A stretch of 64,000 nt of DNA from positions 925-64,924 of the forward strand of contig JAGVMN010000004.1 of assembly GCA_020053795.1 (NCBI GenBank). Reading direction: 5' to 3'. The translations under genes and the position numbers were made by a program. The DNA is from Bacteroidia bacterium (GTDB lineage: Bacteria > Bacteroidota > Bacteroidia > NS11-12g > UBA9320). This document shows positions 1 through 64,000 of this stretch, one piece after another (the stretch's first letter is position 1; every line of letters starts with the position of its first letter). The notes under the pieces are model-generated. The model was not told the origin of the DNA. It saw only the letters and a list, made by a program, of their open reading frames with translations, and did no database searches.

Positions 1-1603
1 TGCTGTCAGGCAGGGTAACGATGGATACCGTATTGACCGCAAACTGTTTTCCATCCACTTTTTCCGATACATTGGTCCACCATTTCTCTCCTTCTTTTTT
101 CCATAAGTGGTGCCAACCGGCATAAATAGTTCCAGGTTCAGAAGGGTCTTCAATCAATGGAAAAAAATACTTGTTCGTTACTTCCGGATTGCCTATTGGC
201 AGCCAATTGGCCCCCTGAGTTTGAGAATTGTGCAAATAACTGTTCTGACTGATCATCCAGTTTTCGCCGGCTTTCCCCCATATCAAACAAGGCCCGCCAT
301 CTCCGTAAATGCGACTGACGTGTGTCCATCGTCCTTTTCTGTATATCATCGAACTCATATCTTGCGTTCCGGCCAGTAATATCCTCTTTTTCCCGGGTTG
401 AACGGCAAGGCTGTAAAACTGGCTGATGGCTAAACCTCTCCCGTTCATGTCTATCCAGGTATTGGCCTTATCTTTGGTCAACGAAATACCCCCATCATTT
501 CCTGTTACGACTGTCCCATCATCCAAAATAATCATTGTTCTGATGTCGTCGTGCATAAAATCCGGACTTCTCCAAACCGGCTGAGAAGAAACTCGAAATG
601 TCTTTCCATGATCGAGGCTCACAAAAGTCCAGACTGAACCAACATAAATAATGTTTGAGTCTCGGGGGTCAACACATATTTCGGCATGATACTGATCGAG
701 CCGCCCGAATATCGTGTTACTTGAAATGGGGTGCCAGGTTTTTCCCCGGTCTCTTGAAAGTCTGACATAGTTAGTACTCTGTAGTTGATAGATGGCATAA
801 AGATAATCCGGATTTTGAGGAGATACCGCAATGGCAATCCGGTTGATATCCTGTTGTATTTCGCCCGAGCCATCGCCAGAAATCAGGGATTCGTTTACCC
901 GTTTCCAACTGTGGCCGGCATCGTATGAAATCATGAGATAATTGCCCGATGCATAGATTACCTGATCATCCAATGGATGAAACAACAATTGTTTGAAATT
1001 GAATTTATCTGAATGCAAGGCCCTTTCCCATGTTCTGCCTGTGTCCCAACTCATCCATATTTTTTGCTCGCTAAGAGCCGCCCAAATATTTTTTTTCTTT
1101 TGGGCCCTTTTGGCTTTTACTAAAACTTCTTTTTCGCGGGGTTCAAAATTCAATCGTGTTTTTGTCCAGCTGCGTCCACCGTTTTTACTTTGGAGTAACC
1201 CATAGCCAAAATGGTTGTCCAGTAAGGTATTTCCTGTTGCAATTAGAATATCGTCTAAATTTTCAGGATTTACATCTATGTCGTTAACCCCAACAACAAA
1301 GTCACCTAATGGTAAATGCTTCCATGTTCTTCCCCAATTATCAGACCGAAAAAATCCACCCGAATTGCTTCCGGCATATATTCTTTCAGATCCGGCTTTC
1401 ATGAATAGATTTTCGATTCTACCCACTCCTGTTGCCGTTAAATTACCACTATCTACGTCCGGCACGGGTGTAGTAAAAGGTCCGAGTTGTTTCCATCTCA
1501 AATTGATGACAGATTGGCCAAATAAAAAAGCAGGAATAACCGAAAGCAATAAGATAAATGCCGCTTCATGAAAGGCCTTTCCGATGGTTCTTTCCATTTC
1601 CAT
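1..1603 (-). CDS. Secreted BNR/Asp-box repeat (VPS10/sortilin-like) beta-propeller protein, truncated by the window edge
   Basis: Not in the ORF track because it has no stop in the window. Manual translation from ATG 1603 gives MEMERTIGKAFHEAAFILLLSVIPAFLFGQ...WKQLGP...GVGRI...GGFFRSDNWGRTW...SYDAGHSW...SRDRGKTW...GNDGGISLTKDKANTW...AGTQD, with repeated SxDxGxTW motifs. The frame was open in the segments checked. Confidence 0.85.
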   Translation of the reverse strand, partial: MEMERTIGKAFHEAAFILLLSVIPAFLFGQSVINLRWKQLGPFTTPVPDVDSGNLTATGVGRIENLFMKAGSERIYAGSNSGGFFRSDNWGRTWKHLPLGDFVVGVNDIDVNPENLDDILIATGNTLLDNHFGYGLLQSKNGGRSWTKTRLNFEPREKEVLVKAKRAQKKKNIWAALSEQKIWMSWDTGRTWERALHSDKFNFKQLLFHPLDDQVIYASGNYLMISYDAGHSWKRVNESLISGDGSGEIQQDINRIAIAVSPQNPDYLYAIYQLQSTNYVRLSRDRGKTWHPISSNTIFGRLDQYHAEICVDPRDSNIIYVGSVWTFVSLDHGKTFRVSSQPVWRSPDFMHDDIRTMIILDDGTVVTGNDGGISLTKDKANTWIDMNGRGLAISQFYSLAVQPGKKRILLAGTQDMSSMIYRKGRWTHVSRIYGDGGPCLIWGKAGENWMISQNSYLHNSQTQGANWLPIGNPEVTNKYFFPLIEDPSEPGTIYAGWHHLWKKEGEKWWTNVSEKVDGKQFAVNTVSIVTLPDS

Positions 1604-1687
1604 TGAATTGTTCAAAAAAAATCAGTTTTAAGAAACCAAATATATGCAATTACCATGATTTCTCTATACTAAGAAATTTAATCGGCC

Positions 1688-2527
1688 TTAAGGTTTCACA
1701 CCCCTGATCATCCTATGTTTGCCCTGCATATCCATTCGGGCTTCCAAAGATGTGAATCCCATTCCTTCAAGAAGTTTCAATGTAGGTTGGCAGAAGTCTT
1801 CATGAATCTCGAAATACAATCTAACACCATGTTTTCCATTGTTCATAGTTTCTTGGCCTATTGCCTTGTAGAAAATCAGGGGATCATCGGACGGCACAAA
1901 CAATGCAAGGTGAGGCTCATAATTTTTTACATTATTTGGTATGGTGTCTTTCCGGCTGTGCGGTATATAAGGTGGATTACTCACTATTATGGTCTCTTCG
2001 CCATTCACAAAACCACCCTCAAAAACATTGTGTTGCACCCAATTTATTTTGTATTCGAAATGAAGAATTTCCTCATTTCTCTTTGCCACAGTAAGTGCCG
2101 GTTTAGAAATGTCTAAACCTGTGATTCTACTGTTTCTCCGATTCGAAAAGATGGCAATGGCTATACATCCGCTTCCGCAACAGATATCGGAAATAACCTC
2201 TGTGTCACAGGTCTCGTCAAGTATCCATTTTACCAATTGTTCGGTTTCCGGGCGTGGAATCAAAACGCATTCATTTACATTCAATTCTAAACCATAAAAC
2301 CACGACTTGCCCAAAATATATTGAACAGGTTCGTGCAGTTTAAGCCGCTTCATCGCAACCATAAGAGCTTCAAATTTCACTGCCTCATCCATTCTTAACA
2401 CCTGTTGCGTTCTGTTCATTTTTAGATAGTATTGAACCAAGTGGGTGAAAATTGCTTCGATTTCATTATCCGGATAAATCGCCCCAAGTTCTTCTTTGTA
2501 TAGATTTTTGACGGTTCTTAATTTCAT
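1688..2527 (-). CDS. prmC: Release factor glutamine methyltransferase PrmC/HemK
   Basis: EPVQYILG, LIPRPETE, DICCGSGCIA and SNPPY motifs. The likely start is MKLRTV at 2527; the ORF-track start 2569 overlaps ribD. Confidence 0.95.
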   Translation of the reverse strand: MKLRTVKNLYKEELGAIYPDNEIEAIFTHLVQYYLKMNRTQQVLRMDEAVKFEALMVAMKRLKLHEPVQYILGKSWFYGLELNVNECVLIPRPETEQLVKWILDETCDTEVISDICCGSGCIAIAIFSNRRNSRITGLDISKPALTVAKRNEEILHFEYKINWVQHNVFEGGFVNGEETIIVSNPPYIPHSRKDTIPNNVKNYEPHLALFVPSDDPLIFYKAIGQETMNNGKHGVRLYFEIHEDFCQPTLKLLEGMGFTSLEARMDMQGKHRMIRGVKP

Positions 2528-2562
2528 AAATGCCGACTCCAAAAATAATGTATTTTTGAACC

Positions 2563-3633
2563 ATGCCAAACGCTAATCTCCTTATGCTAAGATGTATGAA
2601 TCTTTCTAAGAATGGATATGGTCTTGTGGCACCTAATCCAATGGTGGGAGCAGTCATATTTCATAAAGAGACCAACAAAATTATTGGCGAAGGGTACCAT
2701 AAATATTATGGCGGAATGCATGCGGAGAAGGAGGCCATAGCAAATGTCAGCGATAAATCCCTGCTGAAGGACTGCACGATGTTTGTCAACCTTGAACCTT
2801 GTACACATCATGGCAAAACACCGCCTTGTACAGACCTGATCATTGAGAGCAACATTAGAAGAATAGTTGTGGCCGCATTAGACCCAAATCCATTAGTGAG
2901 CGGTAAGGGCATTAAAAAGTTAAAAGCAGCCGGGATAAAGGTTGAGGTTGGACTTCTCGAGAAAGAAGCCCGCTATCTAAACCGGTCATTTTACATTTTC
3001 CATCAGGAACAACGTCCTTATTATATTCTGAAATGGGCACAGTCACTTAACGGGAAAATGGGGAAAACAGAATATGAACCCCGGGAAAACAAAAGTGTCA
3101 GCGGAATTTTATCCTGGAAATTGTCGCACAAATGGCGTACTGAAAATCAGGCCATTTTAGTTGGCGTACAAACGGTCATAACTGATAATCCGAGCCTCAA
3201 CGCCAGACTTCACCCCGGCAACAATCCCGTCATTTTGGTACTTGACCCCAATCTTAGAACTCCTGAGAGGGCAAATATTTTCGCTACCGGCTCAAAAGTC
3301 GTTATCTTTAACAAGACAAGAGATGAAACAATAGGCAACATCTTCTACAAAAAAATATCATTTGACGATAATTGGACGAAACACCTGAGTCAGTCGCTTT
3401 TCGAAATGAACATTCAAAGTGTTTTGGTAGAAGGCGGCCCTATAACTTTGAATAAGTTTATTGAAAAAGGGCTTTGGGACGAGGCAAGAATTTTTCAATC
3501 GGATTTGTTTTTAGATTGGGATTTGGAAGCTCCACACATTCCAGGCAAATTATTGAGACAAGAAAGAATTGGAAGCGACTTGTACATTCAAACCTACCCT
3601 AATCATGAGCATTCCTACTTTGAGAGCAAATAA
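2563..3633 (+). CDS. ribD: Bifunctional riboflavin deaminase/reductase RibD
   Basis: PNPMVGAV, HAE, LEPCTHHGKTPPC, DNPSLNAR and VLVEGG motifs. Confidence 0.97.
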   Translation: MPNANLLMLRCMNLSKNGYGLVAPNPMVGAVIFHKETNKIIGEGYHKYYGGMHAEKEAIANVSDKSLLKDCTMFVNLEPCTHHGKTPPCTDLIIESNIRRIVVAALDPNPLVSGKGIKKLKAAGIKVEVGLLEKEARYLNRSFYIFHQEQRPYYILKWAQSLNGKMGKTEYEPRENKSVSGILSWKLSHKWRTENQAILVGVQTVITDNPSLNARLHPGNNPVILVLDPNLRTPERANIFATGSKVVIFNKTRDETIGNIFYKKISFDDNWTKHLSQSLFEMNIQSVLVEGGPITLNKFIEKGLWDEARIFQSDLFLDWDLEAPHIPGKLLRQERIGSDLYIQTYPNHEHSYFESK

Positions 3634-3708
3634 CCATAAACAATTACCGGGCAGGCATCGGACAAATTAGCATCGGATACATTTCATTGAATAACCAAGT
3701 ACTTCACT

Positions 3709-4317
3709 TTGGCTGAAAAATATAAGACAATTGCGGCACAAACTGCTTCTGAATGCAGAGAACGAAACAGCAGGTTTCTCGGATTTGCCTATCCTGTCTG
3801 TGAAGAAGGACAGATTAAATCAATCATTCATGATCTAAAATCAAAATATCCTGACGCTACTCACGACTGTTTTGCATGGGTGTTGGGCAGCGAGGCTTCA
3901 AAATATAGAACATTTGATGATGGTGAACCATTGAATTCAGCCGGAAAACCCATTTTACGGCAGATTCATTCACTGGGATTGACAAACGTTTTAGTGGTGG
4001 TTGTCAGATATTTTGGGGGCAAGAAACTCGGAATCCCCGGATTGATTCAAAATTATGGGTTAGCGGCCAAAATGGCATTAGAACAAGCCGTGATCATTGA
4101 AAAACAGGTAAAACAAATATTCTCGATTTATTCAAATAAAGAAGAATCCCATAAAGTTTATGAACTTGCACGCCGCCTGGGTGTTGAGATAGTAAGCAAA
4201 GATTCAAACGGAAATATGACTTTTGAAATGAAAGTTGATATTGAAATGTTGGATCAGTTTGTGCACCTTTGTTCAAAATATCCTAATTTAGTGGTCGAAT
4301 ACCAAAGAACGGAATGA
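3709..4317 (+). CDS. yigZ: IMPACT/YigZ family protein
   Basis: SRFLG, ATHDCFAW, DDGEP..SAGKPIL and VVVRYFGGKKLG motifs. Confidence 0.92.
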   Translation: MAEKYKTIAAQTASECRERNSRFLGFAYPVCEEGQIKSIIHDLKSKYPDATHDCFAWVLGSEASKYRTFDDGEPLNSAGKPILRQIHSLGLTNVLVVVVRYFGGKKLGIPGLIQNYGLAAKMALEQAVIIEKQVKQIFSIYSNKEESHKVYELARRLGVEIVSKDSNGNMTFEMKVDIEMLDQFVHLCSKYPNLVVEYQRTE

Positions 4318-6050
4318 AAAACCTATTGGCAATATTGATTTTGTGGTTGAACTGCAATCCGTCTGGACTTGGTCAGAATTTTGAACGACCCATCAATATT
4401 CCTGAAAAGGGCTACACAGCTGAGATGTGTTTCGAAACTGCCACGCTCAAGGATTTGGATGCCATCAAAAACTTCATTATTTCAAAAAATGATTTTCTTG
4501 AAAATCCTGCCCATAAGATTATTTTGACAGATACCAAAGTAAGTCCGATAGGAAAGCATTATATTTTTAATCACTTTGTCAACGGCATTCCGGTTAACAA
4601 CTCTTCAGTCAGAATTTGTGTAGGCCCCCAAAATAATTTGGTAGCAGCCAGTTTCAATCTGATACCTGTAGATGCCAATAAATACTTAACTGCCCCTCAG
4701 GGTAACGTTATATTTTATCATCATGGAATCACTGCTTTGGCCCATAGAAGGGAATTTAGAAGAGGCCTTGGACATTATGAGAGTTTTATTTCGCTTGAAG
4801 GTGACACCCTTTTGATGCAGGACCGCAAATTGCATTTATACAATAAAGATACCATCGCAAAGGCCAAGGTATTTTTACCAAACCCGCTTCAGTCGGCAAA
4901 ATTGAGTTACGGAATTCCTTATGTTGACAGTGGCGATATTGATGTTCAGGTTCTTAGAGAAGAGTTAAAGGAAGTAATGATTCCCGCAAGATTCCAAAAT
5001 GACACTTTCTTTTTGGGCACTTCACTGTATTCTAATGGCGAAGTTTACAACCCGAAAACAATACCTGCCTTTTCTTTGAATGATACTTTTTATTTCAACA
5101 GAAGTCAGAATATGTTTGAAGATGTAAATGCATTTTATCATGTATATTCAATGAGTGAGTATATCAGAACATTGGGCTTTTCAGATTTACTTGATACTTT
5201 AGTGATAGATGCCCATGCCGGAGAGACCGACAATTCGGCCTTCGATCCCTTTGCAACCCCTCGTACATTGGAGTTTGGACTTGGCTGTGTTGATGATGCC
5301 GAAGACGGGCAAGTAGTGGTACATGAATTTGCCCATAGCTTTTCGAATGCCGCTTCAGAAAAGACAGTTGAGGGGTCACAAAGAGAGTCAATGGAAGAAG
5401 GCACTGCCGATTATTTTTCCGTATCTTACAGTCGCCAATTTACTGATTTTAACTGGGATCGTATATTTTCATGGGACGGGCACAACGAATGTTGGGAGGG
5501 ATTTTCGGCCAAATCAAAAAAACGATACCCTGAAAATATTAAGAATATTCCGAATAACGATAGGGAGATTTGGTCAACCGCACTCATGTGTATTTATGAA
5601 CAACTTGGCAAGGCTGTAACAGACAGTTTGGTGCTGATCAATTTATATTTGCAGGCCCCCAATACTACTATGCCCCAGATGGCTCTGGTCATGTTGAAAG
5701 TGGATACGGTTATGTGGAATGCGGATCATGCCGGTTTGATTTATAATTGCTTTGTTGAACGCGGCATTTTAGCTTTTGGAAACAGTGTCGACAATAAAAT
5801 CAAAGAAGAACTTTTTAGTATTCTTAATTCAGGAGCCTTCGCCTCGGGGACCGATGCTATGCAAATAAAAACTAATTCTGAAAACGTTTTTTCTACGGCT
5901 GTTTATTCTGTCTCTGGACAATTGATTCAACGCTTTGATAACATCAAAAATACCATCAGCATTTCACCCGAATATTTCAGTTCCGGTGTTTACATTCTGG
6001 AGTTGCGGCAAAACGGCAAAAACTATCATTATAAATTCAGCAAATGGTAA
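4314..6050 (+). CDS. M36/M4-like zinc metallopeptidase with T9SS type A C-terminal domain
   Basis: Signal peptide, propeptide-like N region, DAEDGQVVVHEFAH and EEGTADY zinc motifs, C-terminal ...SSGVYILEL...YKFSK sorting domain. Confidence 0.85.
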   Translation: MKNLLAILILWLNCNPSGLGQNFERPINIPEKGYTAEMCFETATLKDLDAIKNFIISKNDFLENPAHKIILTDTKVSPIGKHYIFNHFVNGIPVNNSSVRICVGPQNNLVAASFNLIPVDANKYLTAPQGNVIFYHHGITALAHRREFRRGLGHYESFISLEGDTLLMQDRKLHLYNKDTIAKAKVFLPNPLQSAKLSYGIPYVDSGDIDVQVLREELKEVMIPARFQNDTFFLGTSLYSNGEVYNPKTIPAFSLNDTFYFNRSQNMFEDVNAFYHVYSMSEYIRTLGFSDLLDTLVIDAHAGETDNSAFDPFATPRTLEFGLGCVDDAEDGQVVVHEFAHSFSNAASEKTVEGSQRESMEEGTADYFSVSYSRQFTDFNWDRIFSWDGHNECWEGFSAKSKKRYPENIKNIPNNDREIWSTALMCIYEQLGKAVTDSLVLINLYLQAPNTTMPQMALVMLKVDTVMWNADHAGLIYNCFVERGILAFGNSVDNKIKEELFSILNSGAFASGTDAMQIKTNSENVFSTAVYSVSGQLIQRFDNIKNTISISPEYFSSGVYILELRQNGKNYHYKFSKW

Positions 6051-6304
6051 GTACTTCCATCCATTGGGAGGAAAAGGACAATCAACTGATAAAGACTTTT
6101 GTATTCAAGAATTTTACCGAAGCCATAAATTTCATACAACTGGCCTCTTTTAAAATTGAAAAAATCAATCATCACCCGGAATGGACGAATATCTATAACA
6201 AGGTGATTGTAAAGATTTGCACCCACAGTGCCGGAAATACAATCACCTCCAAAGACCGTGAACTGGCCATAACATTGGACAAGCTGGCAAAAAATTGCAT
6301 CTGA
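6044..6304 (+). CDS. phhB: Pterin-4-alpha-carbinolamine dehydratase
   Basis: F.FKNF.EA..F, HHPEW...YNKV and THSAG..IT.KD..LA motifs. Confidence 0.93.
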   Translation: MVSTSIHWEEKDNQLIKTFVFKNFTEAINFIQLASFKIEKINHHPEWTNIYNKVIVKICTHSAGNTITSKDRELAITLDKLAKNCI

Positions 6305-6387
6305 ATTCTTCTCTTCGGAACTCCAACAATACCTTAAACGGTTAGGCGATTTTTAGCTTTGTAAATTATTTACATTACGCAAAAATA

Positions 6388-7176
6388 GTGAGCAAAGCAT
6401 TAGGTAACAATCCCGGAAGGGACTGGGAGATATTTTATAAAGAGAACGAGTTGAACTGGGAGAATAAGGAGTACTATACAGAAAAATACATGCATTCATT
6501 TTTGAAAAGTGAATGGATGCACAGCCTTATTGCTCATTTGAAGCCAGGACAAAAGGTGTTGGAAGCCGGCTGCGGTACCGGTCTTTTTTCAATAGCCCTG
6601 GCCTACGCGGGATATGAAGTGACAGCTATTGACTATAACGAAGCGGCAATTGAATTGTCACAAAACAACTTAGATTTATTCAACAGCCAATCCGAAAAAA
6701 AACTGAAAATTGATTTTAGCCAGGGTGATTTATTAAATCTTGAATTTCAAAACAACACATTTAACATGGTTTTTAATCAGGCTGTGTTGGAATACTTCAC
6801 CGATGACGACAACTTCGACAAGGCGATATCAGAAATGCATAGAGTTACTGTCGCTGGAGGTACGGTTGTCGCTATCGTTCAAAATACGCGTAATCCCATA
6901 CGCCCACTATGGAACTTAATGGGGCTCCAATTTTACATTAATCAGCCCAATGTAAGACTGATTCACCGACAGGTGCTGCAAAAGTATTTTTCAAGGTACT
7001 TCAAAATAGTATCAATTGATGGACTTCTTCCCTGGAAAGCAGTTTTTATGGCACCAAAGAAATTCCATAAAGTAACCTATTACTTAAATAGATTTTTTGA
7101 GAAATTTGTTCCGCAGCCAAAAGTACTTCGATCTAAAATTGGCATTCAGTTGGTGGTTGTCGGATTGAAGGGTTAA
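6388..7176 (+). CDS. Class I SAM-dependent methyltransferase
   Basis: VLEAGCGTG motif I, AIDY, GD, and EMHRV..AGG. Confidence 0.85.
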   Translation: MSKALGNNPGRDWEIFYKENELNWENKEYYTEKYMHSFLKSEWMHSLIAHLKPGQKVLEAGCGTGLFSIALAYAGYEVTAIDYNEAAIELSQNNLDLFNSQSEKKLKIDFSQGDLLNLEFQNNTFNMVFNQAVLEYFTDDDNFDKAISEMHRVTVAGGTVVAIVQNTRNPIRPLWNLMGLQFYINQPNVRLIHRQVLQKYFSRYFKIVSIDGLLPWKAVFMAPKKFHKVTYYLNRFFEKFVPQPKVLRSKIGIQLVVVGLKG

Positions 7177-7468
7177 GGTTGATATGGTTCTTGATAAGTT
7201 AAGGTGCGAATTTTCGTTTTTGGATGCCTGAAAAAATATTGGGTGTTCAGCCAGAGAATCGGGCTACGCCATTACATTGTGTTTACTTTTCAAACATGTC
7301 CACTTTGTTGTATCGGGTAAATTCTCCGACCATTTATTCCCCATTCATGTATTCTGTACATTCAAAATACCGTTTTTTTCGCATCCATTAACAATTGGAC
7401 ACATTCAGATGATTGCCTTTTGCCAAAAGAATTCATCAATAACCAATACTGAATAAATTCTGCTACAG

Positions 7469-7819
7469 TCACCTTTGTTTTCTTGTTTTGAACTGATTTA
7501 ATTCCACAATTCTGAAGCTTAATTGTTGCGATATGGGGTGATTGAGAGGAATTTGAAGGTCCCCTTTCTTGTTTTGTAATTGGGGAAAGCTTCATTGAAC
7601 TCCTCAACTCCAACAGGATAAATACCGATATGTTTCTTGTAACCCGCAAAGTATATCGGGTAAGTCCCTTTGAGCGTAAAGGTGGGAATATCGTAACTGA
7701 TTTTTTCTTCAGCACTTGGAGCAGCCTTCTTTATGGTTACTCTTATTTGTTCTGGTCTGCGTTTCTTTTGGAAACCCAGCGATGTATTCATCAATATCTT
7801 TGGCCGGAGTGGTCTTCAT
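7469..7819 (-). pseudogene. Frameshifted DUF1801/YdhG-like (iron chaperone family) gene
   Basis: ATG 7819 gives MKTTPAKDIDEYIAGFPKETQ / frameshift / EQIRVTIKKAAPSAEEKISYDIPTF...YFAGYKKHIGIYP / frameshift / LQIPLNHPISQQLSFRIVE...*. It carries a 5-nt deletion relative to the second copy at 9716-9825. Confidence 0.75.
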
Positions 7820-7831
7820 AAGGAAAAAATA
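7727..7831. repeat. Imperfect ~105-110 bp direct repeat, copy 1 (5' part of the DUF1801 gene)
   Basis: Aligns by eye with 9716-9825, e.g. gtattcatcaa(t/g)atctttggccggagtggtctt(c/t)ataagg(a/c)aaaaata. Confidence 0.9.
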
Positions 7832-7944
7832 GTGATCAATGGAAAAGTAAATTGCTTTTCAACAGGCATTCCTTACAAACCACAAATAGAACTGTCCTCA
7901 GTTTTGACTGATAAGCGTACCTTATTTTTTCAATTGTGGACTTT

Positions 7945-8466
7945 TTATTTCTTTCGCTCCATTCTTAATCCTCGTTCCATTAGGAAATCATTTATGTCAA
8001 TGCATTTTACACCATTCTTAATAGCAACAGCAGGAATTTTGTTGTGTTTCGCTTTGTTCTCATTGGTTATCAGAACAGAGTTATGAACCTTACAATATCC
8101 GATTAGGTAAGGGTCAGCTTCTTCTTTTCCTTCCGCTTGCTTCTTCGCATCAAAAAATCCCGTACTGAATTCTTCATTTACAATTGGAATTGCAGCATTG
8201 ATACTTGCTCCGTCAGTTTTTACTACAAAATGTTTTTTCCATTTCTTAACCCAGTTTTTTAAAAAATCTTGTTTGCCTTCATAACTGTTTATTTCATCTT
8301 CAACAAAATCTATTGTTCTGAAAGTGCCTTGTGCGATCAAGTCTTCAATTTCATCCCAAATTGCTTTGAACACAGGGTTGTCATACTTGAACAAATATTC
8401 AAGATTGATTAGGCCGTTCGTGTCAATGACATAAATTGTCTGTCCAGGGGTGAAATCTAATTGCAT
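7945..8466 (-). CDS. DUF4411 family PIN-domain protein (putative toxin/nuclease)
   Basis: YVIDTN, V.DEI, EEADPYLIG and LITNE...KIPAV motifs, i.e. the acidic PIN active-site pattern. Confidence 0.85.
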   Translation of the reverse strand: MQLDFTPGQTIYVIDTNGLINLEYLFKYDNPVFKAIWDEIEDLIAQGTFRTIDFVEDEINSYEGKQDFLKNWVKKWKKHFVVKTDGASINAAIPIVNEEFSTGFFDAKKQAEGKEEADPYLIGYCKVHNSVLITNENKAKHNKIPAVAIKNGVKCIDINDFLMERGLRMERKK

Positions 8467-8468
8467 TA

Positions 8469-9617
8469 TCAGCCATTCAGTAGTTGACGGGTTTTCGAAA
8501 TGTAAGACAACTTAATACCTATAAAATCAGAGAGGTCTTTTAAATCAATTCTGTTTTGGTCAAAAGCCGAAAACGCTAGTGAGATATAGGTCCTGCCTTT
8601 TTCTTGAATGGCTTCTTTAGCAAGGTTTCTTCCTTCGGGAGTTTTGCTTCTCCCAAATGATGGTTTATTCCACACCTGATGTTTCTCATTGTAAAATGCC
8701 GCTGTGGTTAGCTTGTTTTCAAGCAAACTTCTGAGAATAGCTAAAGGCCCTGCATGAAAATAATTTCCAAGAGTAGTCAAATCTTTTAATCGCCAAATTT
8801 TATTACCTGCCAGTTTTTGTTCTTGCACAATATTCATTTGCAGGATTTCAGCAGAAGGAATTATTACTTCTGCTGAAAAAGCATTGCACCATTTTTCAAT
8901 TTCAATAGTTGATTTCTCCGATAAGTCGCACAAACCGCCTTCGTTCAAAATGATGTGTCCTAACTCATGAAACAGAGTAAATATTTTTGCTGTTGCAGGT
9001 TCACCACCTCTTTTGATACCGATAATTGGAATTGCTTCATCGGTCAAAGAAAATCCTCTCAACCTATCTTGCGTCAAACCCAACTGGAATACTGCAACGC
9101 CAAGCGATTCAACTTTTTCAATGTATGCTTCCAAAGCATGATTGATGTTCTTTATTTCTCTTAACTCGTCAAGATTTAAAAACTGGCGAAGTCTAATTGC
9201 AACCAATTGCGGTTGGTCTTTTATAGAAGCAAAAAAGCTGAACTTAGGAATTTCAATTCCAAATTCCTGTTTCAATTCAAAGAATGATTGTGATAAAGCA
9301 CGGGCTTTGCGAATTGCCATGATTGACTTTTCGTGAAAGTTGCCAAGGTCTTTTGAATCAATTGTTCGTCTGTCTTTCGATAATGGTTTTTCCTTTGGTG
9401 GTTCTTTCAGAAGGAGCGTTGCAATGGTTCGTTTGTATGCTTTTGAAAACTCCTTCAACTCGTCTAAGGTGATTGGCTTTTCGCCGTCTTCCAACTGTGC
9501 CATTCTTTTGACTGATACTCCTGTTTTTTCTGCTGCCTGGTTTCGGTTTATGGCAAGCGATTCCCTTGCCCAAACAAGAACTTTGTGATTAACTTCTATG
9601 TGAATATTGTCGGACAT
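8469..9617 (-). CDS. XRE-HTH plus ImmA/IrrE (DUF955) zinc metallopeptidase
   Basis: N-terminal VN..VLVWARES HTH region, then FTLFHELGH and EKWCNAFSAE. The likely start is MSDNIH at 9617. Confidence 0.9.
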   Translation of the reverse strand: MSDNIHIEVNHKVLVWARESLAINRNQAAEKTGVSVKRMAQLEDGEKPITLDELKEFSKAYKRTIATLLLKEPPKEKPLSKDRRTIDSKDLGNFHEKSIMAIRKARALSQSFFELKQEFGIEIPKFSFFASIKDQPQLVAIRLRQFLNLDELREIKNINHALEAYIEKVESLGVAVFQLGLTQDRLRGFSLTDEAIPIIGIKRGGEPATAKIFTLFHELGHIILNEGGLCDLSEKSTIEIEKWCNAFSAEVIIPSAEILQMNIVQEQKLAGNKIWRLKDLTTLGNYFHAGPLAILRSLLENKLTTAAFYNEKHQVWNKPSFGRSKTPEGRNLAKEAIQEKGRTYISLAFSAFDQNRIDLKDLSDFIGIKLSYISKTRQLLNG

Positions 9618-9715
9618 ATTTCTGTTCAAAGTTAGAAATATTTTCAAGTGTTTTCTATTCTTCAGTCACCAAAGTAATTTTCTCCTCACTCATGGCATAT
9701 TCCCATAGTTCAACT

Positions 9716-9825
9716 TTCTTTATTGTCGCTCTTATTTGTTCCAGTATAGTCTGGGTTTCTCTTGGAAACCCTGCTGTGTATTCATCAAGATCTTTGGCCG
9801 GAGTGGTCTTTATAAGGCAAAAATA
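9716..9825. repeat. Imperfect direct repeat, copy 2: truncated 5' fragment of the DUF1801 gene
   Basis: The minus strand encodes IKTTPAKDLDEYTAGFPRETQTILEQIRATIKK. The ATG is replaced by ATA and homology stops after KK. Confidence 0.85.
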
Positions 9826-9921
9826 CAATTCCTTAATTGCCAAGAAAGATTTGCATATTTGGAATTCAGATTAATACTTGACAAGTGAAAAACACCTGAA
9901 ACCTATAAAATTTTAAAACAC

Positions 9922-9957
9922 AAAAACCCCACCACCAACAAACAGGCAGCAGGGTTT
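9922..9957 (-). terminator. Intrinsic terminator after the vWA gene
   Basis: Minus-strand stem AACCCTGCTGCC...GGTGGTGGGGTT with G-U pairs, followed by a T-rich tail. Confidence 0.6.
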
Positions 9958-9982
9958 GTAAACCAACTTGAAAAACCCGAAT

Positions 9983-11239
9983 TTATTCTTTCACGGTACC
10001 TTTCAGTTCTATGCCTTTGCCGCCTGTTTGTTTCTTCATGGTGCTGTAAACCTTGTTGGAGAAACTGTTGGAACTGACATCTGATTCCGATGCTGTTTTG
10101 GTTTTGATGTACTCGTTTCGTTTTGATATATTTAGCTGCAATGCTGCCCGGGCAGAGTCGCGATCGGCTTTCATTTTTTGCAGATAGGCTGTCCTTTGGG
10201 CCACCGTCAAGGGTTGCAGGGTTTCTGATAAAAGCTCTTTGCGGATGGTATCAACTTTCACCACACCGTTGGCGTAGTCTGTCACCAGATCGTTTTTGAA
10301 ATAGACGTCTTTGGTCACACCCTTAGTGGTTTTGTACTCTGCACGGCTGGCATTTTCGCTGGATTTCCCTTTGCTGTAAATGTCGTTTGCCTGCACTTTG
10401 CTACTTTCTTTTGAGACTCTAATTGTGTACGTACCGTAATAAACCACGGTGTTGTCAATGGTGTTTTGCAATCGGGCAATGTCATCATCATAAGGAGTGG
10501 TTAGCACATAGCCGTTGGCATTTTGATCTACAGGAATATAATCCCCGCCGGTGATCATAGCCACTTCACGCCAAACTTGTTCGGCACCGGCACAGTTGCC
10601 CATTTTCAGGGTATTGATATAAATGCCTTTTTTCACCGCCTCGCGACAGGTGACCGGATATTTAACATCGTTTTGGTAATCCATATGTGGCGGACAATCA
10701 CCCACCTGAAACACCGCTTTGTAAACGGCGGTGTCCGCATACCACTGAAACTTATTGACGGCATCGAACAAAGCCTGATTGACACTTTCGGGCGAATCGC
10801 CGCCTCCGGTGGCCACCATGTCCATCAGTTTGCCATAAACAGAGTCTATGTCTTCTGTAAATTCAATTCTTTTGGTTACAAAGTCATCACCACGGTCGCG
10901 GTAAAACACCATCCCGATTTGTAATTCGGGTTTGGGATCGGCCTGAAGAAGGCTGCTGGCGATGCTCCAGATTTTTTGCTTGGCTGTGGCAATCAGTCCA
11001 CCCATGCTTCCGGTAACATCGAGGCAAAACACCAATTGGATGCGTTTGCTCTGCTCCAAAGTTGGTTGACCCTCAGAATTGAGATTGTTAAGATTTGGAT
11101 TTTGAGAAATAGGGGGTTGAAGTTGGTGAGGTTGAACGAGAATACTTTGGGGATGATTCCACTCCTTGTCGGGTTGTGCCGTTGTACTGCCCAGGCATGT
11201 CACACATACCCAAAGGCCAATGATTGTTGTTGCTTTCAT
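9983..11239 (-). CDS. Exported von Willebrand factor A (vWA) domain protein with a helical C-terminal region
   Basis: Signal peptide, MIDAS-like LVFCLDVTGSMG, GGGDSPES and VGDCPPH motifs. No T9SS CTD is apparent. Confidence 0.88.
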   Translation of the reverse strand: MKATTIIGLWVCVTCLGSTTAQPDKEWNHPQSILVQPHQLQPPISQNPNLNNLNSEGQPTLEQSKRIQLVFCLDVTGSMGGLIATAKQKIWSIASSLLQADPKPELQIGMVFYRDRGDDFVTKRIEFTEDIDSVYGKLMDMVATGGGDSPESVNQALFDAVNKFQWYADTAVYKAVFQVGDCPPHMDYQNDVKYPVTCREAVKKGIYINTLKMGNCAGAEQVWREVAMITGGDYIPVDQNANGYVLTTPYDDDIARLQNTIDNTVVYYGTYTIRVSKESSKVQANDIYSKGKSSENASRAEYKTTKGVTKDVYFKNDLVTDYANGVVKVDTIRKELLSETLQPLTVAQRTAYLQKMKADRDSARAALQLNISKRNEYIKTKTASESDVSSNSFSNKVYSTMKKQTGGKGIELKGTVKE

Positions 11240-11283
11240 AATTTTAGGATTTATTTTTTGCTTTAAGTTTTCACTCTATTGGC

Positions 11284-11371
11284 CCCTGAGTTTGTCGAAG
11301 GGCTCTTTTAATTTGAGCCGCGAAGCATCGCGGCTTTACTTTGGGTTTGTACCCTGACCGAAGTCGAAGGG
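11284..11371. repeat. REP-like intergenic cluster: two CCCTGA..GTCGAAGGG units flanking a hairpin
   Basis: ccctgagtttgtcgaaggg (11284-11302), agccgcga-agca-tcgcggct hairpin (11316-11335), ccctgaccgaagtcgaaggg (11352-11371). Confidence 0.7.
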
Positions 11372-12370
11372 TCACTTCTTATAGTAGTTCAAGTGAATTT
11401 TCTGTCCGTTGCTTTTCAGCATGGTACCACTTTGCATTACCTGTGTTTCTTGTTTGTCTTCGTCCTGCAGAAATTCGCTGAGAAAAGCCATGACCCTTGA
11501 TGCGGCAATGGCCACAACTGAACCATAAGTGATGGCATCAACGGCCGCAGATTTAATCAGTTGCGGAGACTGTTTGCGGAACATCTGGTTGGTGGCAAAC
11601 AAATCTGCACTGATGATGGTATCCCCTGTGACGGCTACAAAGCCTATATAATTGGAGTCTTCCAACATCAGTTTTTCATAGTGCTTCATATATTTGGCTA
11701 CTTCAGTATTCAGGGCATCGGAGTTTTGAAGGGCTGCATAGGTGCCGGAGGAAGTTTGTGATTTGTTTTTCTTAGTGGCATCGGCCACTTCTTCCCAAAC
11801 CTTGCCCTGGTTTTTATCAACGACGGCTTTCCTTCTAACCTGTCCGGTTGCGACTCCAATGGTACCGTTAAACTGGTATCCGCTGTTTTGTGGCGTCCAT
11901 CGGCCATGCTCCACACAAAAAACCGATACCTGCACTTTGCCACTCTTAGGTGGCAACATTACATCCTGCCCAATGACCCGGTCCTGCTTTCCGCCGGTAA
12001 CAACTTCCCCTGCTAAAATCATAATGGTGTCTTTAGAAATGTTTTCGATCTCCAATGTGTTGACGGTACCATCTCCCAATTCAGTAACCTTAATTTTTTT
12101 TGCTTTCAAAGCTTCCTGCAAACTGGTGTGATTGCCAATGCTTTTATACTCGTTTCTAAGGGTTTCGTTGGCACGCAGCATATAGATACGCAGGTTGCCG
12201 TAGGTGAAGCGGTCTTCCATTTTTTTGAAGTCGCTGTTTTCGTTCAGTGTGTATTTGCCGTTTTCCTGGCTGACAAAAGTTGGGTTGCCGACACTGATGT
12301 TTTGAAGGTTTAGTTGTGCCCTCGATGTTTCAAAGGCAAACAGTGCAATAATAAAAAGGTATTTTTTCAT
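11372..12370 (-). CDS. Exported ARPP-1/DUF6569-like protein
   Basis: Signal peptide MKKYLFIIALFAFETSRA-Q; motifs LQEAL, VNTLEIEN, AGEVVTGGKQDR, VFCVEHGRW, QGKVWEEV and ADLFAT typical of this family. Confidence 0.72.
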   Translation of the reverse strand: MKKYLFIIALFAFETSRAQLNLQNISVGNPTFVSQENGKYTLNENSDFKKMEDRFTYGNLRIYMLRANETLRNEYKSIGNHTSLQEALKAKKIKVTELGDGTVNTLEIENISKDTIMILAGEVVTGGKQDRVIGQDVMLPPKSGKVQVSVFCVEHGRWTPQNSGYQFNGTIGVATGQVRRKAVVDKNQGKVWEEVADATKKNKSQTSSGTYAALQNSDALNTEVAKYMKHYEKLMLEDSNYIGFVAVTGDTIISADLFATNQMFRKQSPQLIKSAAVDAITYGSVVAIAASRVMAFLSEFLQDEDKQETQVMQSGTMLKSNGQKIHLNYYKK

Positions 12371-12427
12371 GACGTTTTGTGTTAAATTCAATTCAAAGGT
12401 CTGGTGCCTTTTTTAACTATTTTTTTG

Positions 12428-12480
12428 AAATGAGTGAAACGCCGTGGCAAATGAGTGAATGCTTACCTTTTGCTTGTGAA
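12428..12480. promoter_or_regulatory. Putative LytTR binding array with 21-bp period
   Basis: AAATGAGTGAA at 12428 and 12449, plus a partial GTGAA at 12476 in exact register. It lies upstream of a GACCTTTG -7-like box on the minus strand (~12394-12401). Confidence 0.75.
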
Positions 12481-12519
12481 CAGGCATTATAGCCAAAAGA
12501 AAAACCCCGAATTCAGATT

Positions 12520-14499
12520 ATGGCATTTTTTCGCTGCTTATCTTTGCTTGAGTTTTTACAGGAAACATTGAAAATAACATTTGTCATAGTGTTCATTCTG
12601 ATTACCATTCAGGGGTTTTGCCAAACCAGTGGTGGTAGGGAAAATGTGACAAAAAAAGCCAAACAGGTAAGTTCTTCTACGCCTATGGAATTGGTGAACG
12701 AGGCCAACAAACGCTCGGAAACAGATGCTGCCAAAAGTATGGAACTTGCTACCACTGCTCTTGAAAGGAGTTTGAGTCAGAAGGATAAAAAGGGAGAATA
12801 TTATTCTTACAATACCCTCGGAACACTCTATTACAATATCGGCAACTGGGCCAAAGCGGTGCAATATTTCACGCTTGCCCGCAACGGTTTCACAAGCATC
12901 AAAGACGAAAAAGGAAAATCCTATTCCGAAAAGTATCTGGCTCTGGCTCTGGAAAAACAAAAGAACTATGGCGAGGCTCTAAAGGTAACATCTTCCGCAC
13001 CGAGTAGGGTAAGCAGTAAAGAAGAAGAAGTCAGAAGTAAGTATAATAAGGCCCGGCTAAAATCAAAAGCCGGTAAAGACAAAGAAGCCATTTCTGAATT
13101 GAAATCACTGGCAAGGGACACCACACTTTCTATTGAAAACAAAATTCAGATTTATAAGGAACTGGGAGATTTATACGTGGCAAGTAATGATACCGCTAGT
13201 GCTTTTAAAGCTTATGATGAGGTTTTGCAGGTAGAAAACGAAGGGACGTATCAGTTAAATTTATCCAAAACCGGAAAAGTGGGATATTTTGACGTGCTAA
13301 AAAAAGTGAGCGACCTTAACATCAAAAGCGGAAATGAAGCAGATAATTTCCTGCTTCAGAATACCATTCTGGCTCAGGGCTTGAAAAGCAAAGACCCTGA
13401 TCTGGTGCAGGCTGCCAACCTGAACATCGGCACCACGCTGATGAGTCAGGATCAGGAAATTAAAGCCATTCCCTTTTTATTTACGAGTGCAAGCATTGCC
13501 CGTAGCCGCAGCAATCCGGTCGAAGAGCAGAAAAGCGTGAAGGAACTGGCTCAGGCCTACGAAAATCTGGGGCAATACGACAAGGCGTTGGATGTTTACA
13601 AGCGATATGTGCAATTGTCGGATTCTTTTAAAATCCTGCAGGCCGGAAGTGAGGAAGCCGCTTTGGCTTTAAATGCGGAATTTCTGAAGCAGGAAGACCG
13701 AATACGGGGACTGATGGACAGTCAAAAGGAAAAAGAAGTCAGCATTAAAAGGCAAAGAAATATTCTCTGGACGTTGGGTGGTGGGCTCATGCTTTTTGTA
13801 TTGCTCACCTGGGCTTTGGTTCGGAACATTCGTCAAAAGCAAAAGGCCAATATGCTCATCAAACTGCAAAGTCTGAGAACACAGATGAATCCGCATTTCA
13901 TTTTTAACTCGCTGAACAGTGTCAATAATTTCATCGCCAAGAATGACGAACGCAGTGCCAACCGTTACTTGTCAGAGTTCAGCAAGCTGATGCGGACCGT
14001 CCTTAAAAACAGTGATCAGGACTTTGTGAGCCTGGCTTCTGAGATTCAAACATTGGGCATCTATCTTGAGCTGGAGCATTTCCGGTTCGGTGATAAATTC
14101 GAGTACCGCCTTGAAGTGGCCCCTGAAGTAGAGCCCGAGGCGGTGCAAATTCCCTCCATGCTCATACAACCCTATATCGAAAATGCGATATGGCACGGGC
14201 TTCGGTACAAAGAAGAAAAGGGCGTATTGGAAGTGAAGTTTTTTATTGAGGGCAAGAAGTTGTATTGCAGCATTTTTGATAACGGGATTGGCCGCAGGAA
14301 ATCGGCGGAACTGAAAACCGATCATCAAAAGATCTATCAGAGCACCGGAATAAAAAACACCAAAGAACGGATTGAAATACTGAACAAGCTGCACGGTACC
14401 TCACTTGGCATCACCATACAGGACATAGAGGAAGGCGAAGAAAAGGGGACATTGGTTAAGATTTCGCTGCCATACATTATGGAGGAGATAGTTGTATGA
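12520..14499 (+). CDS. TPR-domain LytS-type sensor histidine kinase
   Basis: N-terminal hydrophobic segment, TPR-like repeats, a TM helix, QMNPHFIFNSLN, IQPYIENAIWHG and DNGIG. The true start may lie slightly downstream. Confidence 0.92.
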   Translation: MAFFRCLSLLEFLQETLKITFVIVFILITIQGFCQTSGGRENVTKKAKQVSSSTPMELVNEANKRSETDAAKSMELATTALERSLSQKDKKGEYYSYNTLGTLYYNIGNWAKAVQYFTLARNGFTSIKDEKGKSYSEKYLALALEKQKNYGEALKVTSSAPSRVSSKEEEVRSKYNKARLKSKAGKDKEAISELKSLARDTTLSIENKIQIYKELGDLYVASNDTASAFKAYDEVLQVENEGTYQLNLSKTGKVGYFDVLKKVSDLNIKSGNEADNFLLQNTILAQGLKSKDPDLVQAANLNIGTTLMSQDQEIKAIPFLFTSASIARSRSNPVEEQKSVKELAQAYENLGQYDKALDVYKRYVQLSDSFKILQAGSEEAALALNAEFLKQEDRIRGLMDSQKEKEVSIKRQRNILWTLGGGLMLFVLLTWALVRNIRQKQKANMLIKLQSLRTQMNPHFIFNSLNSVNNFIAKNDERSANRYLSEFSKLMRTVLKNSDQDFVSLASEIQTLGIYLELEHFRFGDKFEYRLEVAPEVEPEAVQIPSMLIQPYIENAIWHGLRYKEEKGVLEVKFFIEGKKLYCSIFDNGIGRRKSAELKTDHQKIYQSTGIKNTKERIEILNKLHGTSLGITIQDIEEGEEKGTLVKISLPYIMEEIVV

Positions 14500-14572
14500 A
14501 GATTTTGACTGATCTGTTTTGTCACATAATATTTTTCGGTTATTCGATGTTTAGAAAAACTCTTTCAAGACC

Positions 14573-15439
14573 ATGATGAAAGCACATATTTCGACATTCT
14601 TTTTTGTTTTTACATTTCTGAATTCTGTCAATGGGAAACAATTTGAAAATGATAAAGGAAGTAATTCAGACTCTATTAAAATTCCCTTTTATTTTGGACT
14701 TAATGTTAATGGTCCAACTTTTATTCAGATTAAAAATTCAATGGACAGTATTGTATTTAATCATGAAGGCGATTGGAAGGATTGGGGCTCCCAGTATCAA
14801 AAGACTTTATTAAAGGGGAAGTATCGAATTTTCATAAAGGTCGATCAAAACAGCTTGAATACCTTGATTGCAGAAGAACATTTTGAAATAATTGGGAATG
14901 AAACGCTAATAGATGTTTCTGTAGTTTTAATTAGAGGAAGGACACCTTGTAAAGAACTAATAGTAACTAAATACTACGGTAATGAATTTGATATCAAGCT
15001 TAAGAGAATATGGAACCCACAATCCCAATTTGAAATGGATTCTTCCTTTCTTCCTGATTATGAAGTATTGAATTCATCTGATTCTTTGCTTTATGGAATC
15101 TATCATAGGTTTTCTTCATCAATGTCAATTAGCTGGGTTCAACTTCACTATATTACTTTTTTAAGGTATCAAAAATTTGAGAATGGTAATTGGTTGACTA
15201 TTTCCTGCAATGCCCCGAGAATTCAAATGGGACTCAAGCCAAATGAGAAAGGTTGTACACTGAAGGATATGCGACTTGATTGTAATACTAATAACTTTCA
15301 AAAAAAAATTAGATATCGTGTCATTTTTCAGTACGGAATTAATAATACTATTGTTAGAATTCCTGAAAAGAGGGATGAATCATTTACTTATATTGAACCT
15401 CATGTTTACCAAATATATGATGAATTTACAATCGAATAA
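14573..15439 (+). CDS. Hypothetical exported protein in an AT-rich gene inserted between the kinase and its regulator
   Basis: 288-aa ORF with a signal-like N-terminus. It is visibly more AT-rich than the flanking genes and has no recognised domain. Confidence 0.6.
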   Translation: MMKAHISTFFFVFTFLNSVNGKQFENDKGSNSDSIKIPFYFGLNVNGPTFIQIKNSMDSIVFNHEGDWKDWGSQYQKTLLKGKYRIFIKVDQNSLNTLIAEEHFEIIGNETLIDVSVVLIRGRTPCKELIVTKYYGNEFDIKLKRIWNPQSQFEMDSSFLPDYEVLNSSDSLLYGIYHRFSSSMSISWVQLHYITFLRYQKFENGNWLTISCNAPRIQMGLKPNEKGCTLKDMRLDCNTNNFQKKIRYRVIFQYGINNTIVRIPEKRDESFTYIEPHVYQIYDEFTIE

Positions 15440-15609
15440 TATTCGACCACAAGTATATTGTAATGTTGGTTTTTGGTTTGCAAATTTTCTTCTCCTAACT
15501 ACCATTGTTCCGGTTGGAAAGTTTTGTGTCCAAAGCGGCACTTAAATCGGCCTCTGATAAATAGCGAGGTGTGGTAAACGAAATTTAATAATAGTCTGAG
15601 TGCATAATT

Positions 15610-16362
15610 ATGAGCATTAAAACAATCACCGCCCTCATCGTTGACGACGAAGCTGCCGCCAGAGAAACACTGTTGGCTTATATCGGAAAATACTGTGAAG
15701 GTGTCAACGTGATTGGCGAGGCGGCAGACGTTCCCTCGGCTGTTGAGACGATCAACCGCCTGAAACCGGAATTGGTTTTTCTGGATGTGGAAATGCCTTT
15801 CGGCAACGCCTTCGATGTATTGGAAAATACAGCCGCTATTGGATTCGAGACCATCTTTATAACCGCCTACAGCGAATATGCTATCAACGCGTTTAACTTC
15901 AGTGCTGCCTATTATATCCTGAAACCGGTTGACATTGGCGAACTGATTAAAGCGGTGAACAAAGTGAGAACCTCCCTGAGTCAAAAATCAGTTCCGCGGG
16001 TTTCGCAGGTTTTGTATGAGAATATGCGGCATCCCGAAAACAAAAAATTGGTCTTGCCCACTACCACCGGGTTCGAAGTGGTGGCCATCAAAGACATTGT
16101 TCGCCTCAGCGGCAGCAGCAACTATACCGAGATATTCCTCAGCGACGGGAAAAAGAAAGTAGTCAGCAAGGTATTAAAATTCTTCGAAGAAATGCTTTCC
16201 GATCAAGGATTTATGCGGGTACACAAGAGTCATATCATCAACCTAGAACAAATAAAAAAATATCATAAGGGCAGGGGAGGGAGTTTAGAGTTGAGCGATG
16301 GTGTCGAGATAGAAGTTTCACCCAACAAGAAGCAAGAGTTGCTTGGGCATTTCGGGGGTTGA
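15610..16362 (+). CDS. LytTR family response regulator
   Basis: IVDDE, LVFLDVEMP and YILKP receiver motifs; FMRVHKSHIINL LytTR domain. Confidence 0.95.
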   Translation: MSIKTITALIVDDEAAARETLLAYIGKYCEGVNVIGEAADVPSAVETINRLKPELVFLDVEMPFGNAFDVLENTAAIGFETIFITAYSEYAINAFNFSAAYYILKPVDIGELIKAVNKVRTSLSQKSVPRVSQVLYENMRHPENKKLVLPTTTGFEVVAIKDIVRLSGSSNYTEIFLSDGKKKVVSKVLKFFEEMLSDQGFMRVHKSHIINLEQIKKYHKGRGGSLELSDGVEIEVSPNKKQELLGHFGG

Positions 16363-16489
16363 TCAATCAATTGAATTTTGATTTCGTTTTCAATCATTTT
16401 GATTCTTATTTCCATAGTAAGAACAACTTAGGTTTAAGTTCTTTGTTAAATGCTTCGAACACATTATCATCGCTAAAAAAGATATCGCC

Positions 16490-17662
16490 ATGAAAAAACA
16501 ATTACTCATTCTTTCAGTCATTTTATCACCCGGTTTGCTGAAGGCTCAAATCACCCTGACCCAGGCAAATGCACCTACTGTGTCTATATTGACTACGAGT
16601 GACACAGCAAATTCGGTCAAATTATTGGCAACCTATCCCGATTTGTCGGCCAAGACAAATGCCACCTGGGACATGACATTGGTTAAGGACTCATTATTGT
16701 TTTCAACATTTAATGGAGCCATTACAAGTGCTGTTTTCCCAAATGCGACCTTTACAATTAAAAAGGAGTATTCATTTGCAGGTTCGTTGAAGTATTTCAC
16801 CCAGGCAATGTTGGCGGTAACAGCCAACGGCGTTGTTCAGTATGGGGAGAGCATCAATCGTCAGGCGATTTCGCTGGCGGCAGTGAGCGGCGGAGCGAAT
16901 GATTCATTAATTTTTCCAAAACAGGATGTCATTTTTTCCGCTGACAAGGTAGAAATAAAATACCCTTGCGGCATGGGTACCACCTGGGTTTCTTCACCCA
17001 AATTTACCACCAATTTTGGTATTACAATAGCTAGTTTGGGTTTGAACAAAACTAATGGTAAAAGACAAAGTGAATTGACTGTAACAAATACAGTTGTTGG
17101 TTGGGGAAAAATGAGGGTAAATGACAAAGGGGGTAACCCGACGGAGTATATGGATGTGTTGCAGTTGCAGATTGAAAATTCTATTAAAGACAGTTTCTTT
17201 TTAGCCGGAAAACCTGCACCAACAGCACTTTTGAATGCATTTGGATTGACACAGGGGCAAGTCTCAAAGTCCTACGAAAGGCAATTTCTCCGCAAAGGTG
17301 AATTCAGGCCATTGGTAGAAATTTCTTATACGGATAATACGTATAGCAAGAAGAACTTCTGTGAAGTTCACAAACAACGGTTTCAGGCTGCTGCCGGTAC
17401 AACGGATGTAACCACAAATCATTTTGAGGTTTACCCGAATCCGGTAACCGATTATTCTTTTATGATCGGTGGTGATGATTTAAAGAAGGGAAACTTGAAA
17501 TTTATTCTCCTCAATTCTCTCGGACAGGAAGTAATTGGTGCCGAAGTCCCTTCGAATGGTGAGGTGAATCTGTCAGAGTCCATTTCTTCCGGGCTGTATC
17601 AGCTTCAGTTAATGGCGGATGATCAGGTTTTGGGTGTGAAGAAAATTCATATTATCAACTAA
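16490..17662 (+). CDS. T9SS type A sorting domain-containing protein
   Basis: Signal peptide ending LKA-Q; C-terminal VYPNP...NSLGQ...SGLYQL...KKI domain. Confidence 0.85.
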   Translation: MKKQLLILSVILSPGLLKAQITLTQANAPTVSILTTSDTANSVKLLATYPDLSAKTNATWDMTLVKDSLLFSTFNGAITSAVFPNATFTIKKEYSFAGSLKYFTQAMLAVTANGVVQYGESINRQAISLAAVSGGANDSLIFPKQDVIFSADKVEIKYPCGMGTTWVSSPKFTTNFGITIASLGLNKTNGKRQSELTVTNTVVGWGKMRVNDKGGNPTEYMDVLQLQIENSIKDSFFLAGKPAPTALLNAFGLTQGQVSKSYERQFLRKGEFRPLVEISYTDNTYSKKNFCEVHKQRFQAAAGTTDVTTNHFEVYPNPVTDYSFMIGGDDLKKGNLKFILLNSLGQEVIGAEVPSNGEVNLSESISSGLYQLQLMADDQVLGVKKIHIIN

Positions 17663-17682
17663 GAATCTATCCTTTAAAGAAT

Positions 17683-17711
17683 AAAGAGCCTCTGAATTCA
17701 GGGGCTCTTTT
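17683..17711 (+). terminator. Intrinsic terminator
   Basis: aaagagcctctgaattcaggggctctttt hairpin with a T tail. Confidence 0.85.
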
Positions 17712-17777
17712 GTGCAAACAATTTTGAGTATAAACTTCAAAGTCATTTAGTTAGGGGTTAATTGTTACCTTTTAGAG

Positions 17778-17970
17778 CCGTAGGTTCGAATGATATTGTA
17801 AGGCCGGACTTTAGTCTTGTCAAGAAGCAACCACAATGAGGGATATCGGATTGGTGAAGATGCTACGTGGATTAAATGGGTCGTCCCGTACATATGGGTC
17901 CTAACGTTTCAATCACTTTTGTAAACGGACTGAAGTCAGTTGTTACAATATTGTCCGTCCCTTCGGGACT
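17778..17970. repeat. Degenerate REP/REPIN-like inverted-repeat element
   Basis: The left arm ccgtaggttcgaatgatattgtaaggccggactttagtc resembles the reverse complement of the right arm (ccgaagggacggacaatattgtaacaactgacttcagtc). Short internal palindromes include gactgaagtc and gtcccttcgggac. Confidence 0.6.
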
Positions 17971-18014
17971 GATTTGTTAACCAAATAACATTGATAAAAA
18001 CACCATCTTTTGCC

Positions 18015-18184
18015 TTATTTGGTTTTACCTTTTGAAGTTGGTTTTGGTTTCAGTGACCGGACATAATGGTAACTCGTCTCAAAATAATTTTTCAATTCTT
18101 CAGTCTTTTCCAACAGGCTGAGGGGCACTTCAACGTATTCTTTCATAATGACTCCGTGAGACAGAATTAAGTTGGTTTGGTCGA
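18015..18184 (-). pseudogene. 3' remnant of a small TfoX-N-like Bacteroidota protein gene
   Basis: With one 2-nt frameshift the minus strand reads ...SHGVIMK/EYVEVPLSLLEKTEELKNYFETSYHYVRSLKPKPTSKGKTK*. No intact 5' part is visible. Confidence 0.5.
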
Positions 18185-18279
18185 GGTTTAACTTTCAGGA
18201 GGGACGCTGTGTTCTTTTTTTGTTGGCATATATGAGGATTAATTTTGTGCAAAAGTGCTGGTAACTAAAGCTTTTTCCC

Positions 18280-18903
18280 TCATTCAGCCAAATATTTGTC
18301 AATTACGTTATGGTCTGTCGAGAAGTACATTCCTTCGTACGGCCCAAACACTTGTCCGTTCGTAAATATACTGTCTATTTTTCCGTCTGTCCGTTCGAAC
18401 ACTAATTTCATTTTCTTGGCATATTTCCACGATCCCCGTTTATATTTTGCAAAACCAATGTCGCTGATAAAATCATCTAAGTGTTGAACATCAATCGTGT
18501 CTAAAATGGTAATTATTTGTGCTCTGCGAATTGTCTGTTTGTAGAGATAGTGCTGCATTTTGGTTGACCCGCTTTGATAATTTAAAAATGATTGTCGTTC
18601 AGAAAGAAAAAATGGAATAAAAACGATAACTCCAATCATAGTAACTGCCAGACTTGTTAAAAATGGTTTTTCGTTTGCAATCATTTTCTTAGTCAAGAAG
18701 TAGTTTATCAAAAGAACTATTATTGATACAACACTAAGCTGAACGAATATATCATTGGCTATAGAGTTTGCAATTTCAAGTCCTTTGTCTTTTCCCAACT
18801 GAACCACTATTAGTCTATAGGTTAATGCAGAACCCATAATGATGACATAAATAAAAGTCAAGTTTAAAATGACTAAAAGTCCAATGCCAATTTTGCGTCT
18901 CAT
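18280..18903 (-). CDS. Hypothetical membrane protein (three N-terminal TM helices plus a soluble domain)
   Basis: 207-aa AT-rich ORF with three hydrophobic segments. Confidence 0.6.
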   Translation of the reverse strand: MRRKIGIGLLVILNLTFIYVIIMGSALTYRLIVVQLGKDKGLEIANSIANDIFVQLSVVSIIVLLINYFLTKKMIANEKPFLTSLAVTMIGVIVFIPFFLSERQSFLNYQSGSTKMQHYLYKQTIRRAQIITILDTIDVQHLDDFISDIGFAKYKRGSWKYAKKMKLVFERTDGKIDSIFTNGQVFGPYEGMYFSTDHNVIDKYLAE

Positions 18904-18993
18904 TAGGGTTGATGGTTACTCAAAGATTCAAGAATTATTTTCATTGAAAGACGCCAGTCAGATCAACAAAAATAAGAATTAAATTGCTGAATC

Positions 18994-19782
18994 CTACCTC
19001 TCCCAACTCTCCGCAATCTCATCTGCCGTCTTCCCAACCAGATTTTTACTCAGCAGGAGTTTAGCATTCTGCCCCATGGGATTGTCAGGAAATTCTTTGG
19101 CAACCCGCTTGTAATATTCGAGAGCTTTTTCGTTATTACCCAATTCGTTTTCATAGAGGAAAGCAGTTGTAAAAAGGGCGTTTGGTGCTTTGGCATCTTT
19201 GGGGAATTTATCTGCAATTTTAAGATATTCGATGATAGCCCCTTCGAAAGCACCCGCTCCTGATAAAGCACCTGCCGCTTTGAACCAATAAGTCGGGGAA
19301 CTCAAACTATCGTTAGCCTTATCGCCCAGAGTTGAATAGACCGCTGCCAAATCAACCTGATCGGCCACCGACAATTCTCCTTTTTCAGAAAAGAGATCGT
19401 AATAAATCAGGGCAGAATCCGGTTGGTTCAAACCCCTTCCGAAGGTCCTTGCCACATTGACAACCGTTGGTTGCCATTCCTTTCCATTGGCGTAGCGACT
19501 CAAATATTTTTTGCTCAAATCAAGGGAGCTTTCATAGTCCTCCATCAGGTAGGAATAAATGGCGGCTTTGTGCAAATACAAAGGACTCTTTGGGTCCTCC
19601 GGGTAGGCCTCTGCAAATTCCGCAAACTTGCCGGCCAACTCTTTCATGCCGGCAGGACTGGCACTGGTATCCTGACTTTCCAGCTTTTGAATTTCACTTA
19701 AAAGTTTGTCTTTTTTGTTTTGGCAACTCGCTGCCAAAACCAGCATGGATAAAATCAATATCCCCGTTTGAATTCTTTTCAT
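18994..19782 (-). CDS. TPR-repeat lipoprotein (BamD/YbgF-like)
   Basis: Lipobox LAASC; repeats AYPEDPKSP..L and KFPKDAKAPNALF. The likely start is MKRIQ at 19782. Confidence 0.8.
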   Translation of the reverse strand: MKRIQTGILILSMLVLAASCQNKKDKLLSEIQKLESQDTSASPAGMKELAGKFAEFAEAYPEDPKSPLYLHKAAIYSYLMEDYESSLDLSKKYLSRYANGKEWQPTVVNVARTFGRGLNQPDSALIYYDLFSEKGELSVADQVDLAAVYSTLGDKANDSLSSPTYWFKAAGALSGAGAFEGAIIEYLKIADKFPKDAKAPNALFTTAFLYENELGNNEKALEYYKRVAKEFPDNPMGQNAKLLLSKNLVGKTADEIAESWER

Positions 19783-19784
19783 TC

Positions 19785-20192
19785 TCAATATTGCCCGATT
19801 GATAACATGACCAAGGTACAAGCCTCTATAGGTTGAATGTGGTTTTTTTCTAGAACGGTGTAAAAATCTTCATTTTCGGCACCGGGATTAAAGATCACCC
19901 TTCTGGGTTTCAGCGATATGATGTAATCGTAATACTCTTTCTGATGTTCCGGATTAAGGTACATGGTCACTGTGTCAATTTCTTCGCTCATCACCGGTGT
20001 CGCGTTGATGACATAACCTGCCACTGTGCCTTCGCGTTTTGCGACCAGTACAATATCTTCTCCGGCCTCGAGCAGCCTGTGTGCGGCAATATTCGAATAC
20101 CGTGCAGGTTTGGTACTGGCACCTAAGATCAGGGTTTTGTTCTTAGTATGCCTTTCCAGTGTAGTTGTTTGGTGTGAGTTTTTTAAGTTCAT
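19785..20192 (-). CDS. CoA-binding protein (YccU-like)
   Basis: TLILGASTKPARYS, DTVTMYL, RVIFNPGAEN and EACTLVML motifs. The start codon is uncertain (overlaps the end of purB). Confidence 0.88.
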   Translation of the reverse strand: MNLKNSHQTTTLERHTKNKTLILGASTKPARYSNIAAHRLLEAGEDIVLVAKREGTVAGYVINATPVMSEEIDTVTMYLNPEHQKEYYDYIISLKPRRVIFNPGAENEDFYTVLEKNHIQPIEACTLVMLSIGQY

Positions 20193-21495
20193 CTTTCACT
20201 TGATCATTTATTTTGAGTGTATTGATAAAGTCGTGAAGTGTTTCTTTTGTTATCGTTTGGTTGGTGCGTGTCAGTTGTTTCAAGGCCTCGTAAGGTTTGT
20301 CATAGTTCTCACGCCGCAGAATGGTTTGAATGGCCTCGGCCAAAACGGCCCAGTTGGCGTCCAGATCTTCGTCTATTTTAGAAGAGTTCAGCATCAATCG
20401 GGACAGACCTTTTGTAATACTTTTCAGGGCAATAATTGTGTGAGACATCGGAACCCCTAAATTTCTCAATACGGTTGAATCGGTTAGATCTCTTTGCAAT
20501 CTTGAGACAGGAAGTTTGCCCGACATAAATTCAAAAATGGCATTGGCCATTCCTAGGTTTCCTTCGGCATTTTCAAAATCAATTGGGTTCACTTTATGCG
20601 GCATGGCCGAGGAACCAATTTCGACCGATTTCAACTGCTGTTTGAAATATTCCATTGACACATAACTCCATATATCGCGGCACATATCAACCAAAATATT
20701 GTTGATGCGTTTCATGGCATCCAACTGTGCTGCAAGATAGTCGTAATGTTCTATTTGAGTTGTGGGGAAAGACCTATGAAGTCCGAAGTGAGCAACAAAA
20801 TTATCAGCAAATTTATGCCAGTCGGTTTCGGGGAATGCAACGTAATGAGCATTGAGGTTGCCTGTGGCTCCACCAAATTTTGCCTGATGAGGAATGATTT
20901 TCATTTCCTTAAACTGTGCGATTAGCCTTACTTCAAAGACTTTGAATTCTTTTCCAAGCGTGGTTGGACTTGCCGGTTGACCGTGGGTGCGTGCCAGCAT
21001 ACTAATGTCTTGCCAGGTATCGGCCAGCCGGTTGATTTGAGCAATCAGATTCTCCATTAATGGAAAGTAAATCAGTTCAAGACTGTGTTTCCAACTAAGA
21101 GGAATGCCGGTATTGTTGATGTCCTGAGAGGTTAACCCGAAATGAACCCATTCTCTGAAATTACTCAAACCTTCTTGTTCGAGAATATCTTTTACAAAAT
21201 ATTCGACGGCTTTTACATCGTGATTAGTGACAGACTCAATTTCTTTTATTTTCAAAGCTTCGGAAACGCTGAAAGCGGTGATTCTATTACGCAGCGTTTC
21301 AAATTTGGCCGAGACTATTTTGAGGTCATCTTTTCCAAGGACCTTCTCGCTTAGAAAAATGAAATACTCCACCTCAATCCAAACACGGTATTTCATCAAA
21401 CCAAACTCTGACAGATAGGGTGCCAATTCCTCACATTTGTTCCTGTATCGCCCATCAATAGGGCTAATGGCCGTCAGTTCGCTTAGTTCTATCAT
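20143..21495 (-). CDS. purB: Adenylosuccinate lyase
   Basis: AISPIDGRY, TNHDVKAVEY, ARTHGQPA and GSSAMPHKVNPIDFEN motifs. Confidence 0.98.
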   Translation of the reverse strand: MIELSELTAISPIDGRYRNKCEELAPYLSEFGLMKYRVWIEVEYFIFLSEKVLGKDDLKIVSAKFETLRNRITAFSVSEALKIKEIESVTNHDVKAVEYFVKDILEQEGLSNFREWVHFGLTSQDINNTGIPLSWKHSLELIYFPLMENLIAQINRLADTWQDISMLARTHGQPASPTTLGKEFKVFEVRLIAQFKEMKIIPHQAKFGGATGNLNAHYVAFPETDWHKFADNFVAHFGLHRSFPTTQIEHYDYLAAQLDAMKRINNILVDMCRDIWSYVSMEYFKQQLKSVEIGSSAMPHKVNPIDFENAEGNLGMANAIFEFMSGKLPVSRLQRDLTDSTVLRNLGVPMSHTIIALKSITKGLSRLMLNSSKIDEDLDANWAVLAEAIQTILRRENYDKPYEALKQLTRTNQTITKETLHDFINTLKINDQVKDELKKLTPNNYTGKAY

Positions 21496-21827
21496 TTGTA
21501 GTCGCGAAAATAAATACCTAAAGTACGCTTACGAATGTATGCATCCGTTAACTTGTTCACCACTTTTCATCAAATACCAATAGAGTGAACACTTTGGCGA
21601 AAATTTGGTTTGAATAAAACTTGAATGAGGATGACTTTTTGAATTGACATAAAACAGGTGAAATTGTCTGTTTGTCAAACACACAAATTAAATAAACTGA
21701 TTTACCGAATTAAGTTCATTTTTGAACGATTACGAAATCAGAATGGGCCTCCTCGCGATGTTCTTTGCCTTGCAATTCCTTTTCAGTTAAGGAGTTTTAC
21801 CACATTGCAACTATAAAAAAGTAAAGT

Positions 21828-23579
21828 ATGAAGGGTTTTTTAAAATTGGTTCTTGCCACCATAGTCGGTCAGTTGACCTTGTTTTTCATTTTGGTACTTA
21901 TCGTTTTGAACATGGTCTCTGGATTGAAAAGCGGCAAAGAAAAAACAACGGCTAAGAATTCGGTGTTGTTTTTACAATTTAACACCGTAATACATGATCG
22001 AGCTCCGTCGGATGAAATGGCCCTTTTAAATGAACTGTCAGGTGGGAAGGGGGTACCCATTGGTCTTTATGACCTCACCGGCAAAATTACAGAAGCAGCC
22101 AAGAATCCAAATATCAAAGGAATTTTCATGGATCTGACGGTTGTTGGAGCCGGACATGCCAAGATCGAAGAAATTCGAAATGCCATCATCAAATTCAAAG
22201 AATCTGGCAAATTTGTCTATGCTTATGCCGAGTTTTATTACAATGCTACCTATTATCTGGCCACCGCAGCCGATAAGGTTTTTATGAACCCACAGGGCGA
22301 AATGGTTTTCAATGGTCTTTTGGCAGATGTCACTTTCTATAAAGGAGCTTTGGGAAAATTGGGGGTTGAGGTTCAGGTGATCAAACGGGGTAAATTCAAA
22401 GGAGCGGTTGAGCCTTTTGTAAGAGAAAACCTAAGTCCGGAGAATCGCTCCCAAATCACAGCCAACATCAATTCTATTTTCGACAATATGGTGAAGAACA
22501 TCGCCACATCCAGAAAGAAAACTGAAGATGAAATCCGAGCAGTGGCAAATACTATGATGGTTCGCGGTCCGCTGGATGCAGTAAAATACGGAATGGTTGA
22601 CGCCCTGTATTACAGAGACCAAGTGATTGACGAAATTAAAAAAGCCTCGGGCCTGAAGAAAGATGATAAAATCTGCCTGGTCAAACCATCAGAACTGGAT
22701 GAGGAAGAAGCCAAGGCAGAAAAGAACAAAATTGCTATTGTGTATGCCAGTGGTGATATTGTTTCGGGAGAAGGGCAACCAGGTGAAGTCGGGTCAGAAA
22801 AATTTGCCAAGGTTTTAAGGGATTTAAGAAAAGACAAAAATGTAAAAGCGGTCGTTCTGCGGATAGATTCAAGGGGTGGTAGTGCTTTAGCCTCTGAAGT
22901 TATCTGGCGGGAAACTGTTTTGTTAAAGGCGGCAAAACCATTGATCGTATCTATGAGTGATGTGGCTGCTTCGGGTGGATATTATATTGCCTGTGCGGCA
23001 GATACCATAGTTGTTTCGCCAAATACTATCACCGGGTCTATTGGTGTTTTTGGTTTAATGCCAAACGCACAGAAATTGTTGAATGACAAATTGGGGATCA
23101 CCAGCGACTATGTTGGTACGGGTGAGTTATCAGAATTCGGGCGAATAGACCGGCCTTTGACAGCCGATGAATTTTCTATCATGGACGGCATTGTGGGCAG
23201 GGTTTACGACAATTTCATCAGACGCGTAAGCGATGGCAGGGGCATAGAGGTGGCGATGGTTGATTCAATAGGGCAGGGCAGAGTTTGGACCGGAGAAATG
23301 GCCATTGAGCGGGGTTTGGTGGATGTGGTTGGGGGTTTAGACAAAGCCGTTCAGATAGCAGTTTATTGTTCCAAACTAAAAAAGTATCAGATAGCTGAAT
23401 ATCCAAAAGCCGACAACAAAATTCAGGAAATATTAAACTCATTGAGTGGCTCTAAATCGGCACATGCCATGCTGAAAGCCGAACTTGGAGAAAGCTATGA
23501 AACCTACAATCAAATCAGAAAAGTTTCTCAGATGAACGGCGTACAGGCTTTGATGCCTTATGGTTTTGGGTTTAAATGA
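21828..23579 (+). CDS. sppA: Signal peptide peptidase SppA, long (67K) form
   Basis: Tandem S49 domains with GKFKGAVEP, VLRIDSRGGS, AASGGYYI, TGSIGV and GRVWTG. Confidence 0.95.
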   Translation: MKGFLKLVLATIVGQLTLFFILVLIVLNMVSGLKSGKEKTTAKNSVLFLQFNTVIHDRAPSDEMALLNELSGGKGVPIGLYDLTGKITEAAKNPNIKGIFMDLTVVGAGHAKIEEIRNAIIKFKESGKFVYAYAEFYYNATYYLATAADKVFMNPQGEMVFNGLLADVTFYKGALGKLGVEVQVIKRGKFKGAVEPFVRENLSPENRSQITANINSIFDNMVKNIATSRKKTEDEIRAVANTMMVRGPLDAVKYGMVDALYYRDQVIDEIKKASGLKKDDKICLVKPSELDEEEAKAEKNKIAIVYASGDIVSGEGQPGEVGSEKFAKVLRDLRKDKNVKAVVLRIDSRGGSALASEVIWRETVLLKAAKPLIVSMSDVAASGGYYIACAADTIVVSPNTITGSIGVFGLMPNAQKLLNDKLGITSDYVGTGELSEFGRIDRPLTADEFSIMDGIVGRVYDNFIRRVSDGRGIEVAMVDSIGQGRVWTGEMAIERGLVDVVGGLDKAVQIAVYCSKLKKYQIAEYPKADNKIQEILNSLSGSKSAHAMLKAELGESYETYNQIRKVSQMNGVQALMPYGFGFK

Positions 23580-23860
23580 TGCCTAAGGGTGCGGCCTTAG
23601 AAAGCTACCCAATTTTGAAATACTTGATAAATAAATCCCCGTTTGACTGTTCGTCGTCTTCTCCTCTGGTGAATCCTTTCCGGAAAAAGAAGTGATTGTA
23701 TGAACACTCCTACCCAATAGAAATCGTTTAATAAGAATCATATCGGCACCCTCTGAAGCCCCAAGCCCCGAACTATTATAATTTACTCATGGATTAATGT
23801 AACCAGAAATTAAGCACAATTCTGACCATTAAAATATTAGCATTAGGAAATAATTCGTTC

Positions 23861-26308
23861 TTAAATCAGATTGAATTTTATCCCGAAATTCACGGCACGC
23901 GGCAAGCCCGGTCTCGCACCGGCTGGGTTCCGCGATACGATATAAACCTTGTTTGTAATATTGGTTACTGTGGCGAAGAAATCAATGTTCTGGGTGATGC
24001 GGAATGTGCCGGCCCAATCAATAATGATGGCTTCATCTGTTGAAGTAGAAACAACTAAAGGCCCGCGACCGGCAATGGTTCGCATAGCCCCATTGTAGCG
24101 TACACTTAAGGTTGTCATGAATGTTTTATGTTCGGCATTGATCAATAGGGCCATTTGGTTTTTTGCTATGTATGGCATCTCATCTCCTTTTGTTACAGGA
24201 CCCCACCCCTCAAATTCACTATTGAATGATGTCTGAAAAATGGCATGAGTCAGGGTATAAACCAGTGTGATGGGAAGCTGTATTTTTTTGTTTTTGCCCG
24301 AAATTGGGTCATAAGTGCCCTGAAATTCAATTCCTTTAACGTTTGCCTTTCCTTGATTCAATAGTTCTCCTGATCCGGCCCCACCGGATGCGGCCAAATC
24401 TGCACCAAGTAAATTGGAATAATCAGATAAGAAAAGGACGAGTTTTGTTTCGCGATTGTGATGGGTGTATTTAGCCCCAAACTCATAATTGACACTGTTC
24501 TCAGGTTTGGAGTTTTCGCTGGCACCTGCTGGGGCAAAACCTTTGTGAATACCTGCAAATGAAGTCCATAACCTGTTAAAGGTGTAATGTGCCGAAACGC
24601 CCGGAATAAAGGCTTTGGACCTGTTGTTATCCTCTTTAAGTTTGACGCCTGTTCGCTCTGTATCGGTTTTTTCGTAGTCCTTGTTGACAAGTTTTATATC
24701 TTCATAACGCAAACCGGGTGTAATGCGAATTTTATTGTATTGAAAATGGTATAACACATAGCTGCTAAATGCCTCAGCAGTTGTTATCACATTGCTTTCT
24801 GTGCCGGCTTTCCCAATCTCAGTCAGTTTCATTTGGCTGTTTTGCATGGCATATTTGTCAATCCACTGAAAGCGATCCACGTCATCTCTATGGTATCTGG
24901 CTCCAAACTGAACGTTTTGCTTGATGGCTTTTGTTTTGAATTGATAATTCATTAGGGTTTGTATTCCATTCGACTGATAGTTTCGGTTATTGGCCTTTAA
25001 CTCCAGGGCATTTGAATTGTAAGAGGTGCCACCATTAACGATTCTGAAAGCATCAGCATATTTTTCGGGTGTGATCAGTAATGAAGCGATTGAAATACTT
25101 GTCCCGCTGCTGTCTTTCACTTTATCAAGTTTGTACCAGTTTCGCCCAAAATCAGTGTAATAGGCAGTGGTTGTTATTTGTATCTTTTTAGACAAGGCTA
25201 CAAAATATGAAAGTGTGATCTGATTCTGTTTGGTGAGCATATTATCTTTTTTGCTGGCGGCGTAACGCATCAATGGCGATTGCTCAAAATCGTTTTGACT
25301 CAAACCTAGATAGGTCTCATTAGAATTTTCATTTGATTGCCCCAGTTTCAATGCAATGGATTGATTAATCCTGGCTTTTTCTTTAGACTTCCACTTTAAT
25401 TTCAGTAGGTAATCTGTTTTTATAAAACCCGTATTGCCGCCTCCCTGCAAATCTTTGAAGCCGGTGGCACTGTATTGATAGGTTTCAGCTAAAAAGCCAA
25501 ATGGCCCTTTAGTTGAACCAACAAAAGCGTGCATGTTTCGGCTGCCAAAACTGCCCGCTGTAATATTTATTCTGGCTTTTAAATGCTCAGGAATGGAAGT
25601 GGATATAAGATTAATGGCACCGCCTGTGGTGAAAGGGCCATATTGAATTTGGCTGCTGCCTTTCATTATTTCAACAGCCTGCATGCGGCCAATCGTTGGA
25701 AAATAATAGGCCGCAGGAGCGGAATAGGGTGCCGGTGCAATCAAAACACCATCTTCCATCAATGTAATTTTAGAACTTCTTTCACTACCTGTTCCCCGCA
25801 ATCCGATATTTGGTCTCAAACCAAATCCATCTTCTTCCTGTATGTTAACGCCCGGTATGGCACGTAGGGTGCGGTTTATGTCAGTATATGAAAATTTAAC
25901 GAGTTCTTTTGGTGCCACATAAATGGCTGATCCCGGCAGATTTTTTAACCCGTTGATTCCTCCGGTCAGGGAAGCAGAGTTGACGACCGAAGTTGGAAGA
26001 TCGGTTACAATTTCATTAAGGATAATAGAAATTGAAATCTTCTGAGAATATGCTGTGCTCAAGCTTATTTTTTGCGTTTGATAACCCATCGAAGAAACAG
26101 CCAGTACAACTTGATCGGGGGTAATATTGTACAATGTAAAATCACCATTTCTATCTGTAAGTGTTCCAATGGTGGTACCTTCAATGGAAACCAATGCATA
26201 GGGAATGGCTGTGATACTGTCGGATTCGGTAACCCTACCGGTCAGAGTTGTTTGGGCAAAAACGAAATTATTTCCGATGAGCAGAATAATAATAGCGGTG
26301 GCTTTCAT
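23861..26308 (-). CDS. TonB-dependent receptor, FecA-like
   Basis: N-terminal carboxypeptidase-like domain; plug EEDGFGLRPNIGLRG...RSSKITLMEDG..IAPAPY; C-terminal RPGLPR. Confidence 0.93.
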   Translation of the reverse strand: MKATAIIILLIGNNFVFAQTTLTGRVTESDSITAIPYALVSIEGTTIGTLTDRNGDFTLYNITPDQVVLAVSSMGYQTQKISLSTAYSQKISISIILNEIVTDLPTSVVNSASLTGGINGLKNLPGSAIYVAPKELVKFSYTDINRTLRAIPGVNIQEEDGFGLRPNIGLRGTGSERSSKITLMEDGVLIAPAPYSAPAAYYFPTIGRMQAVEIMKGSSQIQYGPFTTGGAINLISTSIPEHLKARINITAGSFGSRNMHAFVGSTKGPFGFLAETYQYSATGFKDLQGGGNTGFIKTDYLLKLKWKSKEKARINQSIALKLGQSNENSNETYLGLSQNDFEQSPLMRYAASKKDNMLTKQNQITLSYFVALSKKIQITTTAYYTDFGRNWYKLDKVKDSSGTSISIASLLITPEKYADAFRIVNGGTSYNSNALELKANNRNYQSNGIQTLMNYQFKTKAIKQNVQFGARYHRDDVDRFQWIDKYAMQNSQMKLTEIGKAGTESNVITTAEAFSSYVLYHFQYNKIRITPGLRYEDIKLVNKDYEKTDTERTGVKLKEDNNRSKAFIPGVSAHYTFNRLWTSFAGIHKGFAPAGASENSKPENSVNYEFGAKYTHHNRETKLVLFLSDYSNLLGADLAASGGAGSGELLNQGKANVKGIEFQGTYDPISGKNKKIQLPITLVYTLTHAIFQTSFNSEFEGWGPVTKGDEMPYIAKNQMALLINAEHKTFMTTLSVRYNGAMRTIAGRGPLVVSTSTDEAIIIDWAGTFRITQNIDFFATVTNITNKVYIVSRNPAGARPGLPRAVNFGIKFNLI

Positions 26309-26314
26309 TGTTTT

Positions 26315-26335
26315 TAATTAGATCAATTCTAAATA
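26315..26335. promoter_or_regulatory. AT-rich palindrome, candidate Fur-type iron box
   Basis: TAATTAGA-TCAAT-TCTAAATA lies between the CACATTTG -7-like box (minus strand, ~26342-26349) and the receptor ATG. Confidence 0.6.
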
Positions 26336-27362
26336 GTGCCGCAAATGTGAAATTACAAATCGTCAAAAACAAGAATAAAAATCAGAAACTGAGAAAAATC
26401 AGTACCGTAAGTTGTCGCTACCGAAGATTAAATCAAATTACTTTTCTAACGATATTCCACCAATGAAGGCGAAACAAATAATGCCACCTGAATTCCCTAT
26501 GGAAGGCACATTGATAATCATCCTTGTTACATGACGAGAAAAAAGTTCTAAAGGGACGACAAATCAACGTCACTTGATATAAAGGTTGTACCTTTTCTAC
26601 CGATCTCAATTCAACAAAGGATTTCGTTCTACTATTTTACCCTCTTAACGGGAATTGGAAAGCATTGACTGAAATCTATTTGAACCGGTATTTTTCATCA
26701 ATTTGGGTTTCTTTGTACTTTATTTTTATCTAACCCCGATTATATGGAAACGCCAATCGCCTTAAGTAAGAGAGACTCATTTTAAAGAGCTTTTTCATGT
26801 TCTTCAACTTATTAAATAGATCATACCGCCAAGAATCCCATATAGACGACACATCATTTTCCGTCTATTCAAGTTATTCCGTTTCCCGATATTTTGGAAG
26901 GCAAAACTTTACCAAACTCAATACGGGCGGATGGATTCTATTGTACTTAACACAAGGATTTTAGGATTCTGAAATAATCCATAGAAAATAAATTGACCAT
27001 TTTGATTTCTTTTATTCTTTTCATTTTGGTAAAAAACCAACCACGAAACGAGCATTAAATAATCATAATATTTTTTTTACAATTCTGTGACTTTTTTGGT
27101 GTTAATTAAAAAATAAAAGGCCCGAACAATTTTATTAATTCAGATCACAACAAATTTCAATTACTTTTCAAACTTAAACGATGAAAATCAGGCGTGTAAA
27201 AATACAATGTCTATTTGTATGCTGAAAAGCAAACTTATACCCTGACAAAATATTGTCTTTTCACCATTGAAACGCATTGAACTATACCAACACAAGTCAA
27301 AGATCGAGTGAATAAAATCAAGCCTGAACCGTTAAATAATAGAAATATTTCTTATACATTCG

Positions 27363-30300
27363 TTGCCGTTAATTAATAGTATTATGAAAAGCACCCTACA
27401 TGTCTTTGCCAAGTTTCTATTATCCCTATCATTTTTTTGCGATTCCTTTTCATCAATTGCCCAGTTAGAAGGTAATTATTGGTATTTTGGACGAAATGCC
27501 GGTATCACTTTCAAGACTGGAACGGCCGTAGCCATTACTGATGGACAAATGACCAACTGGGAAGGTGTTGCCAGTATGAGCAATAAGAAAGGAGAATTGT
27601 TATTTTATACGGATGGGGAATTTGTCTATAACAAGTCTCACAATATTATGACCAATGGTAGTGGATTGAAAGGCGATAATTCAAGTACTCAGTCAGCCAT
27701 TATTGTACAGCAACCAATAAGAGGTTGGCGATATTACATCTTCACCACAGATGCAGGGGAAAGCAATTATGCTGACGGGCTTCAATATTCGATTGTAGAT
27801 ACCAATCAAAGTTCAGGCTATGGGGCAGTTCTCAGCTCTGATAAGAATAGATACCTGATGAAGAGTGGTGAAAAGGTGGCTGCGGTGAAACATGCTAATA
27901 AGGTTGATACCTGGATTGTTACCCAGGAATGGGGTAGCGATAAATTTAACGCCTACTTACTTTCTGCTACGGGATTAAATAACACTCCGGTATCAAGTCC
28001 AATTGCCACACCCATTGGGCCAGGATATCCAAAAAATCAAGTGGGATATGGAAAGGGGTTTCTGAAATTTTCTCCGGATGGTAAAAAAATGGTAAATCCG
28101 GTTGTAGGTAATCAGTCAAGCAATACTGACGGGTACTGGGAACTTTATGATTTTGACAATCTGACCGGCAAATTATCGAATAGGATAGTATTTAACAATA
28201 GCAACAGGCCTGCTTCAGTAGCAAACTATAACGGTATTTATGGAGCCGAATTTTCTTCAAATGGGCGGTTTCTTTATTTATCATGTAGAAATACTGGTGG
28301 TGGAACGAACAACAAAATCTGGCAGTTTGATATGAAAAATCCTAATTTCACAGATATCAATAATAGTGTAGTAGAAATTGCAGCGAGTGGAAGTGGGATT
28401 AACGGCTCTTTTGGTGGTTTGCAGTTGGCCGTTGATGGTAAGATTTATGTAGCGAAATATGGGGCGAATAATTTAGCCATCATTGAGAAGCCAAATTGTA
28501 AAGGTACGGCATCCAATTTTATTAATAATGGGATTGGCTTAGCGGGAAAAACCTCTTATTGGGGTCTGCCCACTTTCATAGCCTCCTTTTTCAGCAAGCC
28601 GGAATTTGAATTTGGCGATTCAACCGGAGCCAAGTCTGGCGTGTGTTTTGGAGATAAGACTCAGTTTTGGTTGGGGGATACCGCTGGGGTAGATTCGGTA
28701 CATTGGATTTTTGGTGATCCGGCTTCGGGGTCCAATAATTTTTCAAGCACCTTTAGACCCGAACATCTTTTTACAAAAGACACTACTTTCTCTGTTCAGG
28801 CAATAATCTTTAGGAAAGGAAGCATACAGAATTGCCTCCTAGATACAGTGAGCCGTTTGGTAACTATTTTCCCCGTGCCTAAATTTAATATAGGCAACGA
28901 CACTACTATATGCGACGGAGAGGATATTTTTATCAACGCCCTTTCCATAAAAGGCTATTACGCCTGGCATGACAATACGAATAACCCAAATTTTACAGGA
29001 ACAAAAAGTGATACCGTTTGGCTTCGGGTAACTTCAGGAGGATGTTCTTCTGCAGATACTTTGATTTTAACTGTAGTGCCATTCCCTACCATAGAACTGG
29101 GCCCGGACACTATAGTTTGTGAAGGAACCCCGGTGAGATTTGAATCAGGTAAGGCAGATAGCTATTTGTGGAGTAATAGTAAAACTGATTCAGCCATTAT
29201 AGTTGTTACTCCGGGGAAATATTGGGTGCGGTCAACAACTTTTCGCTGCGAATCAACAGATACTGTCGAATTAAAAAATTCGAAATATCCAAAGTTTAGT
29301 CTGGGCAATGACACTACACTGTGTACGTCAGATAGTTTGATCTTGAGGGCACTTGTTCCCGGAGCAACGCTCGACTATTTATGGTCAACAACCGAAACAA
29401 GTCCGTTTATTCAGGTGAAAAATCCGGGTGGTACCTATTGGGTGTTGGTTAAAGATACCGTCTGTTCATGGTCTGATACTGCAAAAGTTTCATTTAGTGC
29501 CCCAAAGCCGTTGGATTTAGGAGCCGACAAGAAAGTTTGCAATGGCGATACTGCTTCATTTAATGCTCTGGTTGTGGGTGCCACCAAATACAAGTGGCAT
29601 AATAACACAACACTCCCAACCTTCAAAACCATTACTCAAGGTCAGGTTTTTGTGGATGTATTTGACGGCTTTTGCAATTTAACTGACAGTGCTTTTGTAT
29701 ATGTAACAACCCCACTTGTAGTGAATTTAGGCAACGATACCATTTTGTGTCTTGGTCAACAAGTAGATACCAAGCTGAAATATACTGTTCAACCAAACTA
29801 TGAATACAAATGGAATGGCATACCTAATCAAAAAGACACCATTATTAAAACATCTGGAAACTATTGGATGGATGTTACAGACTTACCCGACAGAGTTTGC
29901 AAAACAACGGATTCTATCAGGGTTACTTTTCAGTCGGCCATTGTGTTTAGCCTTGGTAATGATACAGTGCTTTGTCTCGGGCAACAGATATTTTTGAATG
30001 CCACATCGGTTGGTCCGGTAGTATCTTCAAGATGGCAGGATGGTACAACAGGTTTAAGCCGAAATAACGACCCTGCCATTGTGAAACACTGGCTGGATAT
30101 AGACAATGGCATTTGCAAATCGAGTGATACCATAAACATTTCATACAAAACATTGATGACATTTGATCTGGGACCGAATCAGCAATTGTGCGACAACAAC
30201 ACATTGGGCATAAATATAATAACAACCCCAACTGCTACCTCTTATATTTGGAAAGACATCAATGGTATAGTGGTATCCAATGTTTCGTCATATATCATCA

Positions 30301-31109
30301 CTAATCCCGGAGGTAGATATGATCTTACCGTTTCAGATGGCGTTTGTACAAAATGGGATACCATTAATGTAGTGTACTTTACAACTCCGGTAGTTGATCT
30401 TGGTCAGGATACAATATTGTGCGATGATGCTGTGTTAGATTTGGGCAATCCTACGGTTGATGCCGACAAGTTTCAATGGAAGATAAACGGGATAAACGAT
30501 GCCACAACGCCCACCCTGCAAGTCAACGATCCGGGTGGAGAATATGAGTTAATTGTATCCAAAGGTCCTTGTCCGTCGTCAGATAAAGTGATTGTTGGTT
30601 ATACCACGGCACCTGATTTTGATCTGGGATGGAGTGACACAACTTTATGTGAGGCGACCTTGTTTAAATTTGATTTTTCGGATTTGAAATACACTAATTT
30701 CCTTTGGAACGATGGAACAAACGAATCCATTAAGGAGGTTAAAGAAAAAGGATTGCACTGGATGATAGCAACAAATATATGCGGTGCTGATAGCATTGGG
30801 TTCAATATTATAATAGACGAATTGGGTTGTTTTGTGAATTTTCCGAATGCATTTTCACCGAACGGAGATGGTATCAATGATATATTCCGACCTATAGGAA
30901 GGGTGCTTGAGTTTGTGGAGATGAATATTTATAACCGCTATGGTGAGTTGATTTTTTCAGGCCCGCCAATACCGGGCTGGGATGGAACCTACGGGAAATC
31001 AAATCCTGTGATGCCTGGTGTTTATTATTGGATGGTAACTTACAGGCAATTATCAGGTGGCTACCCAAGAAGATTTACCGAGAATGGAATTGTACATGTA
31101 GTGAGGTAA
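27363..31109 (+). CDS. Large surface protein: beta-propeller, PKD, nine Ig-like repeats and a T9SS type B (gliding motility-associated) CTD
   Basis: WYFGRNAGI N-domain, W.FGDP PKD, nine (L/I)GxDTxxC-type repeats and PNAFSPNGDGIND...WDG...GVYYW. An alternative ATG lies at 27384. Confidence 0.9.
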   Translation: MPLINSIMKSTLHVFAKFLLSLSFFCDSFSSIAQLEGNYWYFGRNAGITFKTGTAVAITDGQMTNWEGVASMSNKKGELLFYTDGEFVYNKSHNIMTNGSGLKGDNSSTQSAIIVQQPIRGWRYYIFTTDAGESNYADGLQYSIVDTNQSSGYGAVLSSDKNRYLMKSGEKVAAVKHANKVDTWIVTQEWGSDKFNAYLLSATGLNNTPVSSPIATPIGPGYPKNQVGYGKGFLKFSPDGKKMVNPVVGNQSSNTDGYWELYDFDNLTGKLSNRIVFNNSNRPASVANYNGIYGAEFSSNGRFLYLSCRNTGGGTNNKIWQFDMKNPNFTDINNSVVEIAASGSGINGSFGGLQLAVDGKIYVAKYGANNLAIIEKPNCKGTASNFINNGIGLAGKTSYWGLPTFIASFFSKPEFEFGDSTGAKSGVCFGDKTQFWLGDTAGVDSVHWIFGDPASGSNNFSSTFRPEHLFTKDTTFSVQAIIFRKGSIQNCLLDTVSRLVTIFPVPKFNIGNDTTICDGEDIFINALSIKGYYAWHDNTNNPNFTGTKSDTVWLRVTSGGCSSADTLILTVVPFPTIELGPDTIVCEGTPVRFESGKADSYLWSNSKTDSAIIVVTPGKYWVRSTTFRCESTDTVELKNSKYPKFSLGNDTTLCTSDSLILRALVPGATLDYLWSTTETSPFIQVKNPGGTYWVLVKDTVCSWSDTAKVSFSAPKPLDLGADKKVCNGDTASFNALVVGATKYKWHNNTTLPTFKTITQGQVFVDVFDGFCNLTDSAFVYVTTPLVVNLGNDTILCLGQQVDTKLKYTVQPNYEYKWNGIPNQKDTIIKTSGNYWMDVTDLPDRVCKTTDSIRVTFQSAIVFSLGNDTVLCLGQQIFLNATSVGPVVSSRWQDGTTGLSRNNDPAIVKHWLDIDNGICKSSDTINISYKTLMTFDLGPNQQLCDNNTLGINIITTPTATSYIWKDINGIVVSNVSSYIITNPGGRYDLTVSDGVCTKWDTINVVYFTTPVVDLGQDTILCDDAVLDLGNPTVDADKFQWKINGINDATTPTLQVNDPGGEYELIVSKGPCPSSDKVIVGYTTAPDFDLGWSDTTLCEATLFKFDFSDLKYTNFLWNDGTNESIKEVKEKGLHWMIATNICGADSIGFNIIIDELGCFVNFPNAFSPNGDGINDIFRPIGRVLEFVEMNIYNRYGELIFSGPPIPGWDGTYGKSNPVMPGVYYWMVTYRQLSGGYPRRFTENGIVHVVR

Positions 31110-31287
31110 ATGCTTGCTTAAAGATTTCAGACTTAACGTTTTAGGTTAAGCAGATGAAATCAATCAGAAGTTGTTTTAATCAGAGACCCAATCGTCTTGC
31201 GGTTTTCAGGGTATCAGCCACGCGTATCAAAATTGAATCAAAGGTATTATTCCCAACCATATTTGAATAGAATTTATGTCGGTTATG

Positions 31288-32535
31288 TTACTTTGAATTA
31301 GTTAAAGCATGATCTTCGATTTTTTCAGGCACTAATATTCGGAGAATTACATCCTTAATAATTTCACAAGCCTCGAGTAACTGGTCTTTAGTGATAACGA
31401 GCGGCGGGGCAAACCGTATGATGTGATCATGCGTTTGCTTGGCCAAAAGTCCTTTTCTCATGAGAGCCACACAAACATCTTTGGCGGTTTTGCCATTGCC
31501 AAAAGGTCGCACTACTATGGCATTAAACAGGCCTTTGCCACGCACCTCGGCGATAATGGGAGACTCTATGGCTTCCATTTCGGCCCGAAATATATGCCCG
31601 AGTTCCTCGGCATTCTGAGCCAGGTTTTCTTCTTTCAGAACTTCAAGAGCGGCCATTGCCACCGCACAGCCAAGTGGATTTCCGCCATAAGTTGAACCGT
31701 GTTGTCCCGGTTTTAATGTCAACATTATTTCGTCATTGCACAAAACGGCTGACACTGGTATGGTGCCACCTGAAAGAGCCTTTCCTAAAATCAAAATATC
31801 CGGTTTAACCCCTTCATAGTCACACGCCAAAAGCTTTCCGGTTCTGCCCAAACCTGTTTGTATCTCATCCGCAATAAACAACACATTGAACCGGGTACAC
31901 ATATTGCGTATCTCAGTTAAATAACCCTCATCTGGTACCACAATACCGGCCTCACCCTGTATAGGTTCCACCATAAAGCCGGCAACATTTTTTTTACTGA
32001 GAGACTTTTCCAATGCTTCCAAATCGTTATAGGGCACTATATCAAAACCGGGCATATAAGGTCCAAAATTTTTATAACTGTCAGGGTCGGTTGAACTTGA
32101 CACGGCCGCAAGTGTTCGGCCCCAGAAGTTGCCTTCGGCGAAAACTATTTTGGCTTTGTTCTCCTCTATACCTTTAACTTGATAAGCCCATTTTCTACAA
32201 AGTTTTAAGGCGGTTTCTCCACCTTCTACACCCGTGTTCACTGGTAATACGCGGTCATATCCAAAATATTGACAGATATACTTTTCATAGGGCCCCAGAA
32301 CATTGTTGTGAAAAGCTCGGGAAGTAAGGGTAAGTTTGTCTGCCTGTTCATGCAAGGCCTTTAATATTTTTGGATGACAATGCCCCTGATTAACCGCACT
32401 ATAAGCAGCCAGAAAATCGTAATACCTTTTCCCTTCCGTATCCCAAACAAAAACACCCATGCCTTTTTCCAATACTACCGGCAATGGATCGTAATTATGG
32501 GCCCCGTATTCATTTTCAAGCTCGATGTAATTCAT
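31288..32535 (-). CDS. rocD: Ornithine--oxo-acid aminotransferase
   Basis: [49 protein letters not shown] and HGSTYGGNP motifs. Confidence 0.97.
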
Positions 32536-32554
32536 GCCGTTTGCAGTTTAATCA

Positions 32555-32562
32555 CAAAGGTA
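32555..32562 (-). promoter_or_regulatory. Bacteroidota sigmaA -7 box (TACCTTTG) for rocD
   Basis: Exact TAnnTTTG match about 20 nt upstream of the ATG. Confidence 0.65.
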
Positions 32563-32664
32563 ACTTAAGTTTTTCAAATGCACGTTCAATGGCTTTGCTC
32601 ACAATAAAGGGTCAGGTGGTATTTGTGATAAAATCTACCGAATTTCGTTTCCTGAAAGACAGAG

Positions 32665-35600
32665 ATGAAGGCCATATTAAATATGTTTTGTTTATTGACC
32701 TTGTTATTCAATCCAATGGCTTCAATTGGTCAAGGCCTGAGGACATCTTTTCACATTCCACCACAAATTCAGGTCAATGATTGGCAAATGCTCGTGTCGG
32801 AGCATTTTGTTATTTATTATCAAAGTGAATTTATTGAAACAGCACATGAAGTTCTTGGCATTGTCAATTCGGTTACGCCATCAATTGAGAATATTCTTGG
32901 ATTCAGGTTAAGCAATCGTCTGTCCATAGTTATATTTCCTTCGGCAAAAGATCTTAACCAAAGTGCTTTTTTTTCTAAAGAATTATTGCCCATACAGCAG
33001 AACCCGGGCGGAACCACTGAAATCACGGGAAATTCATTTGCTGTTTTTCACGATGGAAACAGAACTTCTATCATCACACAAGTAAAAAAAGGAATTGCAG
33101 ATATGCTTATTCGCGAAATGCTTTTCGGAGGAACCGTACACGAACGAATTAAATATGCTACTTTAATGCAGGTACCTTATTGGTTTTCAAGCGGATTGAG
33201 CCGTTATATAGTCAAGCCTTGGGATGCTCGGGATGACGATGCTGTGCGAGATCTTGTTTTCAGGAAAGGGTTTTTAAGAATTGGTGAATTATCGCCCGAA
33301 GAGCAAAGTCTGGTTGGCAAAAGTGTTTGGAATTATATTGCAGAGTTAAAAGGGGAGGTTTCTTTTCAGCGAATTTTGTATTTGGTTCGGCTGACACGAA
33401 AAGTAGAAAATGCCTTCACTTTTGTTTTTAATTGGAATTCCAGTCAACTGATAAATGAATGGCACGACTATGTGGTTGGAATTTATCTCAAAGATCAATT
33501 AAGAAAGCATCCGCGAAATCATGAAATGCGACCAAAAAAAAATGAAACACTATTGGATATCGGCTTTCTTCATAAGACAATGATAATTAGAACTATCAGA
33601 AAGAAGAATCGCTTTAGGTTGGATGTTTTTGATCATGTAACGAGAACAAACGAGCTTTGGTTTAAAAGTTCATTCAAACCCTTAACAGAAGATGAAAACC
33701 GGTTTCTGCCACTTTGGTCTGCCGATAAAAAAGGGGGCTTTTGGGTTTCAGATTTTGATAAAGGTGGATTTAAGTTACACTATTTACAAAAAGCAGGGGT
33801 GGTAGAGCGAAGTTTAGAATTAAGCGATATTTCATTATTATTAGACTTTGATTTTGATGCTACTGAAGAAAAATTTGTATTGTCCGTTATCAGCAAAGGA
33901 AAGAGCGAATTGTGGCTGCTGACAAAAGATGGGAAAAGAGAAATTCTTCATAGCGGTGTTGCAGGACTTTGGGATTTGAAATTTGAAGATAACGGATCTT
34001 CGTTCCTCTCAGTTGGCGATTGGCCAAACGACTCTATGGCTGGCAAAATGGCCGGCAAAATTTGGGAATCAGACATTTTTGAATGGAAACGTCAGAATGG
34101 GAAATGGACGGCAAACAGGCTCACCCACACGCCAAATACAAAAGAAGAACAGCCCTTATATTATGTGCCTGGTAAAATCTCTTTCCTTTCTGATGAAAAT
34201 GGAATTTTCAATGCATGGTCTATGGATTTATCAACTAATGAAAAAATAAGACTTACCGATTATAAGCGAAATATTCTGAAAAACGAATACATTTCAGATG
34301 ACCATCAGGTTGTTGAAATAATTACTATCAATGGACAGCGTGATTGGTATCTTTCACCTGGGGTAGATTATACTCCGGTTATTGAAGAATCAGCACAGAC
34401 ATCGGGTATCACTTATAACCGTATTAGATTTATGGATGGTTTTGCAGCATCAATTGTAAAAGTTGACACTATTGTAGCCGACACCCAAAACAATGTTTTA
34501 CCCAAATCTTATTTTCAAACTGATTTTCCTTTTGAGGTTGATTTTATAGAAACGCTTCCAGACTCACTTTCGTTTGAAAACAAAACCAGCACAACCAATA
34601 CCTTTCAAATTAAATATGTCCGATCATTTAAGCCCGATCAGCTTATTTTACAAATTGATAATAGTTTTGTGAATACCACTTATGTTCCGGCCATGATGAA
34701 GCTTGAAGATGCTCTCGTCATTCTGCCGGGTCTTAATTTCTCACTACGCCTGAGAGAATTGTTGGGAAACTACAACATTACAATGGGTGCGAGGGTGGCC
34801 AGAAATTTTAACCATTTTGATTCTTATGTATCCGGGCGGGGAAGTTTGAAGAAAAAGGCGGTTCATGTTTATCTTTACCGGCAGTCGAGAATCGTATTCC
34901 CAACCGATGGCTACAATAAGATAATTACAAACTCCGCTTCTCTCGCTGTTTATATGGCCCAAAAAAGGTTCATGGCACTTCAAGTAAAAGGAGAGTTTAG
35001 ATCGGACAATAAAATAGTGCTTTCAACCGATGACGAAACACTACGCCGTGGTGGGTTACATAGAATATGGCTAAGCCCATCAATAAATTACACCTTTAAC
35101 AACACATTACCATACGGCATGAACGCATACAATGGCTTAAAAATGGTTCATTCATTTCAATATTGGCAGAATACAGCCCAAAAAGGAACCACCTTTGTCC
35201 TTGCCTCAGATGTGAGGATTGGGGTTAAACTCAGAAGCAATCTGTTTTGGATGAGTCGCTTTCAAATGGAAATTTCGGCTGGCAATATGAAAATGCTGTA
35301 TGTGGCAGGGGCTATGGAGAATTGGTTGAAACCTGTCATTGACCAAAACACTGTATTAAGAACGAATGCGGCATTCATCCGCATGGGTTCATCTATCAGA
35401 GGTCTAAATATGAATGTGAGAAACGGCAACACGATGGCCATTATAAATTCGGAAATCAGATGGCGAATTCTTTCAGATCTGCTAAAAATCAATACCAGGA
35501 TGGCATTTATAAATGATTTTATGATGACAGGATTCTTAGATGCAGGGAGTGCCTGGTACGGTGTTTCGCCCTTTGATATTACCAATCCAAACAATGTTCA

Positions 35601-35787
35601 AATAATAAATAGCGGGCAAATGGTAATAACGGTTTATAACCATAAGCAGCCATTTGTTCTGGGATCAGGCTATGGTTTCAGAACAAATATTTTCGGCTAT
35701 TATATCAAATTCGATCAGGGCATTGGGCTTGATAACGGTAGGTGGGGTAAGCCAATAAAATACATTACAATTGGTCTTGATTTTTGA
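32665..35787 (+). CDS. Outer-membrane protein: degenerate peptidase-MA-like N-domain, TolB/PD40-like propeller and an Omp85-like barrel
   Basis: DWQ.L.SEHF.IYY, QQNPGG and PYWFSSGL; FLSDENGIFN propeller; IRG, NSEIR, F.DAGSAW and a terminal GLDF beta-signal. Confidence 0.7.
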   Translation: MKAILNMFCLLTLLFNPMASIGQGLRTSFHIPPQIQVNDWQMLVSEHFVIYYQSEFIETAHEVLGIVNSVTPSIENILGFRLSNRLSIVIFPSAKDLNQSAFFSKELLPIQQNPGGTTEITGNSFAVFHDGNRTSIITQVKKGIADMLIREMLFGGTVHERIKYATLMQVPYWFSSGLSRYIVKPWDARDDDAVRDLVFRKGFLRIGELSPEEQSLVGKSVWNYIAELKGEVSFQRILYLVRLTRKVENAFTFVFNWNSSQLINEWHDYVVGIYLKDQLRKHPRNHEMRPKKNETLLDIGFLHKTMIIRTIRKKNRFRLDVFDHVTRTNELWFKSSFKPLTEDENRFLPLWSADKKGGFWVSDFDKGGFKLHYLQKAGVVERSLELSDISLLLDFDFDATEEKFVLSVISKGKSELWLLTKDGKREILHSGVAGLWDLKFEDNGSSFLSVGDWPNDSMAGKMAGKIWESDIFEWKRQNGKWTANRLTHTPNTKEEQPLYYVPGKISFLSDENGIFNAWSMDLSTNEKIRLTDYKRNILKNEYISDDHQVVEIITINGQRDWYLSPGVDYTPVIEESAQTSGITYNRIRFMDGFAASIVKVDTIVADTQNNVLPKSYFQTDFPFEVDFIETLPDSLSFENKTSTTNTFQIKYVRSFKPDQLILQIDNSFVNTTYVPAMMKLEDALVILPGLNFSLRLRELLGNYNITMGARVARNFNHFDSYVSGRGSLKKKAVHVYLYRQSRIVFPTDGYNKIITNSASLAVYMAQKRFMALQVKGEFRSDNKIVLSTDDETLRRGGLHRIWLSPSINYTFNNTLPYGMNAYNGLKMVHSFQYWQNTAQKGTTFVLASDVRIGVKLRSNLFWMSRFQMEISAGNMKMLYVAGAMENWLKPVIDQNTVLRTNAAFIRMGSSIRGLNMNVRNGNTMAIINSEIRWRILSDLLKINTRMAFINDFMMTGFLDAGSAWYGVSPFDITNPNNVQIINSGQMVITVYNHKQPFVLGSGYGFRTNIFGYYIKFDQGIGLDNGRWGKPIKYITIGLDF

Positions 35788-35846
35788 TGTTTACAAAATG
35801 TAAATCATTTATGCAGGAATAGGCTTGAAGCCGCAAAGCATACAAT

Positions 35847-35854
35847 TACATTTG
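35847..35854 (+). promoter_or_regulatory. Bacteroidota -7 box (TACATTTG) for purH
   Basis: Exact TAnnTTTG match 20 nt before the TTG start. Confidence 0.65.
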
Positions 35855-35874
35855 CACTTCAAAATATTAATCAA

Positions 35875-37368
35875 TTGACTAAAATACAATCAGCACTTAT
35901 TTCCGTGTACAACAAAGATGGCATAATACCCATTGTTGAAGTACTGAAAAATCTCGGGGTAAAGTTATTTTCAACGGGAGGCACTCAGAAGTTTTTATCG
36001 GCACTGGGCTATCAAGTTACGGCAGTAGAAGATGTTACGGGTTTTCCGAGCATTTTTGACGGGAGGGTAAAAACGCTGCATCCAAGTATTTTTGGAGGTA
36101 TTTTGTTTCGGAGAGATCATGCCGGAGATGTGAAAGAAAAAGATATTCATCAAATTCCCGCTATAGATTTGGTAATTGTTGATCTCTATCCATTTCAGGA
36201 AACAGTAAGAACTACGGCTAATGAAGCTGAGATCATAGAAAAAATTGATATAGGCGGCGTCTCTTTGATAAGAGCGGCAGCCAAAAATTTTAAACATACC
36301 TGTATTTTGGCCGACAAACGGGATTATCCATATTTTCTGGATTTAATGGTGAAGGCAAATGGTACAACGAATATTGAACAAAGGAAGAAATTGGCTCATA
36401 GGGCATTTGCCACCACTGCCAATTATGACAAAAAGATAGCGGCGTATTTTGAAGGAATTCGGGATAACGTGTTGAGATATGGCGAAAACCCGCATCAAAA
36501 TGCTGTTTTTGTTGCCAATGCAGGCAAAATCTTTGAACAGTTGCATGGAAAGGATTTGTCTTACAACAATCTGCTCGACATGGACGCAGCCATTAATTTG
36601 ATGGCGGACTTAAGAGTTTATCAGAAAGCTGCTTTTGCCATTATTAAGCACAATAATGCATGTGGTGTTTCAATAAATTCAAAATTAAAAGATGCATTTG
36701 TGGAAGCTCTGGCCGGAGATCCGGTTTCAGCCTTCGGAGGTGTTTTCGTAACCAATGAAATGTTGGATGAAGAAACCTCAAAAGAAATTGATAAAATATT
36801 CTTTGAAATTATAATCGCACCGGATTTCTCGAATGAAGCTTTGAAGGTTCTCAAACAAAAGAAAAACCGGATGATTGTGAAACTCCATTCATGGGATTTG
36901 CCCGAAAAAACAGAAAGAACAATCCTTAACGGGGTTTTGATTCAAGACAGGGACAGCAGGGTTGAAGTTAGCAAAGATGCTAAATTGGTGACCAAAAAAG
37001 TTCCAAAACCATCAGAAATGAGCGATCTTGAATTTGCCAATATTCTGGTAAAGCATACCCGTTCAAATGCAATCATACTGGCAAAAAACAAACAACTAAT
37101 TGGCATTGGAACCGGTCAAACTTCGAGAGTTGATGCTTTGCATCAAGCCATAAATAAGGCGAAAAATTTTGGCTTTAATACCAAAGGTTCTGTCATGGCC
37201 AGTGATGCTTTTTTCCCTTTTCCTGACTGCGTTGAAATTGCAGGTGAAGCAGGTATAAAGGCGATTATTCAACCCGGAGGATCAATCAAAGATGATCTTT
37301 CAATAGAATATTGCAATGAAAACGATATAGCCATGTTATTCACAGGTTACCGTCACTTCAAACATTGA
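35875..37368 (+). CDS. purH: Bifunctional AICAR transformylase/IMP cyclohydrolase
   Basis: ALISVYNK, STGGT, GRVKTLHP, IDIGG, LRYGENPHQ, MASDAFFPF and RHFKH motifs. Confidence 0.98.
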   Translation: MTKIQSALISVYNKDGIIPIVEVLKNLGVKLFSTGGTQKFLSALGYQVTAVEDVTGFPSIFDGRVKTLHPSIFGGILFRRDHAGDVKEKDIHQIPAIDLVIVDLYPFQETVRTTANEAEIIEKIDIGGVSLIRAAAKNFKHTCILADKRDYPYFLDLMVKANGTTNIEQRKKLAHRAFATTANYDKKIAAYFEGIRDNVLRYGENPHQNAVFVANAGKIFEQLHGKDLSYNNLLDMDAAINLMADLRVYQKAAFAIIKHNNACGVSINSKLKDAFVEALAGDPVSAFGGVFVTNEMLDEETSKEIDKIFFEIIIAPDFSNEALKVLKQKKNRMIVKLHSWDLPEKTERTILNGVLIQDRDSRVEVSKDAKLVTKKVPKPSEMSDLEFANILVKHTRSNAIILAKNKQLIGIGTGQTSRVDALHQAINKAKNFGFNTKGSVMASDAFFPFPDCVEIAGEAGIKAIIQPGGSIKDDLSIEYCNENDIAMLFTGYRHFKH

Positions 37369-37499
37369 AAGTCGTGATTTTCAATATAAAAGGTTTATAC
37401 CAAAAGTTGTTAAGTTTTTCAGCATATATTCAAAATTTTCTGTCTTTTTACGCTAATATTGCAAAGCGTTTATAATCAGTCAATTTGTTTTAATCAATA

Positions 37500-38522
37500 A
37501 TGGGTTTATTCGATTTTCTCACACAAGAAATTGCCATCGATTTGGGCACCGCTAATACTTTGATTATATACAAAGACAAAGTGGTGGTTGATGAGCCTTC
37601 CATTATAGCCATTCGTCGTTCTACCAATGAAGTTATTGCCATAGGTAAAGAGGCACAGAAAATGCATGGAAAAACCCATGAAGATATCAAAACCATCAGA
37701 CCCTTGAAAGACGGGGTGATTGCTGATTTTAGGGCAGCGGAGCATATGATTCGCGGTTTTATTAAAATGATTAACAAGGGCAAGAGGCTTTTTAGTCCGC
37801 AGTTGAAAATGGTTATTTGCATCCCATCCGGAATCACAGAAGTTGAAAAAAGAGCAGTTAAGGAATCTGCCGAAAGAAGTGGTGGAAAGGAGGTTTATAT
37901 GATACCCGAGCCGATGGCAGCAGCTATTGGAATCGGGATTGATATTTCGGAACCCATAGGAAATATGATCATTGATATTGGGGGTGGGACTACAGAGGTA
38001 GCGGTGATTGCACTTTCCGGAATAGTTTCGGACAACTCAATTAGGGTTGCAGGTGATGCTTTCACTGAGGATATTATTGAATACATGCGTCGTCAGCACA
38101 ATCTGATGATTGGTGAAAGGACAGCTGAGATGATAAAAATTGAGGTCGGGGCTGCATTGCCGGAAATAGACAACCCTCCGGTTGATTATCCGGTAAACGG
38201 GCGAGACCTGATGACCGGAATTCCAAAACAGATTTATGTAAGCTATTCCGAGATAGCCCTGGCATTGGATAAATCAATTTCAAAAATAGAAGAAGCTGTT
38301 TTGAAGGCTTTAGAGATGACACCACCTGAATTGTCGGCAGATATTTACCAAACTGGACTTTACCTCACCGGCGGTGGGGCAATGTTGCGGGGATTGGATA
38401 AAAGAATTGGAAGTAAGGCGAAATTACCGGTTTATGTGGCCGAGGATCCACTTAGGGCTGTGGTTAGAGGAACAGGGATTGCATTAAAAAATATTGAGCA
38501 ATTCAAGACCATCATGCAGTAA
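37500..38522 (+). CDS. mreB: Rod shape-determining protein MreB
   Basis: IAIDLGTANT, RPLKDGVIADF, DIGGGTTEVA and LTGGGAMLRG motifs. Confidence 0.98.
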   Translation: MGLFDFLTQEIAIDLGTANTLIIYKDKVVVDEPSIIAIRRSTNEVIAIGKEAQKMHGKTHEDIKTIRPLKDGVIADFRAAEHMIRGFIKMINKGKRLFSPQLKMVICIPSGITEVEKRAVKESAERSGGKEVYMIPEPMAAAIGIGIDISEPIGNMIIDIGGGTTEVAVIALSGIVSDNSIRVAGDAFTEDIIEYMRRQHNLMIGERTAEMIKIEVGAALPEIDNPPVDYPVNGRDLMTGIPKQIYVSYSEIALALDKSISKIEEAVLKALEMTPPELSADIYQTGLYLTGGGAMLRGLDKRIGSKAKLPVYVAEDPLRAVVRGTGIALKNIEQFKTIMQ

Positions 38523-38529
38523 TAAGTAA

Positions 38530-39366
38530 ATGCAGAATTTTTTCCTATTCCTGCGAAAATATTATCACCTTTTTCTCTTCATAATATTGGAACTGATAGC
38601 CCTTACAGCACTGGTAAAGTTCAACCATTATCAAAATGCTGTTTTTTATTCCACTGCCAACGAAGTCAGCGGATACCTTTATCAAAAGAAATCTGACGCA
38701 CTTTCTTATCTGAGCCTGAAAGAGGAAAACAAAAGACTACTGAACAATACTGCCGTTTTCATGAATGATAGTCTTGATAATCATTTCATGATGTTTGGAA
38801 CGGATTCTTTTCTGATGAACGATACGATGAAACGACCCTGGTTTAGTTTCTATGCCGCTGAGGTGATCAACAATACCGTGCATAGAAAAAGAAATTATCT
38901 GACAATTAACAAGGGTTTTGCTCATGGAATTGAGAAGCACATGGGTGTTATTTCTCAGGATGGCGTTGTTGGAATTGTAATTGATGTATCGAAAAATTTT
39001 GCCTTGGTCATGTCGGTATTACACGATCAGTTTCAGGTATCACCTGAGATTGCAGGAAGCAATTATTTTGGAAAATTAAAATGGGATGGAATGGATCCAA
39101 GAATGGCAAACATTGATGAGATTAGTCGCTATTACCCAGTTGAAAAAGGGCAGAGGGTGGTAACAAGTAACTTTGGAAGCACAAAATTCCCAAGGAATAT
39201 CCCAATAGGAATTGTCGAATCTGTGAAAAAAAGTACTAAGAAACCATTTGCCACCATAAGGGTAAAATTGGCAACAGACTTTGGTCGGGTTCGCTCGGTG
39301 TATGTTATTAAAAATATATTCAAACAAGAGTTACAACAATTAGAGGAAAGGGTGGAAGATGAATAA
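38530..39366 (+). CDS. mreC: Rod shape-determining protein MreC
   Basis: N-terminal TM and coiled coil, NYLTINKG...GVVG, and its position after mreB. Confidence 0.93.
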   Translation: MQNFFLFLRKYYHLFLFIILELIALTALVKFNHYQNAVFYSTANEVSGYLYQKKSDALSYLSLKEENKRLLNNTAVFMNDSLDNHFMMFGTDSFLMNDTMKRPWFSFYAAEVINNTVHRKRNYLTINKGFAHGIEKHMGVISQDGVVGIVIDVSKNFALVMSVLHDQFQVSPEIAGSNYFGKLKWDGMDPRMANIDEISRYYPVEKGQRVVTSNFGSTKFPRNIPIGIVESVKKSTKKPFATIRVKLATDFGRVRSVYVIKNIFKQELQQLEERVEDE

Positions 39367-39877
39367 TATTTGGATCAGAACTATTTTCGGTGGCTTGCTC
39401 CTTCTGGCATTTCAGATTCTGGTGGTCAATGGCCTCGATATAGACGCTCACATTCATCCTCAGATATACATTCTACTTCTTTTGTCTTTACCTGTGAATC
39501 TGCCCCATTGGATATCAATAATCACTGGTTTTTTTGTAGGCTATGCTGTTGACTGGTTTTCTGATACGCAGGGATTGCACGCAGCTACTTTAACAATGTT
39601 GGCATATATTCGGTATGGATATTTAAAAGCGGCTATTGACAAAGATCAGTATATTGAAGGTATCCGACCAGTCTATGGTAATGTTGAAAATGTTTGGTAT
39701 CTGGTGTATGTGAGCATTTTCAGTTTCATTTTTCATTTTATTCTCTTCATTTTAGAAGATTTTACTTTTAATCATTTTGGCGATACACTTCTGAAAATAC
39801 TCTACAGTTCCAGTCTCTCGGTTTTGTTGATTCTTCTTATACAGTTTACGTTTAATACTAAGGTAAACAATGATTGA
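39359..39877 (+). CDS. mreD: Rod shape-determining protein MreD
   Basis: Hydrophobic 172-aa protein with G..VD.FS.T.GLHA, lying between mreC and mrdA. Confidence 0.88.
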   Translation: MNNIWIRTIFGGLLLLAFQILVVNGLDIDAHIHPQIYILLLLSLPVNLPHWISIITGFFVGYAVDWFSDTQGLHAATLTMLAYIRYGYLKAAIDKDQYIEGIRPVYGNVENVWYLVYVSIFSFIFHFILFILEDFTFNHFGDTLLKILYSSSLSVLLILLIQFTFNTKVNND

Positions 39878-41702
39878 TGGAATAGTCAGACGAAACATTT
39901 TTATCGGAATGATGTTGGCCGTGTCCTTTTCTTTCATGGCAAGGCTTTTTTATCTTCAGGTTATAGACAAGAGTTACACGGACTTTGCCAATCAGAATGC
40001 CCGCAAGGTACTTACAAAATACCCCGTCAGAGGGCTGATTCTGGACAGGAATAATAAACTCATTGTGTTCAATGATGTGGTATATGACTTGATGGTGAAT
40101 ACACCCACAAGGCTTAAAAATTTTGACACAGCCTATTTCTGTTCGCTTATGGAGATTGATCTCATGGAATTCAAACAACGGATTTTGAAGGCAAACCAGA
40201 TGGCTTATCTGAGAAAGGGTGTTTTTAAAAAGAACCTGAATGCACCACAATTCGCTAATCTTCAGGAGAGTATGTATGCTTTTGGCGATTTCTTTATAGA
40301 AATGAGAACTGACAGAAAGTATGAATCGCCGGTTGGTTCACATGTTTTGGGTTACATTGGGGAGATTTCACGGAAAGAATTGGAGAAGCAAAATGATGAG
40401 TACTATTCCATGGGCGACTATGTTGGCAAGAGTGGCATGGAACAATTCTATGAAGACATATTGCGGGGTGTCAAAGGAGAGGAAGTTGTTTTGGTAGATC
40501 ACATGGGCCGCATAAAGGGGGCCTTTGCTGAAGGCAGATTTGATACCGAGCCCGAGTCCGGGAGTTTTGTTGTGTCGAGTATAGACCTTGAATTGCAGGA
40601 GTATGGGGAATTATTGATGAAGGATAAGATTGGCAGTGTGGTGGCTATTGAACCATCCACCGGTGAAATATTGGCCTTGATTTCAAGCCCTTCTTACGAT
40701 CCCAACATGTTCAACGTAAGAAACCGTGGCCTTTATTACCCTATTTTAGCTCAGGATAAAACAAAGCCGCTTTATAACCGGGCGGTAATGGCCATGTACC
40801 CGCCTGGCTCTGTTTTCAAGTTGGTTATGGCTTTGGTCGGGTTAGAGGAAGGAGTTATTTCTCCAGATACAAGATATACCTGTTACAATGGCTTTCGACT
40901 GGGGAATCTTTTTATCCGTTGTCACCCGCACAATCCTCAACCCGATCTTGAAATGTCCATATCCACCTCGTGCAATGCATATTACTGCAATGTTTTCAGG
41001 GCTGTGATGACACAGGAAAAATTTAAATCGCAACGCGATGCCTATGAAAACTGGACGAAATACATGTTTGATTTTGGATTGGGAAAAACACTTGGAATTG
41101 ATGTGAACAATGAAACACCCGGAATTATAAAGAAACCGGAATATTTTGATAAAATATACGGTGAAGGAAGCTGGAAATATTCGAATATTATTTCGCTGGC
41201 CATAGGGCAGGGGGAGCTTGGGATCACGCCTGTTCAAATGGCAAACATCGCAGCCATTATTGCCAATAGGGGCTTTTACTATGTGCCTCATACCATTCGC
41301 AAATTTGAAAATGGAAAGAGAATACCAGCAGTTTACACAAAAAAACATTTAAGCCGCGTATCGGCCTATAATTATGAAGTAGTGGTGGAGGCCATGGCCA
41401 AGGTTGTATTGCAGGGAACTGCCGCGGGTTCTAAAATAAAAGATATAGAAGTATGTGGAAAAACCGGAACAGTTCAGAATCCTCATGGAGAAAATCACAG
41501 TGTTTTTATTGCCTTTGCTCCGAAAATAAATCCAAAGATTGCTATAGCAACGGTGGTCGAGAATTCGGGATACGGTTCTACCTGGGCCGCTCCCATTGCT
41601 TCTTTGATGATAGAAAAATACATACAAAGGGATTCTACCGACCGCAAGGCATTAGAAGAGAGGATAATGAAAGCCGGTCTGATTCCTGACAATCTAAAAT
41701 GA
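39870..41702 (+). CDS. mrdA: Penicillin-binding protein 2
   Basis: RGLILDRN, YPPGSVFK (SxxK), SCN (SxN) and GKTGT (KTG) motifs. Confidence 0.96.
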   Translation: MIDGIVRRNIFIGMMLAVSFSFMARLFYLQVIDKSYTDFANQNARKVLTKYPVRGLILDRNNKLIVFNDVVYDLMVNTPTRLKNFDTAYFCSLMEIDLMEFKQRILKANQMAYLRKGVFKKNLNAPQFANLQESMYAFGDFFIEMRTDRKYESPVGSHVLGYIGEISRKELEKQNDEYYSMGDYVGKSGMEQFYEDILRGVKGEEVVLVDHMGRIKGAFAEGRFDTEPESGSFVVSSIDLELQEYGELLMKDKIGSVVAIEPSTGEILALISSPSYDPNMFNVRNRGLYYPILAQDKTKPLYNRAVMAMYPPGSVFKLVMALVGLEEGVISPDTRYTCYNGFRLGNLFIRCHPHNPQPDLEMSISTSCNAYYCNVFRAVMTQEKFKSQRDAYENWTKYMFDFGLGKTLGIDVNNETPGIIKKPEYFDKIYGEGSWKYSNIISLAIGQGELGITPVQMANIAAIIANRGFYYVPHTIRKFENGKRIPAVYTKKHLSRVSAYNYEVVVEAMAKVVLQGTAAGSKIKDIEVCGKTGTVQNPHGENHSVFIAFAPKINPKIAIATVVENSGYGSTWAAPIASLMIEKYIQRDSTDRKALEERIMKAGLIPDNLK

Positions 41703-42973
41703 GAGAAGAAAAGATATACAGTGGCAGTACCGATTGGCCGGTTATTATTCTATATTTAATGTTGTGTTCAATTGGAGTAATGAGTATCTATTCTTCAAGT
41801 TATGAAACCGGTGGCAGCTTGTTTGATTTCGGGACGAAATATGGCAAACAGCTTCTTTGGTTTGGTATTTCATTGGCTGCAGGGTTTAGCCTATTCCTTT
41901 TCGATTCGAGATTTTTTAATGTGTTTGCCTATTTGTTCTATGCGATTTTTCTTGGTTTGCTATTAATAGTTTTATTGGTAGGCCGTGAGACTTTTGGGTC
42001 TAAATCGTGGATAGAAATTGGTGGATTTAGTCTGCAACCATCAGAATTTGCCAAGCTGGGAACGGCATTGGCATTGGGGAGGTATCTGAGCGAATATGGA
42101 ACCGATGTCAGAAAATGGTCTCACAGATTAAAAGCAATAATGATTATCTGTGTGCCTATGTTGATGGTTTTACTTCAGGGCGATGCCGGCTCTTCTTTGG
42201 TTTTTATGGCCTTTGTTTTTGTTCTATACAGGGAAGGGCTGCCCGGTTTTATTTTGGTGCTTGGATTCGGGCTAGCTCTTATATTTGTGTTGACCTTGCT
42301 TTTTGGACCCGGAATCATCACTATGGTTGCCTTTTTCATCTGCCTTATTTTTGCTTCATTTGGCTTCAGGCGAAAACAATTATTGGCTCTCTTGCTGGTT
42401 ATAGTGGTAGTAGTGGCTGCCTGCTCTTTCAGCGTGCAATATGTGTTTGATAACGCATTGAAAGTTCATCAAAAAAAAAGAATACTGGTGACCCTGAAAT
42501 TATTGGACGACCCAAAAGGATTTGGCTACAATGTAAATCAATCTAAAATAGCCATTGGATCCGGTGGATTTTGGGGCAAAGGTTATTTACAGGGAACCCA
42601 AACCAAAGGCGACTTTGTGCCAGAGCAAACCACAGATTTTATTTTTAGTAATATAGGTGAGGAATTTGGCATGGTAGGAACCTGGCTTCTGGTCATACTC
42701 TACACCATGCTGTTGGTAAGAATTGTGTTCATAGCCGAACGACAGAAAAACCGTTTCAATCGGATTTATTGCTATGGTGTGGCTTCCATCCTCTTTTTCC
42801 ATTTTGCAGTGAATATAGGGATGGCTATAGATCTGTTGCCTGTTATTGGGATTCCCCTTCCTTTTTTAAGCTATGGAGGTTCATCACTGCTGGCTTTTAC
42901 GCTGCTCCTTTTTCTTCTTGTCAGACTTGATGCCAACAGGGAGCATGAATTGGATACGATCGGCAAAAGTTAG
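41699..42973 (+). CDS. rodA: Rod shape-determining SEDS protein RodA
   Basis: LQPSEFAK, QSKIAIGSGG, PEQTTDFIF and GIPLPFLSYGGSS motifs. Confidence 0.96.
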   Translation: MREEKIYSGSTDWPVIILYLMLCSIGVMSIYSSSYETGGSLFDFGTKYGKQLLWFGISLAAGFSLFLFDSRFFNVFAYLFYAIFLGLLLIVLLVGRETFGSKSWIEIGGFSLQPSEFAKLGTALALGRYLSEYGTDVRKWSHRLKAIMIICVPMLMVLLQGDAGSSLVFMAFVFVLYREGLPGFILVLGFGLALIFVLTLLFGPGIITMVAFFICLIFASFGFRRKQLLALLLVIVVVVAACSFSVQYVFDNALKVHQKKRILVTLKLLDDPKGFGYNVNQSKIAIGSGGFWGKGYLQGTQTKGDFVPEQTTDFIFSNIGEEFGMVGTWLLVILYTMLLVRIVFIAERQKNRFNRIYCYGVASILFFHFAVNIGMAIDLLPVIGIPLPFLSYGGSSLLAFTLLLFLLVRLDANREHELDTIGKS

Positions 42974-43045
42974 ACAAAGAGATCATCAGATCATATATTA
43001 ATGAGTAATGGTCTATTTTTAATTTTAAATTTCTGATTATTTCTT

Positions 43046-43393
43046 TTACATCAAATCTCTCCTGACTTTTAAAGGAAGCCCTTTCACCACTTCGGCATAG
43101 CTATGGTCTATCCATTCTTTCACCAGAGCATCGGCCAATGAGCCATTCATTTTAATGGTAATCCAATGTTTCTTGTTCATATGAAAGCCGGGTGCTACCT
43201 GAGGAAATTCTTCCCGAAGTTCAAGGGCCTTTTCGGGATTGCATTTCAGGTTAATGCTTTCAAAAAGGTTAATGTCTGCTAAAGCAAACATTTTTCCGGC
43301 CACCTTAAAAACAAGGGTGTTTTCATCAAAGGGTAAATCCTCAGTTGTCATTTTCTTGCTGAGGCAATATGCCCGGAATGCTTCCATATCCAT
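43046..43393 (-). CDS. MmcQ/YjbR family DNA-binding protein
   Basis: PFDENTLVFKVAGKMFA, LKCNPE and PGFHMNKKHW motifs. Confidence 0.92.
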   Translation of the reverse strand: MDMEAFRAYCLSKKMTTEDLPFDENTLVFKVAGKMFALADINLFESINLKCNPEKALELREEFPQVAPGFHMNKKHWITIKMNGSLADALVKEWIDHSYAEVVKGLPLKVRRDLM

Positions 43394-43512
43394 CCGGCAA
43401 AAATAGAATCATGATTTGATAAACCGGTCATTTCAATCTGCACAGAGGACTCCGGGTGAAAGAACAGAAGAGTGATCAACGTATTAGTCGGTTAAAGTAT
43501 CCCGATTACTGC

Positions 43513-43548
43513 AAAAAAAAAGCCCCTGGATTATCAGGGCTTTTTTTT
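43513..43548. terminator. Intrinsic terminator after the S8 protease gene (bidirectional form)
   Basis: A-tract, gcccctgga-tta-tcagggc stem, T-tract. Confidence 0.85.
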
Positions 43549-43574
43549 GACTATAATGCGTTGATATTCTTAGG

Positions 43575-44819
43575 TTATTTATGTGCAATGGAATAATATT
43601 TCCCATCGGTGCTGAGATATACAGAACCGTTTGTACTCAAATTTCCACCGGTAATTAAAAGCAATCCGGTGACATGAGGAGTTGCCATACTGGTTCCACT
43701 CATGGTCGCATAGGTGTTTCCTTTATATGTGGAAAGGATGCTTGCTCCAGGTGCGATGTAGTCCACAGGTGGCTGACCGTAATTGGACCAAGAAGTGAAG
43801 TTATCTGTGTTGTCCATAGCTGAAATCGTGACAATATAAGTACCATTCACTCTGGCAGGGGAAGAGTTATTAGCAACAGTTCCTTCATTACCTGCTGCCA
43901 AAGAAAACCAGATTCCCTTAGAAGCGGCGGATGCAACGGCATTATCAAGACTGGTTGATACCCCGCCACCCAGACTCATATTGGCGGCATCGCCGGCAGC
44001 CGCGTTGGCAGCAACATAGTCAACGCCTTTAATAACGCCAGATGTAGTACCTGACCCGGCATTGCTGAGTACTTTTACTGCAACAACAGAAGCATCGTAA
44101 GCCACACCAACTACACCGATAGAATTGTTTTTGGCGGCAATCGTTCCGGCAACATGAGTACCGTGACCATGGCCGTCATTTGCAGTTTTAGCCCCACTGA
44201 CAAAGGACTTGCTTTTGGTTTGGTTGACATTCAGATCGGGATGATTAAACTCCACTCCTGTATCAATTATCCATGCGGTTTTGCCGCTACCGGAGGCATT
44301 GCCTACGCGGGTAACACCCCATGGCGTTGTTTGAGCAGGCTGAGTTACACCGCTACCTCCTCCACCTGGTTTAGCGTTTGCATCAAAATCATTTCCCAAA
44401 ACAACCCATCTGTCTGGTTCAACAGAAGCGATATTTGGATTATTTAGAATGTCATTCAGTTGCTTGGCATTAAGTTTGGCGGCAAATCCTTTAACCGATG
44501 CACCAAAAGTGTGAATTATCGCTGTTTCAGGTATATGCATGCTATTCAGCATTGGAGTGGCGGCTTCTTTCACCGAGTTGATGATGTCATCGTAGGTCAT
44601 GCCTTTTTTAAATGATTTTCCGATCTCTCTTGAGAATGTTTCGGAATAAACTGCAATGTACTGCCCGGGTATGATCTCCCCGTTTTGATATTTTACAGGC
44701 ATTTGATTGTTTCCGGAAATGTCGTAAGCTCTTTTCTCAGGTCTGTCTTCTGAACATCCAGAAATCGTTAAGGCCAATGTTCCGGCTGTAATAAATAATA
44801 GGTTTTTAAATTGTCTCAT
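43575..44819 (-). CDS. Subtilisin-family (S8) serine protease lipoprotein with an I9 prodomain
   Basis: Lipobox ISGC, GQYI prodomain, and catalytic IIDTG, HGHGTHVAG and SGTSMATPHV. Confidence 0.95.
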   Translation of the reverse strand: MRQFKNLLFITAGTLALTISGCSEDRPEKRAYDISGNNQMPVKYQNGEIIPGQYIAVYSETFSREIGKSFKKGMTYDDIINSVKEAATPMLNSMHIPETAIIHTFGASVKGFAAKLNAKQLNDILNNPNIASVEPDRWVVLGNDFDANAKPGGGGSGVTQPAQTTPWGVTRVGNASGSGKTAWIIDTGVEFNHPDLNVNQTKSKSFVSGAKTANDGHGHGTHVAGTIAAKNNSIGVVGVAYDASVVAVKVLSNAGSGTTSGVIKGVDYVAANAAAGDAANMSLGGGVSTSLDNAVASAASKGIWFSLAAGNEGTVANNSSPARVNGTYIVTISAMDNTDNFTSWSNYGQPPVDYIAPGASILSTYKGNTYATMSGTSMATPHVTGLLLITGGNLSTNGSVYLSTDGKYYSIAHK

Positions 44820-44841
44820 GGGTATAAGTTTATTTTCGATT

Positions 44842-44849
44842 CAAATGTA
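44842..44849 (-). promoter_or_regulatory. Bacteroidota -7 box (TACATTTG) for the S8 gene
   Basis: Exact TAnnTTTG match upstream of the ATG. Confidence 0.6.
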
Positions 44850-45187
44850 AGACACATTTATCACAAATAACGGAAACTCGAAAATAAACCGGATACCATA
44901 CTTTTGGGAATTAGTGAGCAACACTTATTCGTATTGGACTGTTCCGAAGGCTAAAAAATAACTTAAAGCTGATAGGCCGCCATATTATTGATTTAATTCC
45001 GCCTCAACATCTTCGAAAGGCAATTGTTAAGTTTCATGCAGACAAGTACTGTTATAAATATAAAAAAAACCGCGATTATTATTTGCATTATTTCTGGTCA
45101 AACGGTTCGAATCATTAAGTTTTTAATTATTCCATTGGAAGAACAATTCCTATCACAGAATACACATGAAACTTTTGACCCGGAAGC

Positions 45188-48100
45188 CTATAACTTGGTG
45201 ATTTTGTAGGTTTGAACCTTTTGTCCTGAAGTAACCCGCACGATATAGAGTCCTTTTTTGCAGAACGAAATATCAACCGGTGTTACAAAATTTTGATTGC
45301 CATCCGGATCAAATTTCATTTCTTTCACAATGGTTCCAGCAATATCCATGATTTCAATTTGTATGCCATCGGCAACCGAAGTGCGTGTGATATCGAGTGT
45401 CAACTCTCCAGAAGTTGGATTGGGATATGCCTGTATAGTTATTTTCGCAGAGGCAAAATCTACCACTTTGGTTTTACTGTATTCATATTTCCCGTCATAG
45501 TCCACTTGTTTCAGCCTGTAATAATTGAGTTGAAAAGGTTTGTCATCCGTAAAATCGTATTTAATAATTTCGGAGCTGTTGCCATTCCCTTCAATGCGAC
45601 CAATCTGAGTCCAACTTTTAGCATCACCGCTTCTCTGAACCTCAAAATGTGAGTTGTTGATTTCGCTCGCGGTAGCCCAAGACAACACGGCTGCCTCACC
45701 TTTAATTTCCGTGTTAAAATAAATCATAACGACTGGTAAGGGGCTTAAAAAAGGAACAGCATCATAAAAATTAATTGAGTGTAGTCGGGTACCGGAAAAG
45801 GTGGCACAATTTCCTCCATCGCAACATCCACCCAATTTAATGGTAAGCGAATCGGTGTTGGTATAATTGCAACTGGCAATGTACTTTGTCTCTGTCAAAT
45901 CAATATCCGGAACATTAGAAACCGGCCCTTTGAAAATAATATGAGGTGGACTGGAGGTTATAGTTAAGGTTGTATTACTTTCAACGCTGTACGATGCAGG
46001 ATTATCAAATGTATTGTATTCTCTGACCTTACTGGCATCGCCATCAATGTCTATACCTTGTGCTTTGAAGGATGAAAGTGTGAGCCGGGCGTTGGTACTG
46101 GCATTGTAAAACCTAACCCTGAATTCAATTCCCCAGCAATTACCGTTGGTTTGCGATCCGTTGACAATTGGTTGCCAAGCTTCGTTGGAACCCAATTCTG
46201 ATTGATCTATAGTTTCCAAACTGGCCCCACCGGTAATGCCGATGATTTCAATCACCGCTTTTATGGTGACTGACTCAGCAGTCCCAACATTGTTCCATGT
46301 GTATTTGGCTCCGACATTTCCTGGGGTTCCGGATATGGATGGAGTTCCTGTAAAATTAAGTTGAACTGAACCATCGTCTCCCTCAATACCAAAAGGGGAG
46401 AAGGTGCCATTGTAATCATAATAAATAATAGTCGCAGTTGTGTTACCGCTAATATTTTCTTTTTGGCCGCTTGGTCTTTCCCAGCTTGTTCTATAATGCA
46501 GCAACTGACAAGGTTTATTTCGGTTAACTGAAAGCTCACGGGTGGAAGACCACTGAAATTTAATATCAACATTAGACCCACCGGAGTCGTCTTCCGTTAT
46601 ATTCCACATGGCTTTAACAATATTGGCCGTAATTGCAGTACCTGTTTTTGTGCCGTTGGTAGTAATGACGCTGTCAACCCGTAAACTGAAATTATCAGTT
46701 GTATGGCTGCTGTTAAAAGTAAGTGCTACCGGTGAGTATCCCGCAGTTAGCGGATTTAAACCAACGGGGAAAAATTTAGTGCTATTGGCAGTACAACTCA
46801 TCCATTTAAAAACGCCGGTATTTCCGGTATAAACGAATGCAGAACTACTGCCACCAAAAAGTGTTGAACCTGATGCCATTACAATATTGTTGTCTTCAAG
46901 AGAAATGATGCCATCTGTCAAGGTCAGAGCAGAGTTTATCGTAATGTTTGTCTCAAGAGCAATTTGAGGACTATTGACGTAAGTATTGTTAATGGTCAGA
47001 CTATCAAAGGTTGTCGGACTGGTGCCGCCAATTATTTGTGTGCCACTTCCAATGAAAGTAACCAAACCGGAACCTTGGGTAAAGGTTCCATTATTGGTGA
47101 AATTTCCTCCGATATTCAGCCTTGGGTTATTTGTTGATCCCAGATAAGAGGCACCTGTTTCTATAACTAAATCTTTCGAAAGTGTAACTGTTCCAGAGCC
47201 AATTATTTTGGAACCGGAGGTCAATGATAGGTTATCGTAATCCGTCCTAGCAGTAATTGTTTGGGTAGAGGATGCCGTATATTGAATGTTTGAATTGCTC
47301 CCTAATGAGATCGTTGGTGAATTCGTAGATTTAATTACGGTAGATGTAGAACCCGAAAAACCTGCGGTATTGGCCGTTTGAAAAACTCCGTTGATTGAAG
47401 CAGTTGCAGAAGTTCCAAAAGCGATAATGGACGATCCGGCATTCATGGTTGAACCATCAGCCACTGTCAGGGTTTTCGAATTGGATAATGAAATGGCATA
47501 GTTTCCGGTCGCAAAGGAACTTGCAGTTAATCCATCTCCAACTGACAGGTTTCCAGAAACAAGCGTTGATGTTATAGCCGTACTTAAGGTTGCCACTGCA
47601 GAATTGGAATTTTTAATGGCAAGATTGTAATAACCGGCCGTCGGGAAATTGATGGTTTGTGCAACTGTGCCAATATAAACAACAGTACCCGTTCCTTTAG
47701 TGAAGCCGCAGTTTTGTGCATTAAAAGAACCCCCTAAACTCAAAGTACCTGCCCCTCCTCCCATATCTATCTTATTATTTGTTGTAGTTCCAGCAATTAC
47801 CACTAAATTTCCTGTAACTGTAAGTGTACCAGTGCTAAGGTAAATTTTGACAATTCTGGTTGAGGTGGTATTTGTTCCCGCCATGGTAAGAATACCACCG
47901 ACAGAAACTTTGCCGGCATTCACATTTAAAGCGTTAGTTGTAGCTCCGGATGATCTGTTGATGGTTAAATTACCACCTACGTTAAGTTCCGCAGTGGCAT
48001 CAGACAGTGAAAGGCTATTTGCGGTGGCAAAACTACCCGAACCTATGGTGATGGTTGAACAGGCGGCCTTATAACCAGCGGGAATGGTTACCGAACGAGC

Positions 48101-48376
48101 CGTTGAACTTTCACCAATAATGACTACATCACCTTCCACAGGAATAGAAGCACCCGAGCTACCTCCAGAAGTAGCTGACCAGATAGATGTTGAATTCCAG
48201 TTTCCGCTGGCTACAGCATATCTTGTGACACCGGCTGCAAAAGTCTTTTCAGATGGAGCCAGATTACTGAAAATAAAGAAAATAATACCGAGTAATAAGG
48301 CTGCGACAACTGAAACAATTACAATTTTGTTTAGGCGAATTTCGGTGATTACATTAGGTTCGTTGTAAATTGACAT
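45188..48376 (-). CDS. Large G/S/T-rich beta-solenoid-like surface protein with a T9SS type A CTD
   Basis: SGNWNSTSIWS start, GGNFTNNGTF-type repeats, PLPV...WATASEINNSHFEVQRS...YYRLKQVDYDG domain and YPNP CTD. Confidence 0.85.
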   Translation of the reverse strand: MSIYNEPNVITEIRLNKIVIVSVVAALLLGIIFFIFSNLAPSEKTFAAGVTRYAVASGNWNSTSIWSATSGGSSGASIPVEGDVVIIGESSTARSVTIPAGYKAACSTITIGSGSFATANSLSLSDATAELNVGGNLTINRSSGATTNALNVNAGKVSVGGILTMAGTNTTSTRIVKIYLSTGTLTVTGNLVVIAGTTTNNKIDMGGGAGTLSLGGSFNAQNCGFTKGTGTVVYIGTVAQTINFPTAGYYNLAIKNSNSAVATLSTAITSTLVSGNLSVGDGLTASSFATGNYAISLSNSKTLTVADGSTMNAGSSIIAFGTSATASINGVFQTANTAGFSGSTSTVIKSTNSPTISLGSNSNIQYTASSTQTITARTDYDNLSLTSGSKIIGSGTVTLSKDLVIETGASYLGSTNNPRLNIGGNFTNNGTFTQGSGLVTFIGSGTQIIGGTSPTTFDSLTINNTYVNSPQIALETNITINSALTLTDGIISLEDNNIVMASGSTLFGGSSSAFVYTGNTGVFKWMSCTANSTKFFPVGLNPLTAGYSPVALTFNSSHTTDNFSLRVDSVITTNGTKTGTAITANIVKAMWNITEDDSGGSNVDIKFQWSSTRELSVNRNKPCQLLHYRTSWERPSGQKENISGNTTATIIYYDYNGTFSPFGIEGDDGSVQLNFTGTPSISGTPGNVGAKYTWNNVGTAESVTIKAVIEIIGITGGASLETIDQSELGSNEAWQPIVNGSQTNGNCWGIEFRVRFYNASTNARLTLSSFKAQGIDIDGDASKVREYNTFDNPASYSVESNTTLTITSSPPHIIFKGPVSNVPDIDLTETKYIASCNYTNTDSLTIKLGGCCDGGNCATFSGTRLHSINFYDAVPFLSPLPVVMIYFNTEIKGEAAVLSWATASEINNSHFEVQRSGDAKSWTQIGRIEGNGNSSEIIKYDFTDDKPFQLNYYRLKQVDYDGKYEYSKTKVVDFASAKITIQAYPNPTSGELTLDITRTSVADGIQIEIMDIAGTIVKEMKFDPDGNQNFVTPVDISFCKKGLYIVRVTSGQKVQTYKITKL

Positions 48377-48442
48377 CGTGATTAAAGTTAGTAGTAATTA
48401 ATGGCACTTAATGAAGTGTATTTGGTTATTCCTTCCCGTTTA

Positions 48443-49516
48443 TTATTTTATCATCAGTTTAAATGTTTCGGCTGTTGATTGAGTGTTTAACCTGATGTAA
48501 TGCATACCACGGGCAAAACCTTCGGTGGCTAGGTTTGTTATTTCGAGCATTCCCAATTCCATTTGTGTGTGATCAAACTGGGTTATGATGTTTCCTTTGA
48601 CATCAATCACCATTATTTGATATTGGCCTGCCGGAACATTTGAAATATTTAATTGGGAAGTCTGACCGAAGTTAACCAGTGAAGGGAAAAGCACTTTTTC
48701 GGCCATTTCTTCCTTGTCTGATTTAACAAAAATTGTCTTACTATAGTTGAATTTTCCGTCAAAATCAAACTGCTTCAACCTGTAATAAGTAGAGGATGAA
48801 ATACTTTCCTTGTCTTTATAGGCATATGTTTGAATTTCTTGTGAGTTCCCATTGCCTTCTACACGACCGATTGCCTTGAAGGCACCGGTAGAAGGGGCTT
48901 TTTCAATAATGAAATGACTGTTGTTTTCTTCAGATGCAGTCTTCCAGTTCAAAGTAACAAAGTTTTCTTCAACCTCTGAATCAAATGAAAGCCATGTTAC
49001 AGGAAGAGGCCCTGCAGAAAAACCGTCTGATTCTCCGGTTGCATGCACAGGTCCTGCAATCGAAAATGGCCCAGCTATTTCATATTCATCATCGAAAATG
49101 ATTTCTGAACTGGTGTTCCCTCCTGTTATCACCCCGCCTGACATAACTTCAACCACCCCAGCATTTCCGTCAAGGGTCAAATCTTTGCCGTTGTTAAACT
49201 TTAGGGTGCCATAGACTTTGATAGTGTCTATGTCATCCCGACTTGAATTAACCGTAACGGTATGACCTGAAAGTATAATATATTTTACCGGGATTCCTGA
49301 ACCGGTCTCTGTCCAGGTAGAAGTTGCAGTCCAATTACCGGTTTTTTTTGAGGTAAAAACTGTCCCACCACCATCTGCAAATGTCTTGGAAGATGGCAGA
49401 AAATTACCGGCAAAGAAGAAGATAGTTCCGAGTATTGCAGAAATTATTGCAGATACGATTACAATTTTTGCCAAACCCAACTCTTGCCTTACATTTGGCT
49501 CGTTGCGTAATTCCAT
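48443..49516 (-). CDS. T9SS type A sorting domain-containing protein with a G8-like N region
   Basis: TGNWTATSTW and ILSGHTVTV; PLPV...WKTASEENNSHF...YYRLKQFDFDG; C-terminal GMHYIRL...FKL. Confidence 0.85.
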   Translation of the reverse strand: MELRNEPNVRQELGLAKIVIVSAIISAILGTIFFFAGNFLPSSKTFADGGGTVFTSKKTGNWTATSTWTETGSGIPVKYIILSGHTVTVNSSRDDIDTIKVYGTLKFNNGKDLTLDGNAGVVEVMSGGVITGGNTSSEIIFDDEYEIAGPFSIAGPVHATGESDGFSAGPLPVTWLSFDSEVEENFVTLNWKTASEENNSHFIIEKAPSTGAFKAIGRVEGNGNSQEIQTYAYKDKESISSSTYYRLKQFDFDGKFNYSKTIFVKSDKEEMAEKVLFPSLVNFGQTSQLNISNVPAGQYQIMVIDVKGNIITQFDHTQMELGMLEITNLATEGFARGMHYIRLNTQSTAETFKLMIK

Positions 49517-49578
49517 AAATGTAGATTTTAGTAATTAAAGTAGTAGTAGTTCGAGTTGTTAAAACTCTAAATGTGACT

Positions 49579-49613
49579 CAAAAGTAGATAAAATATTCCA
49601 TAATGTGGAAATA
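49579..49613 (-). promoter_or_regulatory. -7 box TACTTTTG plus an adjacent palindrome TTCCA-N5-TGGAA upstream of the T9SS pair
   Basis: caaaagta at 49579-49586 and ttccataatgtggaa at 49596-49610. Confidence 0.55.
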
Positions 49614-49726
49614 TGACAATTCATTTGTGTAATTTAGAATGATTAAAAATAAACTATTGGTTACAAGGGAGAAGATTTGGTCTATACGAAATGTGCAAAT
49701 AATCTGAAGTATGGGAATAAAAAAGC

Positions 49727-50899
49727 TTAGATACTACTTGAAAAAATCAGGTCATTTTTGCTAATAACATCCGAATCGCTCATTAATACACAGCGATCCA
49801 TAAAAGCAATAAGCTCTCTGACATTGCCTGGCCATGGGTGTTTTAGCAAAGCTTCTCGGGCAGATTCATCAAGTGTTTTTGCCGGTACATGGTGTTTTCT
49901 TGTGAATACATTCAAGAAGTGATTTGCTAAGACTATGATATCATTTCCCCTGTCTCTTAACCTCGGCAGGTGAATGAGAAATCCCTGAATCCGGTAATAC
50001 AAGTCTTCGCGGAATTTGCCGAGTTTTACCTGTTCACTTAAATTTCGATTGGTTGCAGTTACAATGCGTACACTTAATGAAATCATTTTATTGCTTCCCA
50101 ATCGTGTAATTCTGCCATCTTGTAAAACCCTTAAAAGTTTGGTTTGAAGAATAATGTCCATTTCACCTATCTCATCAAGAAACAAGGTACCGCCATCCGC
50201 TTCTTCAAATTTGCCTATTCTTCGGGAACTGGCCCCCGTGAAGGCTCCTTTCTCATGGCCAAATAACTCATCTTCTACCAAATGATGGGGTATCGCAGCA
50301 AGATTTACCGCGATAAAAGGTTTCTTCCTTCTTTCAGAATTGAAGTGAATAGCCTCTGCTACTAATTCTTTTCCGGTTCCATTATCTCCGGTTATCATTA
50401 CAAGAGAATCTGTTTTTTCTACCCGTTGAATGAGCTTCATTACCTTGTATATTGCAGTACTTTCTCCCACAATATTTGAGTACTTGCTCCGATCATGCAG
50501 TTCTTCACGTAAGACTTCCACTTCTTCCTGCAAAACAATCTGATCTACAGCATTTTTAATGGCATTCCTCAATTCAATAACCGCGTTGTCATTCTTAACA
50601 ACGTAATTTTTTGCACCATTTTTATATGCTTCAACAACTACATTGACATCTTCCTGACCGGAAACCACGATGGTTGCAATGGAAGGGTAAGAAGTTGTTA
50701 TTTTTTGAAGAATTTCCAAACCCGACATATCAGGAAGCATATAGTCAAGGGTGATTATGTCTGGGTTCTGACCCAGGTTATCCAAAAGATCCTGACCATT
50801 ATAAAAAACTTTTATTTCGTAGTCCATATCTTTCAATGAATGCTCAATGGCAGCAGCATACATCATATTATCTTCAACAATAAATACTTTAGGTATCAT
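49727..50899 (-). CDS. Sigma54-interacting response regulator (REC plus AAA+) lacking a C-terminal HTH
   Basis: IVED/LDYMLPD receiver, [37 protein letters not shown] and WPGNVREL. The protein ends at 390 aa. Confidence 0.92.
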
Positions 50900-51038
50900 G
50901 TTTTAAATTTTTAGAATTACAAAGCTAAGGGATATTGATAGGGGATGCTTTCTGAAGAGTGGTTCGCTCCACGCTTATTTTTCAACCTACTGAACGGAAT
51001 AATGGATTTAGGGTTTATAAAAACAATGTCTCAGAACT

Positions 51039-53147
51039 TTACGAAATTCTGCTCCAGTCTTTTCCGGGGCTTTTTTGATTGAGGTAGTTGACTAATGGTT
51101 GATTAGATGCATGTTGAAGAAGAGGATCTTCGGATAAGATTTGTTCGGCTTGAAACCGGGCGACTTTAAGCATTTCTTCATCATCAACAATACTGGCTAT
51201 TTTAAGGTCGGCTATTCCGCTTTGCTTGGTACCTTCAATATCACCCGGGCCGCGAAGTTTCAAATCTAGTTCTGCTAGTTTGAAGCCATCATTGGTGGAA
51301 AGCATAGCCTTGATTCTTTCTCTGCCGTTATAACTGAGTTTTTGGCCACTCATGAGAATGCAATAGCTCTGATCACCACCGCGGCCAACTCTACCTCTAA
51401 GCTGATGCAATTGCGACAGTCCGAAACTTTCAGCATTCTCAATGAGCATCACCGTAGCGTTTGGTACATTAATGCCAACTTCTATTACGGTTGTTGAAAC
51501 AAGAATGTGTATTTCTCCTTTTTTGAAACGGGTCATAATCATTTCCTTTTCATGAGCTTTCATTCTTCCATGAATAATCTCCACCTGATATTTTGGACGT
51601 TTAAAGAAATTAGACAACAATTCGAAACCATCATTGAGGTTTTTATACTCCAGTTTTTCGGAATCTTCTATCAAAGGGAAGACGACATATACCTGTCGTC
51701 CTTTGTCAATCTCTGTTTGAATGAATTGAAAAACTTCCATTCTACGGGCTTCATTTCGATGGGCAGTGATGATGGGTACTCTGCCCAAAGGCATTTCATC
51801 AATAACTGAAACATCTAAATCACCATAAAAAGTCATAGCCAAAGTACGTGGAATTGGAGTGGCAGTCATCACTAAAATGTGGGGTACCTCCTCACTTTTA
51901 TCCCACATACGGGCTCTCTGGGCAACGCCAAATCGATGCTGTTCGTCAATAATGACTAAGCCCTGCCTTTTCATTTTCACCTTGTCTTCAATCAACGCAT
52001 GAGTGCCAATCAGGATTTGAATGGTTCCATTTTCAAGGCCTTCATGAATGCGTTTTCTTTCAGCAGACTTTGTAGAACCGGTTAACAAAGCACATTGCAA
52101 ACCCACTTTTTCCATTTCAGTATGCATGTTGTTAAAATGTTGTGAGGCCAGTATTTCCGTTGGGGCCATTAGGCTGCTTTGTGTGCCGTTGTCTGCCGCA
52201 ATCAGCATGTTGAGCAAAGCAACAACAGATTTGCCGCTTCCTACATCACCCTGCAACAAGCGATTCATTTGGCGACCTGTTTGGGTGTCTTGCCTTATCT
52301 CTTTGATCACTTTCTTTTGGGCATCTGTCAGCTCGAACGACAAAACGTCCTTGTAATATTTGTTAAAATATTCGCCTACCACGGCAAAACGGATGCCTTT
52401 TAAAGTCCGTTTGTTGCGGTTTTTTATGCGGACAATTCTCATTTGGAGTAAAAACAATTCCTCGAACTTGATTCTGTTCTCGGCACTGATTCTGGACTGA
52501 TTGTCTTTCGGAATATGAATGTTTGTAAAAGCCGCTTTTCGCCCAATGAGTTTGTGGGCGTCCAAAAGAGATTTAGGAAGGATTTCAGGCACTTCAAAAT
52601 TGGGATGATTGATAAGTGACGAGATGAATTGGTGGATTGTTCTGCTTGTAATGTTTTTTGTCTTAAGACGCTCTGTAACATTGTACACAGGTTGAAATCC
52701 CTGATGTTTTTTCTCCTGGTCGGTAGTTTCCATTTCGGGATGAACAAAACTGATTTGGTTTTTAAATAAATTTGGCTTGCCGAAAACTATATATTCCTTC
52801 CCGGCTTTCAGGTTTTCCTTTACCCACTTTTGTCCCTGAAACCAAACCAAATCGCAGTAGCCGCTTTCATCTTTGAACAAAGCCGTCAGTCTCTTCCCTT
52901 TGTCTTTGCCTGTTTGTTCTATCTTGCCCAAAATCCCTTTGATTTGGATATATGGTTGGTTGCCATCGAGATCCTGTATTTTATGCCAAACAGATCGGTC
53001 GATATATCTGAACGGAAAATGATACAAGAGGTCTTCGAACGTATATATTTGAAGTTCATTTTTCAGAAGTTCGGCCCTCATTGGTCCCACCCCTTTGAGA
53101 TATTCAACAGGTGTATCGAGAAAATCGTTTCTGCCCGAATGGTTCAC
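51039..53147 (-). CDS. recG: ATP-dependent DNA helicase RecG
   Basis: RLLQGDVGSGKS, DEQHRFGV, MTATPIPRTL and QLHQLRGRVGRG motifs. Confidence 0.98.
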   Translation of the reverse strand: MNHSGRNDFLDTPVEYLKGVGPMRAELLKNELQIYTFEDLLYHFPFRYIDRSVWHKIQDLDGNQPYIQIKGILGKIEQTGKDKGKRLTALFKDESGYCDLVWFQGQKWVKENLKAGKEYIVFGKPNLFKNQISFVHPEMETTDQEKKHQGFQPVYNVTERLKTKNITSRTIHQFISSLINHPNFEVPEILPKSLLDAHKLIGRKAAFTNIHIPKDNQSRISAENRIKFEELFLLQMRIVRIKNRNKRTLKGIRFAVVGEYFNKYYKDVLSFELTDAQKKVIKEIRQDTQTGRQMNRLLQGDVGSGKSVVALLNMLIAADNGTQSSLMAPTEILASQHFNNMHTEMEKVGLQCALLTGSTKSAERKRIHEGLENGTIQILIGTHALIEDKVKMKRQGLVIIDEQHRFGVAQRARMWDKSEEVPHILVMTATPIPRTLAMTFYGDLDVSVIDEMPLGRVPIITAHRNEARRMEVFQFIQTEIDKGRQVYVVFPLIEDSEKLEYKNLNDGFELLSNFFKRPKYQVEIIHGRMKAHEKEMIMTRFKKGEIHILVSTTVIEVGINVPNATVMLIENAESFGLSQLHQLRGRVGRGGDQSYCILMSGQKLSYNGRERIKAMLSTNDGFKLAELDLKLRGPGDIEGTKQSGIADLKIASIVDDEEMLKVARFQAEQILSEDPLLQHASNQPLVNYLNQKSPGKDWSRIS

Positions 53148-54124
53148 TTGTATAATTTACTAAGCAGGGCTCCTATTTCCATCATCCAGGCAATGCCCAT
53201 GTGAACGATGATGCCACCGGCTATACTCCTGCTGTAATAGGCTATAATACCCAAAAGCGTTCCTCCAAAGAAAGAACTGATGGTTTCGCCAAGGGGTTTT
53301 CCAAAATGAATGAAAACATAAAAAGAGGCCATGGGCAAAATGACTGATGGGCCCGCTATAGCTGCAAATGCCAGAATGAGAAATCCGCGGAAAAAAAATT
53401 CAATGAAGATAAAATCAATGCCATACAGAAATTCGTAAAGTACAAAGAATTTGTGATCAGGCTGATGACCAAATGTGAGGCCCGGCAATTCGCCTCCCCT
53501 GGGATAGGTTCCCAAAAAATCCGATTGGAAGGACGCCCATGCAATCAATGGAACCATTACCAACAACATAATCAAATAGGGGCGTGTATCGTAGTTTTTT
53601 AGAGTAAATCCATACAATGGTTGATTTTTTCGATCAGTAAAAAACCAATACGCAGTAATTGGAATCAGAATAATCAACATACGAAAAATGGTTTGTATAA
53701 CCCTGTACCAGTAGATATCGAGCCTCTCCTTCTGTACCAATTCATAAATAAACTGACCGTAAATATGCGAACAGGAACGAATAGTGAAAATGCTCAAAGC
53801 AAAAATGACAAGGAACCAAAACTTGGGTTCAGAAAGGTGTTCCAGCTTACCTGTGATTAGAGCTTGCAACAAAAACGACCCGATAAATGGAATGGCATAT
53901 AGCAGAAAATAGTAAAGGAAGATGAAATTGTTCCATGCGAGTTCGTCAGACTTTGCCTCAAGAAAGGGATGAAAATAATTAAAATACACACCTGTTGCCG
54001 AAAAAATCATAATGGAAAAAAACAAAACAGGCGAGAATTGTTCGTGGTAAAACTGTTTGAGGTACGAAATAACTTTTTTCACGGTGCCAAATTTTGCATT
54101 CGCAATTTTAATATAAGTCGTCAT
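53144..54124 (-). CDS. CPBP (CAAX/Abi) family intramembrane metalloprotease
   Basis: Multi-TM protein with EFFFRG, YVFIHFGKP and GIIVH. The start may be the GTG near 54085. Confidence 0.85.
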   Translation of the reverse strand: MTTYIKIANAKFGTVKKVISYLKQFYHEQFSPVLFFSIMIFSATGVYFNYFHPFLEAKSDELAWNNFIFLYYFLLYAIPFIGSFLLQALITGKLEHLSEPKFWFLVIFALSIFTIRSCSHIYGQFIYELVQKERLDIYWYRVIQTIFRMLIILIPITAYWFFTDRKNQPLYGFTLKNYDTRPYLIMLLVMVPLIAWASFQSDFLGTYPRGGELPGLTFGHQPDHKFFVLYEFLYGIDFIFIEFFFRGFLILAFAAIAGPSVILPMASFYVFIHFGKPLGETISSFFGGTLLGIIAYYSRSIAGGIIVHMGIAWMMEIGALLSKLYK

Positions 54125-54353
54125 AAATTCATGTAAATTTCAATTTCGGCCTCGTGCTCGATATTTGATTGTATTTCGATTACTCACAATTTTATTCTAT
54201 GTTTATTTTGGATTTTTACCAGATATCAGGGTTCGGAATTTATGCTTCAACTCATTGTATCGTTCGACGGAATCAAAAAATATTAAATAGCCCCTTTTGC
54301 ATTCGTTAATAGTGGCAGAGAGCAAATATTTGTCACAAACGGATAATCTTGTG

Positions 54354-54392
54354 AAAAAGGGGCTTCTCCTATCCAGAGGAGAAAAAAGCCCC
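54354..54392 (-). terminator. Orphan terminator-like hairpin
   Basis: Minus strand GGGGCTT(TTTT)CTCCT-CTGGAT-AGGAGAAGCCCC-TTTTT. Confidence 0.5.
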
Positions 54393-54784
54393 AAGAGTTT
54401 AGCGTCACAAGCCGATTTGCTTTTTAGCTTACGATTCGGGTATATACTTCAGGCGTTTTGCAGACGACCGGGAAAAAGCACGTTCTATCATTGTACGACC
54501 TATTTTAAAATGCAATCAGTCGTATGATTCTCCACAAGTATGATTATTTTTGATTAGGAAGCCTCAATGACGACTTAGGATGTGTTGCATTCGAAGCTGA
54601 AATTTTAAGGAAATTTTATAATACGGGTTTGATAAACAATTATTTTTTATGGCATGAATTAACATGGGGATATAATGCACTATGGAACAATATTATGTGT
54701 TTTTTTTATTCCAAAGGCTTTTGAAACAATTTTGTTGGGGCTTTGTTCTTGGTGGGTTTGTAAATGGTGAAAATTTTGTTCTTC

Positions 54785-54840
54785 TGTGACTTTTATCATT
54801 CCCCTCTTGAATCAATCCTTGCAATTTTGAAAAAAATCAT
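54785..54840 (+). promoter_or_regulatory. Two TGA-N6-TCA Crp/Fnr-like boxes around a -7-like element
   Basis: TGACTTTTATCA (54787-54798), CAATTTTG (54822-54829) and TGAAAAAAATCA (54828-54839). Confidence 0.5.
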
Positions 54841-54859
54841 AGTTGCAAATGTCTTGTAA

Positions 54860-55432
54860 ATGAAAAAACCACTCTTAGTAAAATATGTTCTTCCATTTAT
54901 TCAGTGGTATTCCCTGATGATTCTTATAGCCATCGGGATGGATTATTTGTTGCATCTCTTCGATATGGTTTTCATTGGTCGTTATCTGGGTTATTGGGGA
55001 ACATTCGCTATTGTCATTTCCTTTGCCTATTCGCTTCGCAAACGAAAAGTTATCAAATTTGGCTCTCCCAAAAACTGGCTGACGTTTCATAATTATTTGG
55101 CATGGGCGGGTTCAATAATGTTACTTGTGCATGCCGGAATTCACTTTAATGCCGTGTTGCCTTGGCTTGCCATACTTACCTTGCTGAGTGCAGTGGCAAG
55201 CGGACTGGTTGGTAAGTTTCTTTTAAAAAGGGCTTATGAATCCCTGAATGAAAAACGATATTTATTGATCAGACAGGGTATGACTAATGATGAATTAGGC
55301 AAAAAACTGTTTTTCGATTCGATCACAGTAGATATGATGAAGAAATGGAGGGTTGTTCATTTGCCGGTTACCTTACTGCTGCTTATTTTGTCATTGATGC
55401 ACATCATTACCATAATTATTTTCAGTAAATGA
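54860..55432 (+). CDS. Ferric reductase-like transmembrane protein (putative di-heme b)
   Basis: Several TM helices and two H-x13-H pairs (FHNYLAWAGSIMLLVH; VHLPVTLLLLILSLMH). Confidence 0.72.
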   Translation: MKKPLLVKYVLPFIQWYSLMILIAIGMDYLLHLFDMVFIGRYLGYWGTFAIVISFAYSLRKRKVIKFGSPKNWLTFHNYLAWAGSIMLLVHAGIHFNAVLPWLAILTLLSAVASGLVGKFLLKRAYESLNEKRYLLIRQGMTNDELGKKLFFDSITVDMMKKWRVVHLPVTLLLLILSLMHIITIIIFSK

Positions 55433-56337
55433 GAACCACCGTAGTAATGAGCATTGTCCTTTTGTGTCTTGGACTCATGTACCGTTTGCCACAGGTGATG
55501 ATAAACCCGGGACAATTAATTGAAGGACATCAGAAAATAAAAGAAAAGTGCCTTACCTGTCATGTTCCTTATAAAGGTATTGGGAATGACAAATGCATAT
55601 CATGCCATAAACTTTCGGAAATAGGGAAAGAATCGATGTATCAAACCCTTAAGAACAACAGAACTGGCAAAATTTTATTTCACAAGGGTCTGGCAAATCA
55701 AAAATGCAGCGGATGCCATACCGATCACAAGGGCAGATATCCGGAAGCGTCTGTCAACAGCTTTAACCATGAAATGCTTGGAACAGCGAATCGAAACAAT
55801 TGCAATAATTGTCATGGCAAACCACTAAATGACCTTCATAAACCTTTATCATCAGCCTGTCATAGCTGTCACAAAACAGCGGGATGGAAAACGGACCTGT
55901 CATTTGATCATGAAATGATTCATGGTGCAGATAAACGTAACTGTGCGGGATGCCATAAAAAACCAGATAATGACTATCATCAGTTTATTAAAAGCAACTG
56001 CGGAAAATGTCATAACCTAAACAAATGGAAGCCTTCCTCTTTTGATCATTCAACTTATTTCCGACTGGACAGTGATCATCAGACAACATGTAAAACATGT
56101 CATCAGAACAATAATTTCAACACATTCACCTGCTATGGTTGCCATGAGCATTCAGAAAGAAATATAAAGGCTGAACACAATGAGGAGGGAATATACGGTT
56201 TCAACGATTGTGCAGGGTGTCACAAAAGTGGTGATAAATATGGCATCAATATGAATGGCAATGAGGGTGGGCGGTTGAATCAAAAAGAAAATAATAAAGC
56301 AAGGGAGCAACATCACTCAGAAGAGGATGACGATTAG
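55429..56337 (+). CDS. Decaheme cytochrome c (class III/c3-like) with an N-terminal anchor or signal
   Basis: Ten CxxCH motifs (CLTCH, CISCH, CSGCH, CNNCH, CHSCH, CAGCH, CGKCH, CKTCH, CYGCH, CAGCH) and spare His in FNH/FDH motifs. Overlaps the upstream gene by 4 nt. Confidence 0.92.
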   Translation: MRTTVVMSIVLLCLGLMYRLPQVMINPGQLIEGHQKIKEKCLTCHVPYKGIGNDKCISCHKLSEIGKESMYQTLKNNRTGKILFHKGLANQKCSGCHTDHKGRYPEASVNSFNHEMLGTANRNNCNNCHGKPLNDLHKPLSSACHSCHKTAGWKTDLSFDHEMIHGADKRNCAGCHKKPDNDYHQFIKSNCGKCHNLNKWKPSSFDHSTYFRLDSDHQTTCKTCHQNNNFNTFTCYGCHEHSERNIKAEHNEEGIYGFNDCAGCHKSGDKYGINMNGNEGGRLNQKENNKAREQHHSEEDDD

Positions 56338-56472
56338 ACCCTTTAATTATTTCCGGTCTGTAACAATTTCAGTGTCATATTTTCAATTTATTTCAAATAA
56401 ATTACGAGAGTCAGACTAAACAGATGGGAGTTTAGTTATATTCAAAAATAAATCTGCGTCAATTAAAATAAA

Positions 56473-58698
56473 TCAAAAATCAATTCCCTCAATATACTCG
56501 GTAGGGGTTTTGGGTTCGGCGGTGTTACAATCGAGCGGCACGATTATTTCAGTATCGGGTTTCTTAAATCCTTCTTTTGATATTTTTAATTTTTCGTCGT
56601 TGTAAATCTTTTTCATGAACATGCCAACTATTGGTAGTGCTGTGCTTGCACCTTGTCCCAATGCCATACTCCTGAAATGCACCTGTCTGTCTTCGGCACC
56701 TACCCAGCAGCCGCTAACCAAATCAGGGGTAATGGCCATAAACCAACCATCAGAGTTGTTCTGAGTGGTTCCGGTTTTGGCAGCTACTGGCACTGTTACA
56801 TATCGTCTCAGGCGACTTCCTGTTCCTCCATCTACTACTTTTTCCAGCATCTTGAGCATCACATAGGCCGTTTGAGGACGCATGGCTTCTACCTGTCTTG
56901 GAAAAAACTCTTCAAGAATGTTGCCGTTTTTGTCTTCTATACGTGTAATGAAAATAGGTTCGGTCCATTCGCCATCGTTGGCAAAAGCACTGTATGCCCC
57001 CACCATTTCAAAAACCGAAACATCCATCGTTCCCAGGCAAATGGAAGGATAGGGCATGAATTTTCGCGTGTCAATTCCAAGCTTATCTGAGATATCCCTA
57101 ACCGCAAAAGGCGATCGGGGTCCCAGTCTTTTCATGACTCTCGCGGTTACGGTGTTCAGTGATAGTTTCAAACCTGTGTACAAGGTGACTTCCGGGGCCG
57201 GTGCCTTTCCACTATTGGCTGGTGTCCATGTTTGCCCGTCTTCCAACTCGAGGGTCACAGGCCCGGTAGGTACCATTTCACATGGTTCTATTTTGTCGTC
57301 ATCAAGAGCACGGGCATATACAATCGGTTTGAAGGTAGAACCCACCTGCCGGGTTGCAGTTTTGTTCACATGATCGTATTGAAAATGCCTGAGATTGATG
57401 CCACCAACCCAAGCTTTGATAAAACCGGTATGCGGCTCCATACTCATAAAACCGGTATGCAGGATTTGTTTGGAGTATTTCAATGAATCTAACGGACTCA
57501 TCAGGGTATCCCTGTCTCCGTTCCAACTAAATATGGTCATGTGTACTTTCCTGTTCATGTAAAAGTTGATGGAATCCTCCCTTCCTCCAAACTTGTTTTT
57601 GAGATAAATGTATCTTGCAGTGCGTTTCATGTGTTTTGGGATATAATCCTTATCAACACGCCAAACCTCTTCTTCACTTCGCCAAGGTTCCGACTTCAGT
57701 TTTTTGGTTTCTTCGAAAAACTGTTTTTGCAAATTGGCCATATGCTCGGCCACAACTTCTTCGGCGTATTTCTGCATTTTTGAGTTGATGGTTGTGTAAA
57801 TTTTCAACCCGTCGTTATACATGTTATAGCCTTTTTTTTCGCACCAGTCAGCAAGATAGTTTCTCAGGTATTCTCTGAAGTACGTGGCCAATCCTTTGTT
57901 ATGAGTGGTAAGCTGATAATCGAGAACCAAGTCCAGATTTTTTAGAGAATCACGCTCCTCTTTGTTGATATAGCCGTATTTTGTCATTTGATTGAGGACA
58001 GTATTTCTTCGATTCACCGCTCTATCCGGATGATTTACCGGATGATAAATGGCTGATGCCTTAAGCATAGCTACCAAAACGGCAGCCTCTTCAACTTTCA
58101 GATCTTTGGTCTCCTTATTAAAAAACTTTTTGGAGGCAGATTTTATTCCATAACTATTTTCCCATGGAACCGTATTGAAATACATCAGAATGATTTCATC
58201 TTTGGTGTATCGCTTTTCCAGTGCTGTGGCTATAATCCACTCTTTGATCTTTTGCAACATCCGTTGAATATAATTTCGTCTTTCGGGATGAAACATGTTT
58301 TTTGCCAATTGCTGGGTTATGGTGCTTCCTCCTCCTTTTTTTCCCAAAAAAATAACGGCCCGGAACAAACTCCTGAAATCTATTCCGGAATGTTTGTAAA
58401 ACCTTGCATCTTCGGTTGCAACAAGAGCATAGATCATGTACTTAGGCAAGTCGTTTATATTGATGTTTGTACGGTCTTCTTGCGAATATATCTTTCCTAT
58501 TATTTTTCCGTCTTCTGAATAAATTTCGGAGGCCAGCTTGGTTGAGGGATTTTCCAATTCATTGATGTCGGGCAATTTGCCGAGCCAACCAAAAGAGGTA
58601 ATCAAAATGATTGAAAAAAACAATAACAGGCCTATCCCGAAAATTTGCCAAAGCCGCTTAATAAGTATTGAGGTCAACGGTGATTTTTTAGATGCCAC
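56473..58698 (-). CDS. mrcA: Class A penicillin-binding protein (PBP1A)
   Basis: EDARFYKHSGID and GGSTITQQLAKN glycosyltransferase motifs; RQVGSTFK, SLN and KTGTT transpeptidase motifs. Confidence 0.93.
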   Translation of the reverse strand: MASKKSPLTSILIKRLWQIFGIGLLLFFSIILITSFGWLGKLPDINELENPSTKLASEIYSEDGKIIGKIYSQEDRTNININDLPKYMIYALVATEDARFYKHSGIDFRSLFRAVIFLGKKGGGSTITQQLAKNMFHPERRNYIQRMLQKIKEWIIATALEKRYTKDEIILMYFNTVPWENSYGIKSASKKFFNKETKDLKVEEAAVLVAMLKASAIYHPVNHPDRAVNRRNTVLNQMTKYGYINKEERDSLKNLDLVLDYQLTTHNKGLATYFREYLRNYLADWCEKKGYNMYNDGLKIYTTINSKMQKYAEEVVAEHMANLQKQFFEETKKLKSEPWRSEEEVWRVDKDYIPKHMKRTARYIYLKNKFGGREDSINFYMNRKVHMTIFSWNGDRDTLMSPLDSLKYSKQILHTGFMSMEPHTGFIKAWVGGINLRHFQYDHVNKTATRQVGSTFKPIVYARALDDDKIEPCEMVPTGPVTLELEDGQTWTPANSGKAPAPEVTLYTGLKLSLNTVTARVMKRLGPRSPFAVRDISDKLGIDTRKFMPYPSICLGTMDVSVFEMVGAYSAFANDGEWTEPIFITRIEDKNGNILEEFFPRQVEAMRPQTAYVMLKMLEKVVDGGTGSRLRRYVTVPVAAKTGTTQNNSDGWFMAITPDLVSGCWVGAEDRQVHFRSMALGQGASTALPIVGMFMKKIYNDEKLKISKEGFKKPDTEIIVPLDCNTAEPKTPTEYIEGIDF

Positions 58699-58701
58699 AA
58701 T

Positions 58702-61314
58702 TTATTCGATATAGTTGGTTGTAAAAAACTCGAAGTAGTTGTCTTGTTTTTTATCTGCCAAAAGCACCTTGAAATTTGCCTCTGAAATATATAGGTTGTC
58801 GTATTTTTTCAAGCCAAGTTCATCAAAGAAAGACCCATTTTTTATAAACTCCACATAATAGAGCTCTGCATCTTTCTTGTTCGTAAAACTCTTGACCACT
58901 AACATTTGCGATTCGCCAAGCAAAGTTGCTACAATTTGAAGATTCTTGTTTTTGTATAAACGCTCGTTATAATCTGAATAGGCTATTTTCACCTTGTCAG
59001 AATTTACCCCTTCAAAAATAAGAAGATAGTAGTGGTTGGTTTCCGGGGCAAAGAAGTATTTCGGAGCCGCAGAGTCAAAGGAAATTTTATTTTTATTATC
59101 CCTCTTATTAAAATATTCCAATGTATTGTCAGAAGTGTTTGCCACCAAAGTTCCAGGGTACGTCTCTTTAATATTTCTAAGCAAGTCGAGATAGCGACTC
59201 AAAGAGTCAGTTTTAGCAACGCATAACGCATAAAGATAATCGAATTTGGCCTGAAGCGAATTGCCCGCATGTTTCTTATCGCAATGGATTTTTATTTGTT
59301 TGGCCTCCTGATAATTTCCGGCTTTGAATGCCACATACATACTGTTATAGGCTTCCAAAATTTCCTTGCCTTCACCTTTGTTTTCCAAAACATCCTTGTT
59401 ATTAATCACCATATTAAATGACGACTTAGGATATTTCTCATTGAGTATTTTACTGTATTTAGCGACCATAACTTTATTTCCAATTTGATCGTAACATTTT
59501 ATTAGATTGAAATAGGTCTCGGCTTCCAAATCACTTCCCGGATATTTGCTCAAAAGACTTTCGTAATAACTAATGGCCATTTCATACTCCTTCAAACTTT
59601 CATGATACACCTTAGCCGTCTGAAAAATGGCTTTTTCTATTTTCAGATGAGCCACCACTTTTGCCTGATCGCTGAACGGAATATTGGTGTAATATTTTTG
59701 CAAATCCTTCGAGACATCCTTGATAGCATTTTGTTGCTCCTGATCCTTGGATGGGTCATAACTCACTTGGTCAACCTTTTCTTTTTTTTCCGGTTCATCT
59801 TCTTTTGTTTTTTCAATCTCAATTTCTTTTGACTTTGCGGCAATCCGCCAGTTGTCGGTCAATTTTCTGTTGCCCCATTTTCTGGTAAAATCGGTAAATC
59901 CGCGTGAGAGGGATGTCGGATTATAAAAATACCAGTCGTTTCCCATTCCTGTTGGGGGCGATTGCCCTTGTTTATTTATGCTTTGATTTGAAGTTCCTTG
60001 AATATTGTTGGCATTATCTTCTTTCCGCTTCTTTTGTTCTTCTGCATCCCTTTCCTTTTGAGCTTTCCTTTCGATCATCCGATCCAGATCAGATTTGTCC
60101 ATTTTCGATAATAGCAAAAGGCTATCCTGTGTTTCAATCGTCACGATCCCCATTATCAAATCACTCAGAACATTTTGCCTGGCAATTATTTGATCATAAT
60201 TCACATGCTCTTCCGAAATAAACGCAGCGGTACTATCGAAATATGTCTGTGCCAGCGAATAATTTTTTGCTTCAAAAAAGATATTGGCCAAAGCCAGATA
60301 TGAATTGGCTTTTTGATTGGTGTTTTTTGTACTCGACCATGCAGACATTCTGTAATATTGAATGGCTCCGGGCAAATTCCCATCCCCCTTTTCGAGATTG
60401 GCCAGTTCATAAAATATCTCATCAAAAAAATCAATATTCTTGTCATCGTTCAGCATCCGCTTCAGATATTTTCGGGAGCTTTTAGCCGTACTGCCGGGCA
60501 GCAATATTAACATACGCGACATGCCGAGATTTGCTTGAAATGCATAATCATAAGGAGGGTTCAGTTTCACTGTTTTCTCATAGTGGTAATAGGACTTCTT
60601 GTAGTTTGATTGCAAAAAATAGAGCTGCCCCAGAATGAAATGAACGCGGTATTTTTCATTTCTTTTTTTCATCAGAGGCAAGACTTTGACCATCATTTCG
60701 GACGCCTGCTTGTATTTCTTTTCTTTGATATAGAGGTTGGCTGCCGTTAAAAGCAAAGTTTTCTGAAGCTTCTTTGGAAATTTTATTTCCTGATTTATAA
60801 GTCCCAAAATTGATTCGGCGTCATTGAGTTTATTCTGTCTGATATAGGTTTTTAATACCCACAATTGTGCCTCAAAACGTATTTCATTCCTTGGATACTC
60901 ACCGTAAACAAACTGAAACACTTCCAAAGCGGCAAAAAGGTCGTACTTGTAGAAATAAGATTTGCCCATGAGCATCCATGAATTGTCAACCCATTTGCAT
61001 TTTGGATATTTCTGAATGACTTTAGAAGTCTTTACTTGTATCTCATCCATTTTGGGGAATATACCTTTTGAGGCAGCCTCGTCACCCTCCGGAAATACCT
61101 CAATCACTTTCCCAAAGTCGTCTTTATGTCCCTCTTCCAGCGTTTCAAGGGCATCCAACAGTTTTTGCTCACCATTGAAATAGATATTGTAATGAGCGAC
61201 CATATTGTGCCAAACCTTCTTAAACTTCCCCTCTTTCTTTACCTGTGCACCGGCTGTGAATTGCCAGATTGAAAACACTATCAGCAATAAGAATTTATTA
61301 ATCTTGTAATTCAA
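58702..61314 (-). CDS. porW: T9SS periplasmic TPR protein PorW/SprE
   Basis: H....HYNIYFNG, SKVIQ...WVD, YFDST and WYFYN......G..DF.RKWGNRKL.DNWR motifs. It is divergent from bactofilin/atp genes, as is typical. Confidence 0.85.
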   Translation of the reverse strand: MNYKINKFLLLIVFSIWQFTAGAQVKKEGKFKKVWHNMVAHYNIYFNGEQKLLDALETLEEGHKDDFGKVIEVFPEGDEAASKGIFPKMDEIQVKTSKVIQKYPKCKWVDNSWMLMGKSYFYKYDLFAALEVFQFVYGEYPRNEIRFEAQLWVLKTYIRQNKLNDAESILGLINQEIKFPKKLQKTLLLTAANLYIKEKKYKQASEMMVKVLPLMKKRNEKYRVHFILGQLYFLQSNYKKSYYHYEKTVKLNPPYDYAFQANLGMSRMLILLPGSTAKSSRKYLKRMLNDDKNIDFFDEIFYELANLEKGDGNLPGAIQYYRMSAWSSTKNTNQKANSYLALANIFFEAKNYSLAQTYFDSTAAFISEEHVNYDQIIARQNVLSDLIMGIVTIETQDSLLLLSKMDKSDLDRMIERKAQKERDAEEQKKRKEDNANNIQGTSNQSINKQGQSPPTGMGNDWYFYNPTSLSRGFTDFTRKWGNRKLTDNWRIAAKSKEIEIEKTKEDEPEKKEKVDQVSYDPSKDQEQQNAIKDVSKDLQKYYTNIPFSDQAKVVAHLKIEKAIFQTAKVYHESLKEYEMAISYYESLLSKYPGSDLEAETYFNLIKCYDQIGNKVMVAKYSKILNEKYPKSSFNMVINNKDVLENKGEGKEILEAYNSMYVAFKAGNYQEAKQIKIHCDKKHAGNSLQAKFDYLYALCVAKTDSLSRYLDLLRNIKETYPGTLVANTSDNTLEYFNKRDNKNKISFDSAAPKYFFAPETNHYYLLIFEGVNSDKVKIAYSDYNERLYKNKNLQIVATLLGESQMLVVKSFTNKKDAELYYVEFIKNGSFFDELGLKKYDNLYISEANFKVLLADKKQDNYFEFFTTNYIE

Positions 61315-61400
61315 TCCGAAATTTTATTGTTTCCCTATTAACTTTGAATTCGCAAAAATATTTTTTACCAACCAATAATAAAACTGTAAAACTAAGGCTT

Positions 61401-62261
61401 ATGTCACGAATTAAGGACTTTTTTAAAAATAAAATCAGAGAACCATACCGGCTCATTGTAAGAAACGATGCTACGCTCGAAGTAAAAGTATCTTTTGTAC
61501 TTACACCGCTGAATGTCATTTTACTTGCAAGTGGTACTCTGGTACTTTTCACCTTTATAGTATTATCTATTTTCATTTATTCGCCACTCAGTGAATTTAT
61601 GCCCCTACAGGATGGGGATAATGATTTACGACAAAAAATTGAACTGCAAACCCGTCTCGATTCTTTAGAACGTAACAGCCGGATACTAAGCAAAGAGCGG
61701 GACAATCTGTTGAGTATTTTGCGTGGTACTCCCATCAAAGGGCTATTGAATGAAAGGGACTCCATCATAGTTACTGAAAACACAGATTTGGAAAAAGTAA
61801 ATGATGAAGAAATAAAATATCGCAAAATGATGGAAGAAGACTTTGCCGGAGACCCTTTTTCCGAAGAGCAGAGTATTGCCGTAAGTACCCTCAACAATTT
61901 GGCTTTTTTTACCCCGTTAAGAGGCCATATTACAGACACCTTTAGCCAACACGAACATTTGGCGGTAGATATTGTTGCCGAAAGAAACGCTCCGGTTAAG
62001 GCAACTTTAAGTGGAACGGTCGTTATTAGTTCATGGACGCCTGAAACCGGACATGTCATGATATTACAACATTCAAATGATTTGATTTCCGTTTATAAAC
62101 ACAATTCTGTATTATTGAAAAAAGTAGGAACATACGTGAATGCCGGTGAAGTAATTGCCCTTGTTGGCAATTCAGGTGAACTCACCACCGGACCACATTT
62201 ACACTTTGAATTATGGTACAACGGCAGTTCGGTAGATCCTCGAAATTATCTGACATTTTAA
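61401..62261 (+). CDS. M23 family metallopeptidase
   Basis: TM and coiled coil, HLAVD, YKHN and TTGPHLHFE. A TAACTTTG -7 box at 61339-61346 favours ATG 61401 over TTG 61344. Confidence 0.92.
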   Translation: MSRIKDFFKNKIREPYRLIVRNDATLEVKVSFVLTPLNVILLASGTLVLFTFIVLSIFIYSPLSEFMPLQDGDNDLRQKIELQTRLDSLERNSRILSKERDNLLSILRGTPIKGLLNERDSIIVTENTDLEKVNDEEIKYRKMMEEDFAGDPFSEEQSIAVSTLNNLAFFTPLRGHITDTFSQHEHLAVDIVAERNAPVKATLSGTVVISSWTPETGHVMILQHSNDLISVYKHNSVLLKKVGTYVNAGEVIALVGNSGELTTGPHLHFELWYNGSSVDPRNYLTF

Positions 62262-62271
62262 GACAAAAATT

Positions 62272-62703
62272 ATGCTGATAGGAAAAAAAACTGAAAACCA
62301 ACCACCATCCACAACTGCATTCAACGTGATAGGTGAAGGCACACGGATAGTTGGGGACATTAACTCTACAGGCGATTTGAGGGTTGATGGTATTATTGAA
62401 GGCACTGTAAACACCAAAGCGAAATTCGTTCTTGGCAACTCGGGAAAGGTGGTTGGAAACATCATTTCCAGAAACGCCGATATCTCAGGCGAGATAAAAG
62501 GAAACATCAGAGTCTCTGAATTAACTTTTGTGAAGACCTCAGCCAAAATAAACGGAGACATTGAAACCAATAAGCTCGTGGTGGAATCCGGTGGGGAATT
62601 TAACGGAAAATGCATCATGGGTAAGACCATCAAATTGGGCGAAATAAACCATGAAAGAATACCCCAACCGGCGGCAGAACAAGTCCTCGAAAACCAATCC
62701 TGA
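62272..62703 (+). CDS. Bactofilin (polymer-forming cytoskeletal protein)
   Basis: IGEGTRIVGDI...LRVDG.IEG...INGDI...LVVESGGEFNGKC.M. Confidence 0.93.
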   Translation: MLIGKKTENQPPSTTAFNVIGEGTRIVGDINSTGDLRVDGIIEGTVNTKAKFVLGNSGKVVGNIISRNADISGEIKGNIRVSELTFVKTSAKINGDIETNKLVVESGGEFNGKCIMGKTIKLGEINHERIPQPAAEQVLENQS

Positions 62704-62884
62704 GTATCTTAGATATACTGGTTTAGGACTGCAAATTATTGGTGTGGTATTGGGTATGGCAATTATAGGCCATTGGCTCGACAAGCGATTTGAAAATGTG
62801 ATTCCCGGATTCACATTATCCTTATCTTTGCTCGCTGTTTTCGCAATTCTTTACAAACTAATTAAGTCGGCTAATAAGAAATGA
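62651..62884 (+). CDS. AtpZ/AtpI family small membrane protein
   Basis: YLRYTGLGLQ...GHWLD motif, upstream of atpB. Confidence 0.82.
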   Translation: MKEYPNRRQNKSSKTNPEYLRYTGLGLQIIGVVLGMAIIGHWLDKRFENVIPGFTLSLSLLAVFAILYKLIKSANKK

Positions 62885-63264
62885 GAACCCCTTTTTCTTT
62901 CCCTGTCAAACTGCTTTTACTGGCTGTATTTATTGCGGGTATGATCAAACTCACTTTTATCTTTGTACCCAATTATAACCCAGGTGCATTCGTTTGGTAT
63001 GCCTTGATTTTTTTTACGCTGCTCACATATATAATATATGCCATCGCTTCAATGGGTGTCAACAGGGGCAATAAAACTTTTATTTATACGGCCTTTGGAA
63101 CCATGATCATCAGGCTTCTCGCTTCCTTGTTTTTCATCTTCATTTATTTGCTTGTCAATCAAGAAAAGAACCTTTCATTTATCATTTCTTTTCTCTCCTT
63201 TTATTTATTTTTCACAATATTTGAAATATATCATTTAGTGCGTAAATTGCGACCCGAAAAATAA
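62881..63264 (+). CDS. ATP synthase-associated 4-TM protein (AtpI-like)
   Basis: Hydrophobic protein with F..FY..FTIFE, located before atpB. Confidence 0.7.
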   Translation: MRTPFSFPVKLLLLAVFIAGMIKLTFIFVPNYNPGAFVWYALIFFTLLTYIIYAIASMGVNRGNKTFIYTAFGTMIIRLLASLFFIFIYLLVNQEKNLSFIISFLSFYLFFTIFEIYHLVRKLRPEK

Positions 63265-63319
63265 GGAGGAATTGACAATACAAGCAGTTGAAAATAAGAA
63301 GTTTAGGTGTGGTTTGTTT

Positions 63320-64000
63320 GTGAAAAAAATCTTCAGTTTAATAATTTTAGTTGCCTTTTTAGTCGTTTCGTCAGGTGTCTTAGCCAACGAAGGTCATGCT
63401 GAAGGTGAGAAAAAGAAAAAATTCAATGCAGGAGAGATGATTATGCATCATATTTCGGATGCTCATGAAATTCATTTTCTGACTTTAAACGAGGGCAAGT
63501 ATAATGAGAAGCATTTGGCAATATATCTTCCGGTTATTCTTTGGACAAATAAGGGATTTCAAGTGTTTTCAAGCAGTCATTTCTATCATAGTCGCAAAAC
63601 TGATAAAAACCACGGGGGTACATTTTTTGGTTATAAAGAATTCGTGATGGCCCATGAGCATATTTACTATGCCAATGAAAACGGAGGTCTTACAAATGAT
63701 GAGAAAGGGGAGATAGCCAATGCTCATCCTTTGGATTTGTCAATTACAAAAACAGTAGCAGGCTTATTGATTACAGGAATCATTTGTCTTTTGATTTTTG
63801 TTGGGGTTGCTAGAAGATATACCAGTGGGGTTCCTGACAAACCGAGAGGAATTCAGTCCCTAATGGAGCCACTCATTCTTTTTGTTAAAGACGAAATAGC
63901 CATACCGTCCATCGGCCATAAAAGTGCGGATAAATTTTTGCCTTTTTTACTCACCATTTTCTTCTTCATTTGGATTGCGAATTTGTTGGGCCTTATCCCG
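63320..64000 (+). CDS. atpB: F0F1 ATP synthase subunit a, truncated by the window edge
   Basis: GTG start, then MKKIFSL...FNAGEMIMHHISDAHEIH...PLDLSITK...QSLMEPLILFVKDEIA...FLPFLLTIFFFIWIANLLGLIP. Confidence 0.95.
   Translation, partial: MKKIFSLIILVAFLVVSSGVLANEGHAEGEKKKKFNAGEMIMHHISDAHEIHFLTLNEGKYNEKHLAIYLPVILWTNKGFQVFSSSHFYHSRKTDKNHGGTFFGYKEFVMAHEHIYYANENGGLTNDEKGEIANAHPLDLSITKTVAGLLITGIICLLIFVGVARRYTSGVPDKPRGIQSLMEPLILFVKDEIAIPSIGHKSADKFLPFLLTIFFFIWIANLLGLIP

Follow-up and report, generated by a model that had tools for sequence, protein, structure and literature searches.

A TPR sensor kinase and LytTR regulator facing genes for exported vWA and ARPP proteins in Bacteroidia

Introduction

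Does a sensor kinase that lies back to back with genes for exported proteins govern those genes, and what would such a unit do? The question is raised by a 64,000-nucleotide stretch of a Bacteroidia bacterium contig (JAGVMN010000004.1), referred to in its entirety as the window, in which a TPR-containing kinase and a LytTR regulator are encoded divergently from an ARPP-1-like and a vWA protein. LytTR regulators act on direct repeats close upstream of nearby, often divergent, promoters and have small dedicated regulons. An initial annotation proposed a self-contained four-gene circuit, and knew of no characterised function for an exported ARPP-1-like protein or for this arrangement; our literature search likewise found no published function for exported ARPP or for a kinase/regulator pair combined with ARPP and vWA.

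Results

Layout of the locus

Gene calls and Pfam searches confirmed a minus-strand operon in which the ARPP-1 (DUF6569) gene (11372..12370; PF20208, 1.5e-54) is followed by a gene for a 418-aa vWA protein (9983..11239; PF25106 VWA_4, 6.7e-11; type 1 in what follows). The ARPP reading frame opens at TTG 12391 and its likely start is ATG 12370, the start used in relatives; the divergent promoter region measures 128 bp from the former or 149 bp from the latter, close to the 150 bp or so described before. The terminator said to close the operon is also present on the minus strand (9957-9924), consisting of a 13-pair stem (6 GC) and a T-run that begin 26 nt past the vWA stop codon. The spacer between the two cistrons (11240..11371, minus strand) is itself structured (-33.7 kcal/mol, z = -3.18 against 200 shuffles), with an 8-bp GC hairpin that has no T-run, and gave zero matches to Rfam.

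On the plus strand, the 659-aa kinase (12520..14499) has a His_kinase (PF06580, 3.7e-23) and ATPase region. Its TPR matches, between residues 94 and 368, are flanked by hydrophobic segments at 16-34 and 415-433 and are therefore placed outside the cytoplasm, in agreement with the extracytoplasmic TPR sensor first proposed. The regulator (15610..16362, plus strand) is intact, with a receiver containing D59 (Response_reg, 1.5e-15) and a LytTR DNA-binding domain (6.2e-15). It falls below every NCBIfam equivalog cut-off; the nearest named models are BtsR and LytR, with BtsR the best match (5.2e-32; 111 bits against a cut-off of 246).

The regulator does lie downstream of the kinase as annotated, but an overlooked 288-aa ORF (14573..15439, plus strand) intervenes. 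Its N-terminus resembles a signal peptide, and its GC content is 0.308, compared with 0.44-0.46 in the four module genes. Zero Pfam or NCBIfam matches were obtained and no homologue was present at loci L002-L081, although the ORF does belong to a real small family of 14 representative clusters at E <= 1e-10. It is probably an insertion outside the ancestral module.

A predicted operator in the divergent promoter

Sequence analysis of the divergent region revealed a perfect 11-bp direct repeat, TTCACTCATTT, at 12449-12459 and 12428-12438, with a period of 21 bp, and a third, partial half-site (TTCAC) in phase at 12471-12480. The two perfect and one partial copies of the half-site TTCACTCATT, a consensus derived in the present analysis, are oriented towards the ARPP-vWA operon. 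The motif occurs once in the window against 0.01 expected, and a scan of the 2.3-Mb assembly returned this region as the sole perfect match. With spacing and orientation unchanged, the motif is found again in 20 of 24 orthologous promoters, which score at least 14 of 20; among 2975 random 170-bp windows, 47 reach that score, and the highest value in reverse orientation is 13 or less. In all 24 orthologous promoter regions the best repeat pair has the 21-bp spacing and faces the target.

The four closest loci share the third half-site, in phase, together with a CTTTGAA box (12392..12400, minus strand). The box, aligned between the window and loci L002, L003 and L004, is invariant in these sequences and lies about 29 nt past the last repeat and 20-25 nt ahead of the start codon. 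From the consensus TAnnTTTG we take it to be a putative Bacteroidota -7-type promoter element of the ARPP operon. The conservation of the repeat pair leads us to predict that 12428..12480 (minus strand) is a LytTR-type operator, as would be expected if the regulator acts through direct repeats at the neighbouring promoter; AgrA, also a LytTR regulator, is described as binding direct repeats, arranged in pairs, within the divergent intergenic region of agr (PMC4227749).

Conservation and composition of the unit

Orthologues of the kinase were found at all 24 related loci examined (E 1e-69 to 3e-283). Among the best 80 ARPP loci, 10 have an orthologous kinase, and these are the closest ones (43-66% identity); 9 of them also have the LytTR regulator, which is off the contig in L012, and 8 an adjacent vWA gene. 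The kinase or an adjacent vWA gene is lacking at the other 70 and in all 17 other ARPP genomes of a phylum-wide sample, where ARPP adjoined vWA in none. Loci L002-L022 were retrieved through ARPP, and the share of kinase loci with ARPP is therefore biased upward. Of 20 vWA loci drawn from a phylum sample, six lack ARPP and have the vWA gene divergent from this kinase/regulator pair. A regulator search of 401 Bacteroidota genomes gave 13 best non-self matches (E 4e-81 to 7e-67), each with a vWA match no more than 6 kb away, which holds for none of the 16 ranked next, the cut between the two groups having been chosen after the ranking was seen and the E-values showing no clear gap. The TPR kinase was linked to type-1 vWA at none of 80 metagenome loci. 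In favour of a unit, the four module genes are also close to one another in GC content (0.44-0.46), above the 0.40 of the window.

TPR-kinase/LytTR paralogues are numerous in Bacteroidota genomes, with 11 to 60 first-look candidates in each, so some chance adjacency is expected, and the two halves of the locus might be unrelated neighbours. This explanation is contradicted by the comparative data and is scarcely credible: the adjacency persists in at least 24 further genomes of several families, and the operator motif is conserved in spacing and orientation. Judged by gene neighbourhoods, the conserved core is the kinase/regulator facing vWA, and kinase, regulator, predicted operator and a gene for an exported vWA protein recur as a set across Bacteroidia. 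ARPP, SIMPL/DUF541 and YkuD genes are, by the same comparison, variable additions, ARPP being confined to one branch. The kinase/regulator and the exported genes of the proposed circuit thus form a conserved unit, but not a fixed set of four; linkage recurs across Bacteroidota, yet most ARPP genes are unlinked.

The exported proteins

The vWA protein comprises a putative N-terminal signal peptide, a disordered linker, a vWA/MIDAS domain (~66-243) and a conserved C-terminal helical domain (~251-406). The MIDAS is formed by D74-x-T76-x-S78 with D148 and D181, which we read from the motif as a DxTxS variant of DxSxS. All five residues are invariant across 26 type-1 relatives, bearing out the assignment of a MIDAS-bearing protein. 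The AlphaFold model (pLDDT 83.8, below 50 at residues 21-60) matched integrin beta I-like domains and BatB (3ibs) in Foldseek. In ARPP, residues G121, G126, Q129, R131, C152, E154, R157, W158, Q188 and W192 are invariant among 64 sequences. The ARPP model has a pLDDT of 94.4. No relative of solved structure was found, and the chemistry of ARPP is therefore a guess. Relatives are labelled 'DUF6569 family' in public sources, and LPP20-ARPP fusions occur.

Judged by eye, both N-termini agree with the signal peptides previously assigned: that of vWA is hydrophobic and ends in TTAQ, and that of ARPP closes with A-Q, which all 16 of its relatives share. Pfam and TIGR04183 scans found no T9SS C-terminal domain on either protein, as had been noted, whereas the same models detected one in the product of the gene downstream of the regulator (16490-17662). 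Lacking a T9SS tail, both proteins are probably confined to the periplasm or its membranes.

This placement bears on whether the TPR kinase might sense an external peptide, protein or polymer for attachment or foraging instead of stress repair, with vWA capturing ligands or serving as an adhesin while ARPP processes a glycan. Adhesion is a frequent role of vWA domains, L007 carries a GH18 gene downstream of ARPP, PorP/SprF genes are convergent in L012, L094 and L100, and in the window the gene after the regulator is that of the T9SS-tailed protein; sugar moieties have also been proposed as targets of ARPP, one exported form of which is paired with a PF01522 deacetylase (PMC9503650). We nevertheless consider such a role quite improbable: besides the missing T9SS tails, the unit has no conserved SusC/SusD or transporter genes at the loci examined, the MFS gene of L009 being an isolated case, and the PspA link in other phyla described below points to membrane stress.

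ARPP was defined in predicted antiviral, ARG-centred ADP-ribose systems with accessory vWA chaperones (Iyer, Burroughs, Anantharaman and Aravind 2022; PMC9503650), and the module could in principle serve phage defence or conflict. The ARPP domain is the same, sharing the invariant Cys and Gln; WYL-ARPP pairs occur in other Bacteroidota; and the module is neighboured, as would fit a defence island, by an IrrE/M78-DUF4411 pair whose M78-HTH protein matches PADLOC RmrA models (1.5e-14). That pair is, however, missing from orthologous loci, the WYL-linked ARPPs fall in a distant, separate clade of the tree, and the scanned neighbours include no ARG, phosphatase, nuclease or WYL genes; of the partners described in PMC9503650, ARG, phosphatase, HIRAN and WYL are all absent from the module. 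PADLOC had no match for ARPP, vWA or the 288-aa ORF, and its matches for kinase and regulator were weak and generic, falling in the TPR and receiver regions. Both proteins carry putative export signals, the vWA is of a different family, and membrane two-component control with a conserved operator is not a known feature of ARG systems; an exported ARPP in this context does not appear in the sections of PMC9503650 covered here. A defence role is thus highly unlikely.

Neighbours and relatives in other phyla

SIMPL/DUF541 genes are co-directional at nine orthologous loci (one a weak match, in L002) and a YkuD_2 L,D-transpeptidase gene at three. Further co-directional genes encode a beta-lactamase-fold protein and DUF4139/4140 and DUF4349 exported proteins. 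Among 80 metagenome loci, 58 have a gene for a ~190-aa membrane protein ahead of the window-type vWA; 52 of these 58 also have a PspA/IM30-like gene on the contig, and in 38 a HisKA/OmpR two-component system faces the vWA operon. Contigs in which this vWA type comes after the PspA-like gene are probably proteobacterial. The same HisKA/OmpR family faces an exported ARPP in L039.

These relatives also bear on an idea of the initial annotation, feedback on the sensor: the induced vWA and/or ARPP may bind the periplasmic TPR region, as CpxP acts with CpxA, tuning the kinase or presenting its ligand. Such feedback can coexist with an output regulon, and the proteins would then be part of the sensor and not outputs alone. 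It is consistent with the divergent placement beside the kinase kept across Bacteroidia, with the protein or peptide binding established for TPR arrays and MIDAS domains, and with the vWA family facing a two-component system in another phylum too. However, hhalign detected no relationship between the two sensor domains paired with vWA/ARPP (probability 0.1%), and a specific sensor-vWA interface would need two independent origins. The targets, among them vWA, ARPP and SIMPL, are also interchangeable, as outputs would be, SIMPL being the lone target in L209 and L210. We therefore regard feedback as unlikely; since the same vWA and ARPP types occur with an unrelated sensor, outputs fit better than sensor-specific partners.

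Discussion

The arrangement is best explained as a two-component regulon with exported proteins as its outputs, a reading that we hold to be reasonably probable and that may concern envelope stress. That the kinase/regulator is wired to the ARPP-vWA operon is very likely from the comparative sequence evidence, while the envelope-stress role itself is tentative, a little short of an even chance. A periplasmic cue would lead the kinase to phosphorylate the regulator at D59; dimers of the regulator would occupy the repeats and switch on ARPP and vWA transcription, which would end at the terminator; and both products would be exported to the periplasm. There vWA may act as a metal-dependent binder and ARPP, gained in one lineage, as an enzyme through its invariant Cys, Gln, Arg and Glu. 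The likeliest role would be a stress or maintenance response of the envelope, in the periplasm or cell wall, a reading that rests on neighbours mostly themselves of unknown function.

AgrC/AgrA, BtsS/BtsR, YpdA/YpdB, LytS/LytR and ComD/ComE resemble the module in having a LytTR regulator and direct repeats upstream of a nearby promoter. LytS/5TMR and AgrC inputs are multi-TM, whereas the module kinase has a two-TM periplasmic TPR sensor, and the outputs of these systems are holin-like proteins, transporters or peptide pheromones rather than exported vWA, ARPP and SIMPL. FimS of FimS/FimR in Porphyromonas gingivalis is a kinase with a periplasmic TPR sensor that controls fimbriae, with a non-LytTR partner. 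It shares the periplasmic TPR repeats of a Bacteroidota sensor kinase, but is of another kinase class, and the module kinase matches HK_Porph_FimS in NCBIfam weakly (1.1e-4; 20.6 bits against a 600-bit cut-off). The BatA-BatE aerotolerance operon of Bacteroides likewise pairs vWA proteins, exported or in the membrane, with TPR partners, and BatB is among the best structural matches of the module vWA (E 3.5e-7). In contrast, the module has no MoxR ATPase or DUF58 gene, its TPR is the kinase sensor, and its vWA belongs to PF25106 with its own conserved C-terminal helical domain.

CpxA/CpxR with the divergent cpxP, and LiaFSR with liaIH, are envelope-stress two-component systems. They too adjoin small operons of envelope-acting proteins, and the operon of the non-Bacteroidota relatives begins, like liaIH, with a PspA/IM30 homologue and a membrane protein. 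The kinase and regulator families differ from those of the module, and PspA, CpxP and Spy homologues were not found in the Bacteroidota loci. To our knowledge, neither vWA nor ARPP is a member of any Cpx, Lia or Psp regulon. The main text of two PSP surveys in which the Lia system is described (PMC11237479, PMC9239133) contains no mention of vWA or von Willebrand. The conserved repeats between kinase/regulator and exported genes point to what may be a widespread, unstudied cell-envelope response of Bacteroidota.

Organisation of the locus

The gene layout was established from an ORF listing together with Pfam and NCBIfam scans of the eight proteins encoded between 7945 and 17662. On the minus strand, a gene for an ARPP-1/DUF6569 protein (ARPP; 11372-12391; PF20208, 1.5e-54, 185.8 bits, cut-off 27, aligned to positions 6-277 of the 297-position profile) is followed by one for a vWA protein (9983-11239; PF25106, 6.7e-11, 42.5 bits, cut-off 27), and this operon ends in a strong terminator (9957-9924). 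Divergent from it, on the plus strand, are the genes for a 659-aa sensor kinase (12520-14499), with TPR matches over residues 94-368 and a His_kinase domain (PF06580, 3.7e-23, 82 bits), and for a receiver-LytTR regulator (15610-16362; Response_reg 1.5e-15, 57.8 bits; LytTR 6.2e-15, 55.7 bits), with all three of these domains scoring over their cut-offs. ARPP and vWA both have hydrophobic N-termini with A-Q at the end, as judged by eye, and neither matched a T9SS C-terminal sorting domain (PF18962, TIGR04183) in the Pfam and NCBIfam scans. A 390-aa T9SS-tailed protein encoded directly 3' of the regulator (16490-17662, plus strand) provided a positive control, being matched in the same scans (4.9e-6 and 2.7e-6, respectively). 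The initial annotation had described this arrangement of an exported pair facing a kinase and regulator, and the ORF listing, domain scans and hydropathy confirm it, except that a 288-aa ORF between kinase and regulator (14573-15439, plus strand) had been overlooked.

This ORF has a signal-peptide-like N-terminus and a GC content of 0.308 versus 0.44-0.46 in the four module genes. It belongs to none of the Pfam or NCBIfam families scanned, gave nothing in PADLOC, has no homologue in the related loci fetched via ARPP (L002-L081), and its best ESM Atlas score, 0.84, lies under the useful range. Its family is small but real: at E <= 1e-10 it has 14 representative clusters, whose proteins are all about 280-300 aa long. 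We read the ORF as a probable later insertion between kinase and regulator.

The ARPP and vWA genes are separated by 132 nt (11240-11371, minus strand), in which the word CCCUUCGAC occurs repeatedly. The spacer RNA folds at -33.7 kcal/mol (z -3.18) and contains an 8-bp GC hairpin without a T-run. Neither the spacer nor the whole of 9800-16500 gave a match in Rfam; the spacer may act in RNA processing or stabilisation. Directly past the vWA terminator, still on the minus strand, lie genes for an IrrE/M78-HTH protein (392 aa), which matches PADLOC RmrA models (best 1.5e-14), and then a DUF4411 protein (173 aa); together they form a toxin-antitoxin-like or defence-like pair (7945-9647). This pair is not found at the orthologous loci.

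The kinase, its regulator and a predicted operator

Hydropathy analysis located the membrane segments of the kinase at residues 16-34 and 415-433, which places the TPR array in the periplasm. The NPHF histidine motif of the kinase and D59 of the regulator are visible in the sequences. The regulator falls under the NCBIfam equivalog cut-offs for BtsR (111.1 bits vs 246) and for LytR (90.3 bits vs 375), which distinguishes the system from both BtsS/BtsR and LytS/LytR.

Within the divergent promoter, 128-149 bp in length, the 11-bp sequence TTCACTCATTT, as read on the ARPP strand, occurs twice without mismatch as a direct repeat, at 12449-12459 and again, one 21-bp period on, at 12428-12438. When the window was searched with up to three mismatches this pair was the only match (0.01 expected), and no operator-like site was found upstream of the T9SS-tailed gene at 16490-17662; across the 2.3-Mb assembly the pair was the only perfect match. 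A second operator-like site with three mismatches, on assembly contig C58, was rejected as a chance occurrence because it falls within the ORF of a 649-aa membrane protein. LytTR sites typically consist of a 9-bp repeat with a 12-bp spacer. The repeat in the window follows the known LytTR pattern. AgrA binds direct-repeat pairs between the divergently transcribed agr genes (PMC4227749).

We also examined 24 promoter regions that neighbour orthologous kinases, scoring each for a pair of TTCACTCATT copies 20-22 bp apart. The best pair was spaced by 21 bp in every promoter and always faced the target gene, with scores of at least 14 of 20 in 20 of the 24 regions, compared with 47 of 2975 random segments of 170 bp drawn from these loci; in the reverse orientation no score exceeded 13. 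The half-site occurs in two flavours, TTCACTCATT and TTCACCAAGT. Alignment of the four closest promoters revealed a third in-phase half-site, TTYAC, 21 bp further upstream. All four also share, some 29 nt past the last repeat on its downstream side, an invariant CTTTGAA box, which, going by the consensus, we take to be the Bacteroidota -7 element. At the closest related locus, L002, the stretch between the kinase and ARPP has gained two small ORFs (89 and 85 aa) and a gene for a 755-aa T9SS-tailed protein (L002 3621-6493). The perfect repeat remains beside ARPP there, although the inserted genes part it from the kinase. From these patterns we infer that the window regulator binds the predicted TTCACTCATTT operator. 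A search for sequencing runs covering 9900-16400 yielded none.

Conservation of the module

The 80 best ARPP loci were taken from a one-genome-per-species collection and their ORFs were searched with the window proteins. An orthologous TPR kinase, divergently transcribed, accompanies each of the ten closest ARPP genes (L002-L004, L006-L010, L012 and L022), with the LytTR regulator present wherever the contig allows; vWA adjoins ARPP in eight of these ten, in either gene order. Neither the kinase/regulator nor an adjacent vWA accompanies ARPP at the remaining 70 loci, which come from Bacteroidota, Acidobacteriota and further phyla. In a quick maximum-likelihood ARPP tree, built after leaving out six P-id rows, nine of the ten kinase-linked ARPPs form one clade (SH-aLRT 89) and the tenth, from L012, lies nearby.

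A sample of 401 evenly drawn Bacteroidota genomes, the window genome counted, contained ARPP-1 in 18 and the vWA family in 48, and no genome besides the window's had the two genes adjacent. Six of 20 vWA loci fetched from this sample have the same kinase/regulator divergent from vWA, without ARPP. Most tellingly, when the 401 genomes were searched with the regulator, all 13 of the best non-self matches (E 4e-81 to 7e-67) lay within 6 kb of a vWA match and none of the next 16 did (1e-65 to 8e-56), a cut that is descriptive only because the boundary was set after the ranking had been seen. One of the 13, L207 (G107:C1:891000-903500, in a sampled genome), is a decayed module, in which vWA survives as a fragment of 206 aa, the kinase is cut to 373 aa and unrelated genes lie between them. 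Together, the regulator, ARPP and vWA linkage surveys show a conserved core of kinase/regulator facing vWA, which ARPP joins in one branch. Chance adjacency of the kinase/regulator and the ARPP-vWA operon is excluded by these comparative data.

The genes co-directional with the operator at orthologous loci form a changing set of exported proteins. vWA is co-directional in 21 of 25 loci, window included, SIMPL/DUF541 in nine (one being a weak match in L002) and a YkuD_2 L,D-transpeptidase in three; a beta-lactamase-fold protein, DUF4139/4140, DUF4349 and a second classical vWA also occur. A role in foraging or adhesion is possible, in that a GH18 gene follows ARPP in one kinase-linked locus (L007) and T9SS genes are near, but the module comes without conserved transport partners.

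The exported vWA and ARPP-1 proteins

In the model of the vWA protein (pLDDT 83.8), a disordered linker leads into the vWA fold (66-243), and a conserved domain of helices spans 251-406. Foldseek returned generic vWA folds only, among them BatB and integrin beta I-like domains, with probability 1.00. The putative MIDAS residues D74-x-T76-x-S78, D148 and D181 are invariant among 26 sequences of the window's subtype, and the motif is a DxTxS variant of DxSxS at a predicted metal site. The family comprises two subtypes that are homologous over their full length: type 1, to which the window protein belongs, carries the motifs DxTGS and GGGDxPE, and type 2 is lipoprotein-like with a canonical DTSNS. 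Searches of the assembly, which is 74% complete, found no second vWA of this family with a type-2 query and no SIMPL with PF04402. Both subtypes are present in L002, where the type-1 orthologue is split into ORFs of 151 and 280 aa (9527-10875), which may reflect a frameshift or an error in assembly, and where a weak SIMPL-like and a dioxygenase-like gene also belong to the operon.

Ten ARPP residues, among them C152, Q129, Q188, R131, E154, R157, W158 and W192, are invariant in 64 diverse sequences including that of the window, in agreement with the ARPP description by Iyer et al. (PMC9503650). There, ARPP is proposed to be an enzyme acting on sugar moieties, and one exported pairing is given, with a PF01522 deacetylase as partner. 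The ARPP model is confident (pLDDT 94.4), but no usable relative emerged: Foldseek against the PDB reached E 0.09 at best, the top chain of the 48,161 compared by VIA-align was a de novo designed protein at Z 5.0, and a sequence profile run against the PDB gave a best E of 0.33. A complex prediction with alignments for ARPP (20-332) and vWA (61-418) gave a score of 0.00 and a mark of 0.32, which weighs neither way on binding.

ARPP-1 occurs in several other contexts. It is fused to an N-terminal LPP20 lipoprotein domain (PF02169) in proteins of about 620-640 aa at L027 (5993-7861) and L111 (5930-7840). Acidobacteriota ARPP loci (L040-L078) share a conserved downstream trio of genes without Pfam matches (213, 311 and 259 aa; 9-13 loci), and another set of loci has a sigma-70-like and zf-HC2 anti-sigma pair (4-5 loci). 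In four Bacteroidota loci (L104, L105, L106 and L109) an HTH-WYL-WCX regulator is divergent from ARPP, a context already published. The WYL-linked ARPPs form a distant clade in the tree, which argues against a defence role for the window module. Such a role is unlikely, as ARPP and vWA are both predicted to be exported, PADLOC returned nothing for either, and ARG, phosphatase and nuclease partners are lacking; among the eight proteins of 7945-17662 there was no ADP-ribosylglycohydrolase, rhodanese-phosphatase, Nudix or WYL regulator partner of the ARG-centred conflict systems.

A second two-component system linked to vWA and PspA

We fetched 80 metagenome loci with a type-1 vWA (L122-L201), which are non-Bacteroidota-like; none of them has ARPP or a TPR kinase. 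In 58 of the 80, vWA is preceded by a gene for a membrane protein of about 190 aa, with three TM segments and no Pfam match, and 52 of the contigs additionally carry a PspA/IM30 homologue (PF04012, 4e-20). The vWA operon faces a HisKA kinase and an OmpR-type regulator in 38, the kinase (about 710 aa) having a large periplasmic domain without a Pfam match. One such locus, L145 (2556-8098), encodes a PspA/IM30-like protein (178 aa), the three-TM protein and a type-1 vWA, divergent from the kinase (about 710 aa) and regulator. At a Pseudomonadota locus, L039 (3785-7900), an exported ARPP takes the place of the PspA-TM-vWA genes opposite a two-component system of the same HisKA/OmpR family (about 1e-82); one query found no vWA in that genome, a weak negative.

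When the profile of the TPR sensor was compared with that of the sensor in the PspA-vWA-linked kinases, the probability was 0.1%, and the idea that the two kinase families share a sensor fold was dropped on this ground. The window locus also differs from Psp/Lia-type envelope stress systems, which have a PspA/IM30 homologue in the regulated operon; none is present at the window locus or at the Bacteroidota loci. The main text of two comparative PSP surveys makes no mention of vWA or von Willebrand.

Mainly because two unrelated two-component systems, in two phyla, are each paired with vWA or ARPP, we suggest that these proteins are outputs of envelope-monitoring systems, in the company of mostly uncharacterised neighbours. 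The PspA link is the main argument that the module has a role in membrane or envelope stress, a role suggested by its gene neighbours. CpxP-like feedback of the exported proteins on the TPR sensor is compatible with an envelope-stress role, but it is less likely to be their main function because the targets are interchangeable and the sensors of the two kinase families are unrelated.

Discussion

The locus is a real, conserved and uncharacterised regulon. Its design is known, with a two-component system, a LytTR operator and a target operon that runs divergently; what is new is the combination of sensor and outputs. The initial annotation knew of no characterised function for this arrangement, and our full-text literature search, covering ARPP-vWA, LytTR-TPR-vWA and PspA-vWA contexts, likewise found no description of it, although supplements and figures of the papers may list such contexts. 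The same kind of search found nothing for DUF6569 or PF20208.

A broader proposal, which we put forward tentatively, is that PF25106-type vWA proteins with the helical tail, exported ARPP-1 and SIMPL/DUF541 are unrecognised, widespread periplasmic effectors of the response to envelope damage, wired independently to a TPR kinase/LytTR pair in Bacteroidota and to a HisKA/OmpR pair, with PspA beside vWA, in Proteobacteria-like organisms. Exported ARPP might then represent a new, Cys-dependent enzyme whose substrate is a glycan of the envelope, for example peptidoglycan or LPS.

Exported ARPP-1/DUF6569 and PF25106-type vWA proteins are abundant families without a known function, and here they sit beside a sensor, a regulator and a predicted operator. 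With a dedicated sensor and regulator and so precisely predicted an operator, the inducing signal should be findable with a simple reporter; Chryseolinea lacunae Jin1 (L008) is a cultured carrier of the full ARPP version. ARPP, described in antiviral ADP-ribose systems, also has predicted exported, probably envelope-related forms, and the PspA-vWA operons under an unrelated two-component system tie the vWA family to the phage-shock world. To our knowledge, envelope-stress signalling has received far less attention in Bacteroidia than in E. coli or Bacillus, and the module, conserved across Bacteroidia, may represent a new envelope-stress pathway.
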